From an uncultured Gemmatimonadaceae bacterium (GTDB taxonomy: Bacteria > Gemmatimonadota > Gemmatimonadetes > Gemmatimonadales > Gemmatimonadaceae), in assembly GCA_963740355.1 (NCBI GenBank), contig CAVUDW010000002.1, positions 1,760,001-1,824,000 on the forward strand: a DNA stretch of 64,000 bases, given 5' to 3'. A program made the translations under genes and the position numbers. The notes under the pieces were generated by a model. It was not told the origin of the DNA. It made no database searches and saw nothing but the letters and a program-made list of their open reading frames with translations. Below, piece after piece: positions 1 to 64,000 of this stretch. The number at the start of each line of letters is the position of its first letter. Position 1 is the stretch's first letter.

Positions 1-37
1 GTCGATCGGCCGCAATGCGTTAAGCGCGGAATTGCGC

Positions 38-62
38 GATCAAGATCTCTGACCCCTTGATC
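38..62. repeat. REP-like 25-bp palindromic element GATCAAGATCTCTGACCCCTTGATC
   Basis: Exact reverse complement of the copy at 50313-50337. Has 7-bp terminal inverted repeats GATCAAG/CTTGATC. Intergenic. Confidence 0.75.
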
Positions 63-209
63 GGGTCCCGTTGATCGGCCCCCTCGATCGCACCAATCCC
101 AACCACGGTGAGCCGAAATCGGCCCCAACTGCGCGTGAGTGAATGAGGACGCATCCGATCTGGCTCCGTCGGGAGCCCGGCCGCTCCGCCACCCCCGCTC
201 ACCGCACCA

Positions 210-1268
210 ATGCCCCGTGACGCTGTCACGTTCGTCTGGCCTGGCGACCTGCATCTCGACGTCGCTGGACGCGACAACCACTCCACCGCGCTCTGGATGG
301 CCGACGAGGTGTCGGCGCTCATCCGGCCTGACTTCGTCCAGTTCGCCGGCGACAACGTGCAGCACGCGCGTGATGCGGAGTGGGAGCTATTTGCGGAAGT
401 CACCGGCCGGCTCACCGTACCGTGGCACGCGCTCGTGGGAGATCATGACGCGCACCACGATCCAGGATGCCATGCCTACCAGGCGCGGATTGGCCCGACG
501 CACAAGGCCTTCACCGTCGGTGGTATCCGCTTCATCTGCCTCAATTCGATGCAGAGCAAGCCACTCGGCATGAGCGCCGAGCAGGTGTTGTGGTTCCGCT
601 TCGAGGTGGATGCCGCCGTGCAGCGTGGCGAACGCGTGGTGGTGTTCCAGCACCACTACCCGTTCCAGATCCTCGAGGATTTCGGCAACGCCCCCGGCAT
701 GGCGCAGTGGCGGAAGATCATGCAGACGCGACCGATCGCCGCGGTGTTCTCAGGCCATACGCACTACGGCCAGATGGCCAACGATGGTCGCAATGTCTAC
801 GTCGCAACGCGGTCGATCGGTGAGCCCGAAGGAGGGCCGGCCGGCTATTCCATCGTGACCATCGACGATGATTCGCTGGCGGTGACGTACCGGAGCGTCG
901 AGGACCGCGGTCCTGCAGTGCAAATCACCTCGCCGCGGCGACTGATCCTGGCCACGACGGCCAGGCATGTGGTCACCGGGCCGACGGAGGCATCCGTACG
1001 GCTCTGGTCGAGCGTGCCAGTGGCGAAAGTGGAAGGTCGCATCGACGGCGGTTCGTGGAATGCGTTTGCCGCCAGCCGCGATGGAGTCTGGCGTCGGAAG
1101 ATCGATGGAGCGGCACTGACGAAAGGACAGCACACGCTCGAAGTGCGTGCCACGGACGACACCGGCGCTGTTGGCAGCGACGCGCTGGTGTTCATGGCCG
1201 ACATCACCGGCCGCTTCAACCCCGTGCCGGCGGTGGACCCGGTGGTCACGACCACGAAGTTCTGCTGA
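210..1268 (+). CDS. Calcineurin-like metallophosphoesterase with C-terminal Ig-like beta domain
   Basis: Motifs GDLH, GDNV, GDHD, HH and GHTH in the canonical order. The C-terminus contains 'GQHTLEVRATD', typical of Ig-like domains. Confidence 0.85.
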   Translation: MPRDAVTFVWPGDLHLDVAGRDNHSTALWMADEVSALIRPDFVQFAGDNVQHARDAEWELFAEVTGRLTVPWHALVGDHDAHHDPGCHAYQARIGPTHKAFTVGGIRFICLNSMQSKPLGMSAEQVLWFRFEVDAAVQRGERVVVFQHHYPFQILEDFGNAPGMAQWRKIMQTRPIAAVFSGHTHYGQMANDGRNVYVATRSIGEPEGGPAGYSIVTIDDDSLAVTYRSVEDRGPAVQITSPRRLILATTARHVVTGPTEASVRLWSSVPVAKVEGRIDGGSWNAFAASRDGVWRRKIDGAALTKGQHTLEVRATDDTGAVGSDALVFMADITGRFNPVPAVDPVVTTTKFC

Positions 1269-1318
1269 CGCAGCGTACCGATTCGCCACCCGCGACGACA
1301 CCTACACGCCTCCCGCCA

Positions 1319-2623
1319 ATGACGCCCAGCGCAGCTCCCGCATCCGAGTCACAGCAGGACGAGAGCTTTCTCTCGGTCCTTTACGACATCACCAAGAAGC
1401 ACCCGGTGATCTTCATCGCGCTCTTCATGCTGCCGCTGATGGCGCTGCTGATTTCACTCGGCATGAAGTGGCACTATGTGTTCACCGACACGCAGCATTA
1501 CCTGAGCAACTTCTCGATGGACAGCACCGGGAAGTGGAGTGATGCGCATCCCTACTTCAACCCGGGCGTCGATCGGTACGTGCGCGAGCTCGACATCGCC
1601 GGCCTGCTGGGCGGCGTGGTCGGCATCTTCGTCGGCCTATACATCACCGTGACCACCGAGAAGCTGAATCGGCAGAAGGACCGCTTGAACCAGCAGGAGA
1701 TGGACCGCATCAAGACGCAAACGAGTCTCCTGGTGCAGGCGACGGAGTCGCTGAATACGCTCATGATCGACGTCAGCGGCAAGGTGAACGAGAAGGTGCA
1801 GCTGATGGAAGGCACGGGTGAAGTGCTCTCCGGAATCACGAAGGTCATCGAGTCGGTGCGCTCGCAGGGCAACAACCTGCTGGTGCTCTCCAATACCGCG
1901 CGAATCGAGGGGATTTCGCAGTACCGCATGGAGTACGTCGCCAAGCACGCGAACCTGAAGCCGCACGAGCTCAAGAACGCCACCCAGTTCGACTACGCGC
2001 GCAAGGCCGAGTCGCTCCAGCGGGACTGTGCCGACGTCGAGAACAAGTTGAAGGAGGTCTCGATCTACCTTCGAAACCTCGGGGCTGATGCGCGGGTGCA
2101 GTTCGTCACGCTGAACGACCAGCCGCAAGGTGTCGGACTGCCGTTCATGAAGTACCTCGGCAAGGTCTTCAATGAACATGTCATCGTCGAGACGTATCGG
2201 CCTGGCAGCAATTCCGTGCTCAACCAGATGGAAGGGGTGCCGCATCACAAGCGTTTCCTGGTGCCGAGCACCAGTGGCGAACAGGACAACCCGCAGGAAG
2301 TCCTCGTGCAGCAGTTGAATCAGCAGCAGGGACAGGCGATACACGAAATGCAGGAACTGGGCATCCGTGTCACCCGCATCGCGAAGACCTTGCCGGTGCA
2401 GCTCTTCATCTCGGCGCCGCTCGAGAACAAGCCGGGCATCTACAAGGGGCTCTGCGTCTGCATCCTCGGCAGCGGGTCGAGCACCAGCGGCCGCGCGTCG
2501 AAGCTGACGGCCTTCCTCACGGATGATCCGCACATCGTGGCCTCGATGACCGAGCTGTTCTACGACTACGAGAACGATGCCCAGATGGCGACACGTGAGT
2601 TCATGCGCCCGGTCCTGACGTGA
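1319..2623 (+). CDS. Hypothetical membrane protein (2 TM, coiled coil, alpha/beta C-terminal domain)
   Basis: ATG at 1319 is in frame with the 1055..2623 ORF and lies after the upstream stop. Two hydrophobic helices are followed by a Q/E/K-rich heptad stretch. Third codon positions are coding-like. Confidence 0.75.
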   Translation: MTPSAAPASESQQDESFLSVLYDITKKHPVIFIALFMLPLMALLISLGMKWHYVFTDTQHYLSNFSMDSTGKWSDAHPYFNPGVDRYVRELDIAGLLGGVVGIFVGLYITVTTEKLNRQKDRLNQQEMDRIKTQTSLLVQATESLNTLMIDVSGKVNEKVQLMEGTGEVLSGITKVIESVRSQGNNLLVLSNTARIEGISQYRMEYVAKHANLKPHELKNATQFDYARKAESLQRDCADVENKLKEVSIYLRNLGADARVQFVTLNDQPQGVGLPFMKYLGKVFNEHVIVETYRPGSNSVLNQMEGVPHHKRFLVPSTSGEQDNPQEVLVQQLNQQQGQAIHEMQELGIRVTRIAKTLPVQLFISAPLENKPGIYKGLCVCILGSGSSTSGRASKLTAFLTDDPHIVASMTELFYDYENDAQMATREFMRPVLT

Positions 2624-2648
2624 CCCGCTGCACGAACGGGATCGCCCA

Positions 2649-4451
2649 ATGAGCACTCTCCACCTAGTGAAGAAGCTCTGGCCCTTCATCAAGAAGTACC
2701 AGGGAAGCCTGGTGCTGGCACTGGTGCTGACGATGATCGGCGCGGTGCTGGCACAGGTCACTCCGTTGGTGATGGAGTACTCCGTCAACACGGTGCAGGG
2801 CTTGCTCGACAAGCCAGTGGACCAGCCGCAGATCCTGCGCATCGTCGGCACGCTGGTGGCGGTGCTGCTGGGCAAGGAGGTCCTCAGCCTGCTGATCCAG
2901 CTCTGGCAGAAATACCTCAGCGATGGCATCCGCTTCCGGATGGCGGGTGATCTCTACAACTACACGATCCATCGCATCATCTCGTACCACCTGTCGTTCT
3001 TCGCGCTGCCGAACAACCAGACCGGCAAGCTGGAAAAGCGCATCGACAAGGGTATCGAGAGCATCACGAAGACGATCAAGAACATGTTCGTGGACATCCT
3101 GCCGATGCTCGCCAATGCCGGCCTGGCACTGATGCTGATCTACAAGAAGAATTTCTGGGTCGGCGTGGTCGCGTCACTGGTACTGCCGCTGTATGCGTGG
3201 ATCAGCCGCGCGCAGACGCTGCGGCAGAAGAGCATCCGTCGGAGCATCCAGCATGTGCGGGAGGAAAAGACGAACTCCCTGTTCGGGTTGCTGGAGTCGA
3301 TCTTCGTCGTCAAGTCGTTCGTTCGCGAGGGCTACGAAACGCATCGGCAGCAGGTGCTGAACGGCAGCCTGGTCACGAACGAGATCACGCACCATCGCAC
3401 GAACTATCTCTTCGATGGCCTGAAGGGCATCGCTGAGCAGGTCGGGATCATGATGGTCTTCACCCTCACGATCTACTTCGTGCTCAACCACGAAATGACC
3501 GTCGGTGCGATCCTGCTGCATATCATGCTGTTCAACAATGTGTCGGCGCCGGTGCGCCACCTGCACCGCATCTACGACGAATACACGGAGGCGCTGACGT
3601 ACTCCGAAGGCTTCTTCGAGATGATCGAGACCGACGGCTACCTGCCGCGCACCGGTGGCGTCACCAGTGACACGTTGCGTGGCGACTTCGTGTTCGAGAA
3701 CGTGGATTTCATCTATCCGAACGGCAAGCAGGCGCTCAAGCGGGTGAACTTCGAGCTGCAGCGCGGCCGGACGACCGCGCTGGTAGGACTCTCCGGGGCG
3801 GGCAAGAGTTCGGCGATGAACCTGCTGGCGGGGTTCTACGAGCCGACCGCCGGGCGCGTGCTTCTTGATGGCGCGGACCTCCGCTCATTCGATGCGGATT
3901 GGGTGCGCGAGAATGTCGGGCTGGTGATGCAGAAGAACCATATCTTCGCCGGTACGGTCGCGGAGAACATTCGCTACGGCCTGCTCCAGGCCACGCAGGA
4001 GCAGATCGAGGCAGCGGCGCGGAAGGCCAGCCTGCACGAGCAGATCCTGCAGATGCCGCATGGGTACGAGACCCAGGCGCGCGAGTTGTCCGGTGGTCAG
4101 CAGCAGCGGATCGCGATCGCGCGGCTCTTCCTCAAGAACCCGCCGATCATCTTCTTCGATGAGCCGACCGCCAGTCTCGACGCGATCACCACCGAGCAGA
4201 TCAAGGAGAGCATCGACGCGGTGAAGCACAATCGCACGGTGCTGATCATCTCGCACAACATCAGCCAGATCATGGACGCCGACTCGATCTACGTCATGAG
4301 CGAGGGGGAGATCGTCGCCAACGGGACGCACGAATCACTGTACCGGGACGGCGGCTTGTACCGTAGCATCATCGACTCCAACGCCCGTACCCTCAACATC
4401 GGCCGCCTCGCCGCCACCGTCCTGCCGCAGCCCGCCGTCGCGCTCGCGTAG
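2649..4451 (+). CDS. ABC exporter, fused permease plus ATPase (MsbA/MdlB-like)
   Basis: N-terminal TM domain, Walker A GLSGAGKS, signature LSGGQ, Walker B IIFFDE and H-loop ISH. Confidence 0.92.
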   Translation: MSTLHLVKKLWPFIKKYQGSLVLALVLTMIGAVLAQVTPLVMEYSVNTVQGLLDKPVDQPQILRIVGTLVAVLLGKEVLSLLIQLWQKYLSDGIRFRMAGDLYNYTIHRIISYHLSFFALPNNQTGKLEKRIDKGIESITKTIKNMFVDILPMLANAGLALMLIYKKNFWVGVVASLVLPLYAWISRAQTLRQKSIRRSIQHVREEKTNSLFGLLESIFVVKSFVREGYETHRQQVLNGSLVTNEITHHRTNYLFDGLKGIAEQVGIMMVFTLTIYFVLNHEMTVGAILLHIMLFNNVSAPVRHLHRIYDEYTEALTYSEGFFEMIETDGYLPRTGGVTSDTLRGDFVFENVDFIYPNGKQALKRVNFELQRGRTTALVGLSGAGKSSAMNLLAGFYEPTAGRVLLDGADLRSFDADWVRENVGLVMQKNHIFAGTVAENIRYGLLQATQEQIEAAARKASLHEQILQMPHGYETQARELSGGQQQRIAIARLFLKNPPIIFFDEPTASLDAITTEQIKESIDAVKHNRTVLIISHNISQIMDADSIYVMSEGEIVANGTHESLYRDGGLYRSIIDSNARTLNIGRLAATVLPQPAVALA

Positions 4452-4494
4452 GAGTGTACCGGAACAGTGCCCTGCGAACGGGCGCAGTAGAGAA

Positions 4495-4559
4495 GAAGTG
4501 CAACTGAGAAGTGCAACGGCGAAGTGCAACTGAGAAGTGCAACTGAGAACTGCAACTGC
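4495..4559. repeat. Tandem repeat, 5 x 13 bp (GAAGTGCAACTGA)
   Basis: Units start at 4495, 4508, 4521, 4534 and 4547. Three are exact and two are variant. Confidence 0.9.
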
Positions 4560-4566
4560 AATGGGG

Positions 4567-4930
4567 GGGAGGCCACGGAGCTCACGGAGTGCTCGGCAGG
4601 CAACCTTCCGTGAGTCGCAACCCATGAGGAATGGTTTGAGAAGGGCGGATGCATCTTCCTTTCTCAGTCTCGATGATTGCGAAGCGGGAGTGCTCGTTGA
4701 TGGAGCTACTCCGTGAGCTCCGTGGCCTCCCGCTCACATTGCAGTTCCTCCCGAGCTACGTGAACGCAGCGCCACGAGCACCGTGGCCTCTCGCCCACAT
4801 TTCCGAAAAGAGGAGGCGAGAAACGACGGCTCGCCATGGAGCTACTCCGTGAGCTCCGTGGCCTCCCGCTCACATTGCTGTTCCTCCCGCGATGCTAGCG
4901 AACGCAGCGCCACGAGCTCACCGTGGCCTC
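4567..4930. repeat. Intergenic inverted and direct repeat cluster (ACTCCGTGAGCTCCGTGGCCTCCC core)
   Basis: A 24-bp copy at 4567-4590 is the perfect reverse complement of 4708-4731. A roughly 90-bp unit occurs at 4700-4790 and again at 4836-4930. Confidence 0.88.
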
Positions 4931-4938
4931 CCCAAAAT

Positions 4939-5922
4939 TCAGAACCGATCCAGATCCTTGGCCGAGACGATGCGGCCGGCATAGCGGGATCGTACTTCGG
5001 CCACCAGCGTGCTGTCGGAGGCACCGAAGTAGAGCTGATGGTAGAGCACCAGCACGCCCGGTCGCGCCGCCGTTGCGATGTCGCCGAGTTGCGTGGCGGA
5101 GGTGTGCGCCTGCGCGTGGTAGACCTGGCGGAGCGGCGGGATGGTGGCGAAGCCGGAGTTGGAGTAGACCTCGTGCACGAGGATGTCGCAGCCGTTGCAC
5201 TCACGCGCGATGGCGGGATTGGTGCGGTCGTCGCCACTGATCACGATCACACGATCGGGCGTCTGGATCCGGTAGCCGAAGGCCTGTTTCCACCCCGCGT
5301 GCGGCACCGCGAAGGCACGGATCGTCACCCGGGCATCGGTATAGATCGTCCCTTCGGTGATTTCGTGCACATTCGCCCTGTACGCATCAGGCGCTGGCCC
5401 TGCAGACGCCGCGATGCGTTCCGCGAGATCCTCGGCATACGCGTCGACGATACCGTCCGCGAGGTGCCTTGTGCCAGCGGGGCCGTACAACTCGAGACGT
5501 GTCTTGCGACCCTGAATCCATGGCGTGAACAGCACATCGTTCAGCCCCATGGTGTGATCGGAGTGCAGGTGCGTCACGAAGAGCAACCCAAGTCGTGCAG
5601 GCTGCAAGGCGATGACACCGGTTCTCGCAGCCGCTGCCGCGCGGCGCACGATCCCGGTGCCGGCGTCAAATAGATAGGCGACGCTATCCACCACCACGGC
5701 GACCGCTGGCCCGTTGCGCTCCGGATCGGGAATCGGCGTGCCTGTGCCGAGGATGATGACCTGCGTTCGCGCCTGTGCAACCGCGCCGACCGGCGCGAGC
5801 GAAGCGAGTGCTGTCAGCATCAGGGCGACGATCCGGATCACCGCACGGGATCGCATCGCAGTTGATCGCATCGCTGTCGATCGCATCGCATTCGATCGCA
5901 TCACAGACATCTGTGCCTCCAC
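4939..5922 (-). CDS. Secreted MBL-fold metallo-hydrolase, RNase Z/BN-like
   Basis: LGTG-P-P, DAG, THLHSDH, SGD, HE and LYH motifs, plus a signal peptide. The start is ambiguous among several repeat-encoded ATGs. Confidence 0.88.
   Translation of the reverse strand: MEAQMSVMRSNAMRSTAMRSTAMRSRAVIRIVALMLTALASLAPVGAVAQARTQVIILGTGTPIPDPERNGPAVAVVVDSVAYLFDAGTGIVRRAAAAARTGVIALQPARLGLLFVTHLHSDHTMGLNDVLFTPWIQGRKTRLELYGPAGTRHLADGIVDAYAEDLAERIAASAGPAPDAYRANVHEITEGTIYTDARVTIRAFAVPHAGWKQAFGYRIQTPDRVIVISGDDRTNPAIARECNGCDILVHEVYSNSGFATIPPLRQVYHAQAHTSATQLGDIATAARPGVLVLYHQLYFGASDSTLVAEVRSRYAGRIVSAKDLDRF
5849..5904. repeat. Coding tandem repeat, about 3.7 x 15 bp (GATCGCATCGCANNN), encoding (AMRS[T/N])n
   Basis: Units at 5849, 5864, 5879 and 5894, in the N-terminus of the MBL gene. 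Confidence 0.85.
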
Positions 5923-5993
5923 GCCGTGTTGCTACTCGTGAGACGCGCGGTCCGGCGGCGAGCCGACGTCGCTCGCCGCGGCCATTTTGAACC

Positions 5994-7130
5994 CTACTTT
6001 CGCGCGCTGTGCCAGGCTGCCAGCACGGCGACCTCGCGTTCCGGTGAGAGGCCGGCACGCGCCTTCTCCTGCTCGGCGGCCGGTCGTGCGTGATACCACG
6101 CCAGCGTCGCCGCCGCCGTTTCGGCCAGTGGACGGAAAGTGAGGCCAGCGTCATACGCCTTCTTGCAGATCACTCGTGCGAATCCGGCGGTGCGGCCAAC
6201 CGGTGGTACCCAGACCGGCATGTCGCTCCAGGCGCGAACCTGGTTCGCACCGAGGAACTCTGCAGGCACCCACGTGAACCGTGCATCGCTGGTGGTGACG
6301 GCCTTGATGCCATACAACATCTCGGCAATCGTCGTCGGCGTCTTGGGGCCAGTGGCATTGAAGATGCCAAGCACGCGCTTCTCCGCCAGGCGCACGATCC
6401 ACTCGCCGAGGTCGCGCGCGTCGACGTATTGCACGGGATCATTCGGTGTGCCGGGTGCCAGCACTTCGCCACCGCGATCGATGCGCACTGGCCAGTAGGA
6501 GAATCGATCCGACAGATCACCAGGGCCAACGATGAGGCCAGGTCGCACGATGGTCACGTTGTCGCCGAACTGCGTGCGCGCCTCGATCTCGCTGCGAACC
6601 TTGTTGCGGCCGTAGACCTGCGCATCGAATGGGGCGTCGATGTCCGACGGCGGCAGCAGTGGGCCATTCTCGTCGATCGGTGCCGAGTTGTCGGAGAAGA
6701 CCGAGATCGTGGAGATGAAGATGTAGTGCTTGGTGCGACCACGGAGCGCGAGACCAGCACCACGCACCCACTTCGGGTTGGCCGTCGGATTGTCGATCAC
6801 GACGTCCCACTCGCCACCCTCCAGTGCCTTGTGTCCATCGGGCAGGTTCCGGTCGCCAATGAGGCGCGGCACATTCGGGAAAAGGGTCGAGTTCGTGACG
6901 CCACGATTGAAGAGAGTCACCGAGTGGCCGCGATCGAGCGCGTACTGGACCTGGTACGGCCCGATGAAGCCGGTCCCGCCGAGAATCAGGATTCGCAGTG
7001 GCGCTTTCCGTCCCGTCGCGGTGTCGGCCGTGCGTGGCTCGAGCGCGTCGAGTAGCGAGGGCAATCCAAGCGACAGAGCACCGCCAATGGTGGCCGATGA
7101 CGCGATGAAAGTTCGACGAGAAACGGGCAT
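5994..7130 (-). CDS. Tat-exported NAD-dependent epimerase/dehydratase (isoflavone-reductase-like SDR)
   Basis: SRRTFI twin-arginine signal, GGTGFIG Rossmann motif and YxxxK (YGRNK). Confidence 0.88.
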   Translation of the reverse strand: MPVSRRTFIASSATIGGALSLGLPSLLDALEPRTADTATGRKAPLRILILGGTGFIGPYQVQYALDRGHSVTLFNRGVTNSTLFPNVPRLIGDRNLPDGHKALEGGEWDVVIDNPTANPKWVRGAGLALRGRTKHYIFISTISVFSDNSAPIDENGPLLPPSDIDAPFDAQVYGRNKVRSEIEARTQFGDNVTIVRPGLIVGPGDLSDRFSYWPVRIDRGGEVLAPGTPNDPVQYVDARDLGEWIVRLAEKRVLGIFNATGPKTPTTIAEMLYGIKAVTTSDARFTWVPAEFLGANQVRAWSDMPVWVPPVGRTAGFARVICKKAYDAGLTFRPLAETAAATLAWYHARPAAEQEKARAGLSPEREVAVLAAWHSARK

Positions 7131-7305
7131 GAGCTGGGCTCCGATGGATCACGGGATGTACTGCCGTTGTCGAGCGCGGTGTCGAGGCGGCGCGAGCTGG
7201 CCTCCGCCTTCCGGTGGCAGCATAGGGCACTGCGCGAGTACGTGCCATGAGTGGCGCCTGTTGCACTGGCTGGCCGACTGACCGCCCGCTCGGTAGGCTA
7301 CCATC

Positions 7306-8187
7306 GTGCCCGAGCTCCCGGACATCACCGTCTACCGCGAGGCGCTCGCGTCGCGAGTCGTCGGCGCGCGCCTGCTGGGCGTGCGCGTGAGTAGCCCATT
7401 CGTCCTCCGCTCGGTGGAGCCACCGCTCTCCGCCTTCGCTGGCGCCACGGTGACCGGGATCGAGCGGGTCGGCAAGCGGATCGTGATCGCCTGTGACGAC
7501 GCGCTGTTCCTGGTGATCCACCTGATGATCGCGGGGCGCCTGAAGTGGATTCCAGCGGGCAAGAAGGTGCCGGCGAAGAGTGGTCTGGCGCTCTTCGAGT
7601 TCGAGACCGGCACACTCGTGCTGACGGAGGCGGGAACCAAGCGCCGCGCCTCGCTGACTGCGGTCGCTGGCCGCGACGCGCTCCGGGCGATCGATCGCGG
7701 CGGGCTGGATGTGCTGCACAGCGCTGACGCCGAGGTGATCGCGCGGCTGCGGAGCGAAAATCACACACTCAAGCGGTCACTCACCGATCCGCGGCTGTTC
7801 GACGGCATCGGCAATTCGTATTCGGATGAAATCCTCCACAAGGCGCGGCTCTCCCCTTTGCAGCTGACCTCGCGCCTCGACGACGACACGGCGGTTCGGC
7901 TGGTGGCGGCCATGCGTGCGACGCTCGTCGAGTGGACCGACCGACTTCGCGCCGAGGCGGCTGGCGGCTGGCCGGAGAAGGTGACGGCGTTCCGGCCCGA
8001 AATGGCGGTGCATGGCCGGTTCAAGCTCCCGTGTCCAGTCTGCGGCGCGCCGGTGCAGCGGATCCGCTATGCCGAAAACGAAACGAACTATTGCGCACGC
8101 TGTCAGACCGGTGGCAGGGTGCTGGCCGATCGTGCGATGTCTCGGTTGCTGAAGGAAGACTGGCCTCGCTCCCTCGACGAGCAGTGA
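7306..8187 (+). CDS. Fpg/Nei family DNA glycosylase/AP lyase
   Basis: N-terminal PELPD, HLMIAG, H2TH motif GIGNSYSDEIL, and zinc finger CPVC...CARCQ. Confidence 0.93.
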   Translation: MPELPDITVYREALASRVVGARLLGVRVSSPFVLRSVEPPLSAFAGATVTGIERVGKRIVIACDDALFLVIHLMIAGRLKWIPAGKKVPAKSGLALFEFETGTLVLTEAGTKRRASLTAVAGRDALRAIDRGGLDVLHSADAEVIARLRSENHTLKRSLTDPRLFDGIGNSYSDEILHKARLSPLQLTSRLDDDTAVRLVAAMRATLVEWTDRLRAEAAGGWPEKVTAFRPEMAVHGRFKLPCPVCGAPVQRIRYAENETNYCARCQTGGRVLADRAMSRLLKEDWPRSLDEQ

Positions 8188-8281
8188 CCCTGATCGGGAC
8201 CGCCTGACATATTGTGCCCGGACGTGGTGCGTTCACACGTCGCCGCTGGGTGATGCGCTCACACTCCTGCCCCTTTCGCCG

Positions 8282-9832
8282 ATGGCCAAACGTTCGTTGA
8301 GTCTTGTCGCAGTGGTGTGCACCGCTGGCTTGCTGGTGGCACCCGTTCAGGCACAAACGCGAGCCGCGCAGGTGCGTGAGCTCGACGCCTACATCACGAA
8401 GGGGCTACGGGACTGGGACATTCCCGGTCTCACCATCGCCGTGGTACGAAACGATTCGGTGCTCTTCACCAAGGGCTACGGCGTGCGGCGACTCGGCGCC
8501 GCGGGTGCGGTGGATGAGCAGACGCAGTTCGGGATCATGAGCACCACCAAGGCCTTCACGGCACTGGCGATCGCGATGCTGGTGGATGAAGGGAAGGTGG
8601 CCTGGAACGATCCGATCACGAAGCACCTGCCAGAGTTCCAGTTCAGCGATCCATTCCTTACTCGTGAAGCGACGGTGAAGGATCTGTTGACCCACAACAT
8701 CGGTGTCGGCAATGCAGACCTGATGTGGGCTCGCGGCGACCTGACGCGCGCCGAGATTCTTCGCCGTGTGCGGTACATCCCCACGGCCTACTCACTGCGT
8801 GGCGGATTCGCATACCAGAACATCATGTATGGTGCCGCCGGCGAACTGGTCGCGCGCGTCTCGGGCCTGTCGTGGGAAGAGTTCGTGCGCACGCGAATCT
8901 TCGTACCGCTCGGCATGACGCATTCGTATACCACGTACGACGGCATGCATACCGCATCCGGTGCCAACCAGTCGGAGCCGCACTTCCGCATCCGCGACAC
9001 CATCCGCGTGATCAAGGACGAGACGGTGGATGTGTTGCCGGCAGCGGGCTCGATCTGGTCCAACGCAGTCGACATGTCGAAATGGTTGCGCTTCCTGCTC
9101 GACAGCGGGCGGGTGGATGGCAAGCGCTTGGTGACCGAGGCCGGATTCCGCGAGCTGTTGAAGCCGCAGTCGTTCGTGTCAGCGGCCGAGTTCTATCCCA
9201 CGGCGCGGATCACCAAGCCGCACTGGATGACGTACGGCCTGGGATGGTTCCAGCAGGACTTCCGCGGTCGATTCCTTGCCTTTCACACCGGAAGCCTCGA
9301 TGGCCGAACGGCGATGATGGGGCTGCTGCCGGACGCGCGGACCGGGGTTTTCATCGCCGGCAATCTGGATCACGCCGAATTCCGGCATGCGTTGCTGCTC
9401 CAGGTGATGGACATCTTCGCCGGAACCAATGGCGGTCCAGCCCGGAACTGGAGCACGGAGTTTCTTGCGCTCTACAAGGGCCTGCACGACGACGGTGAAA
9501 AGGCGACGGCGGAGTTCGAAGCCAAGCGTGTTGCCGGTACGAAACCCTCGCTGCCTGTGGCCGCGTATGCCGGCACCTTTACGCATCCGGTGTGGGGTGA
9601 TCTCCTGATCGCTGTGGACAACGGCGTGATGTCGGCGCGGCTCGGCCCCAGCGAAGGGACTCACGGCACGCTGGAGCACTGGAACTACGACACCTTCCGT
9701 GCCTTCCTTGGTGATGGGCGCGGAGGGGCGAACTACTTCGGCTTCCAGCTCGATGCGGAAGGGAAGGCGACGCGCGTCATCATGAATGGTGATGATGGCT
9801 ACACCTTCACCCGTGTCGAGCCGAAGAAATAG
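8282..9832 (+). CDS. Secreted serine hydrolase, beta-lactamase class C/PBP family, with C-terminal DUF3471-like domain
   Basis: Signal peptide, SxxK (STTK), YxN (YQN), HTG and LLTH motifs. Confidence 0.9.
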   Translation: MAKRSLSLVAVVCTAGLLVAPVQAQTRAAQVRELDAYITKGLRDWDIPGLTIAVVRNDSVLFTKGYGVRRLGAAGAVDEQTQFGIMSTTKAFTALAIAMLVDEGKVAWNDPITKHLPEFQFSDPFLTREATVKDLLTHNIGVGNADLMWARGDLTRAEILRRVRYIPTAYSLRGGFAYQNIMYGAAGELVARVSGLSWEEFVRTRIFVPLGMTHSYTTYDGMHTASGANQSEPHFRIRDTIRVIKDETVDVLPAAGSIWSNAVDMSKWLRFLLDSGRVDGKRLVTEAGFRELLKPQSFVSAAEFYPTARITKPHWMTYGLGWFQQDFRGRFLAFHTGSLDGRTAMMGLLPDARTGVFIAGNLDHAEFRHALLLQVMDIFAGTNGGPARNWSTEFLALYKGLHDDGEKATAEFEAKRVAGTKPSLPVAAYAGTFTHPVWGDLLIAVDNGVMSARLGPSEGTHGTLEHWNYDTFRAFLGDGRGGANYFGFQLDAEGKATRVIMNGDDGYTFTRVEPKK

Positions 9833-9858
9833 CGGCGCGACGTCCGCACCGGAAAACG

Positions 9859-9893
9859 AACACGCCGCCGATCACATGGATCGGCGGCGTGTT
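9859..9893. terminator. Intrinsic terminator hairpin between the convergent hydrolase and tRNA-Ser
   Basis: 15-bp perfect stem AACACGCCGCCGATC / GATCGGCGGCGTGTT with a 5-nt loop. Confidence 0.8.
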
Positions 9894-9957
9894 TCGCTTG
9901 AGCCTGAGAGTCGCAGGCACACGACTCTGTGAACATTCAGTTGGGAACTTCAACAAG

Positions 9958-10040
<83 letters not shown>

Positions 10041-10159
10041 GGGCTGCAATTGCTGCCGGAATCTCGCCATTTCGAGGTGATTGCACCATCCCCAGAAATC
10101 GCTATGATGCGAAGGACAGTGCGAGCGGCGGGTGGATTCCTTGACCGGCAGGAGCAGAC

Positions 10160-14770
<4,611 letters not shown>

Positions 14771-14789
14771 CGTCTTTACCTTCACAATG

Positions 14790-14828
14790 GCAGCCCCTCG
14801 CTCAGTGAATCCGGCGCGGGGCTGTTTG
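14790..14828 (+). terminator. Probable intrinsic terminator after gltB
   Basis: GCAGCCCC...GGGGCTGT stem followed by TTG, lying between convergent genes. Confidence 0.55.
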
Positions 14829-14872
14829 TCCTCAGCGAGGCTGGCTCGCGTCGATTCGACCAGACTCGGAAT

Positions 14873-15676
14873 TCACTCCGCCTTCTCCGGCGTCGCCAAC
14901 CCCGTCACCAGATCCAGCCGATACGGCTTCCCATCGAGATACGCCTCCGGCGTTCGCGACCCGTCGAAGTACACGCTCAAGCTCGAGTGAAACGGCCGCG
15001 TGGTTCCCGATGCGACCCACTCATTGAGCGCGGTTGCCGTCACGACACCACTGGTTGGATACGCAGTTGCCAGGTCGTATCGGTGCTTCGGGAACGCCAC
15101 GTCCCGGTAGCTGACCACCTGCGCGAAACGATTGAAGCCGCGCGAGCGATGCACGATCGTGAAGGTCGTATCGACGCCACTCAGCAGCGCGGCATCGGCT
15201 GCGAGGCCGATGAAGGCCCATTCGAGGCGACGGCGCACGCTGAGATCGACCGTGTGGCCGCTCTGGTCGGCGAATCGACGGACGAAGGCCGTGCGCTCCA
15301 CCGCTTTCTCGGTCGTCGCCGCGTCGTAGTCCCGCTGCGTCGTGCCGTCCTTGGCGTGATGCTCGAGCATCGTGACACCGAAGGTGCTGTCATTGCCGCG
15401 CTTCGACACACAGACGCGTCGGCGTAGTCGCGAGTCGAACGCGCAGTTCATGAACCCGGGATAGGACGCGCCGTCAGACACATACGGAATGCGGAAGCGG
15501 CTCATCACGCCGAGGTGCCTGAGATCGACGCGTACCTGTCCCGGTACGACCGTCTCTTCCGGCTCCGGCAGCCCCGCCGCCATCGCCGCGACTTCGTCCG
15601 CGTGCTGAATCACGCCAGCCAGGCAGAGCGCGACAATCGCTGCGCTCATCTGACCCAAGTGCATACGCCGCATCAC
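14873..15676 (-). CDS. Hypothetical secreted protein
   Basis: 267-aa ORF with a signal-peptide-like N-terminus and a GAGG RBS upstream. No recognised motif. Confidence 0.65.
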   Translation of the reverse strand: MMRRMHLGQMSAAIVALCLAGVIQHADEVAAMAAGLPEPEETVVPGQVRVDLRHLGVMSRFRIPYVSDGASYPGFMNCAFDSRLRRRVCVSKRGNDSTFGVTMLEHHAKDGTTQRDYDAATTEKAVERTAFVRRFADQSGHTVDLSVRRRLEWAFIGLAADAALLSGVDTTFTIVHRSRGFNRFAQVVSYRDVAFPKHRYDLATAYPTSGVVTATALNEWVASGTTRPFHSSLSVYFDGSRTPEAYLDGKPYRLDLVTGLATPEKAE

Positions 15677-15784
15677 GTTACCTCGTCGTGTTGGCGCGGA
15701 ACCGGCGCACGACTGTGCGACGCGACCCCGGGAGCATCCACTTAGCGACGAAGCAGCACTTTTACGGTCACCAATCTCGACGCC

Positions 15785-16783
15785 TCACGCAGCGGCATCT
15801 GGCAACAGGTGTTTCGCGAATGTTGCGCCGTCGGTGTTGCCACCGCACACCACCACACCCACCTGCTTGCCGCCCAGCCGTTCACGCAACGGGAACATCA
15901 ACGCAGCCAGCGCCGCAGCCCCTGCCGGCTCGACGACCAGCTTCGCCGAACGAAAGAGGAGGCGCATCCCGTCGCGGATCTGGTCGTCGTTCACCAGCAC
16001 CACCTCGTCCACGAACTGCCGGTTCAGTGCGAACGAATACGGTTCGGCACGCGGTGCGCCCAGTGAATCGGCGATCGTACGCACTGATTCGATCGATTGC
16101 GGCGAACCGGCGTGGAAGCTGCGATACATGCTGTTGGCCCCTTCAGGCTCCACGACAAACACGGCGGTGCGGGGACTCATCTGCTTCACGGCGCAGGAGA
16201 TCCCCGCCGACAAGCCGCCTCCGCCCGACGCAATGATCACCGCGTCCAGTGTCGCGCCAGCCGCTGTCACCTGGTCGATGAATTCGAGGCCGACGCTGGC
16301 CGTGCCAAGCGCCGTCTTTGGCCCCTCGAATGGATGCACGAAGGTTCGGCCATCCTCTGCCTCGACTTCACGCACGCGTTCGAAGGCACGGTGCACATCC
16401 TCGACCAACTCGACCTCCGCACCCAGCTCACGACAAAGCGCAACACGAAACGGGTTGGCGGTCTTTGGCATCACGACCTTGGCGGTCGTACCCAACTCGC
16501 GTGCGCACCATGCCAGCGAGATGGCGTGATTGCCTGCCGAGACACCTGTCACACCCCGCGACAGTGCGTCTGCATCCATGTCGAGCATCACCGTCAACGC
16601 CCCTCGCGGCTTGAAACTGCCGGTGCGTTGGAACAACTCCTCCTTCAACCAGACCCCGGTGTCGGCGCCGACGGCTCGCCCCAATGCGTCATCGTGCACG
16701 CGGCGTGTTGACGTCGTGACGATGCGATCACCGAGTCGCGCGCGATTGGTGCGGATCTGGTCCAGCGTCGGTGCCTGATTCAC
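15785..16783 (-). CDS. PLP-dependent threonine/serine dehydratase family protein (catalytic domain only)
   Basis: ELFQRTGSFKPRGA (PLP Lys), SAGNHA, GGGGL, EPAGAAALAA and CGGN. No ACT domain. Confidence 0.9.
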   Translation of the reverse strand: MNQAPTLDQIRTNRARLGDRIVTTSTRRVHDDALGRAVGADTGVWLKEELFQRTGSFKPRGALTVMLDMDADALSRGVTGVSAGNHAISLAWCARELGTTAKVVMPKTANPFRVALCRELGAEVELVEDVHRAFERVREVEAEDGRTFVHPFEGPKTALGTASVGLEFIDQVTAAGATLDAVIIASGGGGLSAGISCAVKQMSPRTAVFVVEPEGANSMYRSFHAGSPQSIESVRTIADSLGAPRAEPYSFALNRQFVDEVVLVNDDQIRDGMRLLFRSAKLVVEPAGAAALAALMFPLRERLGGKQVGVVVCGGNTDGATFAKHLLPDAAA

Positions 16784-17319
16784 GTCGCGAAGCCCTCGGG
16801 CATACGTGTCTCCGCCGCATCGCAGCCGAGGCGCGCGATGTCGTCGGACCGATCAGGATACTGCGCCAGCAGCGCATCGCGTGAGCCGCCCTCGTACATC
16901 GCGTCGGTGAAACCTGGCGCCATCGTGCACCCGAAAAGCGCGAAACGGCCGCCCTCGACGAGGTGCCCGGCCTGCCAGACACCGGCGGGAACGACGAACT
17001 GCACATGTTCGCCGTTCAGCGGGTCGTCGCCGAGGATCACGTCGCGTGAGGTGCCGTCAGGGTCGAGCAGTATCAGTCGCAGCGGATCGCCTCGATAGAA
17101 GTGCCAGACTTCGTCGGCCGAGAGTCGGTGAAATCGGGAGTGGCTCAGCGGCTCGCTGCAGTACAGGCCGATGATGGCGGTGCCAACGGGGCCGCCGTCA
17201 CCGCCCTCGTCTGCCGAGCGATAGGTGCTCGCGAACAACGTCCCCTCGCTCGGCAAGGGACGCATGCGATAGTGCTCGATCAGCGCTTCGACTTCCGGGT
17301 TCATCGGGCGGCGTGGCAT
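16780..17319 (-). CDS. DUF985/Cupin_5 family protein
   Basis: EG-F, SRFHRL..DEVWHFY.G, QFVVPAGVWQA and GCTMAPGF motifs. 4-nt overlap with the downstream gene. Confidence 0.88.
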   Translation of the reverse strand: MPRRPMNPEVEALIEHYRMRPLPSEGTLFASTYRSADEGGDGGPVGTAIIGLYCSEPLSHSRFHRLSADEVWHFYRGDPLRLILLDPDGTSRDVILGDDPLNGEHVQFVVPAGVWQAGHLVEGGRFALFGCTMAPGFTDAMYEGGSRDALLAQYPDRSDDIARLGCDAAETRMPEGFAT

Positions 17320-17322
17320 CGG

Positions 17323-17715
17323 TCAGCGGCTGGCCGGTTGGGCGAGGTTGATCAGGTTGCCGCAGCTGTCTTCGAACATCACCGTCGTGACCGGGCCAAG
17401 GTCCTTCGGCTCGCTCCGGAAGATGACGCCAAGGCTCTTCAGGCGGGCGTATTCCTTGTGGATATCCTGGCTGATGAAGGCCGTGGCAGGGATCCCAGCC
17501 TCGAACAGCGCCTGCTGGTAGACCTGGGCCGGCGCAAAGGCCATCGGCTCGAGGACCAGTTCCACGCCGTCCAACCCGTCCGGCGAGGTCACCGTCAGCC
17601 AGCGGTAGGCGCCCATGGGGACGTCGGCGCAGGGCTCGAAGCCGAGAATCGAGGTATAGAACCGCAGCGCCTTGTCCTGGTCGTCGACCAAGATGGAGAT
17701 GAGCCTGATCTGCAT
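17323..17715 (-). CDS. VOC/glyoxalase family protein
   Basis: VDDQDKALRFYT..LGF, RWLTV and FEDSCGNLINL motifs. Confidence 0.88.
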   Translation of the reverse strand: MQIRLISILVDDQDKALRFYTSILGFEPCADVPMGAYRWLTVTSPDGLDGVELVLEPMAFAPAQVYQQALFEAGIPATAFISQDIHKEYARLKSLGVIFRSEPKDLGPVTTVMFEDSCGNLINLAQPASR

Positions 17716-18084
17716 GGTTCGGTCCGCGGATGGGTGGCCAGCGTGTGATGTGTAACGAAGATCACGACCTGTGCGCTGGCCCCGCCACTGATGGCCGGAG
17801 ATCGCGGCGCCCGCGGTTCGGGCGGCGGCCCGACCAGCGGACTGCTGTGTCCCGATTCCGTGTCAATTCCGAGGAGTGGGAAGGCGTGACTGTTGGCGGC
17901 GTCAAACGTCTTCAGACCGTAGACCGGATGGGTCACCGGGGCGGGAGCATTCCGACGGCTGGCGGACGCTTGGACAGCGGCTGTCGCCCACGGAGGCTGC
18001 CGCTCCAGACGTATCAGGCACTCAACACGGGGCGCGCTGAAGGTGAGGCGCGCCGCCACCGCCCAAGCCGCTTCATCACCCCTC

Positions 18085-20781
18085 ATGGATCGCGCGATCA
18101 CTCACCTGCGACGTTCGGACGACCGGTGGTGCATGGCGGCGAATCTCCTCGTCGTTGCTGCGGTTGCAGCAGCGATCGCGGCGTTCGTGCTTCCACGCGC
18201 GGCGTTCGACACGTTCTATGGGCACTCGTCGCTGCTGTTTCCGGCCATCCCCGTCGTGGCCGCCTGGCGCGCCTGGCGCAGGAACAAGGCTGAGGACGTT
18301 CGTGCGGGGTGGGGCTGGGTGGCAGCCGGCATCTTCGGCTTCGCCTGCTATGAAGTCGCCTGGTACGCGGCGTGGCTCGAGGGTGTCCAGCTCCATACCT
18401 CGATTGCCGACGTCCTGAACCTGATCTTTGCCCCGCTGGTGTTGGTAGGTGTGCTGCGCCATGCCCGACGTGGCATCAGTCGCACCGAGCAGCAGCGCGA
18501 GTATCTCGACACTGCGATCGTGGCGCTGGGCGCGGCTGCAATCGTGCATGCGACCATGACGTTGTTCGGAGGGGGCGTGCGACCGGTCACGGGTCCGCGC
18601 GATTTCGTGTTGCTGGTGGCCCCGGTCCTCGACCTCGTCACGCTCGGTGGGTTGGGCCTGCTCTGGATCCGGCGTGGCAGCGGCGGCGTGCCAGCGTGGA
18701 CGGCGAGTATCGGCGTTGCGCTGTTGCTGGGCACGATCGCTGACGTCTGGTACGCGGTCCCGGCCAGCATCGGCGTGGAGTCGCCGTGGTTCGTCTGCGC
18801 GGCGTGGTACGGTAGTTGGGCGGCGTTGGGTGTCGGCGCCACCCGTGCCGTGCAACCCGTGGTACTCGCGGCACGTCCCGACCGGATTTCACGTCTGCCA
18901 TACATCCTCGCCGTCGCATGCTACGCGGCGCTCAGCATGGCGGTCGCCATCGACGACCGCGAGGCGATCATCTCGACGACCTTCGGCGCCGGGATCGTGA
19001 CTTTGCTGGTGTTGCTGCGCCAACTGGCCGCCGTCAACGACGTGACCAAGATGGAGGCCGATCGCGTGCAGTCGCACGGCGATCGCAAGCTGGCCGCGCT
19101 GGTGCGTCATGGCAGCGACATGCTGACCATCGTCAGCCCCGACATGACGGTGCAGTACGCCAGTCCCTCGCATCACCAGATCTTCGGCATTCCCACCGAT
19201 GCGCTGCTCGGCCGCGACATCCTGGCCGACATCCATCTCGATGACCAGGACAATGCGCGCCGCAGCTTCCTCCGGTTGCTGGAAGGCACATCACAGCGCG
19301 AGTCGCTGGTGGTGCGCCTGCGTGACTCCGATGGGGTCTGGCGCTGGGTCGAAGTCGTTGGCACGAACCTCGTTGGCGAGCCGACCATCGGCGGCCTGGT
19401 TCTCAACAGCCGCGACATCACCGATCGCAAGCAGCTCGAGGACGAGCTGGTCGCCCAGGCGTTGCGTGATCCACTGACGGGCCTCGGCAACCGCCGCCTG
19501 TTCGCCGATCGTGTGGCGCATGCGCTCGATCGCCAGCGTCGCAAGCCTGAAAGTGTGGCGGTGCTGCTGCTCGACCTGGACCATTTCAAGTTCGTGAATG
19601 ACACGCTCGGGCATGCCAAGGGTGATGCCTTGCTGGTGGCGGTCGCGAATCGCCTGCAGCTGGTCGTGCGTGCCGGTGACACCGTGGCACGCCTCGGCGG
19701 CGACGAGTTTGCCGTGCTGCTGGAAGACCTCACGCTGGAGGACGAGGCCGACGCCACCGCCGTGCGCATCCTGCACGCGCTCGATCGTCCGTTCATTCTC
19801 GACGATCGAGAAGTGTTCGTGCGCGCCAGCATCGGAATCGCGTGGGCCGCCGAGGGACAGACTGTCGACGCGCTGGTGACCGACGCCGACGTCGCGATGT
19901 ACGCCGCCAAGGGAGCAGGTCGCAGCCGGATCGAGCGATTCTCCAGCGCCATGCGCGAGAGCGTCACCGAGCGGCACAACGTGGAGGCGGCGCTGCGAGG
20001 TGCACTCGAGCGCGAAGAGTTCGATCTCGTCTATCAGCCGCTGGTGGATCTCGAGACGGGCCAGATCGCAGGTGCCGAAGCCCTCATTCGCTGGCGCCAT
20101 CGCGAACATGGCTTGTTGTTGCCATCGCGATTCATTCCGATCGCAGAAGAGTCGGAACTGATCGTCCTCATCGGTCGCATGGTGCTTCGTCGCGCTGCAA
20201 CTGATGTCGCGCGCTTCCGTGAAGCCTCCGAGTCGAGCAGCGAGATGCGGGTGGCGGTCAACCTCTCCTCGCGGCATCTGCTATCGCCAGAGCTGGTGTC
20301 CGACGTCGAGTCGGCGCTTTCCGATGCCGGTGTCAATGGCAGCGCGCTGACGGTCGAGCTGACGGAATCCGTGCTCGCCTCACATGAGTCGGTGATCGTA
20401 GAGCGGCTGCACGCCCTGCGCGCCCTCGGCATGCAGGTCGCGCTCGACGACTTCGGGACGGGATACAGCTCGCTGGCCTACCTGCGCCGGTATCCGATCG
20501 ATGTCCTGAAGGTGGACCAGAGCTTCGTCTCCTGGGCCACCGACGACGCAGCCACCGACGGCGTGGCGCGCGCGATCGTCTCGATCGGGCAAAGCCTGTC
20601 GATGCGCACCGTGGCTGAAGGCATCGAGACGCGCACTCAGCTCGAGACGCTGCGGGCGCTCGGTTGCTCGTACGGTCAGGGCTACCTGTTCTCTCAGCCG
20701 CTCTCGAACACTGCGTTCGTCGAGCTGTTGAGCACCTGGGAGCCGCGCTTCTTCGCCGCCGAGGTCGCGCTCAACGCCTGA
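18085..20781 (+). CDS. Membrane-bound PAS-GGDEF-EAL diguanylate cyclase/phosphodiesterase
   Basis: Multiple N-terminal TM helices, a PAS domain, DPLTGLGNRR, the RxxD I-site with GGDEF, AEAL and DDFGTGYSSL. Start uncertain (18043, 18085 or 18133). Confidence 0.92.
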   Translation: MDRAITHLRRSDDRWCMAANLLVVAAVAAAIAAFVLPRAAFDTFYGHSSLLFPAIPVVAAWRAWRRNKAEDVRAGWGWVAAGIFGFACYEVAWYAAWLEGVQLHTSIADVLNLIFAPLVLVGVLRHARRGISRTEQQREYLDTAIVALGAAAIVHATMTLFGGGVRPVTGPRDFVLLVAPVLDLVTLGGLGLLWIRRGSGGVPAWTASIGVALLLGTIADVWYAVPASIGVESPWFVCAAWYGSWAALGVGATRAVQPVVLAARPDRISRLPYILAVACYAALSMAVAIDDREAIISTTFGAGIVTLLVLLRQLAAVNDVTKMEADRVQSHGDRKLAALVRHGSDMLTIVSPDMTVQYASPSHHQIFGIPTDALLGRDILADIHLDDQDNARRSFLRLLEGTSQRESLVVRLRDSDGVWRWVEVVGTNLVGEPTIGGLVLNSRDITDRKQLEDELVAQALRDPLTGLGNRRLFADRVAHALDRQRRKPESVAVLLLDLDHFKFVNDTLGHAKGDALLVAVANRLQLVVRAGDTVARLGGDEFAVLLEDLTLEDEADATAVRILHALDRPFILDDREVFVRASIGIAWAAEGQTVDALVTDADVAMYAAKGAGRSRIERFSSAMRESVTERHNVEAALRGALEREEFDLVYQPLVDLETGQIAGAEALIRWRHREHGLLLPSRFIPIAEESELIVLIGRMVLRRAATDVARFREASESSSEMRVAVNLSSRHLLSPELVSDVESALSDAGVNGSALTVELTESVLASHESVIVERLHALRALGMQVALDDFGTGYSSLAYLRRYPIDVLKVDQSFVSWATDDAATDGVARAIVSIGQSLSMRTVAEGIETRTQLETLRALGCSYGQGYLFSQPLSNTAFVELLSTWEPRFFAAEVALNA

Positions 20782-20829
20782 GGATTCGGCGATGTGGTTG
20801 CCGTGCAACGAGTGACCGCGCTCGAAGGC

Positions 20830-21456
20830 TCAGTGGTCGACGCGCGGTGCGATGGGTCGGATCGGTCCGTGGCCGGCGTACACGGTGGTTGCGCCACGTG
20901 TACGGAGCAGCTCCCAGCTGGCATTCGTCACCTCGGCCTCTGCGTCCGGAATGAACATCGGATGGGTGAGGTCACCGGTGAATACCGCCCCATCATCGAG
21001 CAACAGCGAGACACTGTCGGGTGAGTGCCCGGGCGTGTGCAACACCTCGCCACCGATGCCGATCTCCGACAGGAGCGCGCGGCTCTCGGCAAGCGTGAAG
21101 ACGCGATTGTCGTGCAAGGAGATGGGGGTGAAGTGATCGGCCGGCTTCACATGGTCGGAGATGTGCGGCACCCACGCCACCTGCTCATCGGCGACCAGCA
21201 GTGTCATCCCCGCCTGCTTCAGGTCCTGCGCCAGGCCGGCGTGGTCAAGGTGGTAGTGCGTGGCGAGACCGTACCGGATTTCTCTCAGCGGGATATCCAT
21301 GCGTTCGAGCTGCTTGCGCATCGTGTCCATCGTGCCCGGCCAGCCCAGGTCGAGCATCAATCGTGATGTCCCGGCGCTGATCACCCAGAAGTTCGTCGAG
21401 CGATACCCGACGTTGACGATGGTCGGTGCGCCGCGGTGCGTGGCTATCGATGGCAT
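20830..21456 (-). CDS. MBL-fold metallo-hydrolase (glyoxalase II-like)
   Basis: THYHLDH, HTPGHS, FTGD and AGHG motifs. The in-frame ATG at 21456 was chosen to avoid overlap with the divergent gene. Confidence 0.85.
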   Translation of the reverse strand: MPSIATHRGAPTIVNVGYRSTNFWVISAGTSRLMLDLGWPGTMDTMRKQLERMDIPLREIRYGLATHYHLDHAGLAQDLKQAGMTLLVADEQVAWVPHISDHVKPADHFTPISLHDNRVFTLAESRALLSEIGIGGEVLHTPGHSPDSVSLLLDDGAVFTGDLTHPMFIPDAEAEVTNASWELLRTRGATTVYAGHGPIRPIAPRVDH

Positions 21457-21610
21457 TCCGGAAGATGTCAGCGCGGCGCACAGGGCCGCCAGCGGTGGCG
21501 CAGTCCTTCGTGACTGTGGGGCGTGCAACCGCGGACGCCTTGCCTGCGCCATCCCTGTCGATACGATGCAGGCTGCTGCGTTTTGCCAGTCTCTCCCACC
21601 GGACCTGCGA

Positions 21611-22825
21611 ATGCCCGATCGCCCAGCCCCTGCGCCGATTGCCGCTTCGACCACCATCTCACGTCGGGACGCGTTGCAGCGGGTGGCCGCCGGGATGATC
21701 CTCGCCCCGGCTATCCTCCGTGGTCGCTACCGGCTCGATCCGCGAGGCACCACGGAGTATTCTGCCCGGGCGATCAAGCTGGTGCAGGAGTCGGTGGTGG
21801 TGGACCTCCTGAACCAGTTCCGGTTCGCCGATTTCAGCGAGACGCCGCCAAGGAGCACCCTCTGGCTCTCGAAGCCGCGCTCCATGACGGCTGCAGACTT
21901 CGAGACGTATCGCACGTCGGGATACAACGTCATCGCATTGGGACACGGCCCGGCGGATTACGCCGCGGGCATCCGATTCTTCGCCGACTGGAATGGCCTG
22001 ATCGCCGAGTATCCCGACTGGTTCATGCGGATCGACGATGCCAACGATTTCGCGGCAGTGAAGCGGGCAGGGAAGGTGGGGATCATGATCACCTTCCAGA
22101 ACTCCGATCATTTCCGCACGGTGGATGATGTCGACACCTTTTTCGGGCTCGGCCAGCGCCTGTCGCAGCTCACGTACAACTACCAGAATCGGCTCGGCTC
22201 CGGCTTCCTCGAGACGAACGATGGTGGCCTGACGGTGTTCGGCGGTGAGATCGTGGCGCGGATGAACAGGGTCGGCATGGCTGTCGACCTCTCGCACTGC
22301 GGCGACAAGACCACGCTCGACACACTCGATGCCGCGAAACGGCCGGTGGTCTTTTCGCACGCCAGTTGTCGCGCACTGGTGCCGGGGCACCTGCGCTGCA
22401 AGACCGATGAGATGATCGTGAAGATGGCGAAGAGTGGCGGCGTGATGGGTGTGCCGTTCCTGCGCATGATGGTGCGGGAGTCCGAGCCGGTGACGGTCGA
22501 GCATGTGATCGACCACTTCGACCACGTGGTCAAGCTGGTGGGCATCGAGCACGTGGCGGTCGGCAGCGACATGGACGTGGTCGGCAATCCGAATCCGGTG
22601 GGTGGCGCCACGTTGAGCGTCCCGCCGACGCCGAACTTCGATCGCTATCGCATGCACTTCGATGCCAAGGGGGAACGGATGCTGACCGTGGCCGGCCTCG
22701 ATCATCCGAAGCGGATGTTCGACGTCGCAGAGGGATTGATCCGGCGCAGGTACAGCGATGCTGACATCACGGCCATTCTCGGCGGCAATGCGCAGCGAGT
22801 GTTGACCGCAATCTGGAAGGGTTGA
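21611..22825 (+). CDS. Tat-exported membrane dipeptidase (peptidase M19)
   Basis: SRRDAL Tat motif, QLTYN, VDLSH, FSH, IDHFDH and GSD. Confidence 0.88.
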   Translation: MPDRPAPAPIAASTTISRRDALQRVAAGMILAPAILRGRYRLDPRGTTEYSARAIKLVQESVVVDLLNQFRFADFSETPPRSTLWLSKPRSMTAADFETYRTSGYNVIALGHGPADYAAGIRFFADWNGLIAEYPDWFMRIDDANDFAAVKRAGKVGIMITFQNSDHFRTVDDVDTFFGLGQRLSQLTYNYQNRLGSGFLETNDGGLTVFGGEIVARMNRVGMAVDLSHCGDKTTLDTLDAAKRPVVFSHASCRALVPGHLRCKTDEMIVKMAKSGGVMGVPFLRMMVRESEPVTVEHVIDHFDHVVKLVGIEHVAVGSDMDVVGNPNPVGGATLSVPPTPNFDRYRMHFDAKGERMLTVAGLDHPKRMFDVAEGLIRRRYSDADITAILGGNAQRVLTAIWKG

Positions 22826-24130
22826 GTGGAGCCCGTCGGCCTGATATCCGCAGGCGACGGTCGCGCAGCGCTCGAGGAACGGGCGTACCGTCGCGTCACA
22901 CTGCGGCTGGTGCCATTCCTGCTCCTGTGCTACGTGGTGGCGTATCTCGATCGTGTGAACGTGGGTTTTGCGAAGCTGCAGATGCTGAAGGACCTGCAGA
23001 TGAGCGAGACGGCATACGGCATCGGCGCCGGGATCTTCTTCATCGGCTATTTCCTCTTCGAGGTGCCGAGCAACCTGATCCTGCATCGCACCGGCGCGCG
23101 TGTCTGGATTGCGCGGATCATGATCACCTGGGGCCTGCTGTCGGCGGCGACGATGTTCGTCACCAGCGCCTACGCCTTCTATGGCGTGCGATTCCTGCTT
23201 GGCATCGCCGAGGCAGGGTTCTTCCCGGGGATCATCTTCTACCTCACGCAGTGGTATCCCTCATCACGGCGCGGCCGCATCATGGCGTTGTTCATGACGG
23301 CGGTGGCGATCTCCGGCGTGATTGGTGGACCGGTCTCGGGATGGATCCTTGGCGCGATGGCGGGCGTCAACGGCTGGGCCGGATGGCAGTGGTTGTTCTT
23401 GCTGGAGGGTATTCCATCACTGCTGATGGGCATCGCGGTGTATTTCTACCTTGATGATTCGATCGCCACGGCGCGCTGGTTGCCGCAGGACGAACGCGAA
23501 CTGCTGACGGACAACCTGCGACAGGAGGCGGCTGGCGAGGAGCATGCCAGCGTACTGGTGACACTGCGCAATCCGCGTGTATTGCTGCTGGCTGCCTTGT
23601 ATTTCTGCATCGTCATGGGGTTGTACGGCATCGCGTTCTGGCTGCCGCAATTGATTCGCACAATGGGTGTGGAGGACGCCGGACGCGTCGGGTTGCTGAG
23701 CGCGATTCCGTACGGCGTCGCGGCCGTGGTGATGGTCGCAGTCGGCCGGAGTTCGGATCGCCGACGCGAGCGCCGGTGGCACCTGGCGGCCGGAGCCTAC
23801 GCCGGTGCCGCTGGGTTGATCGTGGCCGGCCTCTTCAGCACCTCACTCCTGATCGGCCTGTCAGCGATGTGTGTGGCAACGGCAGGGGTACTGGCCGCCG
23901 CGCCGCTGTTCTGGACGCTGCCGACAGCATCACTGCGTGGTGCCTCGGCGGCGGCGGGCATTGCGGTCATCAACTCGGTCGGCAACCTCGCAGGATTCCT
24001 GAGCCCATACCTGATCGGACTCGCACGTGATCTCACGGGACAGGCGACGGTTGGACTGTACGCGATTGCGGCCTTCATGTTCGTCGGAGGCCTGCTTGCG
24101 TTCCCCGCCACGAGGCCACGCTCCGGATGA
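22826..24130 (+). CDS. MFS transporter, anion:cation symporter (TtuB-like) family
   Basis: AYLDRVNVGFA, FEVPSN, WIARIMITWG, EAGFFPG and WQWLFLLEG motifs, about 12 TM helices. Confidence 0.92.
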   Translation: MEPVGLISAGDGRAALEERAYRRVTLRLVPFLLLCYVVAYLDRVNVGFAKLQMLKDLQMSETAYGIGAGIFFIGYFLFEVPSNLILHRTGARVWIARIMITWGLLSAATMFVTSAYAFYGVRFLLGIAEAGFFPGIIFYLTQWYPSSRRGRIMALFMTAVAISGVIGGPVSGWILGAMAGVNGWAGWQWLFLLEGIPSLLMGIAVYFYLDDSIATARWLPQDERELLTDNLRQEAAGEEHASVLVTLRNPRVLLLAALYFCIVMGLYGIAFWLPQLIRTMGVEDAGRVGLLSAIPYGVAAVVMVAVGRSSDRRRERRWHLAAGAYAGAAGLIVAGLFSTSLLIGLSAMCVATAGVLAAAPLFWTLPTASLRGASAAAGIAVINSVGNLAGFLSPYLIGLARDLTGQATVGLYAIAAFMFVGGLLAFPATRPRSG

Positions 24131-24287
24131 GGAAGCTTTAGTGTATGTCGTTGGCATGAAATGAGTTAGCGTTAGCTAATACCCTTCGATCTTCTCAAGC
24201 GTCAGGCACGTTTTGCCGAAACTTCAGTGGCAGACGGGCGCGCACGACTGCCGCAGCCCACTGTGTTTATTCTCGCGAAGATTCAGC

Positions 24288-25784
24288 GTGTCCTCATTCA
24301 AGTTCGATGCGGTGCAGGGAATGCTCTGCGTGACGCTCCTCGTGCCAACGCTCCTGCAGGCGCAATCCGGAACGCCGGTGGTGACAGGGCGAACAGCTGT
24401 CTCTGACACTGCGCAGAAGCCGGTCGCGAAGCCCAGTGTCGTCGCGGCGCCAAAGCCGGTCGCAAAGGTGGAGTACAAGAATCTGCGATTCGACGAGGTG
24501 TACGCGCGCAACGCAGCCTCGTCACACTGGGATGATCGGATCAAGGCGATCCCGATCGCACCACACGTTGCGCTGACGATCGGCGGGCAGGTGCGCGCGC
24601 GGCAGGAATTTGCGCGCTCCTTCAATCTTGCCCCGGTCAGCGATGACTACACGCTCTCGCGCACCTTGCTCAATGCCGAGCTGCTGGCCGGTGATCAGCG
24701 GCGGTTGCACGGGCGCCTCTTTGGTGAGTTCCGCGACGCGCAGGCTTTCAGTCGCGACCTCCCTGGCGGTACGCGGCCGCAGGATGGTGATCGCAGCGAC
24801 GTGCAGAACCTCTTCGGTGAGCTCGCGTTCGATAAGTCGTACCTGCGAGTTGGGCGTCAGGAGGCAGTGACGGGGCGCGAGCGCCTGATCGGCGTGCCGG
24901 ATTGGTCGAACACGCGCCGTGCATTCCAGGGCGTCCGCGCGATGCTGGTGTCGCGTCAAGTTTCATTCGATGCACTCGGTGCGCGCCCGGTCGTCGTTCG
25001 CCAGACCGCGCCGAACATCGCGGACTCCGTGACGCGTTTCATCGCGCTGACGCTGGGCAACGCACCGGGGGCGAAGGCGCTGGCTCGCGGCCTGCCTGCC
25101 ACGTGGCAGACCTACTGGACCGAGCAGCGCATCACCACTGCCACGCCCACCCGTCGCATCACGTCGGGTGGGCGTGTCGCGTGGACAGTTGCTGGCGCCT
25201 CCAAGACATCGCAGAGCTTCGGCCTCGAGTCGGAAGGGGCGGTGCAACGCGGCTCGGTTGGTGCGCGCGCCATCCATGCGTGGTTCTGGACGGTCGAAGG
25301 CTCCACGCAGTGGCGCCGTGTGCGTGGCAAGCCAAGCATTGCGCTTGGACTCGAGGAAGCAAGTGGCGACAGGAACGCGGCTGATTCACGGGTCGAGTCG
25401 TTCAACGCGCTGTACGCGGCCGCGCATGCGCACGGCGGCTATGCCGATGTGTTCGGCCGCGCGAATGCCCGCGAACTGCACGTCATTTCGAGTTGGGAAC
25501 CCATCAAGCCCGTGAGCCTCCGCGCATCGTGGCATCGCTACGATCGCCTGCGACTGGACGACGGCATCTACAACAAGCAGAACACGTTGCTGCGTGCAGC
25601 CTCTGCATCAACGGAACGTCATGCCGGTGACGAAGTCGATCTCACCGGCACCTACAGCCTCACGCGGCACCTGAAGGTGATCTTCGGTCATGCGTGGGTG
25701 GAGCCCGGTGCCTTCCTGCGCGAGACGCCAGGTGGTGCAACCGCCGAACGCTGGGGCTTTCTCGGCACAACGTTCACGTTCTGA
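24288..25784 (+). CDS. Alginate-export (AlgE-like) family outer-membrane beta-barrel porin
   Basis: Signal peptide, GGQVRAR, GRQE...ERLIG..DWSNT.R, ASGD and G.E.D motifs, and a C-terminal aromatic pattern ending FTF. Start uncertain. Confidence 0.8.
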   Translation: MSSFKFDAVQGMLCVTLLVPTLLQAQSGTPVVTGRTAVSDTAQKPVAKPSVVAAPKPVAKVEYKNLRFDEVYARNAASSHWDDRIKAIPIAPHVALTIGGQVRARQEFARSFNLAPVSDDYTLSRTLLNAELLAGDQRRLHGRLFGEFRDAQAFSRDLPGGTRPQDGDRSDVQNLFGELAFDKSYLRVGRQEAVTGRERLIGVPDWSNTRRAFQGVRAMLVSRQVSFDALGARPVVVRQTAPNIADSVTRFIALTLGNAPGAKALARGLPATWQTYWTEQRITTATPTRRITSGGRVAWTVAGASKTSQSFGLESEGAVQRGSVGARAIHAWFWTVEGSTQWRRVRGKPSIALGLEEASGDRNAADSRVESFNALYAAAHAHGGYADVFGRANARELHVISSWEPIKPVSLRASWHRYDRLRLDDGIYNKQNTLLRAASASTERHAGDEVDLTGTYSLTRHLKVIFGHAWVEPGAFLRETPGGATAERWGFLGTTFTF

Positions 25785-25811
25785 TCGTTTCTCACCCGCT
25801 CTTCACAAGCC

Positions 25812-27857
25812 ATGATTCGAAAGTATTCAGTCGGCGCTCGCCTGATCGGCAGCTTCGCCTTGCTGCTCACGCTGATGCTCGCCATCGGCGGCATCGCGAC
25901 CCTGCGCGTGCGCGCACTCCGCACGGCGATGGAGGTCGTGACACGTGACGTCGCGGCCCGCGCCTCCGCCGCGCACGGCCTGATCGATGCAGTGAATGAG
26001 GCGGCGCGTGCCAAGCTGACGTTGTTCGCTGCCACGTCTCCCGAGCTGATCGCGCAGAGCACCGACGAGGTGGCCGCAGCGCGCAAGTCGATCAACACCT
26101 CGTACGCGCGTCTCGACACGCTGCTCGGGGACTCGACACGCGTGGATACCGCGGCCCAGACGCGTCTGGCCGCGATCAAGGAGCTCCGCAAGGTGCACGC
26201 GGCTGCATTCGATTCGGCTGCGGCGGCGCGCAAGCGCGGTGACATCGCGGCCGCGGAACGTGACCTGCAGCAGCATGTACTGCCGAGCCTGCGCGAGTAT
26301 GTGTCGGCGATCCAGGCCTTGGTGGCGCTGGAGGACGATAGCATGAAGGCGCAGGCGGCGCTGGTGGACGCGCAGGCCAGTCGCGGCCTGTTGTTGATCG
26401 CGATCCTGCTCGCTGCCGCGGTATTGCTCGGGGTGCTGGTGGCGCGCGCGATCTTCTTCAGCATCACGCGGCCGCTCGCCGAGCTCACGGCTGCGGCTGA
26501 GCGGCTCTCGGTAGGCGATTGCGAGATCAACCTGGCCGTCGATGGCGCGCGAGACGAGGTGGCCACACTGAGCGCGGCCATTCAACGCATTGCAGCGGCC
26601 GATCATGCGCTGGCGAACGTGGCGCAGCGCCTGTCAGACGGCGACGTGTCGGTGGCCGTGTCGGTACGCGGCGATCGAGACGTGCTGGGTGCGGCCATGC
26701 AGACGTTGAAGCAGACCCTGATGGCGCTCGAAGGTGTGATGGTCGATGCCACCAAGGCGGCCCGCGATGGTCGTCTGGCCGAGCGTGCCGACGACACACA
26801 GTTCTCTGGCGCATTCGGGGAACTGGTCCGTGGCATGAACGCGACGGTGAATGCACTCCTCGAGCCGGTGGCGGCCGCCCGGGAGACGTTGGCGCAGCTC
26901 GCCGCACGCAACCTGGCGGCGCGTATGCCGGATGGCTTCGCTGGCGATCACGCGGTGCTGGCGAACTCGCTCAACGCCGCCGCCGGTGAGCTGGACAAGA
27001 CACTGGCCAACGTGGCGTCGGCCGCGCAGCAGGTGAATGCCGCCTCGGTGCAGATCGCGGACGGCAGCCAGGCCCTCGCGCGTGGGGCAACCGAGCAGGC
27101 CGGGTCACTCGAGGAGGTGTCAGCGCAGCTCAGCGAGCTGGGGTCGTCGACGCGGCTGAATGCCAGCAACGCCGACGAGGCCGCATCGCTGATCGTTGCG
27201 GCGCAGCAGAGCTCGAGCACTGGCGTGCTCACCATGGAGCAGCTCTCCGCCGCCATCCTGCGGATCAAGCAGACCAGTGACGCAACGGCGAAGATCGTGC
27301 GCACCATCGATGAAATCGCGTTCCAGACCAACCTGCTCGCGCTCAATGCGGCCGTCGAGGCCGCGCGTGCCGGCGATTCTGGTCGAGGCTTTGCCGTGGT
27401 GGCCGAGGAGGTGCGATCACTGGCACTGCGTAGCGCGGAGGCGGCGAAGCAGACGTCGGCGTTGATCGACGAATCGGTGTCGAGCACGAATGACGGCGTC
27501 GCGCTCAATGGCGTGGTGCTGGAACGACTGGCTGACATCGACACACGTGTCGCGCGCGCCAGCACGGTGATTGCCGAGATTGCGCGGGCCAGCGTCGAGC
27601 AGCGCGATGGCATCGAGCAGATCGGTCAGGCCGTCGAATTGATGAACGGCGTCACGCAGCAGGTGGCGGCCAATGCCGAGGAGTCGGCCAGTGCCGCCGA
27701 GGAACTCGCCAGCCAGGCCACGATGCTCTCGGCGCTGGTCGACGAGTTCCAGCTGACGGTAGAGGCACCGGTGCATGGGTATCCGGCGGGCCGACCACCG
27801 CGCCGGCCCCGTGCCGTGCGAACGGCTGGCGGACGCGCGACTGCCGCGTTCGTGTGA
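25812..27857 (+). CDS. Methyl-accepting chemotaxis protein
   Basis: Two TM helices flanking a helical periplasmic domain, HAMP repeats, and [32 protein letters not shown]. Confidence 0.95.
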
Positions 27858-27886
27858 GGCTCCGAAGGCTCGAGCCCTGATGGAAG

Positions 27887-27934
27887 CATGGAAGCCCCGA
27901 TCGCTTCGTACATCACGCGGTCGGGGCTTCCATG
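27887..27934. terminator. Terminator hairpin between convergent MCP and SusD genes
   Basis: 14-bp stem CATGGAAGCCCCGA / TCGGGGCTTCCATG. Confidence 0.75.
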
Positions 27935-27991
27935 TTCTGCGGGCTGCGCGCATCAACACTGTGCGCAGCCCGCGTCGATTACCAGGTCAAC

Positions 27992-29383
27992 TTACGGGTT
28001 GCGGTCAGTGCAACCGGTGTAGGCCGTGTTGTTGCGCTCGGCGAACGACGGCGTGAGTGTCACGTCCGAGCCGTACGTGCCACCCTTGAAGTAGGCGCCC
28101 GTCGGCCAGACCGTCGCCGCGGTGCGACCGTACTGACGCTGCAGGCGACGCAGGTCGCCAACACGGGTGGCCGTGAGGTAGAACCAGAACGCGCGCTCGC
28201 GGAAGGTGAGCGAGACACGGGCATCGGCTGTCCCTGGATCCACCAGCGGCGGCAGCACGAGGGCTGAGGCGCTGATGTTCCGCAACGTGCGCACGGTTGC
28301 GTCGCTCCGTGCTTCGTTCAGCTTGGCGAGCCAGGTCACTGGATCACCAGCCTGCAACGCCGCTTCGGCTTCGATCATCCGCGCAGTGACACCGCTGACA
28401 AGTGTGCTCGGTGCACCACCGTTCGCGTAGCCGAGGATCGTGTACACCGGCGTCGAACCATCCTGACCGAGACGCGTGGTCGTGGAGGTCTGCACGCGCG
28501 GATCGAGGGCAGTGCGGAAGTTCAATCCATTGCCACCTTCCTGATCCGACGGGCCGAAGTTGGCCGTATTCACCATCCAGTCGAACACCGTGTTGACCAG
28601 CGTGGTCTGCGAGAACTCCACGGCGTACTGCCAGCTCGTCGGGACGGCGATCGAGCCTGCACCGTCGCCACCTGCTGCGACGGTGGCCCCTGCGGCCGCG
28701 TACCGCGCCAGGTTCAGCTGCGCACGGGCCTTCGCCACGCGTGCCAGGTAGCGGAAGTTCTGGTCCGCTGCCGTCGTGCCCAGCACTGTCAGCGCGCTGT
28801 CAGCCTGCACGATCGCACGCTCGAACATCTGCGTGGTCGTGAACAGCGTCGCCGCCTCCGGGGCCGCATCGTCAACCGACGAAATCGGCACACCGTTGCA
28901 GAACAGTTCACCGGCGATGCTGAGCGTGATGCCCTGCAACGCGTAGAGCTGGCCGATCTGCTGGCTGCGGGTGGCGCTGGCGGGCACGAACTCGTTCAAG
29001 GCACGCACGGCGCGGATGTTCTGCGTGTACGTGTCTGAGAACTTGTTCCATGCCGCGGCGGGGAAGGTGTTCTCGTTGAACGCGCGCTGATCGATGTGAT
29101 CGGCGCCCGGTCGGGCATTGATCAACTCGTCGCTCAGCAGGCCGACATAGATGTTGATGCCGACGTTGGTCGTGCCGCCGAAGAACTGTGCGAAGTCGCG
29201 CAGTGCACCGGCCCGGATCGCGGCCGCGCCGTTGGGGCTGGCGGCATCGATCGGTCGGATCTGGTCGGGTGTCTCGACAGCCAGCAACTCGGTACGGGAG
29301 CAGGCTGCCACACCGAGCGCGAGGCTCGCTGCGACCAGCACCGCCCGGCGCGCGGATCGCGGCGGATGGAATGTTGCACGCAT
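27992..29383 (-). CDS. SusD/RagB-family nutrient-binding lipoprotein
   Basis: Lipobox VAAC, LSDE, ELFCNGVP, MIEAEA and ERAFW...R.GDLRR motifs. Lies 3 nt downstream of susC. Confidence 0.88.
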   Translation of the reverse strand: MRATFHPPRSARRAVLVAASLALGVAACSRTELLAVETPDQIRPIDAASPNGAAAIRAGALRDFAQFFGGTTNVGINIYVGLLSDELINARPGADHIDQRAFNENTFPAAAWNKFSDTYTQNIRAVRALNEFVPASATRSQQIGQLYALQGITLSIAGELFCNGVPISSVDDAAPEAATLFTTTQMFERAIVQADSALTVLGTTAADQNFRYLARVAKARAQLNLARYAAAGATVAAGGDGAGSIAVPTSWQYAVEFSQTTLVNTVFDWMVNTANFGPSDQEGGNGLNFRTALDPRVQTSTTTRLGQDGSTPVYTILGYANGGAPSTLVSGVTARMIEAEAALQAGDPVTWLAKLNEARSDATVRTLRNISASALVLPPLVDPGTADARVSLTFRERAFWFYLTATRVGDLRRLQRQYGRTAATVWPTGAYFKGGTYGSDVTLTPSFAERNNTAYTGCTDRNP

Positions 29384-29386
29384 GTG

Positions 29387-32300
29387 TTAGTACCCCAGGT
29401 TGACGCGCAGCGTCCAGTAACGGAGCAGCGGCGAGGAGAAGAAGTCGTTGTTGCCACCGCCGGTATTGGCGACGCTGCCGTTGGTCTCGGGATCGATGCC
29501 CGGATACTTGCTCCAGAGCAGGCCGATGTTGCGACCGACGACGGCCACCGTGGCGTTGCGGGACTTGATCTTCGAGGCGATCCAGGTCGGCATCGTGTAC
29601 GACACCGAGATCTCCCGGAAGCGAATGAAGTCGTTCTTCGTGAAGTAGCCCCAGACGCTGTTGCCGAGCAGCGCGCTGCCCGACGTCACGGCCGCGGCCT
29701 GATCGGCCAGTGGAGCAGTCGGATCGTTCACGGCGCGGCAGTTGCCCGAGATGCAGCGCTGGTTCTCGAAGCCCCACTGGTTGTAGTAGCCACCGCGATA
29801 GTCGATCAGCGCGCTGACCTGCAGCAGGTTGTTGAAGAAGCCCAACGTGTTCGACCAGCCGGCTTCCTTCGTCGGCAGCGTCGGGCCACGGTATTCGGCC
29901 GTGTCGCCAACGATGATCTCGCCTTCGGTGAGGATGCCGTCGCCGTTCGCGTCATTGTAGCTCTTGATCGGACGCGCCCAGAGGCCGAAGGTCGGATACC
30001 CGACCACGTTGCGGGCACCCTGCGTCACGGCCAGCTGCGCCGCGCCGGCATCGACCAGCTTGTTGGCGATGCGCGAACCGTTGATGCGCGTCGTCCACGT
30101 CAGGTACTTCCGGTCCAGCACCTTCCAGTCGATCGAGAGCTCGACGCCGGCGTTCTGCACGGCGGCGATGTTCTGCCACTGACTGGCGCCGGCGCCAAAG
30201 CTCGGCGGCAGCGGGTTCTGGAACAGCGCATCCTTCGACAGCTTGCGGAAATACGTCGCTTCCACGTTGGCGCGGCTGTTGAGCAGGCCGAAGTCGAAGC
30301 CGATTTCCGTCTCCGTCGTGACTTCCGGACGGAGGTCGCTATTGCCGATGGCGCCGAGACGCAGCGCACCGACCTCAGTGCCACCGAGCGGCACGGTGTT
30401 GGCGGTGAGGAACTGCAGGGCGGCAATGGTGCCCGGCTGCACGCCAGCCTGGCCCCAGGCGGCGCGGAAACGCAGGTTGCTGATCGCGTCGACCTGCGGG
30501 AACCACGACTCCTCGCTGACGACATACGACACGGCGGCACGCGGATAGATCGTGTTGCCCGCGTTGCGGCCGAAGGCGCTGTTCTGGTCGGTGCGTACGC
30601 TGCCCGTGAGATAGAGCCGCTCGCGCCAGCTCAGATCTTCCTGCAGGTACGCGCCGTACGTGGCATTCTCGGACGTGAACTCGCTCGACGTGCGGATGGA
30701 GGCGGAGTTCGGCGTCTGTGCACCCGGCGGCAGCGTGTAACCCTGCACGACGGTCTCGTACTGTGTGTCCTTGAACCACTGCGCACCGATGCTGGTCTTG
30801 GAGCTGATCACTGGTGTGAGCGTGAAGCTGGCCGTCGAGCCAAGGTCGACCGAGTAGCGCGAGAAGGCGCTGCGCGTGGCGTCCTTGCCACCCGTGCGGC
30901 CCGGAGGACCCCAGCCGGTGTTGGTGCCTTCGTTGGCGCGCGAGAAGCGATACGAATAGCCCTGCACCTGGTCGAGTCCGACCACCGCGCGACCCGTCAG
31001 CCACTCGAGCGGCTTCCAGTTCAGCTGCGTCGAGCCGGTGAAGCGCTGGTCACGGCGCGACTGCTCGACGGAGAGGATGTCACCCGTGAACTGCGCCGAG
31101 TTGCCGTTGAAGGCGGTCCGGAAGCCCGGCGCGAAGAACGTCTGGAACGACAGGCCGGCGAAGAAGCCGCCATCGAAGGGGCTCAGCAACGAGCGATCGA
31201 TGTAGCCCGTCGAGACGGCGAGATCGGCCTTCTTGCCGAGCGGGAACGTGAAGTTGCCACGCAGCGAGGTCTGCTCGAGCTGGTTCGGCTTGATCTGCTC
31301 ATCCGTCGGGCGTGAACCGCGCGACAGCGTGAGGCGATCGATTTCCGCCTGCGGCATCTGGTACGGGCCGGTTTCGTTGGTGCGCTCAACCGAGAAGAAG
31401 TACTTCAGGTTGTCGTTGCCACCGGAGACGTTCACGCCGACCTGCGAACGTGGCTGCGTCTTGAACGGTGTGGTCTCCGCGTTCATAAGCGGATTGAACG
31501 TCGTCAAGGAATCGCGCACGCAGCGACCCAGTGACTGGTCGCTGATGCGGCAGAGCACCGCAGCCGTGCCAGGCGTGCCGGCAACCACGTTGCGGCCCCA
31601 GGCGCGATAGTTATCGAAGAACTGCGCCGGCTGGCTGACCTGGCCGAACTCGAAGCTCGTATTCCAGCGCGGTGCGCCCGACTTGCCGCGCTTGGTCTTG
31701 ATCACCAGCACGCCGTTTGCGGCCGCGGTGCCGTAGAGCGCCGAGGCCGACGGGCCCTTGAGGATGTCGACCGACTCGATCTCCTCGGGATTGATGCCGC
31801 TGAAGTTGTTGATGCGCTGCGTCGAGTAGTTGCCTGAGGCGGGCGAGTTGTCGATACGCACACCATCGATGATGATCAGCGGTTCGTTCGAGAGCGACAG
31901 GGAGCTGGTGCCGCGAATGCGGATCGAGGACGAGGTGCCGGTCTGGCCTGCGCCCTGCACGATCTGTACGCCGGCAATGCGGCCCTGCAGCAACTCGTTG
32001 ACACTGGTGACCGCTGCCTTCGCCATCAGCGAATCGGCGTTGACCGTCGCCACCACGTTGCCGTAGGAACGTCGTGATTGCTCACCGGTCGCTGTCGTGA
32101 CGACGGCATCGAGCAGCTTGACGGCCTGCTCGAGTGCAAAGTCGGCGGTGGTCTCACCGTCCGTCGCGCGCACTACGCGGGTGATGGGCTGGTAGCCCAG
32201 GCGCAGCACACGAATCGTGAGAGTGCCGGCCGTGATACCGCGCACGGTGAAGCGGCCATCGGCATCGCTCAACGCGCGCAGGCGCGTGCCTTCGATGATG

Positions 32301-32440
32301 ATCTGTGCCGAGGGGAGTGGTGTATTCGTCGCACGTTCCGTCACACGACCCCGCACGACCCCCGACTGCGCACGCGCAATCGCTGGTGGTGACAGGAGGG
32401 TCGCGCACAGGACGCCGATCATCCAACGAGTAGTTCGCAT
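29387..32440 (-). CDS. SusC/RagA-family TonB-dependent outer-membrane transporter
   Basis: Carboxypeptidase-regulatory-like N-terminus, IRIRG..SL...NEPL...DG, IESVDILKGPSASALYGTAAANGV, N.DL.PE, and a terminal aromatic residue. RBS GAGGAAG before ATG 32440. Confidence 0.95.
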   Translation of the reverse strand: MRTTRWMIGVLCATLLSPPAIARAQSGVVRGRVTERATNTPLPSAQIIIEGTRLRALSDADGRFTVRGITAGTLTIRVLRLGYQPITRVVRATDGETTADFALEQAVKLLDAVVTTATGEQSRRSYGNVVATVNADSLMAKAAVTSVNELLQGRIAGVQIVQGAGQTGTSSSIRIRGTSSLSLSNEPLIIIDGVRIDNSPASGNYSTQRINNFSGINPEEIESVDILKGPSASALYGTAAANGVLVIKTKRGKSGAPRWNTSFEFGQVSQPAQFFDNYRAWGRNVVAGTPGTAAVLCRISDQSLGRCVRDSLTTFNPLMNAETTPFKTQPRSQVGVNVSGGNDNLKYFFSVERTNETGPYQMPQAEIDRLTLSRGSRPTDEQIKPNQLEQTSLRGNFTFPLGKKADLAVSTGYIDRSLLSPFDGGFFAGLSFQTFFAPGFRTAFNGNSAQFTGDILSVEQSRRDQRFTGSTQLNWKPLEWLTGRAVVGLDQVQGYSYRFSRANEGTNTGWGPPGRTGGKDATRSAFSRYSVDLGSTASFTLTPVISSKTSIGAQWFKDTQYETVVQGYTLPPGAQTPNSASIRTSSEFTSENATYGAYLQEDLSWRERLYLTGSVRTDQNSAFGRNAGNTIYPRAAVSYVVSEESWFPQVDAISNLRFRAAWGQAGVQPGTIAALQFLTANTVPLGGTEVGALRLGAIGNSDLRPEVTTETEIGFDFGLLNSRANVEATYFRKLSKDALFQNPLPPSFGAGASQWQNIAAVQNAGVELSIDWKVLDRKYLTWTTRINGSRIANKLVDAGAAQLAVTQGARNVVGYPTFGLWARPIKSYNDANGDGILTEGEIIVGDTAEYRGPTLPTKEAGWSNTLGFFNNLLQVSALIDYRGGYYNQWGFENQRCISGNCRAVNDPTAPLADQAAAVTSGSALLGNSVWGYFTKNDFIRFREISVSYTMPTWIASKIKSRNATVAVVGRNIGLLWSKYPGIDPETNGSVANTGGGNNDFFSSPLLRYWTLRVNLGY

Positions 32441-32673
32441 GTCCGCTTCCTCAGGTGTATTGGGGCGGTCCCGGCGTTCCGGTCGCCCATGTGTTGCTTG
32501 GGATCCGCGCATGTCGCGGATCGCGGCGGCACTGCGGTGATTTGCTCAAGGATGACACGCGCGTTTTCGCCCTTGCTGCATGCGAACTCGACGTCGTCCA
32601 GTGCACCTCTGGTGTCATGTGTGAGGGGAGACGCGCGACGGCGCGCGGGGCAGGGAGGGATCGATGCGGGGCG

Positions 32674-32708
32674 AAAACAGAAGCCCGCGAGACTGGTGTC
32701 TCGCGGGC
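32674..32708 (-). terminator. Intrinsic terminator about 240 nt upstream of susC
   Basis: 11-bp perfect stem GCCCGCGAGAC / GTCTCGCGGGC, followed on the minus strand by TTCTGTTTT. Confidence 0.75.
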
Positions 32709-33191
32709 GGCGTTGTGCTGGTGTCGGGCCAGCCAATCGGCGAACGCGCGAGACTACATGCGCTCTCGATTGGAGCGCATCGACGCGCAACAGTTCTTGT
32801 TGCGCGGGGTATTGGCGTTGGCACGTTTCACGAGCGCCAGTCTCGTGCAATCGATATCGATGTGTCAAGTGCGATGCGCAGCACACTGCATCGCGAGGCG
32901 TCGACGCTCACACCACTCTGCATCGCGCCCGATTCGACCTCGCGCAGCCACTCGGCTCGGCTGCACAGAGGGAAGTCACACAAAAGACAGTCCTGTCGTT
33001 TTGTGGTGCGGAATCAAACTCTACGCGAAGATTTGCAGCGGCGTTGAAGGGTCTGATATATCTTCGCCGTCGCACCGCATAAATTCGTCCGCGCACTGAT
33101 CTGATGTTTCAGCCGGTTGACGCATCCCGGGCGTGGAGCGAAACCCATCGAACGTACGGCATACTCATCTGCCGCGTTCGACGGCTTTTGC

Positions 33192-34631
33192 TCAGGCCGC
33201 TACGCTGACACCGCTGAGCAGGTACGTCACGACCTCTGCTGCTGTGTAGTGTGTGCGGCCATCGAGAAAAGTCGCCAGGTGCAGCACGTCGTCACCGCTG
33301 GTCACGATGGCGGGCTCCGCTGTACCGTCGGCGCGCACCTGCGCCTCGCCAATGCCGGCACACAACGCGTTGCAGAGACACTGCCGATCGATGGTGTCCT
33401 CGATCGCACCGCCCTTCGCGACATACTGATCGACGGGTTCCGCGGCGCAGCGGTACATCACACGGCCGTCACTGTTCTTCACGGCTTCGCGCAAATAGCC
33501 GAGATCACAGAGACGATCGCGCGGTGCAATGCCGGTGCCGAAGCCATCCGTCGTCGTCACCACGATCTTGAACGGATACCCCGTCGGCGATGCACGTACA
33601 TCTGTGCGCACACGCAAGTGATTCCCCAGCGCGGCGTCGATCACCTCACGCTTGATCTCTGACGTGAAGCCTGACTCATCAGAGAACGCGAACAACGTAC
33701 CGACCTGGATGCCCGCTGCCCCTTCTGCGATGGCGTGTTCCAGCGCTTGCGGCGAACCCGCACCACCCGCGAGCCAGAACGGCAATCCGATCTCTCGCAG
33801 GGTTGCCAGGTCCACCACGTCACGCTCGCCGTAGATCGGCTCGCCCCGCTCATCGACCTTCAGCGCGCCACGCGGCGGCGCATTGTGCCCGCCGGCTGTC
33901 GGCCCTTCGATGATGAATCCATCCACCCGTCCGTTCGACTTGCGGGCCAGTGTCTGCGCCAGCGATCCAGCCGAAACGATGGGAAAGAACAACGGACGAT
34001 GCAGCGGTGTGTCCGCTTCAGGATTGATGGCGCGCGGATCGAAGGCCAACAACTCCGTCTGGCCACTCTCCAGCCCTGCAACATCGAAACGCAGCGAGAA
34101 AGCCTCATGCTTCGACAACGCATCGAGTGCGCCGGGAATTTCGCGGGGAATGCCTGCACCCATCAGCACCGCATCCACGTTGGCGAGCATCGCACCGTAC
34201 AACAACGGTAGCGTGGGCATCTGGATCTTCGTCAGCAGGTTGATGCCGACCATGCCATCGTGTCCCTCCTTCGCCAGCCACACCTCGACGAAAGCCGCCA
34301 GCACCGTGATCTGCTGCCGGGTCTCGGAGACGCGCTGGCGATAGACGGGGAGCAATCGATACGGCTCCGACGCACCGCGGCCGCCAGGCACGAAGAACTT
34401 CTCCATCACGTCCTCGACCACGGCGCGAATCGGGAAGTGCAGCATTGCACGCCGGACATGGCCACCTGGATCACCATCCTGAAGGCGCCGGACCATCACC
34501 GTGTCGATCGCGGTGCCGGAAACGACGCCGAGCTGGCCAAGGCGCGAGACGGCGCGCGCCAGGGTCCAGTTGGAGACGGCGATTCCCATTCCGCCCTGGA
34601 TGATGCGCGGAAGACGAGTTGATCCAGACAT
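33192..34631 (-). CDS. Nitronate monooxygenase/FabK-like FMN-dependent oxidoreductase with a Cys-rich C-terminal insert
   Basis: IIQGGMG, MGAG, EGPTAGGH, LAGG, GIQVGT and SPTGYP motifs. Confidence 0.88.
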   Translation of the reverse strand: MSGSTRLPRIIQGGMGIAVSNWTLARAVSRLGQLGVVSGTAIDTVMVRRLQDGDPGGHVRRAMLHFPIRAVVEDVMEKFFVPGGRGASEPYRLLPVYRQRVSETRQQITVLAAFVEVWLAKEGHDGMVGINLLTKIQMPTLPLLYGAMLANVDAVLMGAGIPREIPGALDALSKHEAFSLRFDVAGLESGQTELLAFDPRAINPEADTPLHRPLFFPIVSAGSLAQTLARKSNGRVDGFIIEGPTAGGHNAPPRGALKVDERGEPIYGERDVVDLATLREIGLPFWLAGGAGSPQALEHAIAEGAAGIQVGTLFAFSDESGFTSEIKREVIDAALGNHLRVRTDVRASPTGYPFKIVVTTTDGFGTGIAPRDRLCDLGYLREAVKNSDGRVMYRCAAEPVDQYVAKGGAIEDTIDRQCLCNALCAGIGEAQVRADGTAEPAIVTSGDDVLHLATFLDGRTHYTAAEVVTYLLSGVSVAA

Positions 34632-34755
34632 GGCTGCTCTCAGAAAGTCGGCGTCGCCACCATGGCGACCGCGTGATTCCCGGAGTGTAGGCCGACAGGG
34701 CAGGCGCGGGCATCCGACGATGCCTCACATCGTGTCAGGCAAACCCGCCCAGACG

Positions 34756-35076
34756 TCAAAGGGGGCAGGGTTTCGATCGCATCTCGTCAGCAGCCTTTTT
34801 CGCCGCCAGTGTCGCTTTCCGTTCAGGTGTGTAGGTCCACCATGGTGTGGCCGGCGCCCCTTCCATGAAGCGCACTGCGGCGATGAACACATCGATGCAG
34901 CAGGGATCGTGTCGCTGATTGGTGACGGCGCACAAGCGATCGTACAACGCGTACGGATCCTGGCCGATGATGGCGGCTGGCGACTCGAAACCGAGCACCT
35001 TGAAGTCGCCGGCCGTCGCCTTGCCGACATTCGGAATCTGCTCAAACCGGGTGTATTCGCTTCGATCTTCTGCCAT
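34756..35076 (-). CDS. Cdd1/mitomycin-resistance-like helix-hairpin-helix protein
   Basis: IPNVGKA, DPYALY..LC, DPCCIDVF and PWW motifs. In-frame ATG at 35076. Confidence 0.8.
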   Translation of the reverse strand: MAEDRSEYTRFEQIPNVGKATAGDFKVLGFESPAAIIGQDPYALYDRLCAVTNQRHDPCCIDVFIAAVRFMEGAPATPWWTYTPERKATLAAKKAADEMRSKPCPL

Positions 35077-35292
35077 CGATCCCTCGGCCGTGGGACTGTG
35101 CCGTCGCGCTCGGCCAGTCGGGTGACGCCACATCTGCGTCCGGCAAGGAACACACGATCACCGCTCCGGTCCACCCAGCCTGGCCGGTGATCCGAGTGTG
35201 CACAACGGTGGAGGGCTTCGTACCTTCGAGCCGATCCGCGGCCGGTGCCGCCGCCCCTCCGGCCGTTCAAACATCCCTTCGCCTCGCCCGCC

Positions 35293-38200
35293 ATGCGCCG
35301 CCCGATACTGCTCGTCTCTCTGGTGAGTTCCCTGGCCGCTGCGACGGCCGCAGCTCCCCTCGGGGCGCAGGCCGCCCGCGCCACGCTGATCGAGCCCTCC
35401 CTGTCGCCCGATGCGAAGGAGATCGTGTTTTCCTCCGGCGGCGACCTCTGGACCGTGCCCGCCGCCGGGGGCGATGCCCGCCTGCTGGTGTCGCATCCCG
35501 CCACGGAATCACGGCCGCTCTGGTCGCCTGACGGTACGCGCCTCGCCTTCATCAGCACGCGTAGCGGGAATGGCGACATCTACGTCCTGACGCTGGCCAC
35601 CGGAGCGCTGCAGCGCATCACCTTCGACGATGGTCTCGATCAACTCAGCGCCTGGTCGCGGGATGGGCAGTGGCTCTGGTTCAGCTCCTCGAGCCGCGAC
35701 ATCGCCGGCATGAGCGACGTGTATCGCGTGCCGAGCAGCGGCGGCACGCCGATGATCGTCGCGGGCGACCGATATGCAAGTGAGTATTGGCCCGCGCCAT
35801 CGCGTGACGGCCGTCGCATTGCCATCACTGCCCGCGGCACCACCTCTGCGCAATGGTGGCGGCGCGGACATTCGCACCTCGACGAAAGCGAACTGTGGGT
35901 CGTGTCGCTGGCCGGCGAGACCCCGACGTACACCGCCGTCAGTCGCGGCGGTGATGGGAAGGACCAGTGGCCGATGTGGAGCGCGGATGAGAGCTCGCTG
36001 TTTTATGTCCGTGACACCGCCGGCGTCGAGAATCTCTGGAGTCGGCCGGTGGCAGGCGGAGCCCCGCGTCGCATGACACAGTTCAGCAATGGGCGTGTGC
36101 TCTGGCCATCGATGTCGGCGGATGGCAGCGCGATCGTCTTCGAGCGCGATTTCGGGATCTGGCACTACGATGTCGCCACCAGCCAGGCCCGCGCCGTGAG
36201 CATCACGTTGCGCGGCACGCCGGCGGTGTCGGACGCGGATCGTCTTTCCATCACGACTGGGGCCAGTGCCCTCGTGATCTCGCCGGACGGTCGCAAGGTG
36301 GCGTTCACGGCGCGTGGTGATGTCTGGGTCACCGGCGCCAAGGACGGTGGCGAGGCGGTGCGCATCTCGACCAATGCCGGCCCAGACGTCGAGCCGATCT
36401 GGCTCGCCGACAGTCGTCGGATCGTCTACAGCAGCAAGCGCGGTGACAACTGGCGGCTGGTGAGAGCGGATGTCGTCTCGCGAGAGGAAACATTGCTCAC
36501 CGCCGGTGGCATCGATGGTGGTGCGACACTCTCGCGTGATGGGCGCCGCATCGCGTATCAGCATGACGGCAACAGCATTCGTGTGATCGACGTCGACGGC
36601 TCCAATGACCGTCAGGTGGCCACGGGGCATTTTGGTGTACCGCCGTTCTTTGCGGGCCGCGAAATTGCCTGGTCACCGGATAATGCCTGGATCGCTTTTC
36701 TCAGCACCGAGGACAAGGGCTTCACGAACGTGTACGTCGTACCGAGTGCCGGTGGTGAGAAGCGTCCGGTCAGCTTCCTTGGCAACTCGTTCGCGAGCTC
36801 GGTGATCTGGAGCAACGACGGGCAATTCCTGCTCTACGACACCAGCCAGCGCACCGAACAATCGTCACTGGTGCGTATCGACCTCGTGCCGCGTACGCCG
36901 CGCTTTCGCGAAGATCAGTTCCGCGACCTGTTCGCGGCACCGCCCGCGCGCGATACCGCTCGCCCTGCGGCGCCACGCGATAGCAGTGTTCGCGATTCGG
37001 CACGCGCGCGCCCGTCAGCGGCCCGGAAGACGGATATCACCTGGGAGGGTATTCGGCAGCGCGCAAGTGTCGTGCTGACCGGCTTCTCACTTGCCGACCT
37101 GTCGTCTGACGGCAAGACGCTGCTGTTGCAGGCGCAGTTCGCGGGGCTGCCGAGTCTCTATACCTACTCGATCGATCCGCTGGCCACCGAACCTGCCGTG
37201 CCGAAGCAGGTCACGACGTCGCCCGGCTTCAAGTCGAGCGTGCAATACTCGCCTGACGGCAAGGAACTCTGGTTCACCGAGGCCGGTCGGATTTCCGTGG
37301 TCACGGTGGACAATCGCGCGGTGCGCACGGTCGCATTCCGCGGGGATCGCGATCTCGATCCGGCGGCGGAGCGTGTCGCGGCCTTCGAGGAAGGGTGGGC
37401 CTATCAGCGCGACGCGTTCTACGATCCGAAGATGCATGGCGCCGATTGGAGTGGTGTGCGTGCACGATTCGCCCCGCAAGTCAGCGGCGCGCGGACGGCC
37501 GACGAATTCCGTCGCCTGATGAACCTGATGGTCGGCGAACTGAACGCATCTCATTCGGGCGCCAGTGGTCCGGCCGCACAGGCGCCATTCACTGGTCGCA
37601 TCGGTGCACGATTCAATCGCGCCGCGTACGATGCCACCGGCCGATACGTGTTGAGCGAGATCATCGCGCAGTCTCCATTGGCATCGGCCACTGACGTGAA
37701 GGTCGGTGAGGCGATCGTCGCCATCAACGGTGTGCGCCTCACGCGCACCGCAAACCTCGACTCGCTCCTCGCATATACCACCGACAAGCGCGTCTCACTC
37801 CGCGTTGCAAGCAGTGCGAACGTCGAACGCGACGTGTCGCTGCGCCCAGTGAACACGGCGACCGAGAAGGGGTTGCTCTACCGCCAGTGGGTGGAGGAGC
37901 GGCGCGCCTACGTGGCCAAGGCGAGTAACGGCCGACTCGGCTACGTGCACCTCTTCGACATGGGGCAGGGGTCGCTCGATCAGCTGTTCCTCGACCTCGA
38001 TGCCGAGAATCAGGGTCGCGAGGGGATTGTGGTCGACGTTCGCAACAACAACGGCGGCTTCGTGAACGCCTACGCGCTCGATGTGTTCGCACGTCGGCCG
38101 TACATGACCATGACGACGCGTGGCCAACCGAGTGCGCCAGCGCGCCTGCAGCTCGGCCAACGCTCGTTCGACCGGCCAGCAGTGCTGGTCACCAACCAGC

Positions 38201-38493
38201 ACTCACTTTCCGACGCCGAGGATTTCACCGAGGGCTGGCGTGCGCTGAAGCTGGGTCCAGTGATTGGTGAACCCACGGCCGGATGGATCATCTACACCTC
38301 CGGCGCGCAGCTAGTGGATGGGACGGCCTTGCGCATGCCGTTCATCCGGATCCAGGGCGCTGATGGCAAGGACATGGAGCTCGTGCCGCGCCCGGTCGAC
38401 AAGCTGGTGGTTCGACCGGTCGGCGAGGCGTACGGCGGCAAGGATTCGCAGCTCGACGCGGCGGTGTCCGACCTGCTCAGTCGCTTGCGCTGA
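35293..38493 (+). CDS. Tricorn-type S41 protease (TolB-like/PD40 repeats, PDZ, S41 domain)
   Basis: Signal peptide, repeated P.WSPDG..., GELNASH, LGYVH, VDVRNNNGG and SDAE (catalytic Ser). Confidence 0.93.
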   Translation: MRRPILLVSLVSSLAAATAAAPLGAQAARATLIEPSLSPDAKEIVFSSGGDLWTVPAAGGDARLLVSHPATESRPLWSPDGTRLAFISTRSGNGDIYVLTLATGALQRITFDDGLDQLSAWSRDGQWLWFSSSSRDIAGMSDVYRVPSSGGTPMIVAGDRYASEYWPAPSRDGRRIAITARGTTSAQWWRRGHSHLDESELWVVSLAGETPTYTAVSRGGDGKDQWPMWSADESSLFYVRDTAGVENLWSRPVAGGAPRRMTQFSNGRVLWPSMSADGSAIVFERDFGIWHYDVATSQARAVSITLRGTPAVSDADRLSITTGASALVISPDGRKVAFTARGDVWVTGAKDGGEAVRISTNAGPDVEPIWLADSRRIVYSSKRGDNWRLVRADVVSREETLLTAGGIDGGATLSRDGRRIAYQHDGNSIRVIDVDGSNDRQVATGHFGVPPFFAGREIAWSPDNAWIAFLSTEDKGFTNVYVVPSAGGEKRPVSFLGNSFASSVIWSNDGQFLLYDTSQRTEQSSLVRIDLVPRTPRFREDQFRDLFAAPPARDTARPAAPRDSSVRDSARARPSAARKTDITWEGIRQRASVVLTGFSLADLSSDGKTLLLQAQFAGLPSLYTYSIDPLATEPAVPKQVTTSPGFKSSVQYSPDGKELWFTEAGRISVVTVDNRAVRTVAFRGDRDLDPAAERVAAFEEGWAYQRDAFYDPKMHGADWSGVRARFAPQVSGARTADEFRRLMNLMVGELNASHSGASGPAAQAPFTGRIGARFNRAAYDATGRYVLSEIIAQSPLASATDVKVGEAIVAINGVRLTRTANLDSLLAYTTDKRVSLRVASSANVERDVSLRPVNTATEKGLLYRQWVEERRAYVAKASNGRLGYVHLFDMGQGSLDQLFLDLDAENQGREGIVVDVRNNNGGFVNAYALDVFARRPYMTMTTRGQPSAPARLQLGQRSFDRPAVLVTNQHSLSDAEDFTEGWRALKLGPVIGEPTAGWIIYTSGAQLVDGTALRMPFIRIQGADGKDMELVPRPVDKLVVRPVGEAYGGKDSQLDAAVSDLLSRLR

Positions 38494-38523
38494 CCGGCGG
38501 ATCGGGCCATCCGGCGCGGCGCG

Positions 38524-39699
38524 TTACGGCTTGACCGTGCGCGCCGCGCTCGATGTCAGGCGTCGGATGAGCGACGTCTCGGTGGTGTCGTACGGCGTGC
38601 CGTTGGTCTGGAAGACATCGTGGAACCACACCGGAGGCGGAGCGGTGTATTCGCGCTGCCAGGTATCCCACGGGTAGATCGTCTGCGATCGCCCGTTCAC
38701 GAAGCCCCAGTTGATCGCGCCGACTTTCTGCTCGGCGAACCAGGGCAAGTGTGTCGCGAAGGTGCTGCCCGTTGGACGCGCCATGTATTCCGAGGCGATG
38801 ATCGGCTTGCCGTAGTGGCGAAGCGCCGCCACCAGCTGCTGCGTGCGGGGCAGGGCATCGTAGCTGTGGAACGTGATCACATCCGATTGTTCGAACATCA
38901 TCTTCGAGATGGGCAGGATGCGTGCGGCGTCGTCGTAGTCACCCTTCCACGGCGCTGCCGTGAGCGGCTGTGTGGCGTCGGCCTCGCGCGCCCACTGAAA
39001 GGTCCGCAGCACGAGCTTGTGCGCGAACACTTCCTTGTTGCGCGGTTCGAACATGAAGTACGCCGGCCGATTGATGTTGTCCGGCTCGTTGAAGATGTCC
39101 CATGCGAGGACTCGCCGGTCACGCGCGAATCGCCGCACCACGCCCTGCACGTAGGGCCGCAGCGCGTCGTGGTGCAGGGTATCGGTGAGGGCCTTCACGC
39201 CGGGGCTCTGCACCCACACCGAGTTGTGCACGAAGGGATACGGTTCGCGCTGCGGACCGGTGTGGGGGAATGGATCCCAGACGCCGTCGAACAGCACGAA
39301 CATCGGCCGGATGTGATGCTTCGAAGCGATCGCGAGGAAGCTGTCCATCCGCTTCAGGAAGCCCGTCGAATCCTGCGTCCACAACAGGTCGTGCAGGAAC
39401 ACGCGCATCGTGTTCATCCCGATCGACTCGGCCCACCCCAGTTCGCGATCGATGGTGACCGGGTCCCACGTTTTGGCCTGCCACATCTCCAGCTGGTTGC
39501 TCGCAGTGCTCGGTACGTAGTTCGCGCCAACAAGCCAGCCGGCGCTATCGGCCCATGCCGTCGCGCGGGCCGGCGACCAGATCGCGCGGCTGGCGGCTGT
39601 TGCACGCTGGGCTGACGCACTGGCGCTGGCGATGCCGACGAGCATCACGGCGGAAAGAGACTGACGCGCAATGGCGCGCGTCCGGGTTACGAAGCGCAT
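38524..39699 (-). CDS. Secreted clan GH-A glycoside hydrolase (GH5-like)
   Basis: Signal peptide, G.N.MRVFL, WDIFNEP (acid/base Glu), TFHSY, SEY (nucleophile Glu) and NWGF. Confidence 0.85.
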   Translation of the reverse strand: MRFVTRTRAIARQSLSAVMLVGIASASASAQRATAASRAIWSPARATAWADSAGWLVGANYVPSTASNQLEMWQAKTWDPVTIDRELGWAESIGMNTMRVFLHDLLWTQDSTGFLKRMDSFLAIASKHHIRPMFVLFDGVWDPFPHTGPQREPYPFVHNSVWVQSPGVKALTDTLHHDALRPYVQGVVRRFARDRRVLAWDIFNEPDNINRPAYFMFEPRNKEVFAHKLVLRTFQWAREADATQPLTAAPWKGDYDDAARILPISKMMFEQSDVITFHSYDALPRTQQLVAALRHYGKPIIASEYMARPTGSTFATHLPWFAEQKVGAINWGFVNGRSQTIYPWDTWQREYTAPPPVWFHDVFQTNGTPYDTTETSLIRRLTSSAARTVKP

Positions 39700-39830
39700 G
39701 TTCGCACAGGTCCGGGAGTATGGGAAAAGCGACTCGCGGAAACTGCGGGGTGGACCACGCTGCGTGGAGTGCGGCACCGGAACGGGCATCTGACATTTTC
39801 ACCAGACTGCGGCGCCGTGGGGCGTCGGCA

Positions 39831-41645
39831 CTACGGCTTTCGCGGCTGTGCCTGGATTGTGCCCGGATGCGGGGTGTACCCGGTGCCGGGCCGGAGACTG
39901 AATTCGCCTGTCTCACGTGCCGAGAGGCCCTGCGTCGTGTCGCTCACGGCGAGCTCGATCGTGAACCGCGCGCCGCCCCTCGGCGCATCGTCCACGGCGA
40001 TGGTGCCGTCATGCATCACGATCAGGTTCCGCACCACCGCCAGGCCGATGCCGCTGCCACCAGTCGTGCCCTGATCACCGAGGCGCACGAAGGGCTGCCA
40101 CATGCGATTGCGATCGCCGTGCTTGATGCCGGGTCCTTCGTCGGTCACCACGATGCGCGCCACGGAGCCGATCCGTTCGAGGTCGATGCGAACCGTCTGA
40201 CCGGCGGGGCCGTACTTGAGCGCATTGTCGAGCAGGTTGACCACCACCTGCCGCATCGCGCGCGGGTCCACGAGGCTGAAGATTCGCGACGGGGCGTCTA
40301 CCACGATGTGCATCCGCTGCTGCACGGCGAGCGGCACGTACCCTTCCGCGATCTCCTCGATCAGTTCACCAAGATCCGTGCGCTCGCGCTCGAGCTTCGT
40401 GCGATCGGCATCGATGTGCGAGAAGAGCAGGATGTTCTCCACCAGGTCGCCGAGGCGTCGCGCTTCGCGCCCGATGATGTTGAGCCAGCGCGTACGCTCC
40501 TCCTCATCCTGCTCGCGGCGCAGCAGGAGCGTTTCGGTGAACATGCGAATCTGGGCCAGAGGCGTGCGCAGCTCGTGCGACACACTGGCGACGAAATCAC
40601 GCCGCGCGCGTGTCAGGCGTTGTTCACGCCACAGTCCGAAGCCGGCCAGCATCGCCAGCAGGAGTGCCACAGTGGGAAGCATCGCCTCGAGGGGAATTCG
40701 CACGGTGTGGATCGTGCCGCCCATTTCATAGGTGATGAAAGGGGCATCGCGCGTGGCCTGCAGCGAGTGACGAATCGACGCCAGCAGCGCCGGATGCAGC
40801 GTCTCGATGGCGCTGAATGCGCCGGTACCGGTGTTGAACGTGAACTTGCCCTCGACGCTGCCGGGGAACGGCGGCCTCGAGTCGTAGATCACGCGGCCAT
40901 TCACGTCGACGAGCCGGATGGCCACCAACGAGTCGGAATGGGACGCATCCAGCCCGAAGCGATACTGCGGATCGATGAAGGTTCCTGGCAGCAGCGGCAA
41001 CTCGCGCATCACGGCATCACCAACCGACTTCCATCCACGGCGCCGCGAATAGACGAAGCCGTAGTGTGCGACTTCATTGCCCGCGGCATCGTGCAGGGTG
41101 GCCAGGCCGAGCGTGAGCGGCTCCGGCTCATTCACCATCATCCACGCCATCGGCTCGATGCGGCTGTCGCTCGGAACTGGCCGCGTCAGGATCAGCTCCC
41201 GGATCCGGTTCCGGATGCGCTCCGACGCCGCAGCACCCGTCCCTTCGATTGCTCGCGACTTCGCGTCGAGCCGGAAGAAGCCTCGATTGGGATCGTCGAT
41301 CGCGAAGCCGATCTGGTCCATCGTCTCGCGTGCGTGTGCAGCAAAATTCTCGAGCGAAGGCGGCCGCTGCCCAGGGAGCACACGCGTGCCGTAGATCGAC
41401 GAGAGAATGCGCATGCGCGCACTCTCGAACAGGTAATACCCACGATCACCGAAGAGCCGCGCCCCGAGGCTCGCGTATTCACGAATCGCATCATCCGCGA
41501 CACGACGACGCTGACCGGTCAGGCGAAGGAAGGCGCTCGTGCTGAGTAGCGTGAGCGCCAGCATCAGGAGCAGCAGGGCACCAAACCCGAGTGTCGTGAA
41601 GCTTGGCAGGTGCCAGCGTCGACGCAGGCGGTCGAGTGACCTCAT
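39831..41645 (-). CDS. Membrane sensor histidine kinase
   Basis: Two TM helices, HisKA VSHELRTPL, N-box NLLDNALKY, and G boxes DEGPGI and GSGIGL. Confidence 0.93.
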   Translation of the reverse strand: MRSLDRLRRRWHLPSFTTLGFGALLLLMLALTLLSTSAFLRLTGQRRRVADDAIREYASLGARLFGDRGYYLFESARMRILSSIYGTRVLPGQRPPSLENFAAHARETMDQIGFAIDDPNRGFFRLDAKSRAIEGTGAAASERIRNRIRELILTRPVPSDSRIEPMAWMMVNEPEPLTLGLATLHDAAGNEVAHYGFVYSRRRGWKSVGDAVMRELPLLPGTFIDPQYRFGLDASHSDSLVAIRLVDVNGRVIYDSRPPFPGSVEGKFTFNTGTGAFSAIETLHPALLASIRHSLQATRDAPFITYEMGGTIHTVRIPLEAMLPTVALLLAMLAGFGLWREQRLTRARRDFVASVSHELRTPLAQIRMFTETLLLRREQDEEERTRWLNIIGREARRLGDLVENILLFSHIDADRTKLERERTDLGELIEEIAEGYVPLAVQQRMHIVVDAPSRIFSLVDPRAMRQVVVNLLDNALKYGPAGQTVRIDLERIGSVARIVVTDEGPGIKHGDRNRMWQPFVRLGDQGTTGGSGIGLAVVRNLIVMHDGTIAVDDAPRGGARFTIELAVSDTTQGLSARETGEFSLRPGTGYTPHPGTIQAQPRKP

Positions 41646-42250
41646 GCCTGACCGCGCAGGATCGCCCCCACCCGTGCCCGCGTCGACGCACCCAGCTTGA
41701 ACAACACCTGCTCGGTGTGATTCCTGGCGGTGTACGTGCTCAGGCCCAGCGCCTCCGCGATCTCGGCGTTCGACATGCCCTGCGCCAGCAGGCGCGAGAC
41801 CTCGACCTGGCGATCGGTGAGACCAAAACGCGACTGCAGTTCCTCGTCCCGCAGGCCGCTCACCGTGGCCGTGGCGGTCGCTTCACCGGTGCCGCGCCGA
41901 AGATGGGCTCCGATGCGAGCCATCAACTCCACTACGCCAAACGGCTTGGTGACGTAGTCGTCGGCGCCGAGGCGGAAACCTTTCACCTTGTCGGACTCGA
42001 GGCCACGCGCGCTGAGGATCAACACCGGCGAGTGCACGCCACGGTTGCGCATCTCTTCGAGGACGAAGTAGCCATCACGATCCGGCAGCCCCAGGTCGAG
42101 CAGGACCAGGTCTGGCGTTTCCTGCGCGGTCGATTCGAGGGCCGCCTTGGCACACGCGGCCACCGCGACGCGGTGCCCCTCGTGCTCGAGGTTCCGCTTC
42201 AGCCCACTCGCCAGGTCCACGTTGTCTTCGACGATCAGGATGCGCTTCAT
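41642..42250 (-). CDS. Response regulator: OmpR-type receiver fused to a LuxR-type HTH
   Basis: ILIVED, LLDLGLP and GADDYVTKPF in the receiver. The C-terminus reads LTDRQ.EV..LLAQGMSNAEIA..L.LS..T..NH. ATGA overlap with the kinase gene. Confidence 0.9.
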   Translation of the reverse strand: MKRILIVEDNVDLASGLKRNLEHEGHRVAVAACAKAALESTAQETPDLVLLDLGLPDRDGYFVLEEMRNRGVHSPVLILSARGLESDKVKGFRLGADDYVTKPFGVVELMARIGAHLRRGTGEATATATVSGLRDEELQSRFGLTDRQVEVSRLLAQGMSNAEIAEALGLSTYTARNHTEQVLFKLGASTRARVGAILRGQA

Positions 42251-42308
42251 GGTCAGCTCGGAATCTGGCATCGGGAAGGGGAGCGTGCGACTGAACGTGC
42301 ACCCGGCG

Positions 42309-42350
42309 GGGGAGGCGGGCGTGGGTGGTTTGACCCATGCCCGCCTCCCC
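42309..42350. terminator. Strong hairpin between the DUF5602-like gene and the response regulator
   Basis: 18-bp near-perfect stem GGGGAGGCGGGCGTGGGT / ACCCATGCCCGCCTCCCC. Confidence 0.7.
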
Positions 42351-42397
42351 GTGTGTATCGAGCGGCTACCCGGCCATATGGGGAGCCCCGGCTGGAC

Positions 42398-43303
42398 TTA
42401 CTGGCGAGCCGTCAGGCCTTCGAGCGTGATCCGGTATTCCTTGGCCTGGGCGTCGTACTTCACCGAGTACGCGGTGGGGTAGGTGCCGGGTTTCGCGACC
42501 TTGGTGGCCACGCCGACGGGCATCGTGACGCCGTTCGGCATCGTCTTCACCGACTCGATGAACGCCTTGGTGATCATCGGCTCGGCGAAGATGAACTTCC
42601 CGTCATAGGTGCCGTAGAGGAACGTGGTCGTGAACATGTGCCCTGCCGGCGGCGGCTGCAGTTCGGGCGACGAGACATCCAGCCAGTGCACACCCATGAA
42701 CGGAACCGCGGCGGCCGCTGCCGGGATGTTGGCCACGACCGAGGCCGCAGCGTAGCCCGCCGGCACATACTCAGCACTTGGGAAGATCGCCGACTTGGCC
42801 GCGAACTGTGGATTCGATGGCACGATCGACTCGCGTTCGGCCGACGTGATCTGGTAGAAGTGGAAGTCGAAGTGCGGGTGCGTGTACACCTGATCCGGCT
42901 CATGCCCCATCGGATTCCAATCGAGCATCACGTGATCGAATCCCGTTGCGCCGGAGTTGGCCGGCAGGTCCAGCACCAGCATCGCCGCCGACGGCATGCC
43001 GGGCATCGGCGTCATCGGCAGGCCCTGCATCGCCGCTTCCGTCATGGCGATGCCCAGCGCCACGGGCTTGCCGGAATCATCGCGCGTGAGGAAGGTGCGC
43101 GCGGTACCTTGGCCAAGGGCTTGTGCCGTGCCGAACGTGGTGCGTGCGCTGGCCGGTGACGTCGTGTCATTGGAGCAGGCCGTGGCGCTGCTGGCGATCA
43201 TCGCGGCCGACAGCACCGCGGTCATGCGACGCGGCACTTGATGCGTCAGAACAGTCGAACCATTGAACAACTTGTCGATGGCAGTGGAAAAGATGCGAGA
43301 CAT
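42398..43303 (-). CDS. DUF5602/TTHB210-like lipoprotein
   Basis: Lipobox-like TAC, plus DWNP.GHEP, PHFDFHFY, MGVHW and F.EPMIT motifs. Start uncertain. Confidence 0.72.
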   Translation of the reverse strand: MSRIFSTAIDKLFNGSTVLTHQVPRRMTAVLSAAMIASSATACSNDTTSPASARTTFGTAQALGQGTARTFLTRDDSGKPVALGIAMTEAAMQGLPMTPMPGMPSAAMLVLDLPANSGATGFDHVMLDWNPMGHEPDQVYTHPHFDFHFYQITSAERESIVPSNPQFAAKSAIFPSAEYVPAGYAAASVVANIPAAAAAVPFMGVHWLDVSSPELQPPPAGHMFTTTFLYGTYDGKFIFAEPMITKAFIESVKTMPNGVTMPVGVATKVAKPGTYPTAYSVKYDAQAKEYRITLEGLTARQ

Positions 43304-43386
43304 GGTCGGAATCCTGTGGGCAGATGGGAGTGATGCGTGCGGTACTCGCTCGCAGGAGTACGATGCCGCGTCCCCCAGAGGCGCGA

Positions 43387-44415
43387 ATGGGTGAAGTGAC
43401 CCAACTTTTTGCGCCGATGGATGCGCCGGCTTACGCGCCGCTGCGGATCGGCATCCTCGGCAGTGCGCGCATCGCACGGAATTTCGCAGCAGGCGTTTCC
43501 GCGTCGTCGCGCGTGGTTGTCGCCGCGATTGCCAGTCGTGACAGCGCGCGTGCGCAGCAGTTCGCGACGGACAACGGCATCGCACTGTCGTTCGGATCGT
43601 ACCAGTCGATGCTCGACTCGGATGCAATCGACGTGGTCTACAATCCGCTGCCGAACAGCCTGCACGCGGAATGGTCGATTCGTGCGATGGAAGCGGGCAA
43701 GCATGTGCTCTGCGAGAAGCCGCTTGCCGCATCAGCCCATGAGGCGCGCGCGATGTACGATGCCGCACGACGACACGGCGTTCATCTCGTGGAGGCGTAT
43801 CCGTATCGGTCGCAGCCGCAGACACTGATCCTGCAACAGATGATCGCCGCCGGCGAGATCGGCCGCGTCCGCACGATTCACGCGGCGTTCGGATTCACAC
43901 TCACCGATCGCAGCAACATTCGATTCGACGCCGCGCTGGCCGGCGGCGCGCTGATGGATTTGGGCAGCTATCCGCTGAGCTTTATCCGGATGCTCGCTGG
44001 AGCCGCTCCTACCGCGATGTCTGCCCTCGGCACGTGGGACGAAGCGGGCGTCGACACGGCAGCCGTGGTCTCATTGCGCTTTGCAGACGGAATGCTGGCG
44101 CAAGCGGCCTGCAGTTTCGACACGGTGGTTCATCGGCAGGCGTTGATCGCCGGCGACGCGGGCGTCATCGAGACGACCTTCGCCAATCACACCACCGACG
44201 TCCCGCCGGTGTTGCGAATCCGGCGCGGTTCCGACCGTCTCGCGCCATGGGAGGTGCTGCCGGTGCCTGGACTGAACGGCTTTCTCGCGGAAGCCGAGGC
44301 CTTCGCCGATCTCATCGCAGGAAAGCCGTGGACCGGCATCAGTGAAGCCGAGTCGCTGGATGTGGCCGTGATGCTCGACGCGTTGCGTGCGCAGGTGGCG
44401 TCGAGCGCTCCGTAG
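43387..44415 (+). CDS. Gfo/Idh/MocA family oxidoreductase
   Basis: IGILG.A.IA, YNPLPN.LH, GKHVLCEKP and GGALMDLGSY motifs. Confidence 0.92.
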   Translation: MGEVTQLFAPMDAPAYAPLRIGILGSARIARNFAAGVSASSRVVVAAIASRDSARAQQFATDNGIALSFGSYQSMLDSDAIDVVYNPLPNSLHAEWSIRAMEAGKHVLCEKPLAASAHEARAMYDAARRHGVHLVEAYPYRSQPQTLILQQMIAAGEIGRVRTIHAAFGFTLTDRSNIRFDAALAGGALMDLGSYPLSFIRMLAGAAPTAMSALGTWDEAGVDTAAVVSLRFADGMLAQAACSFDTVVHRQALIAGDAGVIETTFANHTTDVPPVLRIRRGSDRLAPWEVLPVPGLNGFLAEAEAFADLIAGKPWTGISEAESLDVAVMLDALRAQVASSAP

Positions 44416-44437
44416 TGCCACGGCGTTCGTCAGCGGT

Positions 44438-44473
44438 GCAATGCAGCGACGACGTGCAGGTCGACTGCATTGC
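44438..44473. terminator. Hairpin between convergent genes
   Basis: 9-bp stem GCAATGCAG / CTGCATTGC. Confidence 0.45.
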
Positions 44474-44507
44474 TCCCCTCAGCCGTCGTTGCGCGCCTGC
44501 TTCGTGA

Positions 44508-45518
44508 CTACGGCCGAATCGTGCGTGTCGTGTACGCGACGCCATCGGGCGTCTGGCCGGCGTCGATCTCACGAATGACCGTGCGGGTGGCGACATCGAT
44601 CACCGCCACCTTGCCTGTCGCGCTGAACGAAAGGAAAACGTGACGACCGTCAGGCGTGTACGTGATGCCCTGCGGTGCCTTGCCTGGCAGTGACAGTCGT
44701 TGCACTTCGGCGCGTGTCCTCCGCGTCACGAATCGCAGCTCTTCTCCCTTCAGGTCTGGGAGCAGGACCAGCGCCGTATCCGGCGAGAAAAGCACGCGGT
44801 AGGGCCAGCCGAAGCCCGTTGCCGCCGTCGTGACCGCACCGGTTGCAGCGTCAATCACGCTCACGTTGCCGGTGGCGTTACTGCCGACCCAGACCTCACT
44901 GCCGTCGGGCGTGACGTTGATCGCCTCCGGTTGCGCAGGGACGGAGATCGTCCGCAGTGCTGCGCCGCTGGTGAGATCGAGCTCGGTGACACTGTTGCTG
45001 CCGATGTTGCCGGTCCATGCACGTCGACCATCGCCCGTGACGCCGACCATGTGCGACCCGTTCTGGCCGGTCGGGATCGCGCGCACGATCTGCCCCGACA
45101 CCAGGTGCACGATCAGCAGGGTCTTGTTCGTCTCGGACGTCACCGCCGCCAGCGAGTCCCCAGGCAACAACACGATGCCATGTGGACGACGGTATTCACC
45201 AAGGGTGATCGTGCGTGCGACGCGCATGGCGGGGATGTCGATCACCGTCAGCGAACTGCCGGGCACCTGCGCGCCATAGTCGGTTATGACCGCGATGCGG
45301 CCATCGCGTGACGTCACCACTTCGTGCGGCCCCTGCCCGGTGGGGAGTGTGGCGATCACGCGACCGCTGGCGACGTCGAGGATCGTTGCCGTGGCGGGGC
45401 TCTTGTTGGTGATGACGAGTGTGCCGGATTGCGCAGACAGCGCGCCAGTCGCGAATACACTGGCCAGCAGCAGCCTGGCTGCTGCCGTCAACGTCTGGCG
45501 TCGGGAAGCGTCGATCAT
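44508..45518 (-). CDS. Secreted YVTN/YncE-type beta-propeller protein
   Basis: Signal peptide and repeated blades ending in G..PH/PE/PQ..TPDG. Conserved PHE, PHG and SHM His residues. Confidence 0.85.
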   Translation of the reverse strand: MIDASRRQTLTAAARLLLASVFATGALSAQSGTLVITNKSPATATILDVASGRVIATLPTGQGPHEVVTSRDGRIAVITDYGAQVPGSSLTVIDIPAMRVARTITLGEYRRPHGIVLLPGDSLAAVTSETNKTLLIVHLVSGQIVRAIPTGQNGSHMVGVTGDGRRAWTGNIGSNSVTELDLTSGAALRTISVPAQPEAINVTPDGSEVWVGSNATGNVSVIDAATGAVTTAATGFGWPYRVLFSPDTALVLLPDLKGEELRFVTRRTRAEVQRLSLPGKAPQGITYTPDGRHVFLSFSATGKVAVIDVATRTVIREIDAGQTPDGVAYTTRTIRP

Positions 45519-45597
45519 GGCGTGGCCCTGAAACGGAAGTTTTCGTCGGCGGATACAGCTTCGTACGCAGCGGCGTGGTGGAACGCTACGCGGCGCC

Positions 45598-45915
45598 TCA
45601 CCGCGACTTGAACGACCAGCCCCGAAGCTTGAGGGCATCGCCCAGGATGCGAACCGCCTTCGGGCCCATCCCGTGTTTCGCCAGAAGCTCCCGCTCGGTG
45701 ACCGTCGTGAGATGCTCGAGGCGGGTCAGCCCAGCCGCAAGCAGCGCCCGCAATGCGGGTTCAGCCACGCCGCGCGGAAACTGCTCGCGAATGGTCGCAG
45801 TGCTGGCGTTCGCCTCAGCGCGCTTCGCCGGATCCTCGGTCAGCGGACAGGATGATCCACTGACCGCTGATGGTTTTGCGGTGCTGCGCAGCATCGGCCT
45901 CGCGTTCGCCTTCAT
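45598..45915 (-). CDS. Small helix-hairpin-helix DNA-binding protein
   Basis: PA.RAL..AG...L..L....E.ELL..HGMGPKA motif. Confidence 0.75.
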   Translation of the reverse strand: MKANARPMLRSTAKPSAVSGSSCPLTEDPAKRAEANASTATIREQFPRGVAEPALRALLAAGLTRLEHLTTVTERELLAKHGMGPKAVRILGDALKLRGWSFKSR

Positions 45916-45916
45916 G

Positions 45917-46429
45917 TCACTGTCGCGACTTGATGAACGCCACCAGCTGGTCGAGCGCCGTCCCCCAACCCGTGTGGAATCCCATCGCTTCATGTTGTGC
46001 CCGACCTTCAGGATCGGCGTGCGTCGCAATGGCCGTGTACTTCGTGCCGCTGCCGACCGATTCGAGCTCGATCGAGGCCGTCATCTGCATCTGGCTCCCG
46101 GTCGAGTGTGCGCGCAGCGTGGGCCGAAAGCCCGGGCCGAGCGCGTCGGTCCAGACCACGCGCGTTTCTGGCACCACCTCCAGATAGCAGCCCGCGTTCG
46201 GATATTCCTCGCCTTCGGGCGACACCATCGTGGTGAAGAACTCTCCACCCGGGCGCAGGTCGATACGGCAGGCGTTCACGCTCCACGGCTTGGGGCAGAA
46301 CCATGGCATCAGCAATTCCGGCGTCGTCCACGCGGCCCACACGAGGCTCTTGGGGACATCGATCACGCGCTCCAGCACCAGGTCGAGCGCTGGGTTCACG
46401 ACGATGGGCGAGCGAGCAGTCATTTCCAT
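45917..46429 (-). CDS. SRPBCC/AHSA1-like (START fold) protein
   Basis: [29 protein letters not shown] and HEAMGFH.GWG motifs. Confidence 0.9.
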
Positions 46430-46574
46430 TCCTCAGGGCGAATAGGCACAGTGGCGATTCTAGGCCTGGGCATCGCTTAGGGCAACACCTTAGTGATGCA
46501 TCGCAAGATGGCGCGCGGGTGATCGATTGTGACCTGCGGTGTCGCGCCGCGGCGCACCGAGCGAGCTTTCGCGC

Positions 46575-47345
46575 GTGACCACTGCCTCGTCGGGCTCGCT
46601 GACACACTTTGCGCTGGAAACCCTGGCGTACTTCGTCGCGGCTCGCTGGTACTGGCGCGCTGCTCGGGTGGGACCACAGCCGCCGCCGCGCGACCGCTTC
46701 CTTCTCCTCGCGTGCGCCGTGTTCGGGGCAGCACTCGGCAGCAAGCTGCTGCATGTGTTCGAGCACCTGCCGGCGCTGCTCGAGCGGCGCGACATGGCGC
46801 TCTGGCTCGGTGGAAAGTCAGTGCTTGGCGGTTTCCTTGGCGGCACCGTCGGCGTCGAGATCGGCAAGCGGAGCATCGGTTGGCGTCAGGCCACCGGCGA
46901 CACCTGGGTAGTGCCGATCACCCTCGGGCTGCTGATCGGTCGCCTCGGCTGTCAGCTCTCCGGACTCTGGGATCAGACCTACGGCAATCCGACCACGCTG
47001 CCGTGGGGCTGGAATTACGGCGATGGCATTCCGCGGCACCCGGTCGCCGCATACGAAATGTTCGGTGTGATGCTCCTGTATCTCGCAATACGACATCGTT
47101 TCGACCCGTTTCCGGGGGCGCGATTCGCCGCGCTGCTGCTCGGGTACTCGGCGTTGCGCCTCGCCCTCGAGTGCCTCAAGCCTCCGTTTGGTCCACTGGC
47201 GCCCGGCACATTGCCGGTGGCACTCTACGCGGGCCTGACCGCCATTCAGTGGGCCGCGCTCTTCGGTATCGTGTGGTATGGCGTGCTTTTGCGTCGTCGC
47301 CTGACGGTGGTCGAGTCGCCCGCCGCGACACGCGCCGCGTACTGA
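46575..47345 (+). CDS. Divergent prolipoprotein diacylglyceryl transferase (Lgt)-family membrane protein
   Basis: About 7 TM helices, with G.KL, GGKS.LGG..GG, IGRLGC..G, G.PT.LPWG, RHP..AYE, Y...R...E and LT.IQ motifs. GTG start at 46575 chosen; the ORF track gives 46539. Confidence 0.85.
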   Translation: MTTASSGSLTHFALETLAYFVAARWYWRAARVGPQPPPRDRFLLLACAVFGAALGSKLLHVFEHLPALLERRDMALWLGGKSVLGGFLGGTVGVEIGKRSIGWRQATGDTWVVPITLGLLIGRLGCQLSGLWDQTYGNPTTLPWGWNYGDGIPRHPVAAYEMFGVMLLYLAIRHRFDPFPGARFAALLLGYSALRLALECLKPPFGPLAPGTLPVALYAGLTAIQWAALFGIVWYGVLLRRRLTVVESPAATRAAY

Positions 47346-47365
47346 CTCCTGCTGCCCACCACTGA

Positions 47366-48800
47366 ATGCCGAAGACGCGTCCCTACCTCTACTACGATCA
47401 CGTCGTCAGCCTGTGCGACGAGTGCCTGCGTCGCATCGAGGGGAAGCTCGTCATTCGCGACAACATGGTGTGGATGTACAAGTGGTGTCCGTCGCATGGG
47501 CAGACGAAGGTGCTCGTCGCCTCGGATGCGGCCTTCTGGCGCATGGGGCGCGAGGTCTACATCAAGCCCCCCGAAATGCCGGAGCGGTTCAACACCGAGA
47601 TGGCATGGGGCTGCCCATATGATTGCGGACTCTGTCCGGATCACATGCAGCACTCCTGCCTCACGATTCTCGAGGTCACGGATCACTGCAATCTCTCGTG
47701 CCCGGTGTGTTACGCCGCGAGCGGGCCACATCGCACCGAGCGGCGTGACCTGGCCACGATCGAGAAGATGCTGGATGCCATCGTGGCGAATGAAGGTGAG
47801 CCGGATGTGGTGCAGATCTCCGGTGGTGAGCCGACGACACATCCCGACTTTTTCGCCATTCTCGATGCGGCGAAGCGTCGGCCGATCCGGCACCTGATGC
47901 TGAATACGAATGGGATTCGGATCGCGCAGGAGCCTGGGTTTGCGGAACGCCTGGCTGCGTACGCACCGGGCTTCGAGATCTACCTGCAATTCGATTCATT
48001 GCAGCGTGATGCACTTCATGACCCTGCGCGGTGCGGACCTGCGCAGGATCCGTGAAGAGGCGGTGGCGGCGCTCGATCGCGTCGGTCTGTCCACCACGCT
48101 CGTGATGACGGTCGCGCAGGGCGTGAACGACCAGGAGATCGGCGATGTGATCGAGTGGGCGACGAAACACTCGTGCATCCGCGGCGTGACGCTGCAGCCG
48201 ATCCAGTTCGCTGGACGAATCGATGGGGTGCCGCAACAGACGGCACGCCTCACGCTCACCGAGGTGCGGCAGCGGCTGCTCGACCAATGCCCGATCTTCC
48301 AGCCGGATGATGTGATTCCGGTGCCGTGCAATCCCGATGCGCTGGCGATGGGTTATGCGCTCCGGACACCCGCCGGCATCATGCCGCTGACGCGTTTCAT
48401 TCCTCCCGACGTCCTGCTGGCTGGTGAGCGCAACACCATCGTGTTCGAGCAGGATCCGAATCTCAAGGACCAGGTCTTCCGGCTCTTCGCGACCAATCAC
48501 TCGCCGGAGTCGCAGGCAAAACATCTCGCTTCGCTGCTCTGCTGCCTGCCGAGCATCGACGCGCCGCCGAGTGTGGGCTATGACAGCGTGTTCCGCGTGC
48601 TGATCATGGCGTTCATGGATGCCACGGCGTTCGATGTTCGCGCAATGAAGAAGAGCTGCGTGCACATCGTGCAACCCGATGGCCGGATCATCCCATTCGA
48701 GTCGTACAACCTGTTGTATCGAGACGACCGTCGCGCGATCCTCGACGAACGACGTGCCGAAGTGGATCAACTCTTCCAGCTGCAGCGGAGCCCCGTATGA
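47366..48800 (+). CDS. Radical SAM protein of the COG1964/Tes (GDGT-MAS)-like family, interrupted by a +1 frameshift at about 48014-48017
   Basis: SLCDEC...KWCPSHG, GCPYDCGLCPDH, CNLSCPVC and SGGEPT lie in frame 1. G.ND, FMD...FD...KKSC.H and DGRIIPF..YN lie in frame 2. Removing one base from GCA-CTTC-ATG gives a single 477-aa ORF. Confidence 0.88.
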
Positions 48801-48813
48801 ACGGTCTACCGGC

Positions 48814-49041
48814 ATGAAACGCGTCGTGGTTGGGATCTTGCTGCTGGTTGGCGGCCTGCTTGGCCTGTTCATGTCGGCATGCGGCGCCTTCATCAGCGTG
48901 GCGATGCTCGCGGACCGTGCGAGTCGGCAATACGCGGGTATGCTGATTCTGTCCGTGCCGTGTGCGCTGGTTGGCGTGCTGCTGCTCTGGTTTGTTTGGC
49001 GCCGCTTCAAGAAGTTTCGCGCACCAATCACGAATGGCTGA
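48814..49041 (+). CDS. 75-aa two-helix membrane peptide with lipobox-like MSAC
   Basis: MKR, a hydrophobic h-region and FMSA-C-G, then a second hydrophobic helix containing Cys and a basic tail RRFKKFR. Starts 13 nt after the radical SAM stop. Confidence 0.72.
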   Translation: MKRVVVGILLLVGGLLGLFMSACGAFISVAMLADRASRQYAGMLILSVPCALVGVLLLWFVWRRFKKFRAPITNG

Positions 49042-49178
49042 TCGAGTTGGGCAAGACCGGGGGGCGCCTGTCAGCGTTTCGTGTGGAGGATCACGGCTTC
49101 GCGCGTCCGTCGAGCTGGACTGATGAGTACAGTCGCATCGTCACTCTGTTCGAGCGGACGATTGGTCCCAACGCATAG
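49038..49178 (+). pseudogene. C-terminal remnant of an S9 (prolyl oligopeptidase/dipeptidyl aminopeptidase) peptidase gene
   Basis: The frame reads LIELGKTG...VEDHGFARPSSWTDEYSRIVTLFE-stop, resembling the catalytic-His 'E.HGF' tail of S9 peptidases. No catalytic Ser region upstream. Confidence 0.6.
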
Positions 49179-49241
49179 AAGGTCAGTGCAAGGAGTCGTT
49201 AAGGACGTGAGTCTACAGCGGATGCACCTGGAGTGTGTGTC

Positions 49242-50223
49242 GTGAATGCGATGCGCGACCGCGGCGGTCGGCAGTCGCCACTGGCGGGACTGCTGCACGC
49301 CCGAGGGCTGGTGGTGGTTGACGGTGCGCTCGCCACGGAGCTCGAGCGACGGGGAGCGGACCTGCACGACCCACTCTGGTCGGCGCGTGTGCTGCTCGAG
49401 CAGCCGGCGCTCATCCGAGCGGTGCACGATGCCTACTTCGCCGCCGGCGCCGACATCGCGATTTCGGCGACCTATCAGGCCTCGTTCGAGGGGTTCGCGC
49501 GTCGAGGAATGGATGCGAGACGCCGCCGCCGCCTTGATGCGCGAAGCAGTCGCGATCGCCCGGGCCTCCCGCGACGCCTGGTGGGCGGCGCAGTCCCAGA
49601 TCGATGCGCGTCTGCGCCCGCTGGTCGCGGCCAGCGTCGGACCCTACGGCGCCTTCCTCGCCGATGGATCGGAGTACCGAGGCCAGTATGCGCTCACCGA
49701 GGAGCAGCTCGTCGCGTGGCATCGCGCGCGATTCGCGGTACTTGCAAGCAGCGGCGCTGAACTGCTGGCTTGCGAGACCATCCCCTGCGGCGACGAAGCA
49801 CGGGCGCTGGTGCGTTTGCTCGATGAACATCCGGGAGTGAAGGCTTGGATCAGCTTCTCTGCGCGCGATGGCGACGCGGTGGCGAACGGCGAGAGCTTTG
49901 CGGCGCTGGCCGCAGAAATCGGCGCGCATCCCCAGGTCGTTGCGATTGGCATCAACTGCACCGCACCACAGCATGTTGCCTCGCTGGTGCGCTCAGCGCG
50001 TGCCGTGACGTCGACGCCGATTGTCGTCTATCCCAACTCTGGCGAGACGTATGTCGCCGGAGACAAGCGTTGGGAGCCCGGCGCAGTCTGCGCGCCGTTC
50101 GTCGAGTCCGCGAAGCTGTGGGCCGCCGCCGGGGCCACGATCATCGGGGGCTGCTGTCGCACGACGCCAGAGGATGTCGCGGCGTTGCGTGTCTGGGTGG
50201 ACGCTGGCGCGGGCGCGGGGTGA
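49242..50223 (+). CDS. mmuM: Homocysteine S-methyltransferase, interrupted by a frameshift at about 49510-49519
   Basis: Frame 1 has DGALATELE, LWSA and AGAD...ATYQAS. Frame 2 has ASVGPYGA.LADGSEY.G.Y, ETIP, GINC, YPNSGE and GGCCRT. The joined product is about 326 aa. Confidence 0.88.
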
Positions 50224-50287
50224 AAGCTCCGCAGATCGATCGCGAAGGCGGCGTCGATCAAGCGGGCGGCGGCATCAAGAGGGCAGG

Positions 50288-50419
50288 GATCAAGGGGTCA
50301 GAGATCTTGATAGATCAAGGGGTCAGAGATCTTGATCGCCGGTCGCGCGTACGTAAGTGCTGACCCACGAACGACTTACGTCGCCAGGAGTGCCGATCAA
50401 GATCTCCGACCCCTTGATC
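50288..50419. repeat. REP/REPIN-like cluster: two tandem 25-mers plus one inverted copy
   Basis: GATCAAGGGGTCAGAGATCTTGAT(A/C) at 50288 and 50313. Inverted copy with 1 mismatch at 50395-50419. The spacer carries the inverted pair CGTAAGT/ACTTACG. Confidence 0.85.
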
Positions 50420-50619
50420 GGGACTCAAGTGCATGCGGCCCAAGCACTTACGCCAGAAATTTCCCTGACAGAGCTGCCGACCAGCGCACCGCCGTGCTCG
50501 CAGGCCGTGGATGACGGCCGCATGGGTGGATCGCGATCGTCGCGCACCGTACGCCCCGATGCGGGTGCTCCGCGCGTCGGACGCCGGAGGCAGGGCTCGC
50601 TGAAACTGGGAGGATCGGC

Positions 50620-50808
50620 GCCTCGTAGTGATTCCTGTAGCGAAAAGTAGATATGACAGGTTCCATGATGTATCGCCTGTGTATCCTCCTCGAAGATTGG
50701 AGAAAACTGTGTTGCATTTCCCAACCTGCCTCGTTTATGTATTGCAGGTAGGGGTCGAATGACCACGTAGTTGTTATGACAGATTCACTTTTCCCAAGGA
50801 GTCGTGTT
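50620..50808 (+). promoter_or_regulatory. AT-rich promoter/operator region upstream of the 50809 gene
   Basis: Visible drop in GC, a TTGCAT -35-like hexamer, the inverted repeat CCAACCTGC...GCAGGTAGG, and RBS AAGGAG at 50796. Confidence 0.5.
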
Positions 50809-51216
50809 ATGCGTTCACGCTCAGCCATCACCACCCTCGCGTCCGCCCTCACGCTCACCATCGCGGCCGCCAACCCCCTCGCAGCACAGCGCACCAGCGC
50901 CATGCCTGCCGGTGCAGCCCGCGTCGTTGCGGCCTACGATTTCCGCAACAGCCCGACGGACCTCGCCTTCCCGCGCTCGGTCACCGTCTCTGATTCGGCC
51001 GGCACCCTGCTCGCCCGTGTCGACGTCGCTGGTGAGAATCGCTCGATCCCGATGACCGTCACTGTCATCGAGTCCACCCTCGTCCTCCAGGGCGAAACCA
51101 AGGAAGGCGTGTTGACGCTCGTGCTCGATCGCCAGAACGAAGGCGGCGTGACCAAGCTCTCCAGCGGCACGTGGACGCTCGGCAAGTATCAGGGTGAACT
51201 CCGCGCGGCGAAGTAA
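50809..51216 (+). CDS. Small secreted beta-rich hypothetical protein
   Basis: Strong RBS, signal peptide ending PLAA-Q, and strongly C/G-biased third codon positions. Confidence 0.8.
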   Translation: MRSRSAITTLASALTLTIAAANPLAAQRTSAMPAGAARVVAAYDFRNSPTDLAFPRSVTVSDSAGTLLARVDVAGENRSIPMTVTVIESTLVLQGETKEGVLTLVLDRQNEGGVTKLSSGTWTLGKYQGELRAAK

Positions 51217-51341
51217 GCCAGTGTCGCACGCGGGCTTCTGGTGAAGTCCGGGATGCGCCAGTCGGAGACGACAGTCGCTGACGGCATCCCGGCCTTTGCC
51301 CTGGCCCCGCTAGATTCAGCGGGACACTCTCACCGGTTCGT

Positions 51342-52460
51342 TTGATTTCAGTGTCTCGCGCGCGTACCGCAGGAAGCAAGCATCAGGAAGTCTTCGCCAC
51401 GCTCCTCCGTGAGATCCAGAGCGGGCGATGGAAGGAAGGAGAGAAGCTGCCCAGCGAGGCGGCACTCACAGAGCGATTCGCGCTCTCGCGGATCACCGTC
51501 GGTCGTGCACTGCGCGACCTCCAGGCCGCGGGCTACATCACCCGCCGCGCCGGCTCGGGAAGCTTCGTCACCCCGACCAACAACACGTCTGGCCGAACGT
51601 TCGGCATGTTGATCGCCGACATCAGCGAAACCGACGTGTACGAGTCCATCCTGCGCGGCATGATGGCCGCTCCCCTGGCGCGCGAACACGCCGTCGTCTC
51701 CGCCAGCGCGCCCTCCGATGCCGAGCCGGGGGATGTCGAAAAGCGCGCCGAGCGGGCATGGCAGCTCTGCAAGCAATACATCGATCGCCACGTGGATGGC
51801 GTCTTTTTCGCGCCAGTCGGCATGTCGCCCGTCGCGGGTGACGTGAACCACCGAATCGTGAAGGCGCTCGACGACGCACGCATTCCCGTCGTCCTGCTCG
51901 ATCGGCCGGTCACGCCGTATCCCGACCCGGGACGCCACGACCTCGTCGGCATCGACAATCGACTGGCCGGATACGTGATGACGGAGCACCTGCTGCAGCG
52001 CGGTGCGCGCCGCGTCATCTTCGTGCGGCAGCCGACCAGTGCGCCAACCGTCGATGCCCGGGAGTCTGGCTACAAGCGTGCGATGCGCGAGAAGTACGAC
52101 GCCGTGGATGGTGTGCGCCTCGATCCCGCCAACGCCACCGCCGTGCGGGCGATGCTGCGCACCCACGCGCCGGATGGCATCGTCTGTGCCAATGACCGCG
52201 TCGCGGGACGTCTGATGCACACGCTGTTGCGTGTCGGTGTGCGGATCCCCAGCGACCTGCGGCTGGTGGGAATCGACGACGTGGCCTACGCCTCGCTCCT
52301 GCCCGTGCCGCTCACGACCTACCGCCAGCCGACACTGCAGATCGGTGAGGTGGCGCTCTCGATGATGCTCACGCGCGTGGCGCGCCCGGAACTGCCGGCG
52401 CACGACATCCGCCTGCGGTGCGAGCTGATCGTGCGCGAATCGTGCGGTCGCGCGTCATGA
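51342..52460 (+). CDS. GntR-HTH plus LacI-type sugar-binding domain regulator (AraR-like)
   Basis: LPSEA.L..RF..SRITV..AL..L...G...RRAGSGSFV, then VGIDN, CAND, GIDD and LTT..QP motifs. Confidence 0.92.
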   Translation: MISVSRARTAGSKHQEVFATLLREIQSGRWKEGEKLPSEAALTERFALSRITVGRALRDLQAAGYITRRAGSGSFVTPTNNTSGRTFGMLIADISETDVYESILRGMMAAPLAREHAVVSASAPSDAEPGDVEKRAERAWQLCKQYIDRHVDGVFFAPVGMSPVAGDVNHRIVKALDDARIPVVLLDRPVTPYPDPGRHDLVGIDNRLAGYVMTEHLLQRGARRVIFVRQPTSAPTVDARESGYKRAMREKYDAVDGVRLDPANATAVRAMLRTHAPDGIVCANDRVAGRLMHTLLRVGVRIPSDLRLVGIDDVAYASLLPVPLTTYRQPTLQIGEVALSMMLTRVARPELPAHDIRLRCELIVRESCGRAS

Positions 52461-52585
52461 GCGTCGTGGCGAGTCCAACCGTGAAGCGCATGGTGCATCG
52501 CATGGTGAATCGCCACGACGCACTGCTCGTGAACCGGCGTACGTCCGCGTCCAGCGTGACGCAGCCCGATGGGCGCCCACTCGCG

Positions 52586-53896
52586 TCACCGCATCGCTGA
52601 GTACACCAGCACCTTGAATTGCTCACCGAGCCCGATGGTGGAGCCAAGGACGTTGGTGTAGATCAGCGCGACCAGCTGTTCTTTCGGGTCAGCCCAGTAG
52701 GTCGTGGTGAACGCGCCGCCCCACTCGAACGACCCGACCGTCAGCACCGAGCGGAAGTCGTTGTCCGGCGTTTCCAGCGCGAAGCCAAGGCCGAACGCCG
52801 GCTGCAGCCGCGGAATCTGGTTGGTCAGCATCAACTCGACGGTCTTGCGACTCACCAGTCGCACGCCATCCAGTTCGCCGCCGTTGAGGAAGAGTTGAAG
52901 GAAGCGCGCGTAGTCGGCGGTGGTGCCGGAGAGTCCGGCGCCGCCAGAGAAATACGACACCGGGCGCGCCGGGTAGTCGGGACGCATGGCGCTCTGCGAA
53001 CGCTCCATGACCTCCACCTTGCCGTCGGTCTCGGTGTGCAGCGTGACCAGTCGGCTGCGACGATCGGCGGGAAGCTCGAACCAGGTGTCCGTCATGCGCA
53101 GCGGCTCGAAGATGCGCGTGCGGAAGAACTGGTTCAGCGGCATGCCAGACCACACTTCCACGAGGCGACCGAGCACGTCGATGCTCAGGCCATAGTTGAA
53201 TCGTTCGCCAGGCTCGAACGCGAGCGGCAACTTGCCGAGGATCCGGATCTTGTCGGCAAGCACGTCACCTTCCGTGCCCAACGCGGTCAAGCCAGCCTTG
53301 GCGTAGATCGCCTTGAACTCATCACTGCCGATGTCGGCGTAGTCGAGCCCTGAGCTGTGCGTGAAGAGTTGCCGGATCGTCGTGCGGCGCTGCGCGGGCC
53401 TCGACGTGTAGCTGGAGTCGGACGGATTGAACTTCACCATCACCGTCTGCTTCTCGAACTCGGGGAGATACTTCGCGACCGGTTCGTCGAGCGAAAACCT
53501 CCCTTCCTCCCAGAGCATCATCGCCGCCAGCGAGGTGATGGCCTTGGTCTGGGATGCGATGCGGAAGATGTCGTCGGTACGGAGGGGGGCCTTGGTGCCG
53601 ACGTCGCGGTAGCCGAAGGCCTTGTGGTATTCCACCCGCCCATCGCGCACCAGCATCACGACCGCGCCAGGAAGCTTCCGTTCGGCGATCAAGCGTTCGA
53701 GCCAGGCATCGATGCGAGCCAACTGTGGCGCATTGAATGCGCTGCCACTGGCGCGGCGCGCTGGTGCGGAGGCTGCCGGCGACGGCTGTGCGCCAAGTGG
53801 CGATGACAGCGCCCATGCAAGCGGCAGGAGCGTCGCCGTTGCCGCGACGCGAGAAACCGGACCACGCAGTAGCGCAGTACGAAACAGGGAACGCAT
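52586..53896 (-). CDS. Secreted serine hydrolase, beta-lactamase/esterase VIII family
   Basis: FRIASQTK, L.THSSG, F.YG.S.DVLG, GGAGL and WGG motifs, plus a signal peptide. Confidence 0.9.
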   Translation of the reverse strand: MRSLFRTALLRGPVSRVAATATLLPLAWALSSPLGAQPSPAASAPARRASGSAFNAPQLARIDAWLERLIAERKLPGAVVMLVRDGRVEYHKAFGYRDVGTKAPLRTDDIFRIASQTKAITSLAAMMLWEEGRFSLDEPVAKYLPEFEKQTVMVKFNPSDSSYTSRPAQRRTTIRQLFTHSSGLDYADIGSDEFKAIYAKAGLTALGTEGDVLADKIRILGKLPLAFEPGERFNYGLSIDVLGRLVEVWSGMPLNQFFRTRIFEPLRMTDTWFELPADRRSRLVTLHTETDGKVEVMERSQSAMRPDYPARPVSYFSGGAGLSGTTADYARFLQLFLNGGELDGVRLVSRKTVELMLTNQIPRLQPAFGLGFALETPDNDFRSVLTVGSFEWGGAFTTTYWADPKEQLVALIYTNVLGSTIGLGEQFKVLVYSAMR

Positions 53897-54073
53897 GTCG
53901 ATTTGACCGAAGGGGGCAGGGGCGCGCCAGACGCTGGATTCGCCGAGGCGAAATAGGCGTCTGGGGCCGCTGGAGGTCAAATCCGGCTCAGCGTGTCAGA
54001 CGAAGTCATACGCACGCGTGACCTTCGCCGAGCCGTTTCGAATCGCCCTCGCGAGTGTGATCGCCGCCGACAG

Positions 54074-55543
54074 TCAGGGGCGTGCGCCCGCATCTGCGGC
54101 CGGTCGCGGCGTGGCGCCGGCGTCCAACCCATAGACATCCTGATAAAACGCGACCGAGCCATCGGCGCTTGCGGCGGCCGTGGCGTAGATGATGTGTACG
54201 GGAATTGCACGCTGCAGCTCGACGCGTGTCGGCATGCGCGAGTTCATGGCGGCGCTGATCGCAGCGGCATCCCATCCACCCTGCGCCTGCAGCAACAGGG
54301 CCGCCAACGCGGCCGGATCCGCCACACGCACACACCCGTGGCTGCGATCCCGACGATCGAGCAGGAAGTCAGGCTTCGTTGGCGTGTCGTGCAGGTAGAC
54401 ATCGTACTTGTTCGGGAACATGAACTTCACCTTGCCGAGGGCATTCGTGCCGCCGGGCAGCTGGCGGATACGGGCCTTGCCCTTGGTCACCAGCGAGACG
54501 CTGGCCGCGGTGGCTGGCAGCACCTGACCGCGAAGATTCAGGATCTGGTACCCGTTCATCGTCAGCACGTACGGGTCGCGCCGCGCAATCGGCAGCAGCT
54601 CCGATTTCACGAGACTCATCGGCACGTTCCAGTACGGGGCGAACTCGATGTAGCGCATCGAGTCACTGAAGATCGGCGTCTGGTGGTTGCGCGACTCACC
54701 GACCACCACGTCCATCGTCGTCACGCTGGCGACGGTGTCGTGCGCTGACGTGAGGACGTAGAGCTCGAAGGCCGGCACGTTGACGATGACCGAGAGGCCA
54801 TCGCTCTCGTGTGGGAGCGAACGCCAGCTATCCAGCGCCCGTTCGATCTGGGCCACGCGACCGACGATGGCCGGATTGACGGTGGCCAGCGACCGATAGC
54901 GCGGTAGCGACTGGCGAAGCTGTGCGTACTGCAGGTACTTCGGTTCGACGCCATCGAGCACTGCGGCGGGCGAGGCGCCAGAGGCGAGGTCGCGAAAGGC
55001 CGCGTACACCGCATCCGAGTCCGGTCGCGCTGACGAATCGGCGAACGCCCGACCCCACCGCAGCGCCCGCAGGACGCGCATCGAGGCGACGCTCAGACGA
55101 TTGTCGAATTCGAGGCGTTGGTCGTCACTGCTGAAGGGCGCGTCGGCCAGCGCGTGCAGCCCCGTGACATCGAAGTCGGCGGGCGCCAGGCCACGGTCGC
55201 CGATGTCGTCGAGCGCGGCGAGCAGCGCTCGCGCGGTCGCCGTTGCCGACACGCCGCGAGTCCAGAGCAGCGTGCGATCACCCGAGCCGTAGGCGCGCTT
55301 CAAGTCCTCGATGCGACTGGATGACTTGGCACTGGCGCTGTCGGCAGCGGTGTCGCGAACGACGGCCGCATATTGCAATCCTTCAGCGGCCCTGGCTGTG
55401 CGTTGTGCTACAGTCGCACGCTGTACGGTAGACGTGCGTGGTGCTGATGTCGTGCGTTGTGCGTGCGCCTGCGATGCCAGCGAAAGGCACAGCGTCGCGA
55501 AAAGCGTACACCGGAAAAAGCGTGCAATCGTGTCCTGCAGCAT
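54074..55543 (-). CDS. Murein L,D-transpeptidase (YcbB/LdtD-like)
   Basis: VNVPAF.L, VVVG, TP.F, PYWNVP, RQ.PG..NALG.VKF.FPN, LHDTP and SHGCVRV motifs. Confidence 0.92.
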   Translation of the reverse strand: MLQDTIARFFRCTLFATLCLSLASQAHAQRTTSAPRTSTVQRATVAQRTARAAEGLQYAAVVRDTAADSASAKSSSRIEDLKRAYGSGDRTLLWTRGVSATATARALLAALDDIGDRGLAPADFDVTGLHALADAPFSSDDQRLEFDNRLSVASMRVLRALRWGRAFADSSARPDSDAVYAAFRDLASGASPAAVLDGVEPKYLQYAQLRQSLPRYRSLATVNPAIVGRVAQIERALDSWRSLPHESDGLSVIVNVPAFELYVLTSAHDTVASVTTMDVVVGESRNHQTPIFSDSMRYIEFAPYWNVPMSLVKSELLPIARRDPYVLTMNGYQILNLRGQVLPATAASVSLVTKGKARIRQLPGGTNALGKVKFMFPNKYDVYLHDTPTKPDFLLDRRDRSHGCVRVADPAALAALLLQAQGGWDAAAISAAMNSRMPTRVELQRAIPVHIIYATAAASADGSVAFYQDVYGLDAGATPRPAADAGARP

Positions 55544-55944
55544 GGCGCTATGGGATGAAACGTGCGGCGTGGAGCACTAAGCCGACGCGTGAATATCCGC
55601 AGTCCGACGGCAAGGTCGGAGAGACCGATCCAGCAGCGTCGCCGGACGGAATTCGCACCGCTGGGCGTATGTCTGCATGCCCGAGCGATACCGCGCAGCT
55701 CATCCGCACCATCGCGACCACGCTCTGTGTGGCTACACCACTGCCATCACAAGGGTCAGCGACCTGCTTACGAGATCGATGCTGCTCTGTATGTGTAGCG
55801 ACTTCTGGCGCCCATCGCTACAGCAGGACGCCGACAATACATCTGATTGCGTGAAATGTCAGACATTGCCTCCATTCCGCCCCGCGAGCGCCATCGGTCG
55901 GCGGCGCAAAAGGGCCGTGTTGCCGACTCCCGGACGAGCCTGCG

Positions 55945-56385
55945 CTAGCGCTGGGGGCCGTCTTCCCATGCGGCCGCGACGATGCCGCTGGTGGCGAGCA
56001 CGGCGCGGATACCGAGTTCGAGGCGTTTCGGCACCGCCACGTCGACCCGTCGGGGAATCACGCCGAACAACCGCTTGCGGCGGTATGCCTGTACCCAGAG
56101 GCCCCAATCGCTCGATCCGGGGCGCCCGCCTTCATCGTGATCGTTGAGGTTGTAGATCGCGATCTCGAAGTCGACATCGTCCGCCTGCCCGGTGACGAGC
56201 CAACCCCAGTCCTCATCGAGGAACGTGGAATCGAACTTCCGGGCGGTCAGCCCCTCGCTGAGGAACGCTGCCACATCACGACCGTAAAATCGATTGCCCG
56301 CGTTGTACGCCTTCGGCAAGTCGCTCTGATGATCGAACTGGTCGGCCGTGAAGCGAAGCGAGAGAGACGGCGATGAGTCTGTCAC
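55945..56385 (-). CDS. Hypothetical protein
   Basis: Coding-like ORF with an EDWGW motif, co-oriented with its neighbours. Start uncertain. Confidence 0.6.
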   Translation of the reverse strand: MTDSSPSLSLRFTADQFDHQSDLPKAYNAGNRFYGRDVAAFLSEGLTARKFDSTFLDEDWGWLVTGQADDVDFEIAIYNLNDHDEGGRPGSSDWGLWVQAYRRKRLFGVIPRRVDVAVPKRLELGIRAVLATSGIVAAAWEDGPQR

Positions 56386-56454
56386 GAAGACGCTCCGGTG
56401 GTGGGACAGCCTCAGGCGCTGATCGAAGCGCACGCAGCGAAGATCAACGCCCGT

Positions 56455-56844
56455 TCAGCCAGCGTCAAATGCTGCGACCAGCTTGCGTGGCGCCGTCCGA
56501 CGCCAGGCGTCGCTGATCATCTCGAACAACACCGCCGAGCGAATCGCAGCCAGGCGAACCAGCACCGCCGGATAGTCGCGATAGTGATCGGTGATGAAGA
56601 AGGCGGCGGTGTCTGCGTCGAGCAGGTAGTCGCGCTCGAGCATGGTGCCGACCCCGATCACCACCACACCGTCCTCGCGGAGGCGGACAAAGCCCTTCTT
56701 GCCGACCTTCAGTGCCGGCGTGCCATACGACGTCGCCAGCTCCACGCTCGGCAAGGTGAGCCCGAAATGAACCAGTTCGTCCCACGTCACACCGGTTCGT
56801 TGCGTTCGTCGTGTGGCGACCTTGCGTGCGGCCTTCTTCACCAT
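56455..56844 (-). CDS. MmcQ/YjbR family protein
   Basis: LP.V....SYG.PALKV, FF.TDHY..YP.VLVRL and DAWR..AP motifs. Confidence 0.85.
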   Translation of the reverse strand: MVKKAARKVATRRTQRTGVTWDELVHFGLTLPSVELATSYGTPALKVGKKGFVRLREDGVVVIGVGTMLERDYLLDADTAAFFITDHYRDYPAVLVRLAAIRSAVLFEMISDAWRRTAPRKLVAAFDAG

Positions 56845-56861
56845 TCCTCACACCTCTGAAG

Positions 56862-57680
56862 TCACCGCGTAGCTGTGACCAGCTGTCCCTGAATCGATCC
56901 TTCGATCGGTCCCACGCCAAATCTGGCAGCGAGGGCGCTCGCAGTGGCAGCGGTCACGCGATCGAGAAGGTCTGCGCCGCGCGACAGGATCTCGTTCCGC
57001 ATCGGCGTGCCTTGACAGTACGCAACAGCTGCGTGTTTCGCAGAGGCGGAGTGACTGCGATGCGTGATGGTCTCGAAAGCCGCCGGCGCCGAGAATCCAG
57101 CGGCCTCGAGATGCTGCTGGATCACTGCCGGGTCGTGGTAGCCGTGCGGAGTGCGCGCCATGAATTGCGGGGGATCGTCGGCGAAGAACGCCGCCAACGC
57201 CGAGTTGACGGAGTCTGCAAACTCGTTGTTCTCGAGCCCGTTCCAGACGCTGAACAGGAATCGCCCACCGGGCACCAGCACGCGTCGTGCCTCTGCGAAC
57301 GCCATCACCTTCTCGGGGAAGAACATGGCACCGAACTGGCACACCACCACGTCGAAGCTTTCGTCAGCGAAGGGCAGCGCCTGCGCATCGGCCTGCCGCC
57401 AGCTGACGGGTCGCCGCGTCCCGACGGCTTCCGCCTGCGCCATCATTGACGGATTGAGATCGGTGGCGACCAGCATCGTGGCATCAGGCAGCAGGGCAGA
57501 GATGGCGCGTGTGACGACGCCGGTTCCCGCTGCCACTTCGAGCACACGACCCGGCGCCAGCGTCGCCACGCGTCGAGCCACATCCTGTGCATACGGCTCG
57601 AAGATCATCGGCACCATCAATTCGTCGTACAGTGCGGGAATCGATCCGGTGAACGCTCGATCGGTATCAGCTGTGGTCAT
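56862..57680 (-). CDS. Class I SAM-dependent methyltransferase (UbiE-like)
   Basis: VLEVAAGTG, TDLN..M, ADAQ.LPF....FD.V.CQFG.MFF and RVL.PGG motifs. Confidence 0.92.
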   Translation of the reverse strand: MTTADTDRAFTGSIPALYDELMVPMIFEPYAQDVARRVATLAPGRVLEVAAGTGVVTRAISALLPDATMLVATDLNPSMMAQAEAVGTRRPVSWRQADAQALPFADESFDVVVCQFGAMFFPEKVMAFAEARRVLVPGGRFLFSVWNGLENNEFADSVNSALAAFFADDPPQFMARTPHGYHDPAVIQQHLEAAGFSAPAAFETITHRSHSASAKHAAVAYCQGTPMRNEILSRGADLLDRVTAATASALAARFGVGPIEGSIQGQLVTATR

Positions 57681-57856
57681 GTGAGATCCGTACCTGAAAT
57701 CGGTTGATGTGCGCGAGGCGGGAGATCGTCAGGCCAGCAGCTTTGCCATGCGACGGACACATCGGGGCAACGTGTCCACTCCCTCGAATGTCTCCTGCGT
57801 CGTTCACGACGAAATCGTGCCATCAGCCTGGAATCGTTCCGACGGCGAACGGTCGA

Positions 57857-60199
57857 TCAAAGCGTGATTCGGCGTCTGACGACGGTGATGTCGCCCATCT
57901 GCACTGGAATCGTCCCCGCCGGTCGCGCTGGAATCAGGACGTTTGCGAGCGTCGGGAGTCCTGACGACATGCTCTCCAGTTCCAGTGCCATCGGCTTCGT
58001 TCCCTTGGCCAGCGTAAAGTCGATCACGAATCCTGAATCCGGCGGCGCGTTGAACTCGAAATTCCATTGCGCCTGACTGCGACGGAAGCGCGCGGTGTCG
58101 ATCACTCGACCATCCACCGCTGCCTTCGATACCTGCGAGCCGATCACCTGCACCCTCGTCCCGAGGACGGCGTGCGGCGACAGGATCCGCACCCGCACGA
58201 CTCGACCCTCGGCCCGGACCGCGTCACTGAGGATCTGTGCCGTTGGCCCAGGAGCAGCGACACGAGCGACGCGCCGCGCTGCGAGTCGGGACTGTGCCCC
58301 GAACGTGCTGCCGAGCCACTCCGGCAAACGGCCGGCTGCGGTCGAGTCTCCAGCGCGACCGATCAACGGATCAGCGCCGAGCGCCATCGCGCCCCAGCTT
58401 CCGGCGGAAGCGACCGACGCTGGTGTCACCAGCCAGGCGTCGTGGTCCGCGCTGTCGGCGTCGATCGCGTACGCCAGCAGCGACGATGCCGGATGGTCGA
58501 TCGTGCTGCGCACGGTGATGGCGCCGAACACGCAGAGCGCGACCGCAGGAACCAGAAGCATCATCGCGGCACGGGCGCGACGTTCACCCGCGATGGCCTC
58601 GAATTGAGGCGCGAGCAGCGCGGCCAGCAAGCTGACCAGCACCGCTGTCGCAATGCCACCGGTGCCGATCATTCCAAGGACAACCGGTCCGAAGAGCGCA
58701 ATGATGGGCACCATCACAGCCAGCGCGACCAGTGTCGCGAACCAACCACCGATGTCACGAGCCGCAGCGTTCGTGAACGCGACCGTGGCCAGCAGCGCGG
58801 CCAGCAATGGCCACACGAACAGGAAGCTCGCCCCCGCCTGCGTGAAGGAGAGATAGACGCTGAGTGCGGTCCACAGGGCCAGCACGCCGCCATACGCACC
58901 GTCGGCATTGGCCCATCGTCTCGCGAGTGCCCAGCATCCGTAGGTGACGGCCATCGCGAGCAGCACGAACGCCGTGCCGTACACGCCGCTGAAGGAGGGA
59001 TTGCCGCCGATCGGCACGTGGATGCGCGCGATGAGCGTACCCACGCCAAAGACCGCGCCGGCTGACGCCACCACGCCGACAGCGGTGAGCGGCGCGCCCA
59101 GCAACACACCTCGAAGCCAGCGTGGGTCGCGACGGCGGATCTGCCAGAGCGCGATCAGCAGCAGCACCAGCAGGACGATCGCGAGCGGACGCGCGACCGA
59201 CTCGGGATAGTAGATCACGCCAACGAGCGGGAGATCGCTGAAGACGGCATCGCCGGTGACGGGGCGGGGGAGTGGTCCGTTCGCGAGCGCGCGAGTTAGC
59301 ACCAACGCCTGCGCCCCTTCCTGCTGCAGGCTGCCCGGGTTCTGGTGGGCGAGATCATCCTGCGTGGTGTGGTACCGATCCACGCGGTCCACGAACGCAT
59401 AGTTCAGCGCGGGCTTGCCGAGCAGCGACACCTCCGACAAGTCGGTGTCGTTCGGCAACAGCCGATAGATCGTGACGGTGAGCGACGACGCGCTCACATC
59501 AGGCGCCGTGCGCAGCAGTCGCACGAGGTCGAGGTTTCCCGGGCCCGTCTCGAACATCGCCGAGCGCCCGCTGGTGCCACGCGCCTCGAAGTTGATCGTG
59601 ACCGCCACATCCTTCGCCCATGGATGTTCACGCACGAAGGCGGCCGCGCCGAGCAGGCCGGCTTCCTCGCCATCTGTAAAAAGGACAATCAGGTCGTGTG
59701 TAAGCGGCGGGCCGGCCCGTAGCGCGCGCAACGTCTCGAGGATCACCGAGACGCCGGATGCGGCATCCGACGCCGCCGGCCCCGCTGGAACTCCGTCGTA
59801 GTGAGACATCAGCATCACGGCCGGGCCGCCGGGCGTGGTGCCTGGCAGGCGCGCCACGATGTTGCGCACATGGCCGAGTGCCTGATAGCGGGTGCCGACT
59901 GCGGTGGCGTCCTGTGAGTCAGGCGCGATGCCAAGCCCTTTCAACGCACCGAGCAAGTAGGTGCGAACACGCTCGGCGTCTGCGCTGCCAATCGGATGGG
60001 GGCGCTGCGCGATCTCGCGCACATGCTGCTGCGCACGGATTGCGGAGAATTCGGTCGCCGCAGCGGTGGCAGGTACGGGCGATGGTGGTCGGTTGGCGCG
60101 CACCACCAGCGCAGCGCAGAGGCCGACCAGCGCCGCGGCGCGGAACAGTCGAGCGAGACCCGATGGTGATCGGTGCGTCGCGTCGTGCGGCTGCGGCAT
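57857..60199 (-). CDS. M28 family metallopeptidase with C-terminal multi-TM region (ERMP1-like)
   Basis: SHYDG, ASDAASG, DGEEAGLLGA, N.EARG, NDTD and YHT..D motifs, followed by about 8 TM helices. ATG 60199 is preferred because 60286 collides with the riboswitch leader. Confidence 0.9.
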   Translation of the reverse strand: MPQPHDATHRSPSGLARLFRAAALVGLCAALVVRANRPPSPVPATAAATEFSAIRAQQHVREIAQRPHPIGSADAERVRTYLLGALKGLGIAPDSQDATAVGTRYQALGHVRNIVARLPGTTPGGPAVMLMSHYDGVPAGPAASDAASGVSVILETLRALRAGPPLTHDLIVLFTDGEEAGLLGAAAFVREHPWAKDVAVTINFEARGTSGRSAMFETGPGNLDLVRLLRTAPDVSASSLTVTIYRLLPNDTDLSEVSLLGKPALNYAFVDRVDRYHTTQDDLAHQNPGSLQQEGAQALVLTRALANGPLPRPVTGDAVFSDLPLVGVIYYPESVARPLAIVLLVLLLIALWQIRRRDPRWLRGVLLGAPLTAVGVVASAGAVFGVGTLIARIHVPIGGNPSFSGVYGTAFVLLAMAVTYGCWALARRWANADGAYGGVLALWTALSVYLSFTQAGASFLFVWPLLAALLATVAFTNAAARDIGGWFATLVALAVMVPIIALFGPVVLGMIGTGGIATAVLVSLLAALLAPQFEAIAGERRARAAMMLLVPAVALCVFGAITVRSTIDHPASSLLAYAIDADSADHDAWLVTPASVASAGSWGAMALGADPLIGRAGDSTAAGRLPEWLGSTFGAQSRLAARRVARVAAPGPTAQILSDAVRAEGRVVRVRILSPHAVLGTRVQVIGSQVSKAAVDGRVIDTARFRRSQAQWNFEFNAPPDSGFVIDFTLAKGTKPMALELESMSSGLPTLANVLIPARPAGTIPVQMGDITVVRRRITL

Positions 60200-60287
60200 G
60201 TCGCTGTTCTGCAAGGTTCCGTTCCGTGGCTGGGGAGGGCGCGCGTCTGGCCTCGAATTTACCGGTGTGCTACCTTCCGTGGACATA

Positions 60288-60372
60288 GACCGGGGTGCCC
60301 CGTGCCGCTTCTGGCGCGACGGCTGAGAGAGTCCCGCAGAACCTGATCCGGATCATACCGGCGTAGGGAGTC
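60288..60372 (+). ncRNA. TPP riboswitch
   Basis: GGGGTGC...GCTGAGA...CCC..GAACCTGATCCGGATCATACCGGCGTAGGGA matches the THI-box consensus. Lies immediately upstream of a TonB-dependent receptor gene. Confidence 0.93.
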
Positions 60373-60376
60373 ACGC

Positions 60377-62452
60377 ATGAATCGTCACGCCGCCGCGGCG
60401 TTTGTCGCGCTCGTGTTCGCCGTCGGCACCGCCGACGCACAACAAGCAACCGATAGCACCCGTCGCGATAGCATCGCACGAGCCGGTTCACTGGAAGGGG
60501 TCATCGTTCGTGCGGTGCGCGCGAACGGCACCGCCCCGATCGCCCAGACCACCATCCCAACTCGCACCATCCAGCGCCGCAGCTACGCGCAGGATGTGCC
60601 CATGATGCTGCTCGGTACGACACCCTCGCTCACGGCACACTCGGAGTCAGGCACGAACTGGGGCTATTCGTACCTGCGCCTGCGCGGCATCGATCAGTCG
60701 CGCATCAACCTCTCGATCGACGGCATTCCACTCAACGATCCCGAAGATCAGGTCTTCTACTTCGCGAACTTTGCCGATCTCGCGTCGAGCATGCAGTCGG
60801 TGCAGGTCCAGCGCGGCGTCGGGACGAGCGGCGCCGGCACTGCATCGTTCGCGGGCTCGGTGAACTTCGAGACCAAGAATGTGCTCGGTGTGCCGCGACA
60901 GGGTGCGGCCGAGATTCAACTCGGCTCTTTCGGCGCACAGCGCCTGATGGTGGAAGGCAACACCGGCCTGATGGCTGGCGGCTTCGCGTCCTCCGTACGG
61001 TTGTCTGCCTTGCGCACGAACAGCTTTCGGCGACACGCCGGCGTGGAAGGACTGTCGGGGCTCGGTCAGGTGGCCTGGCTGGGGAAAAAGGACGTGGTGA
61101 AGCTGATGGTGCTGGCCGGCAGACTGCGCGACACACTCTCGTACCTGGCTGTGCCGGTGAACGAGCTGCGTATCGATCGCCGCATCAATCCACTCACGCC
61201 AGAGGAGCAGGATCGGTTCAGCCAGAACCTGGTCTCATTGTCGCACACGCGGCAACTCGGTGCCGGCGTGCAGTACGCATCAACGCTCTATCGCGTCGGC
61301 GCCACCGGCAACTACGACGTGCGGTTCGACAGCACCACCATCGGCAACTACGCGCTGGACTTCAGCTGGTATGGACTGACCAGCGCGGTGAACGTCGAGC
61401 GCGGCGCCGTGCGATTCAGCGCCGGCCTCAATGCCAACACCTACGCGCGAGATCACATCGCGTACGTACGACCGGACCTGCAGAACTCCACGTACCTGAA
61501 CACGGGCCACAAGCAGGATGGTAGCCTGTTCACGAAGGTGGCCGTGGTGCAGGGACCGGTGACTTGGTTCGGCGACCTGCAGCTTCGGCGCGCGACCTTC
61601 CGCTACACGCCGGACAGGAACGCGGGATTCAGCGGAGACGAGCCATCGATTTCGTGGACATTCCTCAACCCCAAGCTGGGTGTCACGTACGCAGTCAAGC
61701 CAACCGTTGACCTCTTTGCCTCAGTCGGCCGCACGACGCGCGAACCGACACGCAGCGACATCTTCGGTGGCAACGACGACATCTCGCAGTCGGTGCTGGC
61801 CGATCTGGGTGGGCTGAAGCGCGTGCGTCCTGAGCGTGTGACCGATACAGAAGCCGGGGTGCGCTTGCGCGGCGCTGACCTGCAACTCGAAGTGAACCTG
61901 TTCCGGATGGATTTCAGCAACGAGATCGCACGCATCGGTGCGCTCTCGCCGCTTGGCGCCGAGCTGCGGAGCAATGTCGGCGCCAGTGTACGCCAAGGTG
62001 TCGAGTTCGACCTGCGTGCGCGGCCGACTGCATCCCTGGTGCTGACCACGGTCGGTGCGGTGAGCCACAATCGCATTCGGCAATTCGTGGACTCGACGGG
62101 TGACTCACCGGTCGTGCGCCGCGACGTACCGCCGCTGCTCACGCCGGCCGTGAGTGGAGCACAGCGGGCTGATTGGCGCCTGTCGCGCTGGCTCGACCTT
62201 GGTGTCGAGGCGCGCTACCACGGGGAGAGCTACCTCCGCAACGACGGTGACAAGGCCCTCACCCTGCCGCAGTACTGGATGTTCGACGCCATGCTGCGCG
62301 TGCCGTTCGGTGCCAATGATCTCACCGTGCGCGGTACAAATCTCGGAAACTCGCAGCGATTCGGCAGCGGGTATGCGTCGGACGGTGTGCCGAACTACTT
62401 CATCCTGACGCCGCGATCGGTGTTCGTGACGCTGCGGATCGCGACGAGGTGA
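60377..62452 (+). CDS. TonB-dependent receptor, probably for thiamine or a thiamine precursor
   Basis: Signal peptide, plug YSYLRLRG...RIN..IDGIPLNDPED, QVQRG.G.S, REP and P.E motifs, and the upstream TPP riboswitch. Confidence 0.88.
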   Translation: MNRHAAAAFVALVFAVGTADAQQATDSTRRDSIARAGSLEGVIVRAVRANGTAPIAQTTIPTRTIQRRSYAQDVPMMLLGTTPSLTAHSESGTNWGYSYLRLRGIDQSRINLSIDGIPLNDPEDQVFYFANFADLASSMQSVQVQRGVGTSGAGTASFAGSVNFETKNVLGVPRQGAAEIQLGSFGAQRLMVEGNTGLMAGGFASSVRLSALRTNSFRRHAGVEGLSGLGQVAWLGKKDVVKLMVLAGRLRDTLSYLAVPVNELRIDRRINPLTPEEQDRFSQNLVSLSHTRQLGAGVQYASTLYRVGATGNYDVRFDSTTIGNYALDFSWYGLTSAVNVERGAVRFSAGLNANTYARDHIAYVRPDLQNSTYLNTGHKQDGSLFTKVAVVQGPVTWFGDLQLRRATFRYTPDRNAGFSGDEPSISWTFLNPKLGVTYAVKPTVDLFASVGRTTREPTRSDIFGGNDDISQSVLADLGGLKRVRPERVTDTEAGVRLRGADLQLEVNLFRMDFSNEIARIGALSPLGAELRSNVGASVRQGVEFDLRARPTASLVLTTVGAVSHNRIRQFVDSTGDSPVVRRDVPPLLTPAVSGAQRADWRLSRWLDLGVEARYHGESYLRNDGDKALTLPQYWMFDAMLRVPFGANDLTVRGTNLGNSQRFGSGYASDGVPNYFILTPRSVFVTLRIATR

Positions 62453-62458
62453 TGGTCG

Positions 62459-64000
62459 CTACGGCCTCGCCAGCGGTGGAGTCGTCGCTGGCGGGCGCCG
62501 CAGTTTGGTGGCCTGTTCGAACGCGAAGCCATACCCCAACAGCTGTGCCTCGCTGAATGGCCGCCCGAGGAATTCGAGGCCGACCGGGAGCGTATCACTG
62601 GTGAAGCCTGCCGGCACCGTCAGCGCCGGGAAGCCGATGTTGGGGCTCAGGCCACGATTGTCACCGCGGCCGTAGGCATCGAGTGGCTTCGGATTCGTGA
62701 GCACGTCGAGTGCGATCGGCGTCGGTGGGGCGTCGTAGGTGGCGTACACCAGCGCGTCGAGGCGCTTGTCGGCCATCAACTTCAGGATCGCAACGCGCAT
62801 CGCCTCACGGCTCTTCATCACCGTCAGGTAGCCTGGATCGTCGGTCGTCTTGCCGATGTAGCCGATCATCGCGCGCGCCCGCCACGGATTGACGGTGCCG
62901 GCGAGCAGAATTTCGGCCAGCGTCTTCACGGGCGCATTCGGATGCTGCGCGAAGTAGGCGTTGGTGGCCTCTTCGGTCTCGAAATCGTTGCCCACGCGGC
63001 GCCCAGGTACCGTCGGGACCAGCAGCGAATCCACGACCTCCGCTCCCTGCGCGCGCAATGACGCGATGGCGCGTTCGAAGACCACGCGCACCTTGTCGAA
63101 CTCTGCCCGAATGGCTTTCGCCGTCGAATCGCGACGTGCGGCAGAGTCGGCGGAGATCGAGGTGTCGCGGGGCGCCGTCGGCGCCTTCGTCGTGTCGCGC
63201 GGACTGCGGGTGGTATCACGCGACACGGCAGTGTCGCGCGGGAACCGAAGCACGCCGATGCGCGCACCGCGCAGCGCGTTCGGCAGGAGCGCGGTGGTGT
63301 AGGTCATCGGCACATGGCCAACGGCGTAGGCCGTGATGGGATCATTGGCGTCGTAGCCCGCGATCACGTCCAGCACTCGCGCCGCATCGGCCACGGTGCG
63401 CGTCATCGGGCCCATCGTGTCCTGCGTCGGGTTGGCCGGCAGCATGCCGAACCGACTCACCAGTTGCAGCGTGGGTCGAAGACCGACCAGGCTGCTGACG
63501 GCAGCCGGCCCTCGAATCGATCCACCGGTGTCTTCGCCGATGCCCACCAGCCCGAAGTTTGCGGTCACGCTGGACGCCGAGCCGCTCGATGACCCACTCG
63601 GATTCCTCGTTGGGTCGTAGGCGTTGCGCACGATGCCGGCGGCCGATCCGACGTAGCGACCGGCGAACTCACCCATCGTCGTCTTGGCGATGATGATGGC
63701 GCCAGCGCCTTCGAGACGCTGCACGACGGTCGCGTCACGCTTCGGCGTGAAATCCTTGTAGATCGCCGAGCCGTAGGTGGTGGGCATGTCACGCGTCTCG
63801 ATCTGATCCTTGAGCAACACCGGGACACAGTGCAGGGGACCACGCTTGGTGCGTGACTGTTGCACCGCATCGAGTGAGTCGGCTTCGAGGAGTGCACGGG
63901 CGTTGATGTGCTGAATCGAGTTCAGCGTCGGCCCGCGTTGATCGTAGGCGGCGATCCGGTCGAGGTACGCCTGCACCAACGCGTGGCAGGTCAACTTCCG
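62459..64000 (-). CDS. Amidase signature family protein (5' end outside the window)
   Basis: GPLH.VP..LKD, GSSSGS, GEDTGGSIRGPA and P.G....GRPF.E motifs. The frame stays open to the window edge. Confidence 0.92.
   Translation of the reverse strand, partial: RKLTCHALVQAYLDRIAAYDQRGPTLNSIQHINARALLEADSLDAVQQSRTKRGPLHCVPVLLKDQIETRDMPTTYGSAIYKDFTPKRDATVVQRLEGAGAIIIAKTTMGEFAGRYVGSAAGIVRNAYDPTRNPSGSSSGSASSVTANFGLVGIGEDTGGSIRGPAAVSSLVGLRPTLQLVSRFGMLPANPTQDTMGPMTRTVADAARVLDVIAGYDANDPITAYAVGHVPMTYTTALLPNALRGARIGVLRFPRDTAVSRDTTRSPRDTTKAPTAPRDTSISADSAARRDSTAKAIRAEFDKVRVVFERAIASLRAQGAEVVDSLLVPTVPGRRVGNDFETEEATNAYFAQHPNAPVKTLAEILLAGTVNPWRARAMIGYIGKTTDDPGYLTVMKSREAMRVAILKLMADKRLDALVYATYDAPPTPIALDVLTNPKPLDAYGRGDNRGLSPNIGFPALTVPAGFTSDTLPVGLEFLGRPFSEAQLLGYGFAFEQATKLRRPPATTPPLARP

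Follow-up and report, generated by a model that had tools for sequence, protein, structure and literature searches.

An Lgt paralogue, a radical SAM enzyme and a miniprotein with one conserved cysteine are encoded side by side in the window (the whole 64,000-nucleotide stretch analysed here), and their adjacency, their permutations, their fusions, their co-occurrence across genomes and a control with TrsS loci together support the three genes as a real conserved module and a functional unit. The module is widespread in bacteria. Its product is probably a small protein with a special lipid modification, and the reading that we prefer, tentatively and with slightly less than even confidence, is that the Lgt paralogue would be dedicated to S-lipidation of the miniprotein and that the radical SAM enzyme would tailor the lipid so attached. 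The earlier note on this DNA had described three co-oriented genes separated by 20 and 13 nt, which the list of open reading frames bears out, with all three genes on the forward strand (Table 1). That note knew of no characterised function for the trio, and this agrees with our text searches of the literature, which found no description of it. The Lgt-family assignment of the first gene also stands (Pfam LGT, PF01790, 73.1 bits against a cut-off of 24.9, and 72.7 bits in the genome search). The start that had been claimed for it, 46575, is an in-frame GTG lying 12 codons downstream of the GTG used in Table 1, and either start is possible. The miniprotein is read from an inner ATG of a listed open reading frame (48679-49041) and begins MKRVVVGILLLVGGLLGLFMSAC.

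Table 1. Features of the cassette, in positions of the window
Feature	Position	Strand	Remarks
Lgt paralogue gene	46539-47345	+	268 aa, GTG start; Pfam LGT
Codon of R135	46941-46943		aligns with E. coli Lgt R143
Codon of C138	46950-46952		at the N146 position of E. coli Lgt
Codon of R207	47157-47159		aligns with E. coli Lgt R239
Gap, Lgt paralogue to radical SAM gene	47346-47365		20 nt
Tes/TrsS-superfamily radical SAM gene (COG1964-type)	47366-48800	+	two overlapping frames, 47366-48055 and 47910-48800
CX3CX2C motif	47687-47710		radical SAM motif
1-nt insertion site in radical SAM gene	48013-48017	+	DNA alignments against intact orthologues; split of NCBIfam model
Gap, radical SAM gene to miniprotein gene	48801-48813		13 nt
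Two-helix membrane miniprotein gene	48814-49041	+	75 aa; homologue alignment, HMM matches
Codon of miniprotein Cys23	48880-48882		followed by Gly24

The evidence for a module comes from 80 related loci, those around close relatives of the cassette radical SAM enzyme in species genomes; the two search peptides matched about 534 of 185,579 such genomes. In 72 of these loci the radical SAM gene has an Lgt paralogue directly beside it, with gaps of -32 to +48 nt, and in five more the distance is 246-1251 nt. Three loci have none beside the radical SAM gene, and two of the three are cut contigs. When open reading frames of at least 90 aa were clustered across all 80 loci, only the Lgt and radical SAM families proved widely common, at 78 and 77 loci. 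HMMs built from the miniprotein homologues found it in 66 of the 80 loci. Every match lay on the strand of the cassette, the other strand giving none, and the small open reading frame is for that reason not a product of chance. As a control, 80 TrsS loci were surveyed, and an Lgt-like open reading frame was found within 4 kb in none of them. The neighbourhood survey that the earlier note had proposed, for Lgt paralogues and small cysteine-containing reading frames beside homologues of the radical SAM gene, thus came out in favour of the association. The miniprotein gene does not keep a fixed place: in at least L037, L043, L044 and L046 by HMM match, and in L040, L060, L063, L078 and L079 by eye, it is found either between the two larger genes or upstream of lgt, and the trio therefore survives rearrangement. 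Two proteins join the enzymes in one chain of LGT, Zn-ribbon and Radical_SAM domains (P0125, 733 aa, and P0228, 671 aa; two of the 11 long homologues scanned). Within the genus, a close Lgt paralogue occurs in exactly the nine of 19 relatives that have a close radical SAM gene, and neither close gene was found in the other ten; two further genus relatives carry a 35%-identical radical SAM gene with an LGT gene adjoining it. Between Gemmatimonadota and Proteobacteria the radical SAM proteins are 63-78% identical.

The Lgt-family gene is a second copy, as the word paralogue in the earlier note had implied, and the same genome holds a canonical lgt elsewhere (226 bits to Pfam LGT). The paralogue scores 22.7 bits against the NCBIfam lgt equivalog TIGR00544, for which the cut-off is 118.9. 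Its profile nevertheless finds E. coli Lgt (PDB 5AZB, also 5AZC) with an E value of 4.5e-15, aligning the transmembrane core in two blocks. Residues were assigned from an alignment of 20 paralogues and this profile alignment, the chain index of 5AZB being the published E. coli numbering plus one. R135 and R207 align with R143 and R239 of E. coli Lgt, for which phosphate-binding and gating roles are described in a study that also names six essential residues (mBio 2026, PMC13251419, as far as the text available goes). Both arginines are invariant in the 20 paralogues, as is Y203, the equivalent of Y235, and a Glu or Asp is kept at the position of E243. The paralogues have about 30 invariant positions in all, including a clade-specific pattern, GRxGC...D.TYG...W...GDG..RHP. 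Unlike the E. coli enzyme, however, they have replaced two of the six residues reported as essential: the N146 position is occupied by the invariant C138 (GRxGC versus E. coli GRLGNFINGE), and H103 of the E. coli HGGL motif has become Leu, Val or Ile, with the GG retained. The periplasmic head domain is also shorter, at about 20 residues versus about 40. Y26 and G154 fall outside the HMMER alignment to 5AZB, and invariant H23 and E27 lie near the N-terminus of the paralogues. A combination of Y26H and N146C, matching H23 and C138, is reported for Mycobacterium smegmatis MSMEG_5408 and the Lgt of Leptospira interrogans. In the available text of that source, N146C is described in distant Lgts that include the only Lgt discussed for Leptospira, which is treated as the organism's own enzyme and not as a spare copy, while the M. 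smegmatis paralogue with both changes is credited with "presumed low Lgt activity" (PMC13251419). No description of the gene neighbourhood of MSMEG_5408 was located in the literature or supplements. The cassette paralogue resembles E. coli Lgt further in being accompanied by a Cys-bearing, signal-like partner sequence, and differs in that the substrate-like gene is a dedicated one and that a radical SAM partner is present and sometimes fused to it.

The radical SAM enzyme had been called Tes-like with extra N-terminal metal motifs, and the motifs are indeed there. Pfam finds Zn_ribbon_HMPTM and Radical_SAM domains in the first frame, and the enzyme has a rubredoxin-like CxxC...CxxH, a cluster motif CPYDCGLCPxH and the CX3CX2C motif; the three Cys plus His of each of the first two sites and the CX3CX2C are kept in 18-20 of 20 Lgt-linked homologues. 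The Tes-like label holds in part. The relationship to tetraether synthase (Tes, or GDGT-MAS; M. jannaschii MJ0619, PDB 7TOL and 7TOM) is full-length, the profile aligning with 7TOL over residues 12-456 with an E value of 9.8e-72. It takes in the three metal motifs of the N-terminal and radical SAM regions as well as a conserved C-terminal block, ...MxFMDAxxFDV...C.H...IPF..N. The enzyme is not Tes proper: intact orthologues score 255-279 bits against the Tes model NF045702, over model positions of about 3-322 of 486 and below its cut-off of 450 bits, and the two halves from the window score 155.7 and 93.9 bits. In the C-terminal domain, where the cluster of 7TOL is held by three Cys and a Met, only one aligned 7TOL cysteine position is kept, and the Lgt-linked clade has invariant residues of its own (C321, C392, C393, C431 and H433). 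With C-terminal ligands unlike those in Tes, the radical-capture step may differ as well. The available texts on Tes describe a layout of four metal sites (PMC13459092) and the binding of ester-linked phosphatidic acid (PMC13274423). Tes further differs from the cassette enzyme in its setting, the latter having a bacterial host with ester lipids and an Lgt partner in 77 of the 80 loci, whereas archaeal Lgt homologues have not been identified according to the portion of PMC12462473 available.

The best-scoring curated family is in fact TrsS (NF045646), a name for which PMC13188914, in one row of a table and the accompanying reference, points to Haft and Tolstoy 2025. Membership in TrsS was considered and rejected. 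Matching the model along its whole length, the cassette enzymes reach 317.5-329.4 bits, short of the 490-bit cut-off, compared with 490.5-607 bits for true members from a representative search. In a quickly built tree, one 28-row clade (SH-aLRT 90) separate from TrsS takes in all 21 rows that are linked or fused to Lgt. Both groups have the N-terminal metal motifs, but positions 325, 430 and 445 are Cys in TrsS and A/S, S and E/D in the Lgt-linked clade. The neighbourhoods differ too: of the 80 TrsS loci, 70 have an AMP-binding ligase, 57 a methyltransferase, 53 C_GCAxxG_C_C, 46 a CCG-domain protein, 27 MobA-HD and 25 XdhC, and none of these families was found around the cassette among its 80 related loci. 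No TrsS above cut-off was found in 301 genomes of the phylum to which the genome of one locus belongs. Among the longer radical SAM homologues, limited here to proteins of at least 836 aa, there are one AMP-binding fusion and one MobA-HD fusion. Mss of Thermotoga, for which a coupling of bacterial lipid tails has been proposed, is also a radical SAM enzyme; the available part of its source describes it as only remotely related to Tes and mentions no Lgt link (PMC13159169).

The miniprotein matches no Pfam or NCBIfam family above cut-off, and its nearest Protein Atlas clusters (scores 0.91-0.92) are unnamed and labelled 'hypothetical protein'. Conservation of the small reading frame and its cysteine, on which the earlier note's proposal depended, is nonetheless evident from the HMM matches and from an alignment of 25 homologues in which C23, G24 and G54 are invariant. 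In the window, K2 and R3 are followed by a 19-residue hydrophobic run and M-S-A-C, with a non-canonical Met at -3, so that Cys23-Gly24 closes the first helix (LFMSAC|GA). A 23-residue core HMM around the cysteine matched 57 loci on the plus strand and none on the minus strand, with no loci beyond the regex set. The motif reads L-[VM]-[AST]-[AL]-C-[GF]-G. A strict lipobox, taken as [LVI][ASTVI][GAS]C after a positive n-region and a hydrophobic h-region, is present in 24 of the 57 and a relaxed one in 50; Leu stands at -1 in 13 of the 57, which is atypical for a lipobox. Two architectures occur. In the short form (29 of 57) the cysteine lies before residue 60, typically at residue 22-34 of about 75, and is followed by at least 38 residues that include a second helix. 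In the long form, which accounts for 27 of the other 28, it lies at residue 95-123 of about 105-133, only 7-13 residues from the C-terminus, and these last residues are conserved too (C-F-G-[LMI]...aromatic-His). The 28th case, L049, is a mis-started short form. In both architectures the cysteine comes after K/R residues and a hydrophobic helix, and its predicted setting (a positive stretch, a helix, a lipobox-like motif and the periplasmic end) resembles that of the cysteine of an Lgt substrate. Several loci have tandem copies of the small gene. As for the 14 loci of the 80 in which the HMMs found no match, the downstream DNA is missing from three, and in five a candidate can be picked out by eye. 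In L087 and L099 the place of the miniprotein is taken by Sel1-repeat proteins that have a lipoprotein-like signal, and L095 has a miniprotein relative without the Cys. A complex prediction for the Lgt paralogue and the miniprotein scored 0.00, which gives no verdict and carries no weight either way. The window's own genome encodes two LspA homologues, enzymes that could cut at a lipobox.

The reading we prefer assembles these parts as follows. As a seven-helix membrane enzyme with both phosphate-binding arginines of Lgt still in place, the Lgt paralogue would move a glycerolipid moiety to the sole conserved cysteine of the miniprotein, the moiety probably being diacylglyceryl and its donor phosphatidylglycerol. 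That acceptor is predicted to come after a positive stretch and to close an in-to-out helix on the periplasmic side, just where a lipobox has its cysteine. The radical SAM enzyme, a putatively cytoplasmic relative of tetraether synthase with presumably the same layout of four metal sites, would dock on the cytoplasmic C-terminus of the Lgt paralogue, to which it is fused in some organisms. It would then modify the hydrocarbon tails of the transferred lipid, most plausibly by tail-to-tail C-C coupling, either before or after transfer to the cysteine. The existence and conservation of the module, its residue pattern and its fusions can be seen directly, while we infer that the cysteine receives the lipid, which donor supplies it, how the tails react and in what order. 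Because the Lgt active site belongs to the periplasmic leaflet and the radical SAM enzyme to the cytoplasm, they cannot act on the same atoms simultaneously. Against the preferred reading stand this separation, the replacement of N146 and H103, the reduced head, the low activity presumed for the M. smegmatis paralogue, the 14 of 80 loci without a miniprotein match, the Sel1-repeat proteins of L087 and L099, the Cys-less relative in L095, the strict lipobox in only 24 of 57 with an atypical Leu at -1 in 13, and the C-terminal cluster ligands unlike those of Tes. A more specific version, which we consider unlikely, is a protein-anchored membrane-spanning lipid: the paralogue would link diacylglycerol derived from phosphatidylglycerol to the miniprotein cysteine as a thioether in the outer leaflet, and the Tes-like enzyme on its cytoplasmic C-terminus would then couple the tail ends, either with one another or with the tails of a phospholipid in the inner leaflet.

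The homology of the radical SAM enzyme to Tes invites another explanation in which the lipid is free. The enzyme would couple acyl tails of ordinary phospholipids, yielding diabolic or iso-diabolic acid or brGDGT precursors, while the Lgt paralogue feeds or holds phosphatidylglycerol and the miniprotein serves as an unlipidated scaffold or regulator. The retained arginines that would bind phosphatidylglycerol fit this proposal, a fusion to Lgt would tether the radical SAM enzyme to the membrane, and Zeng et al. 2022, in the text available, propose a brGDGT role for 456 bacterial Tes homologues (PMC8941075). The distribution of the homologues argues the other way: in the available text of Sahonero-Canavesi et al. 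2022, the screened producers of diabolic and iso-diabolic acid outside Acidobacteria have no Tes homologues, and only three of 14 iso-diabolic-acid-producing acidobacteria have them (PMC13159169). The cassette is also accessory, since only 9-11 of the 19 relatives in the genus have it, which would be odd for a bulk membrane lipid, and a lipobox-like Cys-Gly as the invariant feature of the third gene is left without explanation. We regard the free-lipid proposal as improbable, though no more so than the spanning-lipid version.

Explanations centred on the miniprotein or on a silent Lgt fare worse. The radical SAM enzyme might act on the miniprotein itself, as in RiPP maturation, forming for example a C-S or C-C bond at Cys-Gly or beside it; the Lgt paralogue would be a membrane recognition or scaffold subunit, or a later lipidator, and cleavage would free a short lipopeptide (the last 8-14 residues in the C-terminal-Cys form). 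Conservation of the 7-13 residues after the cysteine in the long form points this way, as do the tandem small genes, which recall RiPP precursors, and the two LspA homologues could make the cut. Yet the enzyme belongs to a lipid-acting superfamily, and the NCBIfam and Pfam searches found in it no peptide-maturase family above cut-off and no peptide-binding domain. The cysteine would lie at the periplasmic face, beyond the reach of a cytoplasmic Fe-S enzyme unless modified before insertion, and the short form places at least 38 residues and a second helix after it; this explanation seems to us distinctly unlikely. Least probable of all, and hard to credit, is that the paralogue is inactive and merely anchors the radical SAM enzyme to the membrane, with the miniprotein a structural subunit and its cysteine structural or redox-active. 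The loss of N146 and H103, essential in E. coli, and the shortened head would suit a dead enzyme, and the fusions show that both proteins form one unit. However, about 30 invariant positions that include the R143, Y235 and R239 equivalents are typical of an active site and not of an anchor, and N146C is reported, in the part of PMC13251419 available, for Lgts that are the main copy of their organism.

The copy of the radical SAM gene in the window is split, as the earlier note had implied in proposing a frameshift-repaired cassette for expression. DNA alignment places one extra base at the insertion site relative to four same-genus orthologues, all intact at 477 aa, and the frameshift is therefore real in the assembly. 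Model positions 3-202 and 203-436 of the NCBIfam family are divided between the two frames. The copy in this genome is therefore either inactive or mis-assembled. Programmed frameshifting and selenocysteine were both rejected as causes, because the gene of the relatives, one base shorter here, stays in a single frame, and an in-frame TGA is absent at the junction. A second 1-nt insertion falls within 49450-49580. In a search of public reads, the best set matched 0.20 of sampled words and gave no informative contig over the insertion site, and no RNA data sets matching the region were listed.

Bacterial Tes homologues have been proposed as the missing synthases of brGDGTs and membrane-spanning lipids (PMC8941075, text available) and do not track the producers of such lipids (PMC13159169, likewise). 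A large, highly conserved bacterial Tes-like clade that travels with an Lgt paralogue (77 of 80 loci) and a Cys miniprotein (66 of 80) offers a testable alternative, chemistry on a protein-bound lipid, which, if true, would be a new branch of bacterial lipoprotein biogenesis and would give a function to divergent Lgt copies of the N146C type. Should the protein-anchored spanning lipid be right, a lipoprotein anchor would for the first time be seen to undergo radical C-C tailoring, and many of the bacterial 'Tes homologues' counted as brGDGT markers would do something else. The alternative would also caution against relying on Tes homology alone when brGDGT sources are assigned in metagenomes. 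The cassette is carried by the cultured bacteria Dyella marensis, Dyella acidisoli, Frateuria sp. Soil773 and Oleiagrimonas soli, and is thus experimentally accessible.

The three co-oriented genes with 20- and 13-nt gaps described in the earlier note are borne out by the ORF listing of the window's forward strand: a gene for an Lgt paralogue, a radical SAM (rSAM) gene of the Tes/TrsS superfamily, and a gene for a Cys miniprotein that matched no family above cut-off in a Pfam scan. The observation of the trio is confirmed and its interpretation as a whole is partly supported; judged from sequence, the cassette is apparently a previously undescribed form of lipoprotein-type lipidation in combination with an rSAM enzyme of the Tes clade. 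The window's rSAM copy is frameshifted or mis-assembled. Against the NCBIfam models (nearest TrsS, NF045646, and the archaeal tetraether lipid synthase Tes, NF045702), one frame matches model positions 3-202 and the other 203-436, and DNA alignment with same-genus orthologues, which are intact at 477 aa, places one surplus base at 48013-48017. The homocysteine S-methyltransferase gene next downstream is likewise split: its N-terminal part is read from ~49311, its C-terminal part in a different frame, the one of 49246-50223, and a 1-nt insertion lies near 49517-49518 relative to four of four genus relatives. Given two 1-nt insertions in a 1.5-kb stretch of an assembly of five contigs, assembly error is a real possibility.

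Features of the cassette, its surroundings and related proteins (window coordinates unless a contig is named)
Feature	Position	Strand	Length	Remarks
Lgt paralogue ORF	46539-47345	+	268 aa	Pfam LGT, 73.1 bits vs cut-off 24.9
rSAM gene, two frames	47366-48055 and 47910-48800	+		Pfam Zn_ribbon_HMPTM and Radical_SAM
Miniprotein ORF	ATG 48814 to 49041	+	75 aa	
Homocysteine S-methyltransferase gene	49233-50223	+		
LspA homologue, own genome	G000:C2:2153952-2154374			127 bits
LspA homologue, own genome	G000:C2:306640-307056			110 bits
Fusion protein P0125			733 aa	LGT + Zn-ribbon + Radical_SAM
Fusion protein P0228			671 aa	LGT + Zn-ribbon + Radical_SAM

The earlier note had proposed a survey of related rSAM neighborhoods with small ORFs included, and this survey found both partners at most loci. 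Scanning with two conserved rSAM peptides, one genome per species, gave 534 relatives, of which the best 80 loci were kept; their labels are Gemmatimonadota (9), Beta/Gammaproteobacteria or "Proteobacteria" (66), and five others (Planctomycetota, Conexibacteraceae, Acidimicrobiaceae, Deltaproteobacteria, and Desulfovibrionaceae). Loci L040 and L041 have identical ORF tables, yet their MAGs are labeled Gammaproteobacteria and Acidimicrobiaceae. Binning or duplication has probably given rise to one of these labels, and it would be wrong to treat Acidimicrobiaceae as an additional phylum here. An Lgt paralogue abuts the rSAM gene on the same strand, with a gap of -32 to +48 nt, at 72 of the best 80 loci; at 5 more it lies 246-1251 nt upstream, and it is absent from 3, two of which are contigs cut at the rSAM gene. 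All-against-all clustering of ORFs of at least 90 aa at the same loci (best 80 of 534) placed the rSAM in 78 and an Lgt-like gene in 77, with no further widely shared family; the next real ones, in at most 23 loci, reflect lineage synteny. Miniprotein HMMs built from downstream small ORFs matched 66 of the best 80 loci, on the cassette strand every time. The miniprotein gene is upstream of lgt in L037, L043, L044, and L046, and by eye a small gene is seen there in L040, L060, L063, and L079 and between the two enzyme genes in L078; at several loci the gene is present two or three times in tandem. Among 19 genus relatives, a close Lgt paralogue occurs in exactly the 9 that have the close rSAM and was not found in the other 10 with the same query, but because these genomes are kin, this co-occurrence is co-inheritance rather than an independent statistic. 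Two further genus relatives (G003 and G014, loci L019 and L020) carry a distant second pair, a 532-aa rSAM 35% identical to the window's with an LGT-domain gene (341-aa frame) directly upstream, so the Lgt link extends well beyond the close clade. Additionally, 2 of 11 long homologues scanned are Lgt-rSAM fusions, in the order LGT, then rSAM.

TrsS, the nearest curated rSAM family, keeps different company. With five proteins passing the TrsS cut-off as queries, 80 TrsS loci were collected from metagenomes, and Lgt-like ORFs are absent within 4 kb of the TrsS gene in all of them. Their neighbors are an AMP-binding ligase (70/80), a class I methyltransferase (57), a C_GCAxxG_C_C redox protein (53), and, less commonly, a CCG-domain protein (46), a MobA-like NTP transferase plus HD (27), and XdhC (25). 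Fusions of TrsS-clade enzymes with several such domains also exist (P0238, P0265, P0254, and P0121). In a 55-row tree from a quick maximum-likelihood search, midpoint-rooted and with several long branches, all 21 of 21 Lgt-linked or Lgt-fused sequences fall within one 28-row clade (SH-aLRT 90) outside the TrsS group. Intact rSAM orthologues reach 317-329 bits against the TrsS model (cut-off 490) and 255-279 against that of Tes (cut-off 450) and, being below both cut-offs, belong to neither family. The designation "Tes-like" holds as a resemblance, the rSAM profile matching GDGT-MAS (7TOL) over residues 12-456 at E 9.8e-72, but not as family membership. The available part of a 2026 review describes four metal sites in Tes: a rubredoxin-like Fe (3Cys+His), an N-domain cluster (3Cys+His), the SAM cluster, and a C-domain cluster (3Cys+Met) where the first substrate radical is parked (PMC13459092). 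Lgt-linked rSAMs have the first three motifs in common with Tes (C17/C20/C41/H44, C83/C87/C90/H93, and C108/C112/C115, kept in 18-20 of 20) but differ in the C-domain, where C321, C392, C393, C431, and H433 are present in 19-20 of 20; of the aligned C-terminal cysteine positions of 7TOL, one alone is kept. TrsS, for its part, carries Cys at 325, 430, and 445. Within the genus, the rSAM (90-95% identity) is far more conserved than the Lgt paralogue (67-76%) and the miniprotein (42-50%).

Conservation of the small ORF extends to its Cys: in 25 short-form homologues, C23, G24, and G54 are invariant at a mean identity of 24%. Around the Cys, 57 miniproteins found by pattern show L, V/M, A/S/T, A/L, C, G/F, G, fitting a strict lipobox in 24 and a relaxed one in 50. 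There are two architectures. The short form (~61-100 aa; Gemmatimonadota, Burkholderiales, Steroidobacteraceae) has its Cys at residue 22-34, closing the first of two helices. The long form (~105-133 aa; Dyella, Rhodanobacter, Frateuria, and relatives) has a proline-rich N-terminal part followed by two helices and, after a loop rich in K/R, a third helix that ends ...LLLVAAC-FG, with just 7-13 conserved residues after the Cys. By the positive-inside rule, the helix before the Cys would run from inside to outside in both forms and leave the Cys at its periplasmic end, where Lgt works.

Besides the paralogue, the genome carries a canonical lgt (226 bits) on another contig, and the two copies also occur together in Dyella marensis and Neisseria sp. 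Twenty paralogues have ~30 invariant positions in common, and the sole PDB match of their profile is E. coli Lgt (5AZB, E 4.5e-15), aligned in two blocks, with Lgt residues ~152-192, the periplasmic head, left unaligned. In E. coli numbering, the R143, Y235, and R239 equivalents are invariant, the E243 position is E/D, the N146 position is an invariant Cys (GRxGC), and the H103 position is hydrophobic. A reading of the paralogue as a dead Lgt serving as an anchor seems to us very improbable. According to the accessible text of a 2026 mBio paper, Y26, H103, R143, N146, G154, and R239 are essential in E. coli Lgt, N146C is found among distant Lgts, and M. smegmatis MSMEG_5408 carries Y26H and N146C (PMC13251419), the same signature as H23 and C138 of this paralogue family. 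A preprint, in the portion available, speculates that MSMEG_5408 prefers a different lipid substrate (PMC11741404).

What stands of the dedicated lipidation and tailoring cassette envisaged in the earlier note is a conserved module with its fusions and residue patterns, whereas transfer, rSAM docking, and tail chemistry are steps that we infer. The paralogue would be an active glycerolipid transferase with the miniprotein Cys as acceptor, and the rSAM would be held at its C-terminus, which in Lgt is cytoplasmic. There the rSAM would modify the tails of that same glycerolipid by radical chemistry of the Tes type, either ahead of transfer or following it. We consider this joint reading a tentative but quite realistic possibility. 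Synthesis of free membrane-spanning lipids would be in keeping with the brGDGT role proposed for bacterial Tes homologues in the available part of Zeng et al. 2022 (PMC8941075), but the accessible part of Sahonero-Canavesi et al. 2022 (PMC13159169) reports Tes homologues absent from the screened non-Acidobacteria producers of diabolic or iso-diabolic acid and present in just 3 of 14 iso-diabolic-acid-producing acidobacteria, and we regard this route as unlikely. Peptide-directed, RiPP-like chemistry is a still more doubtful alternative; it might involve LspA (signal peptidase II) cleavage because the genome encodes two LspA homologues and no Lnt scoring over the NCBIfam cut-off (best 35 bits vs 132.9). 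In open-access PMC and bioRxiv, the tetraether and brGDGT papers among the matches listed do not mention Lgt, no publication was found combining Lgt, radical SAM, and lipobox, none of the matches listed pairs an Lgt enzyme name with a Tes term, and a further search matched archaeal-lipoprotein papers only; the earlier statement that the trio has no characterized function agrees with this.

Some copies of the cassette look damaged, and others are elaborated. The Lgt paralogue of genome G002 (G002:C122:1904-2637, also L026) is split and has an in-frame TGA, and L095 has a fragmented paralogue and a miniprotein relative without Cys; either the accessory cassette is decaying in these cases or the MAGs contain errors. 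In L087, L099, and L060, two extra genes lie between the Lgt paralogue and the rSAM (~2770-3995 in each locus), encoding a Sel1-repeat protein and then a ~180-aa protein without a Pfam family but with a lipoprotein-like signal (...LALSLCAC...). The deltaproteobacterial locus L080 has a sulfotransferase at 2898-3986 between the two enzymes.
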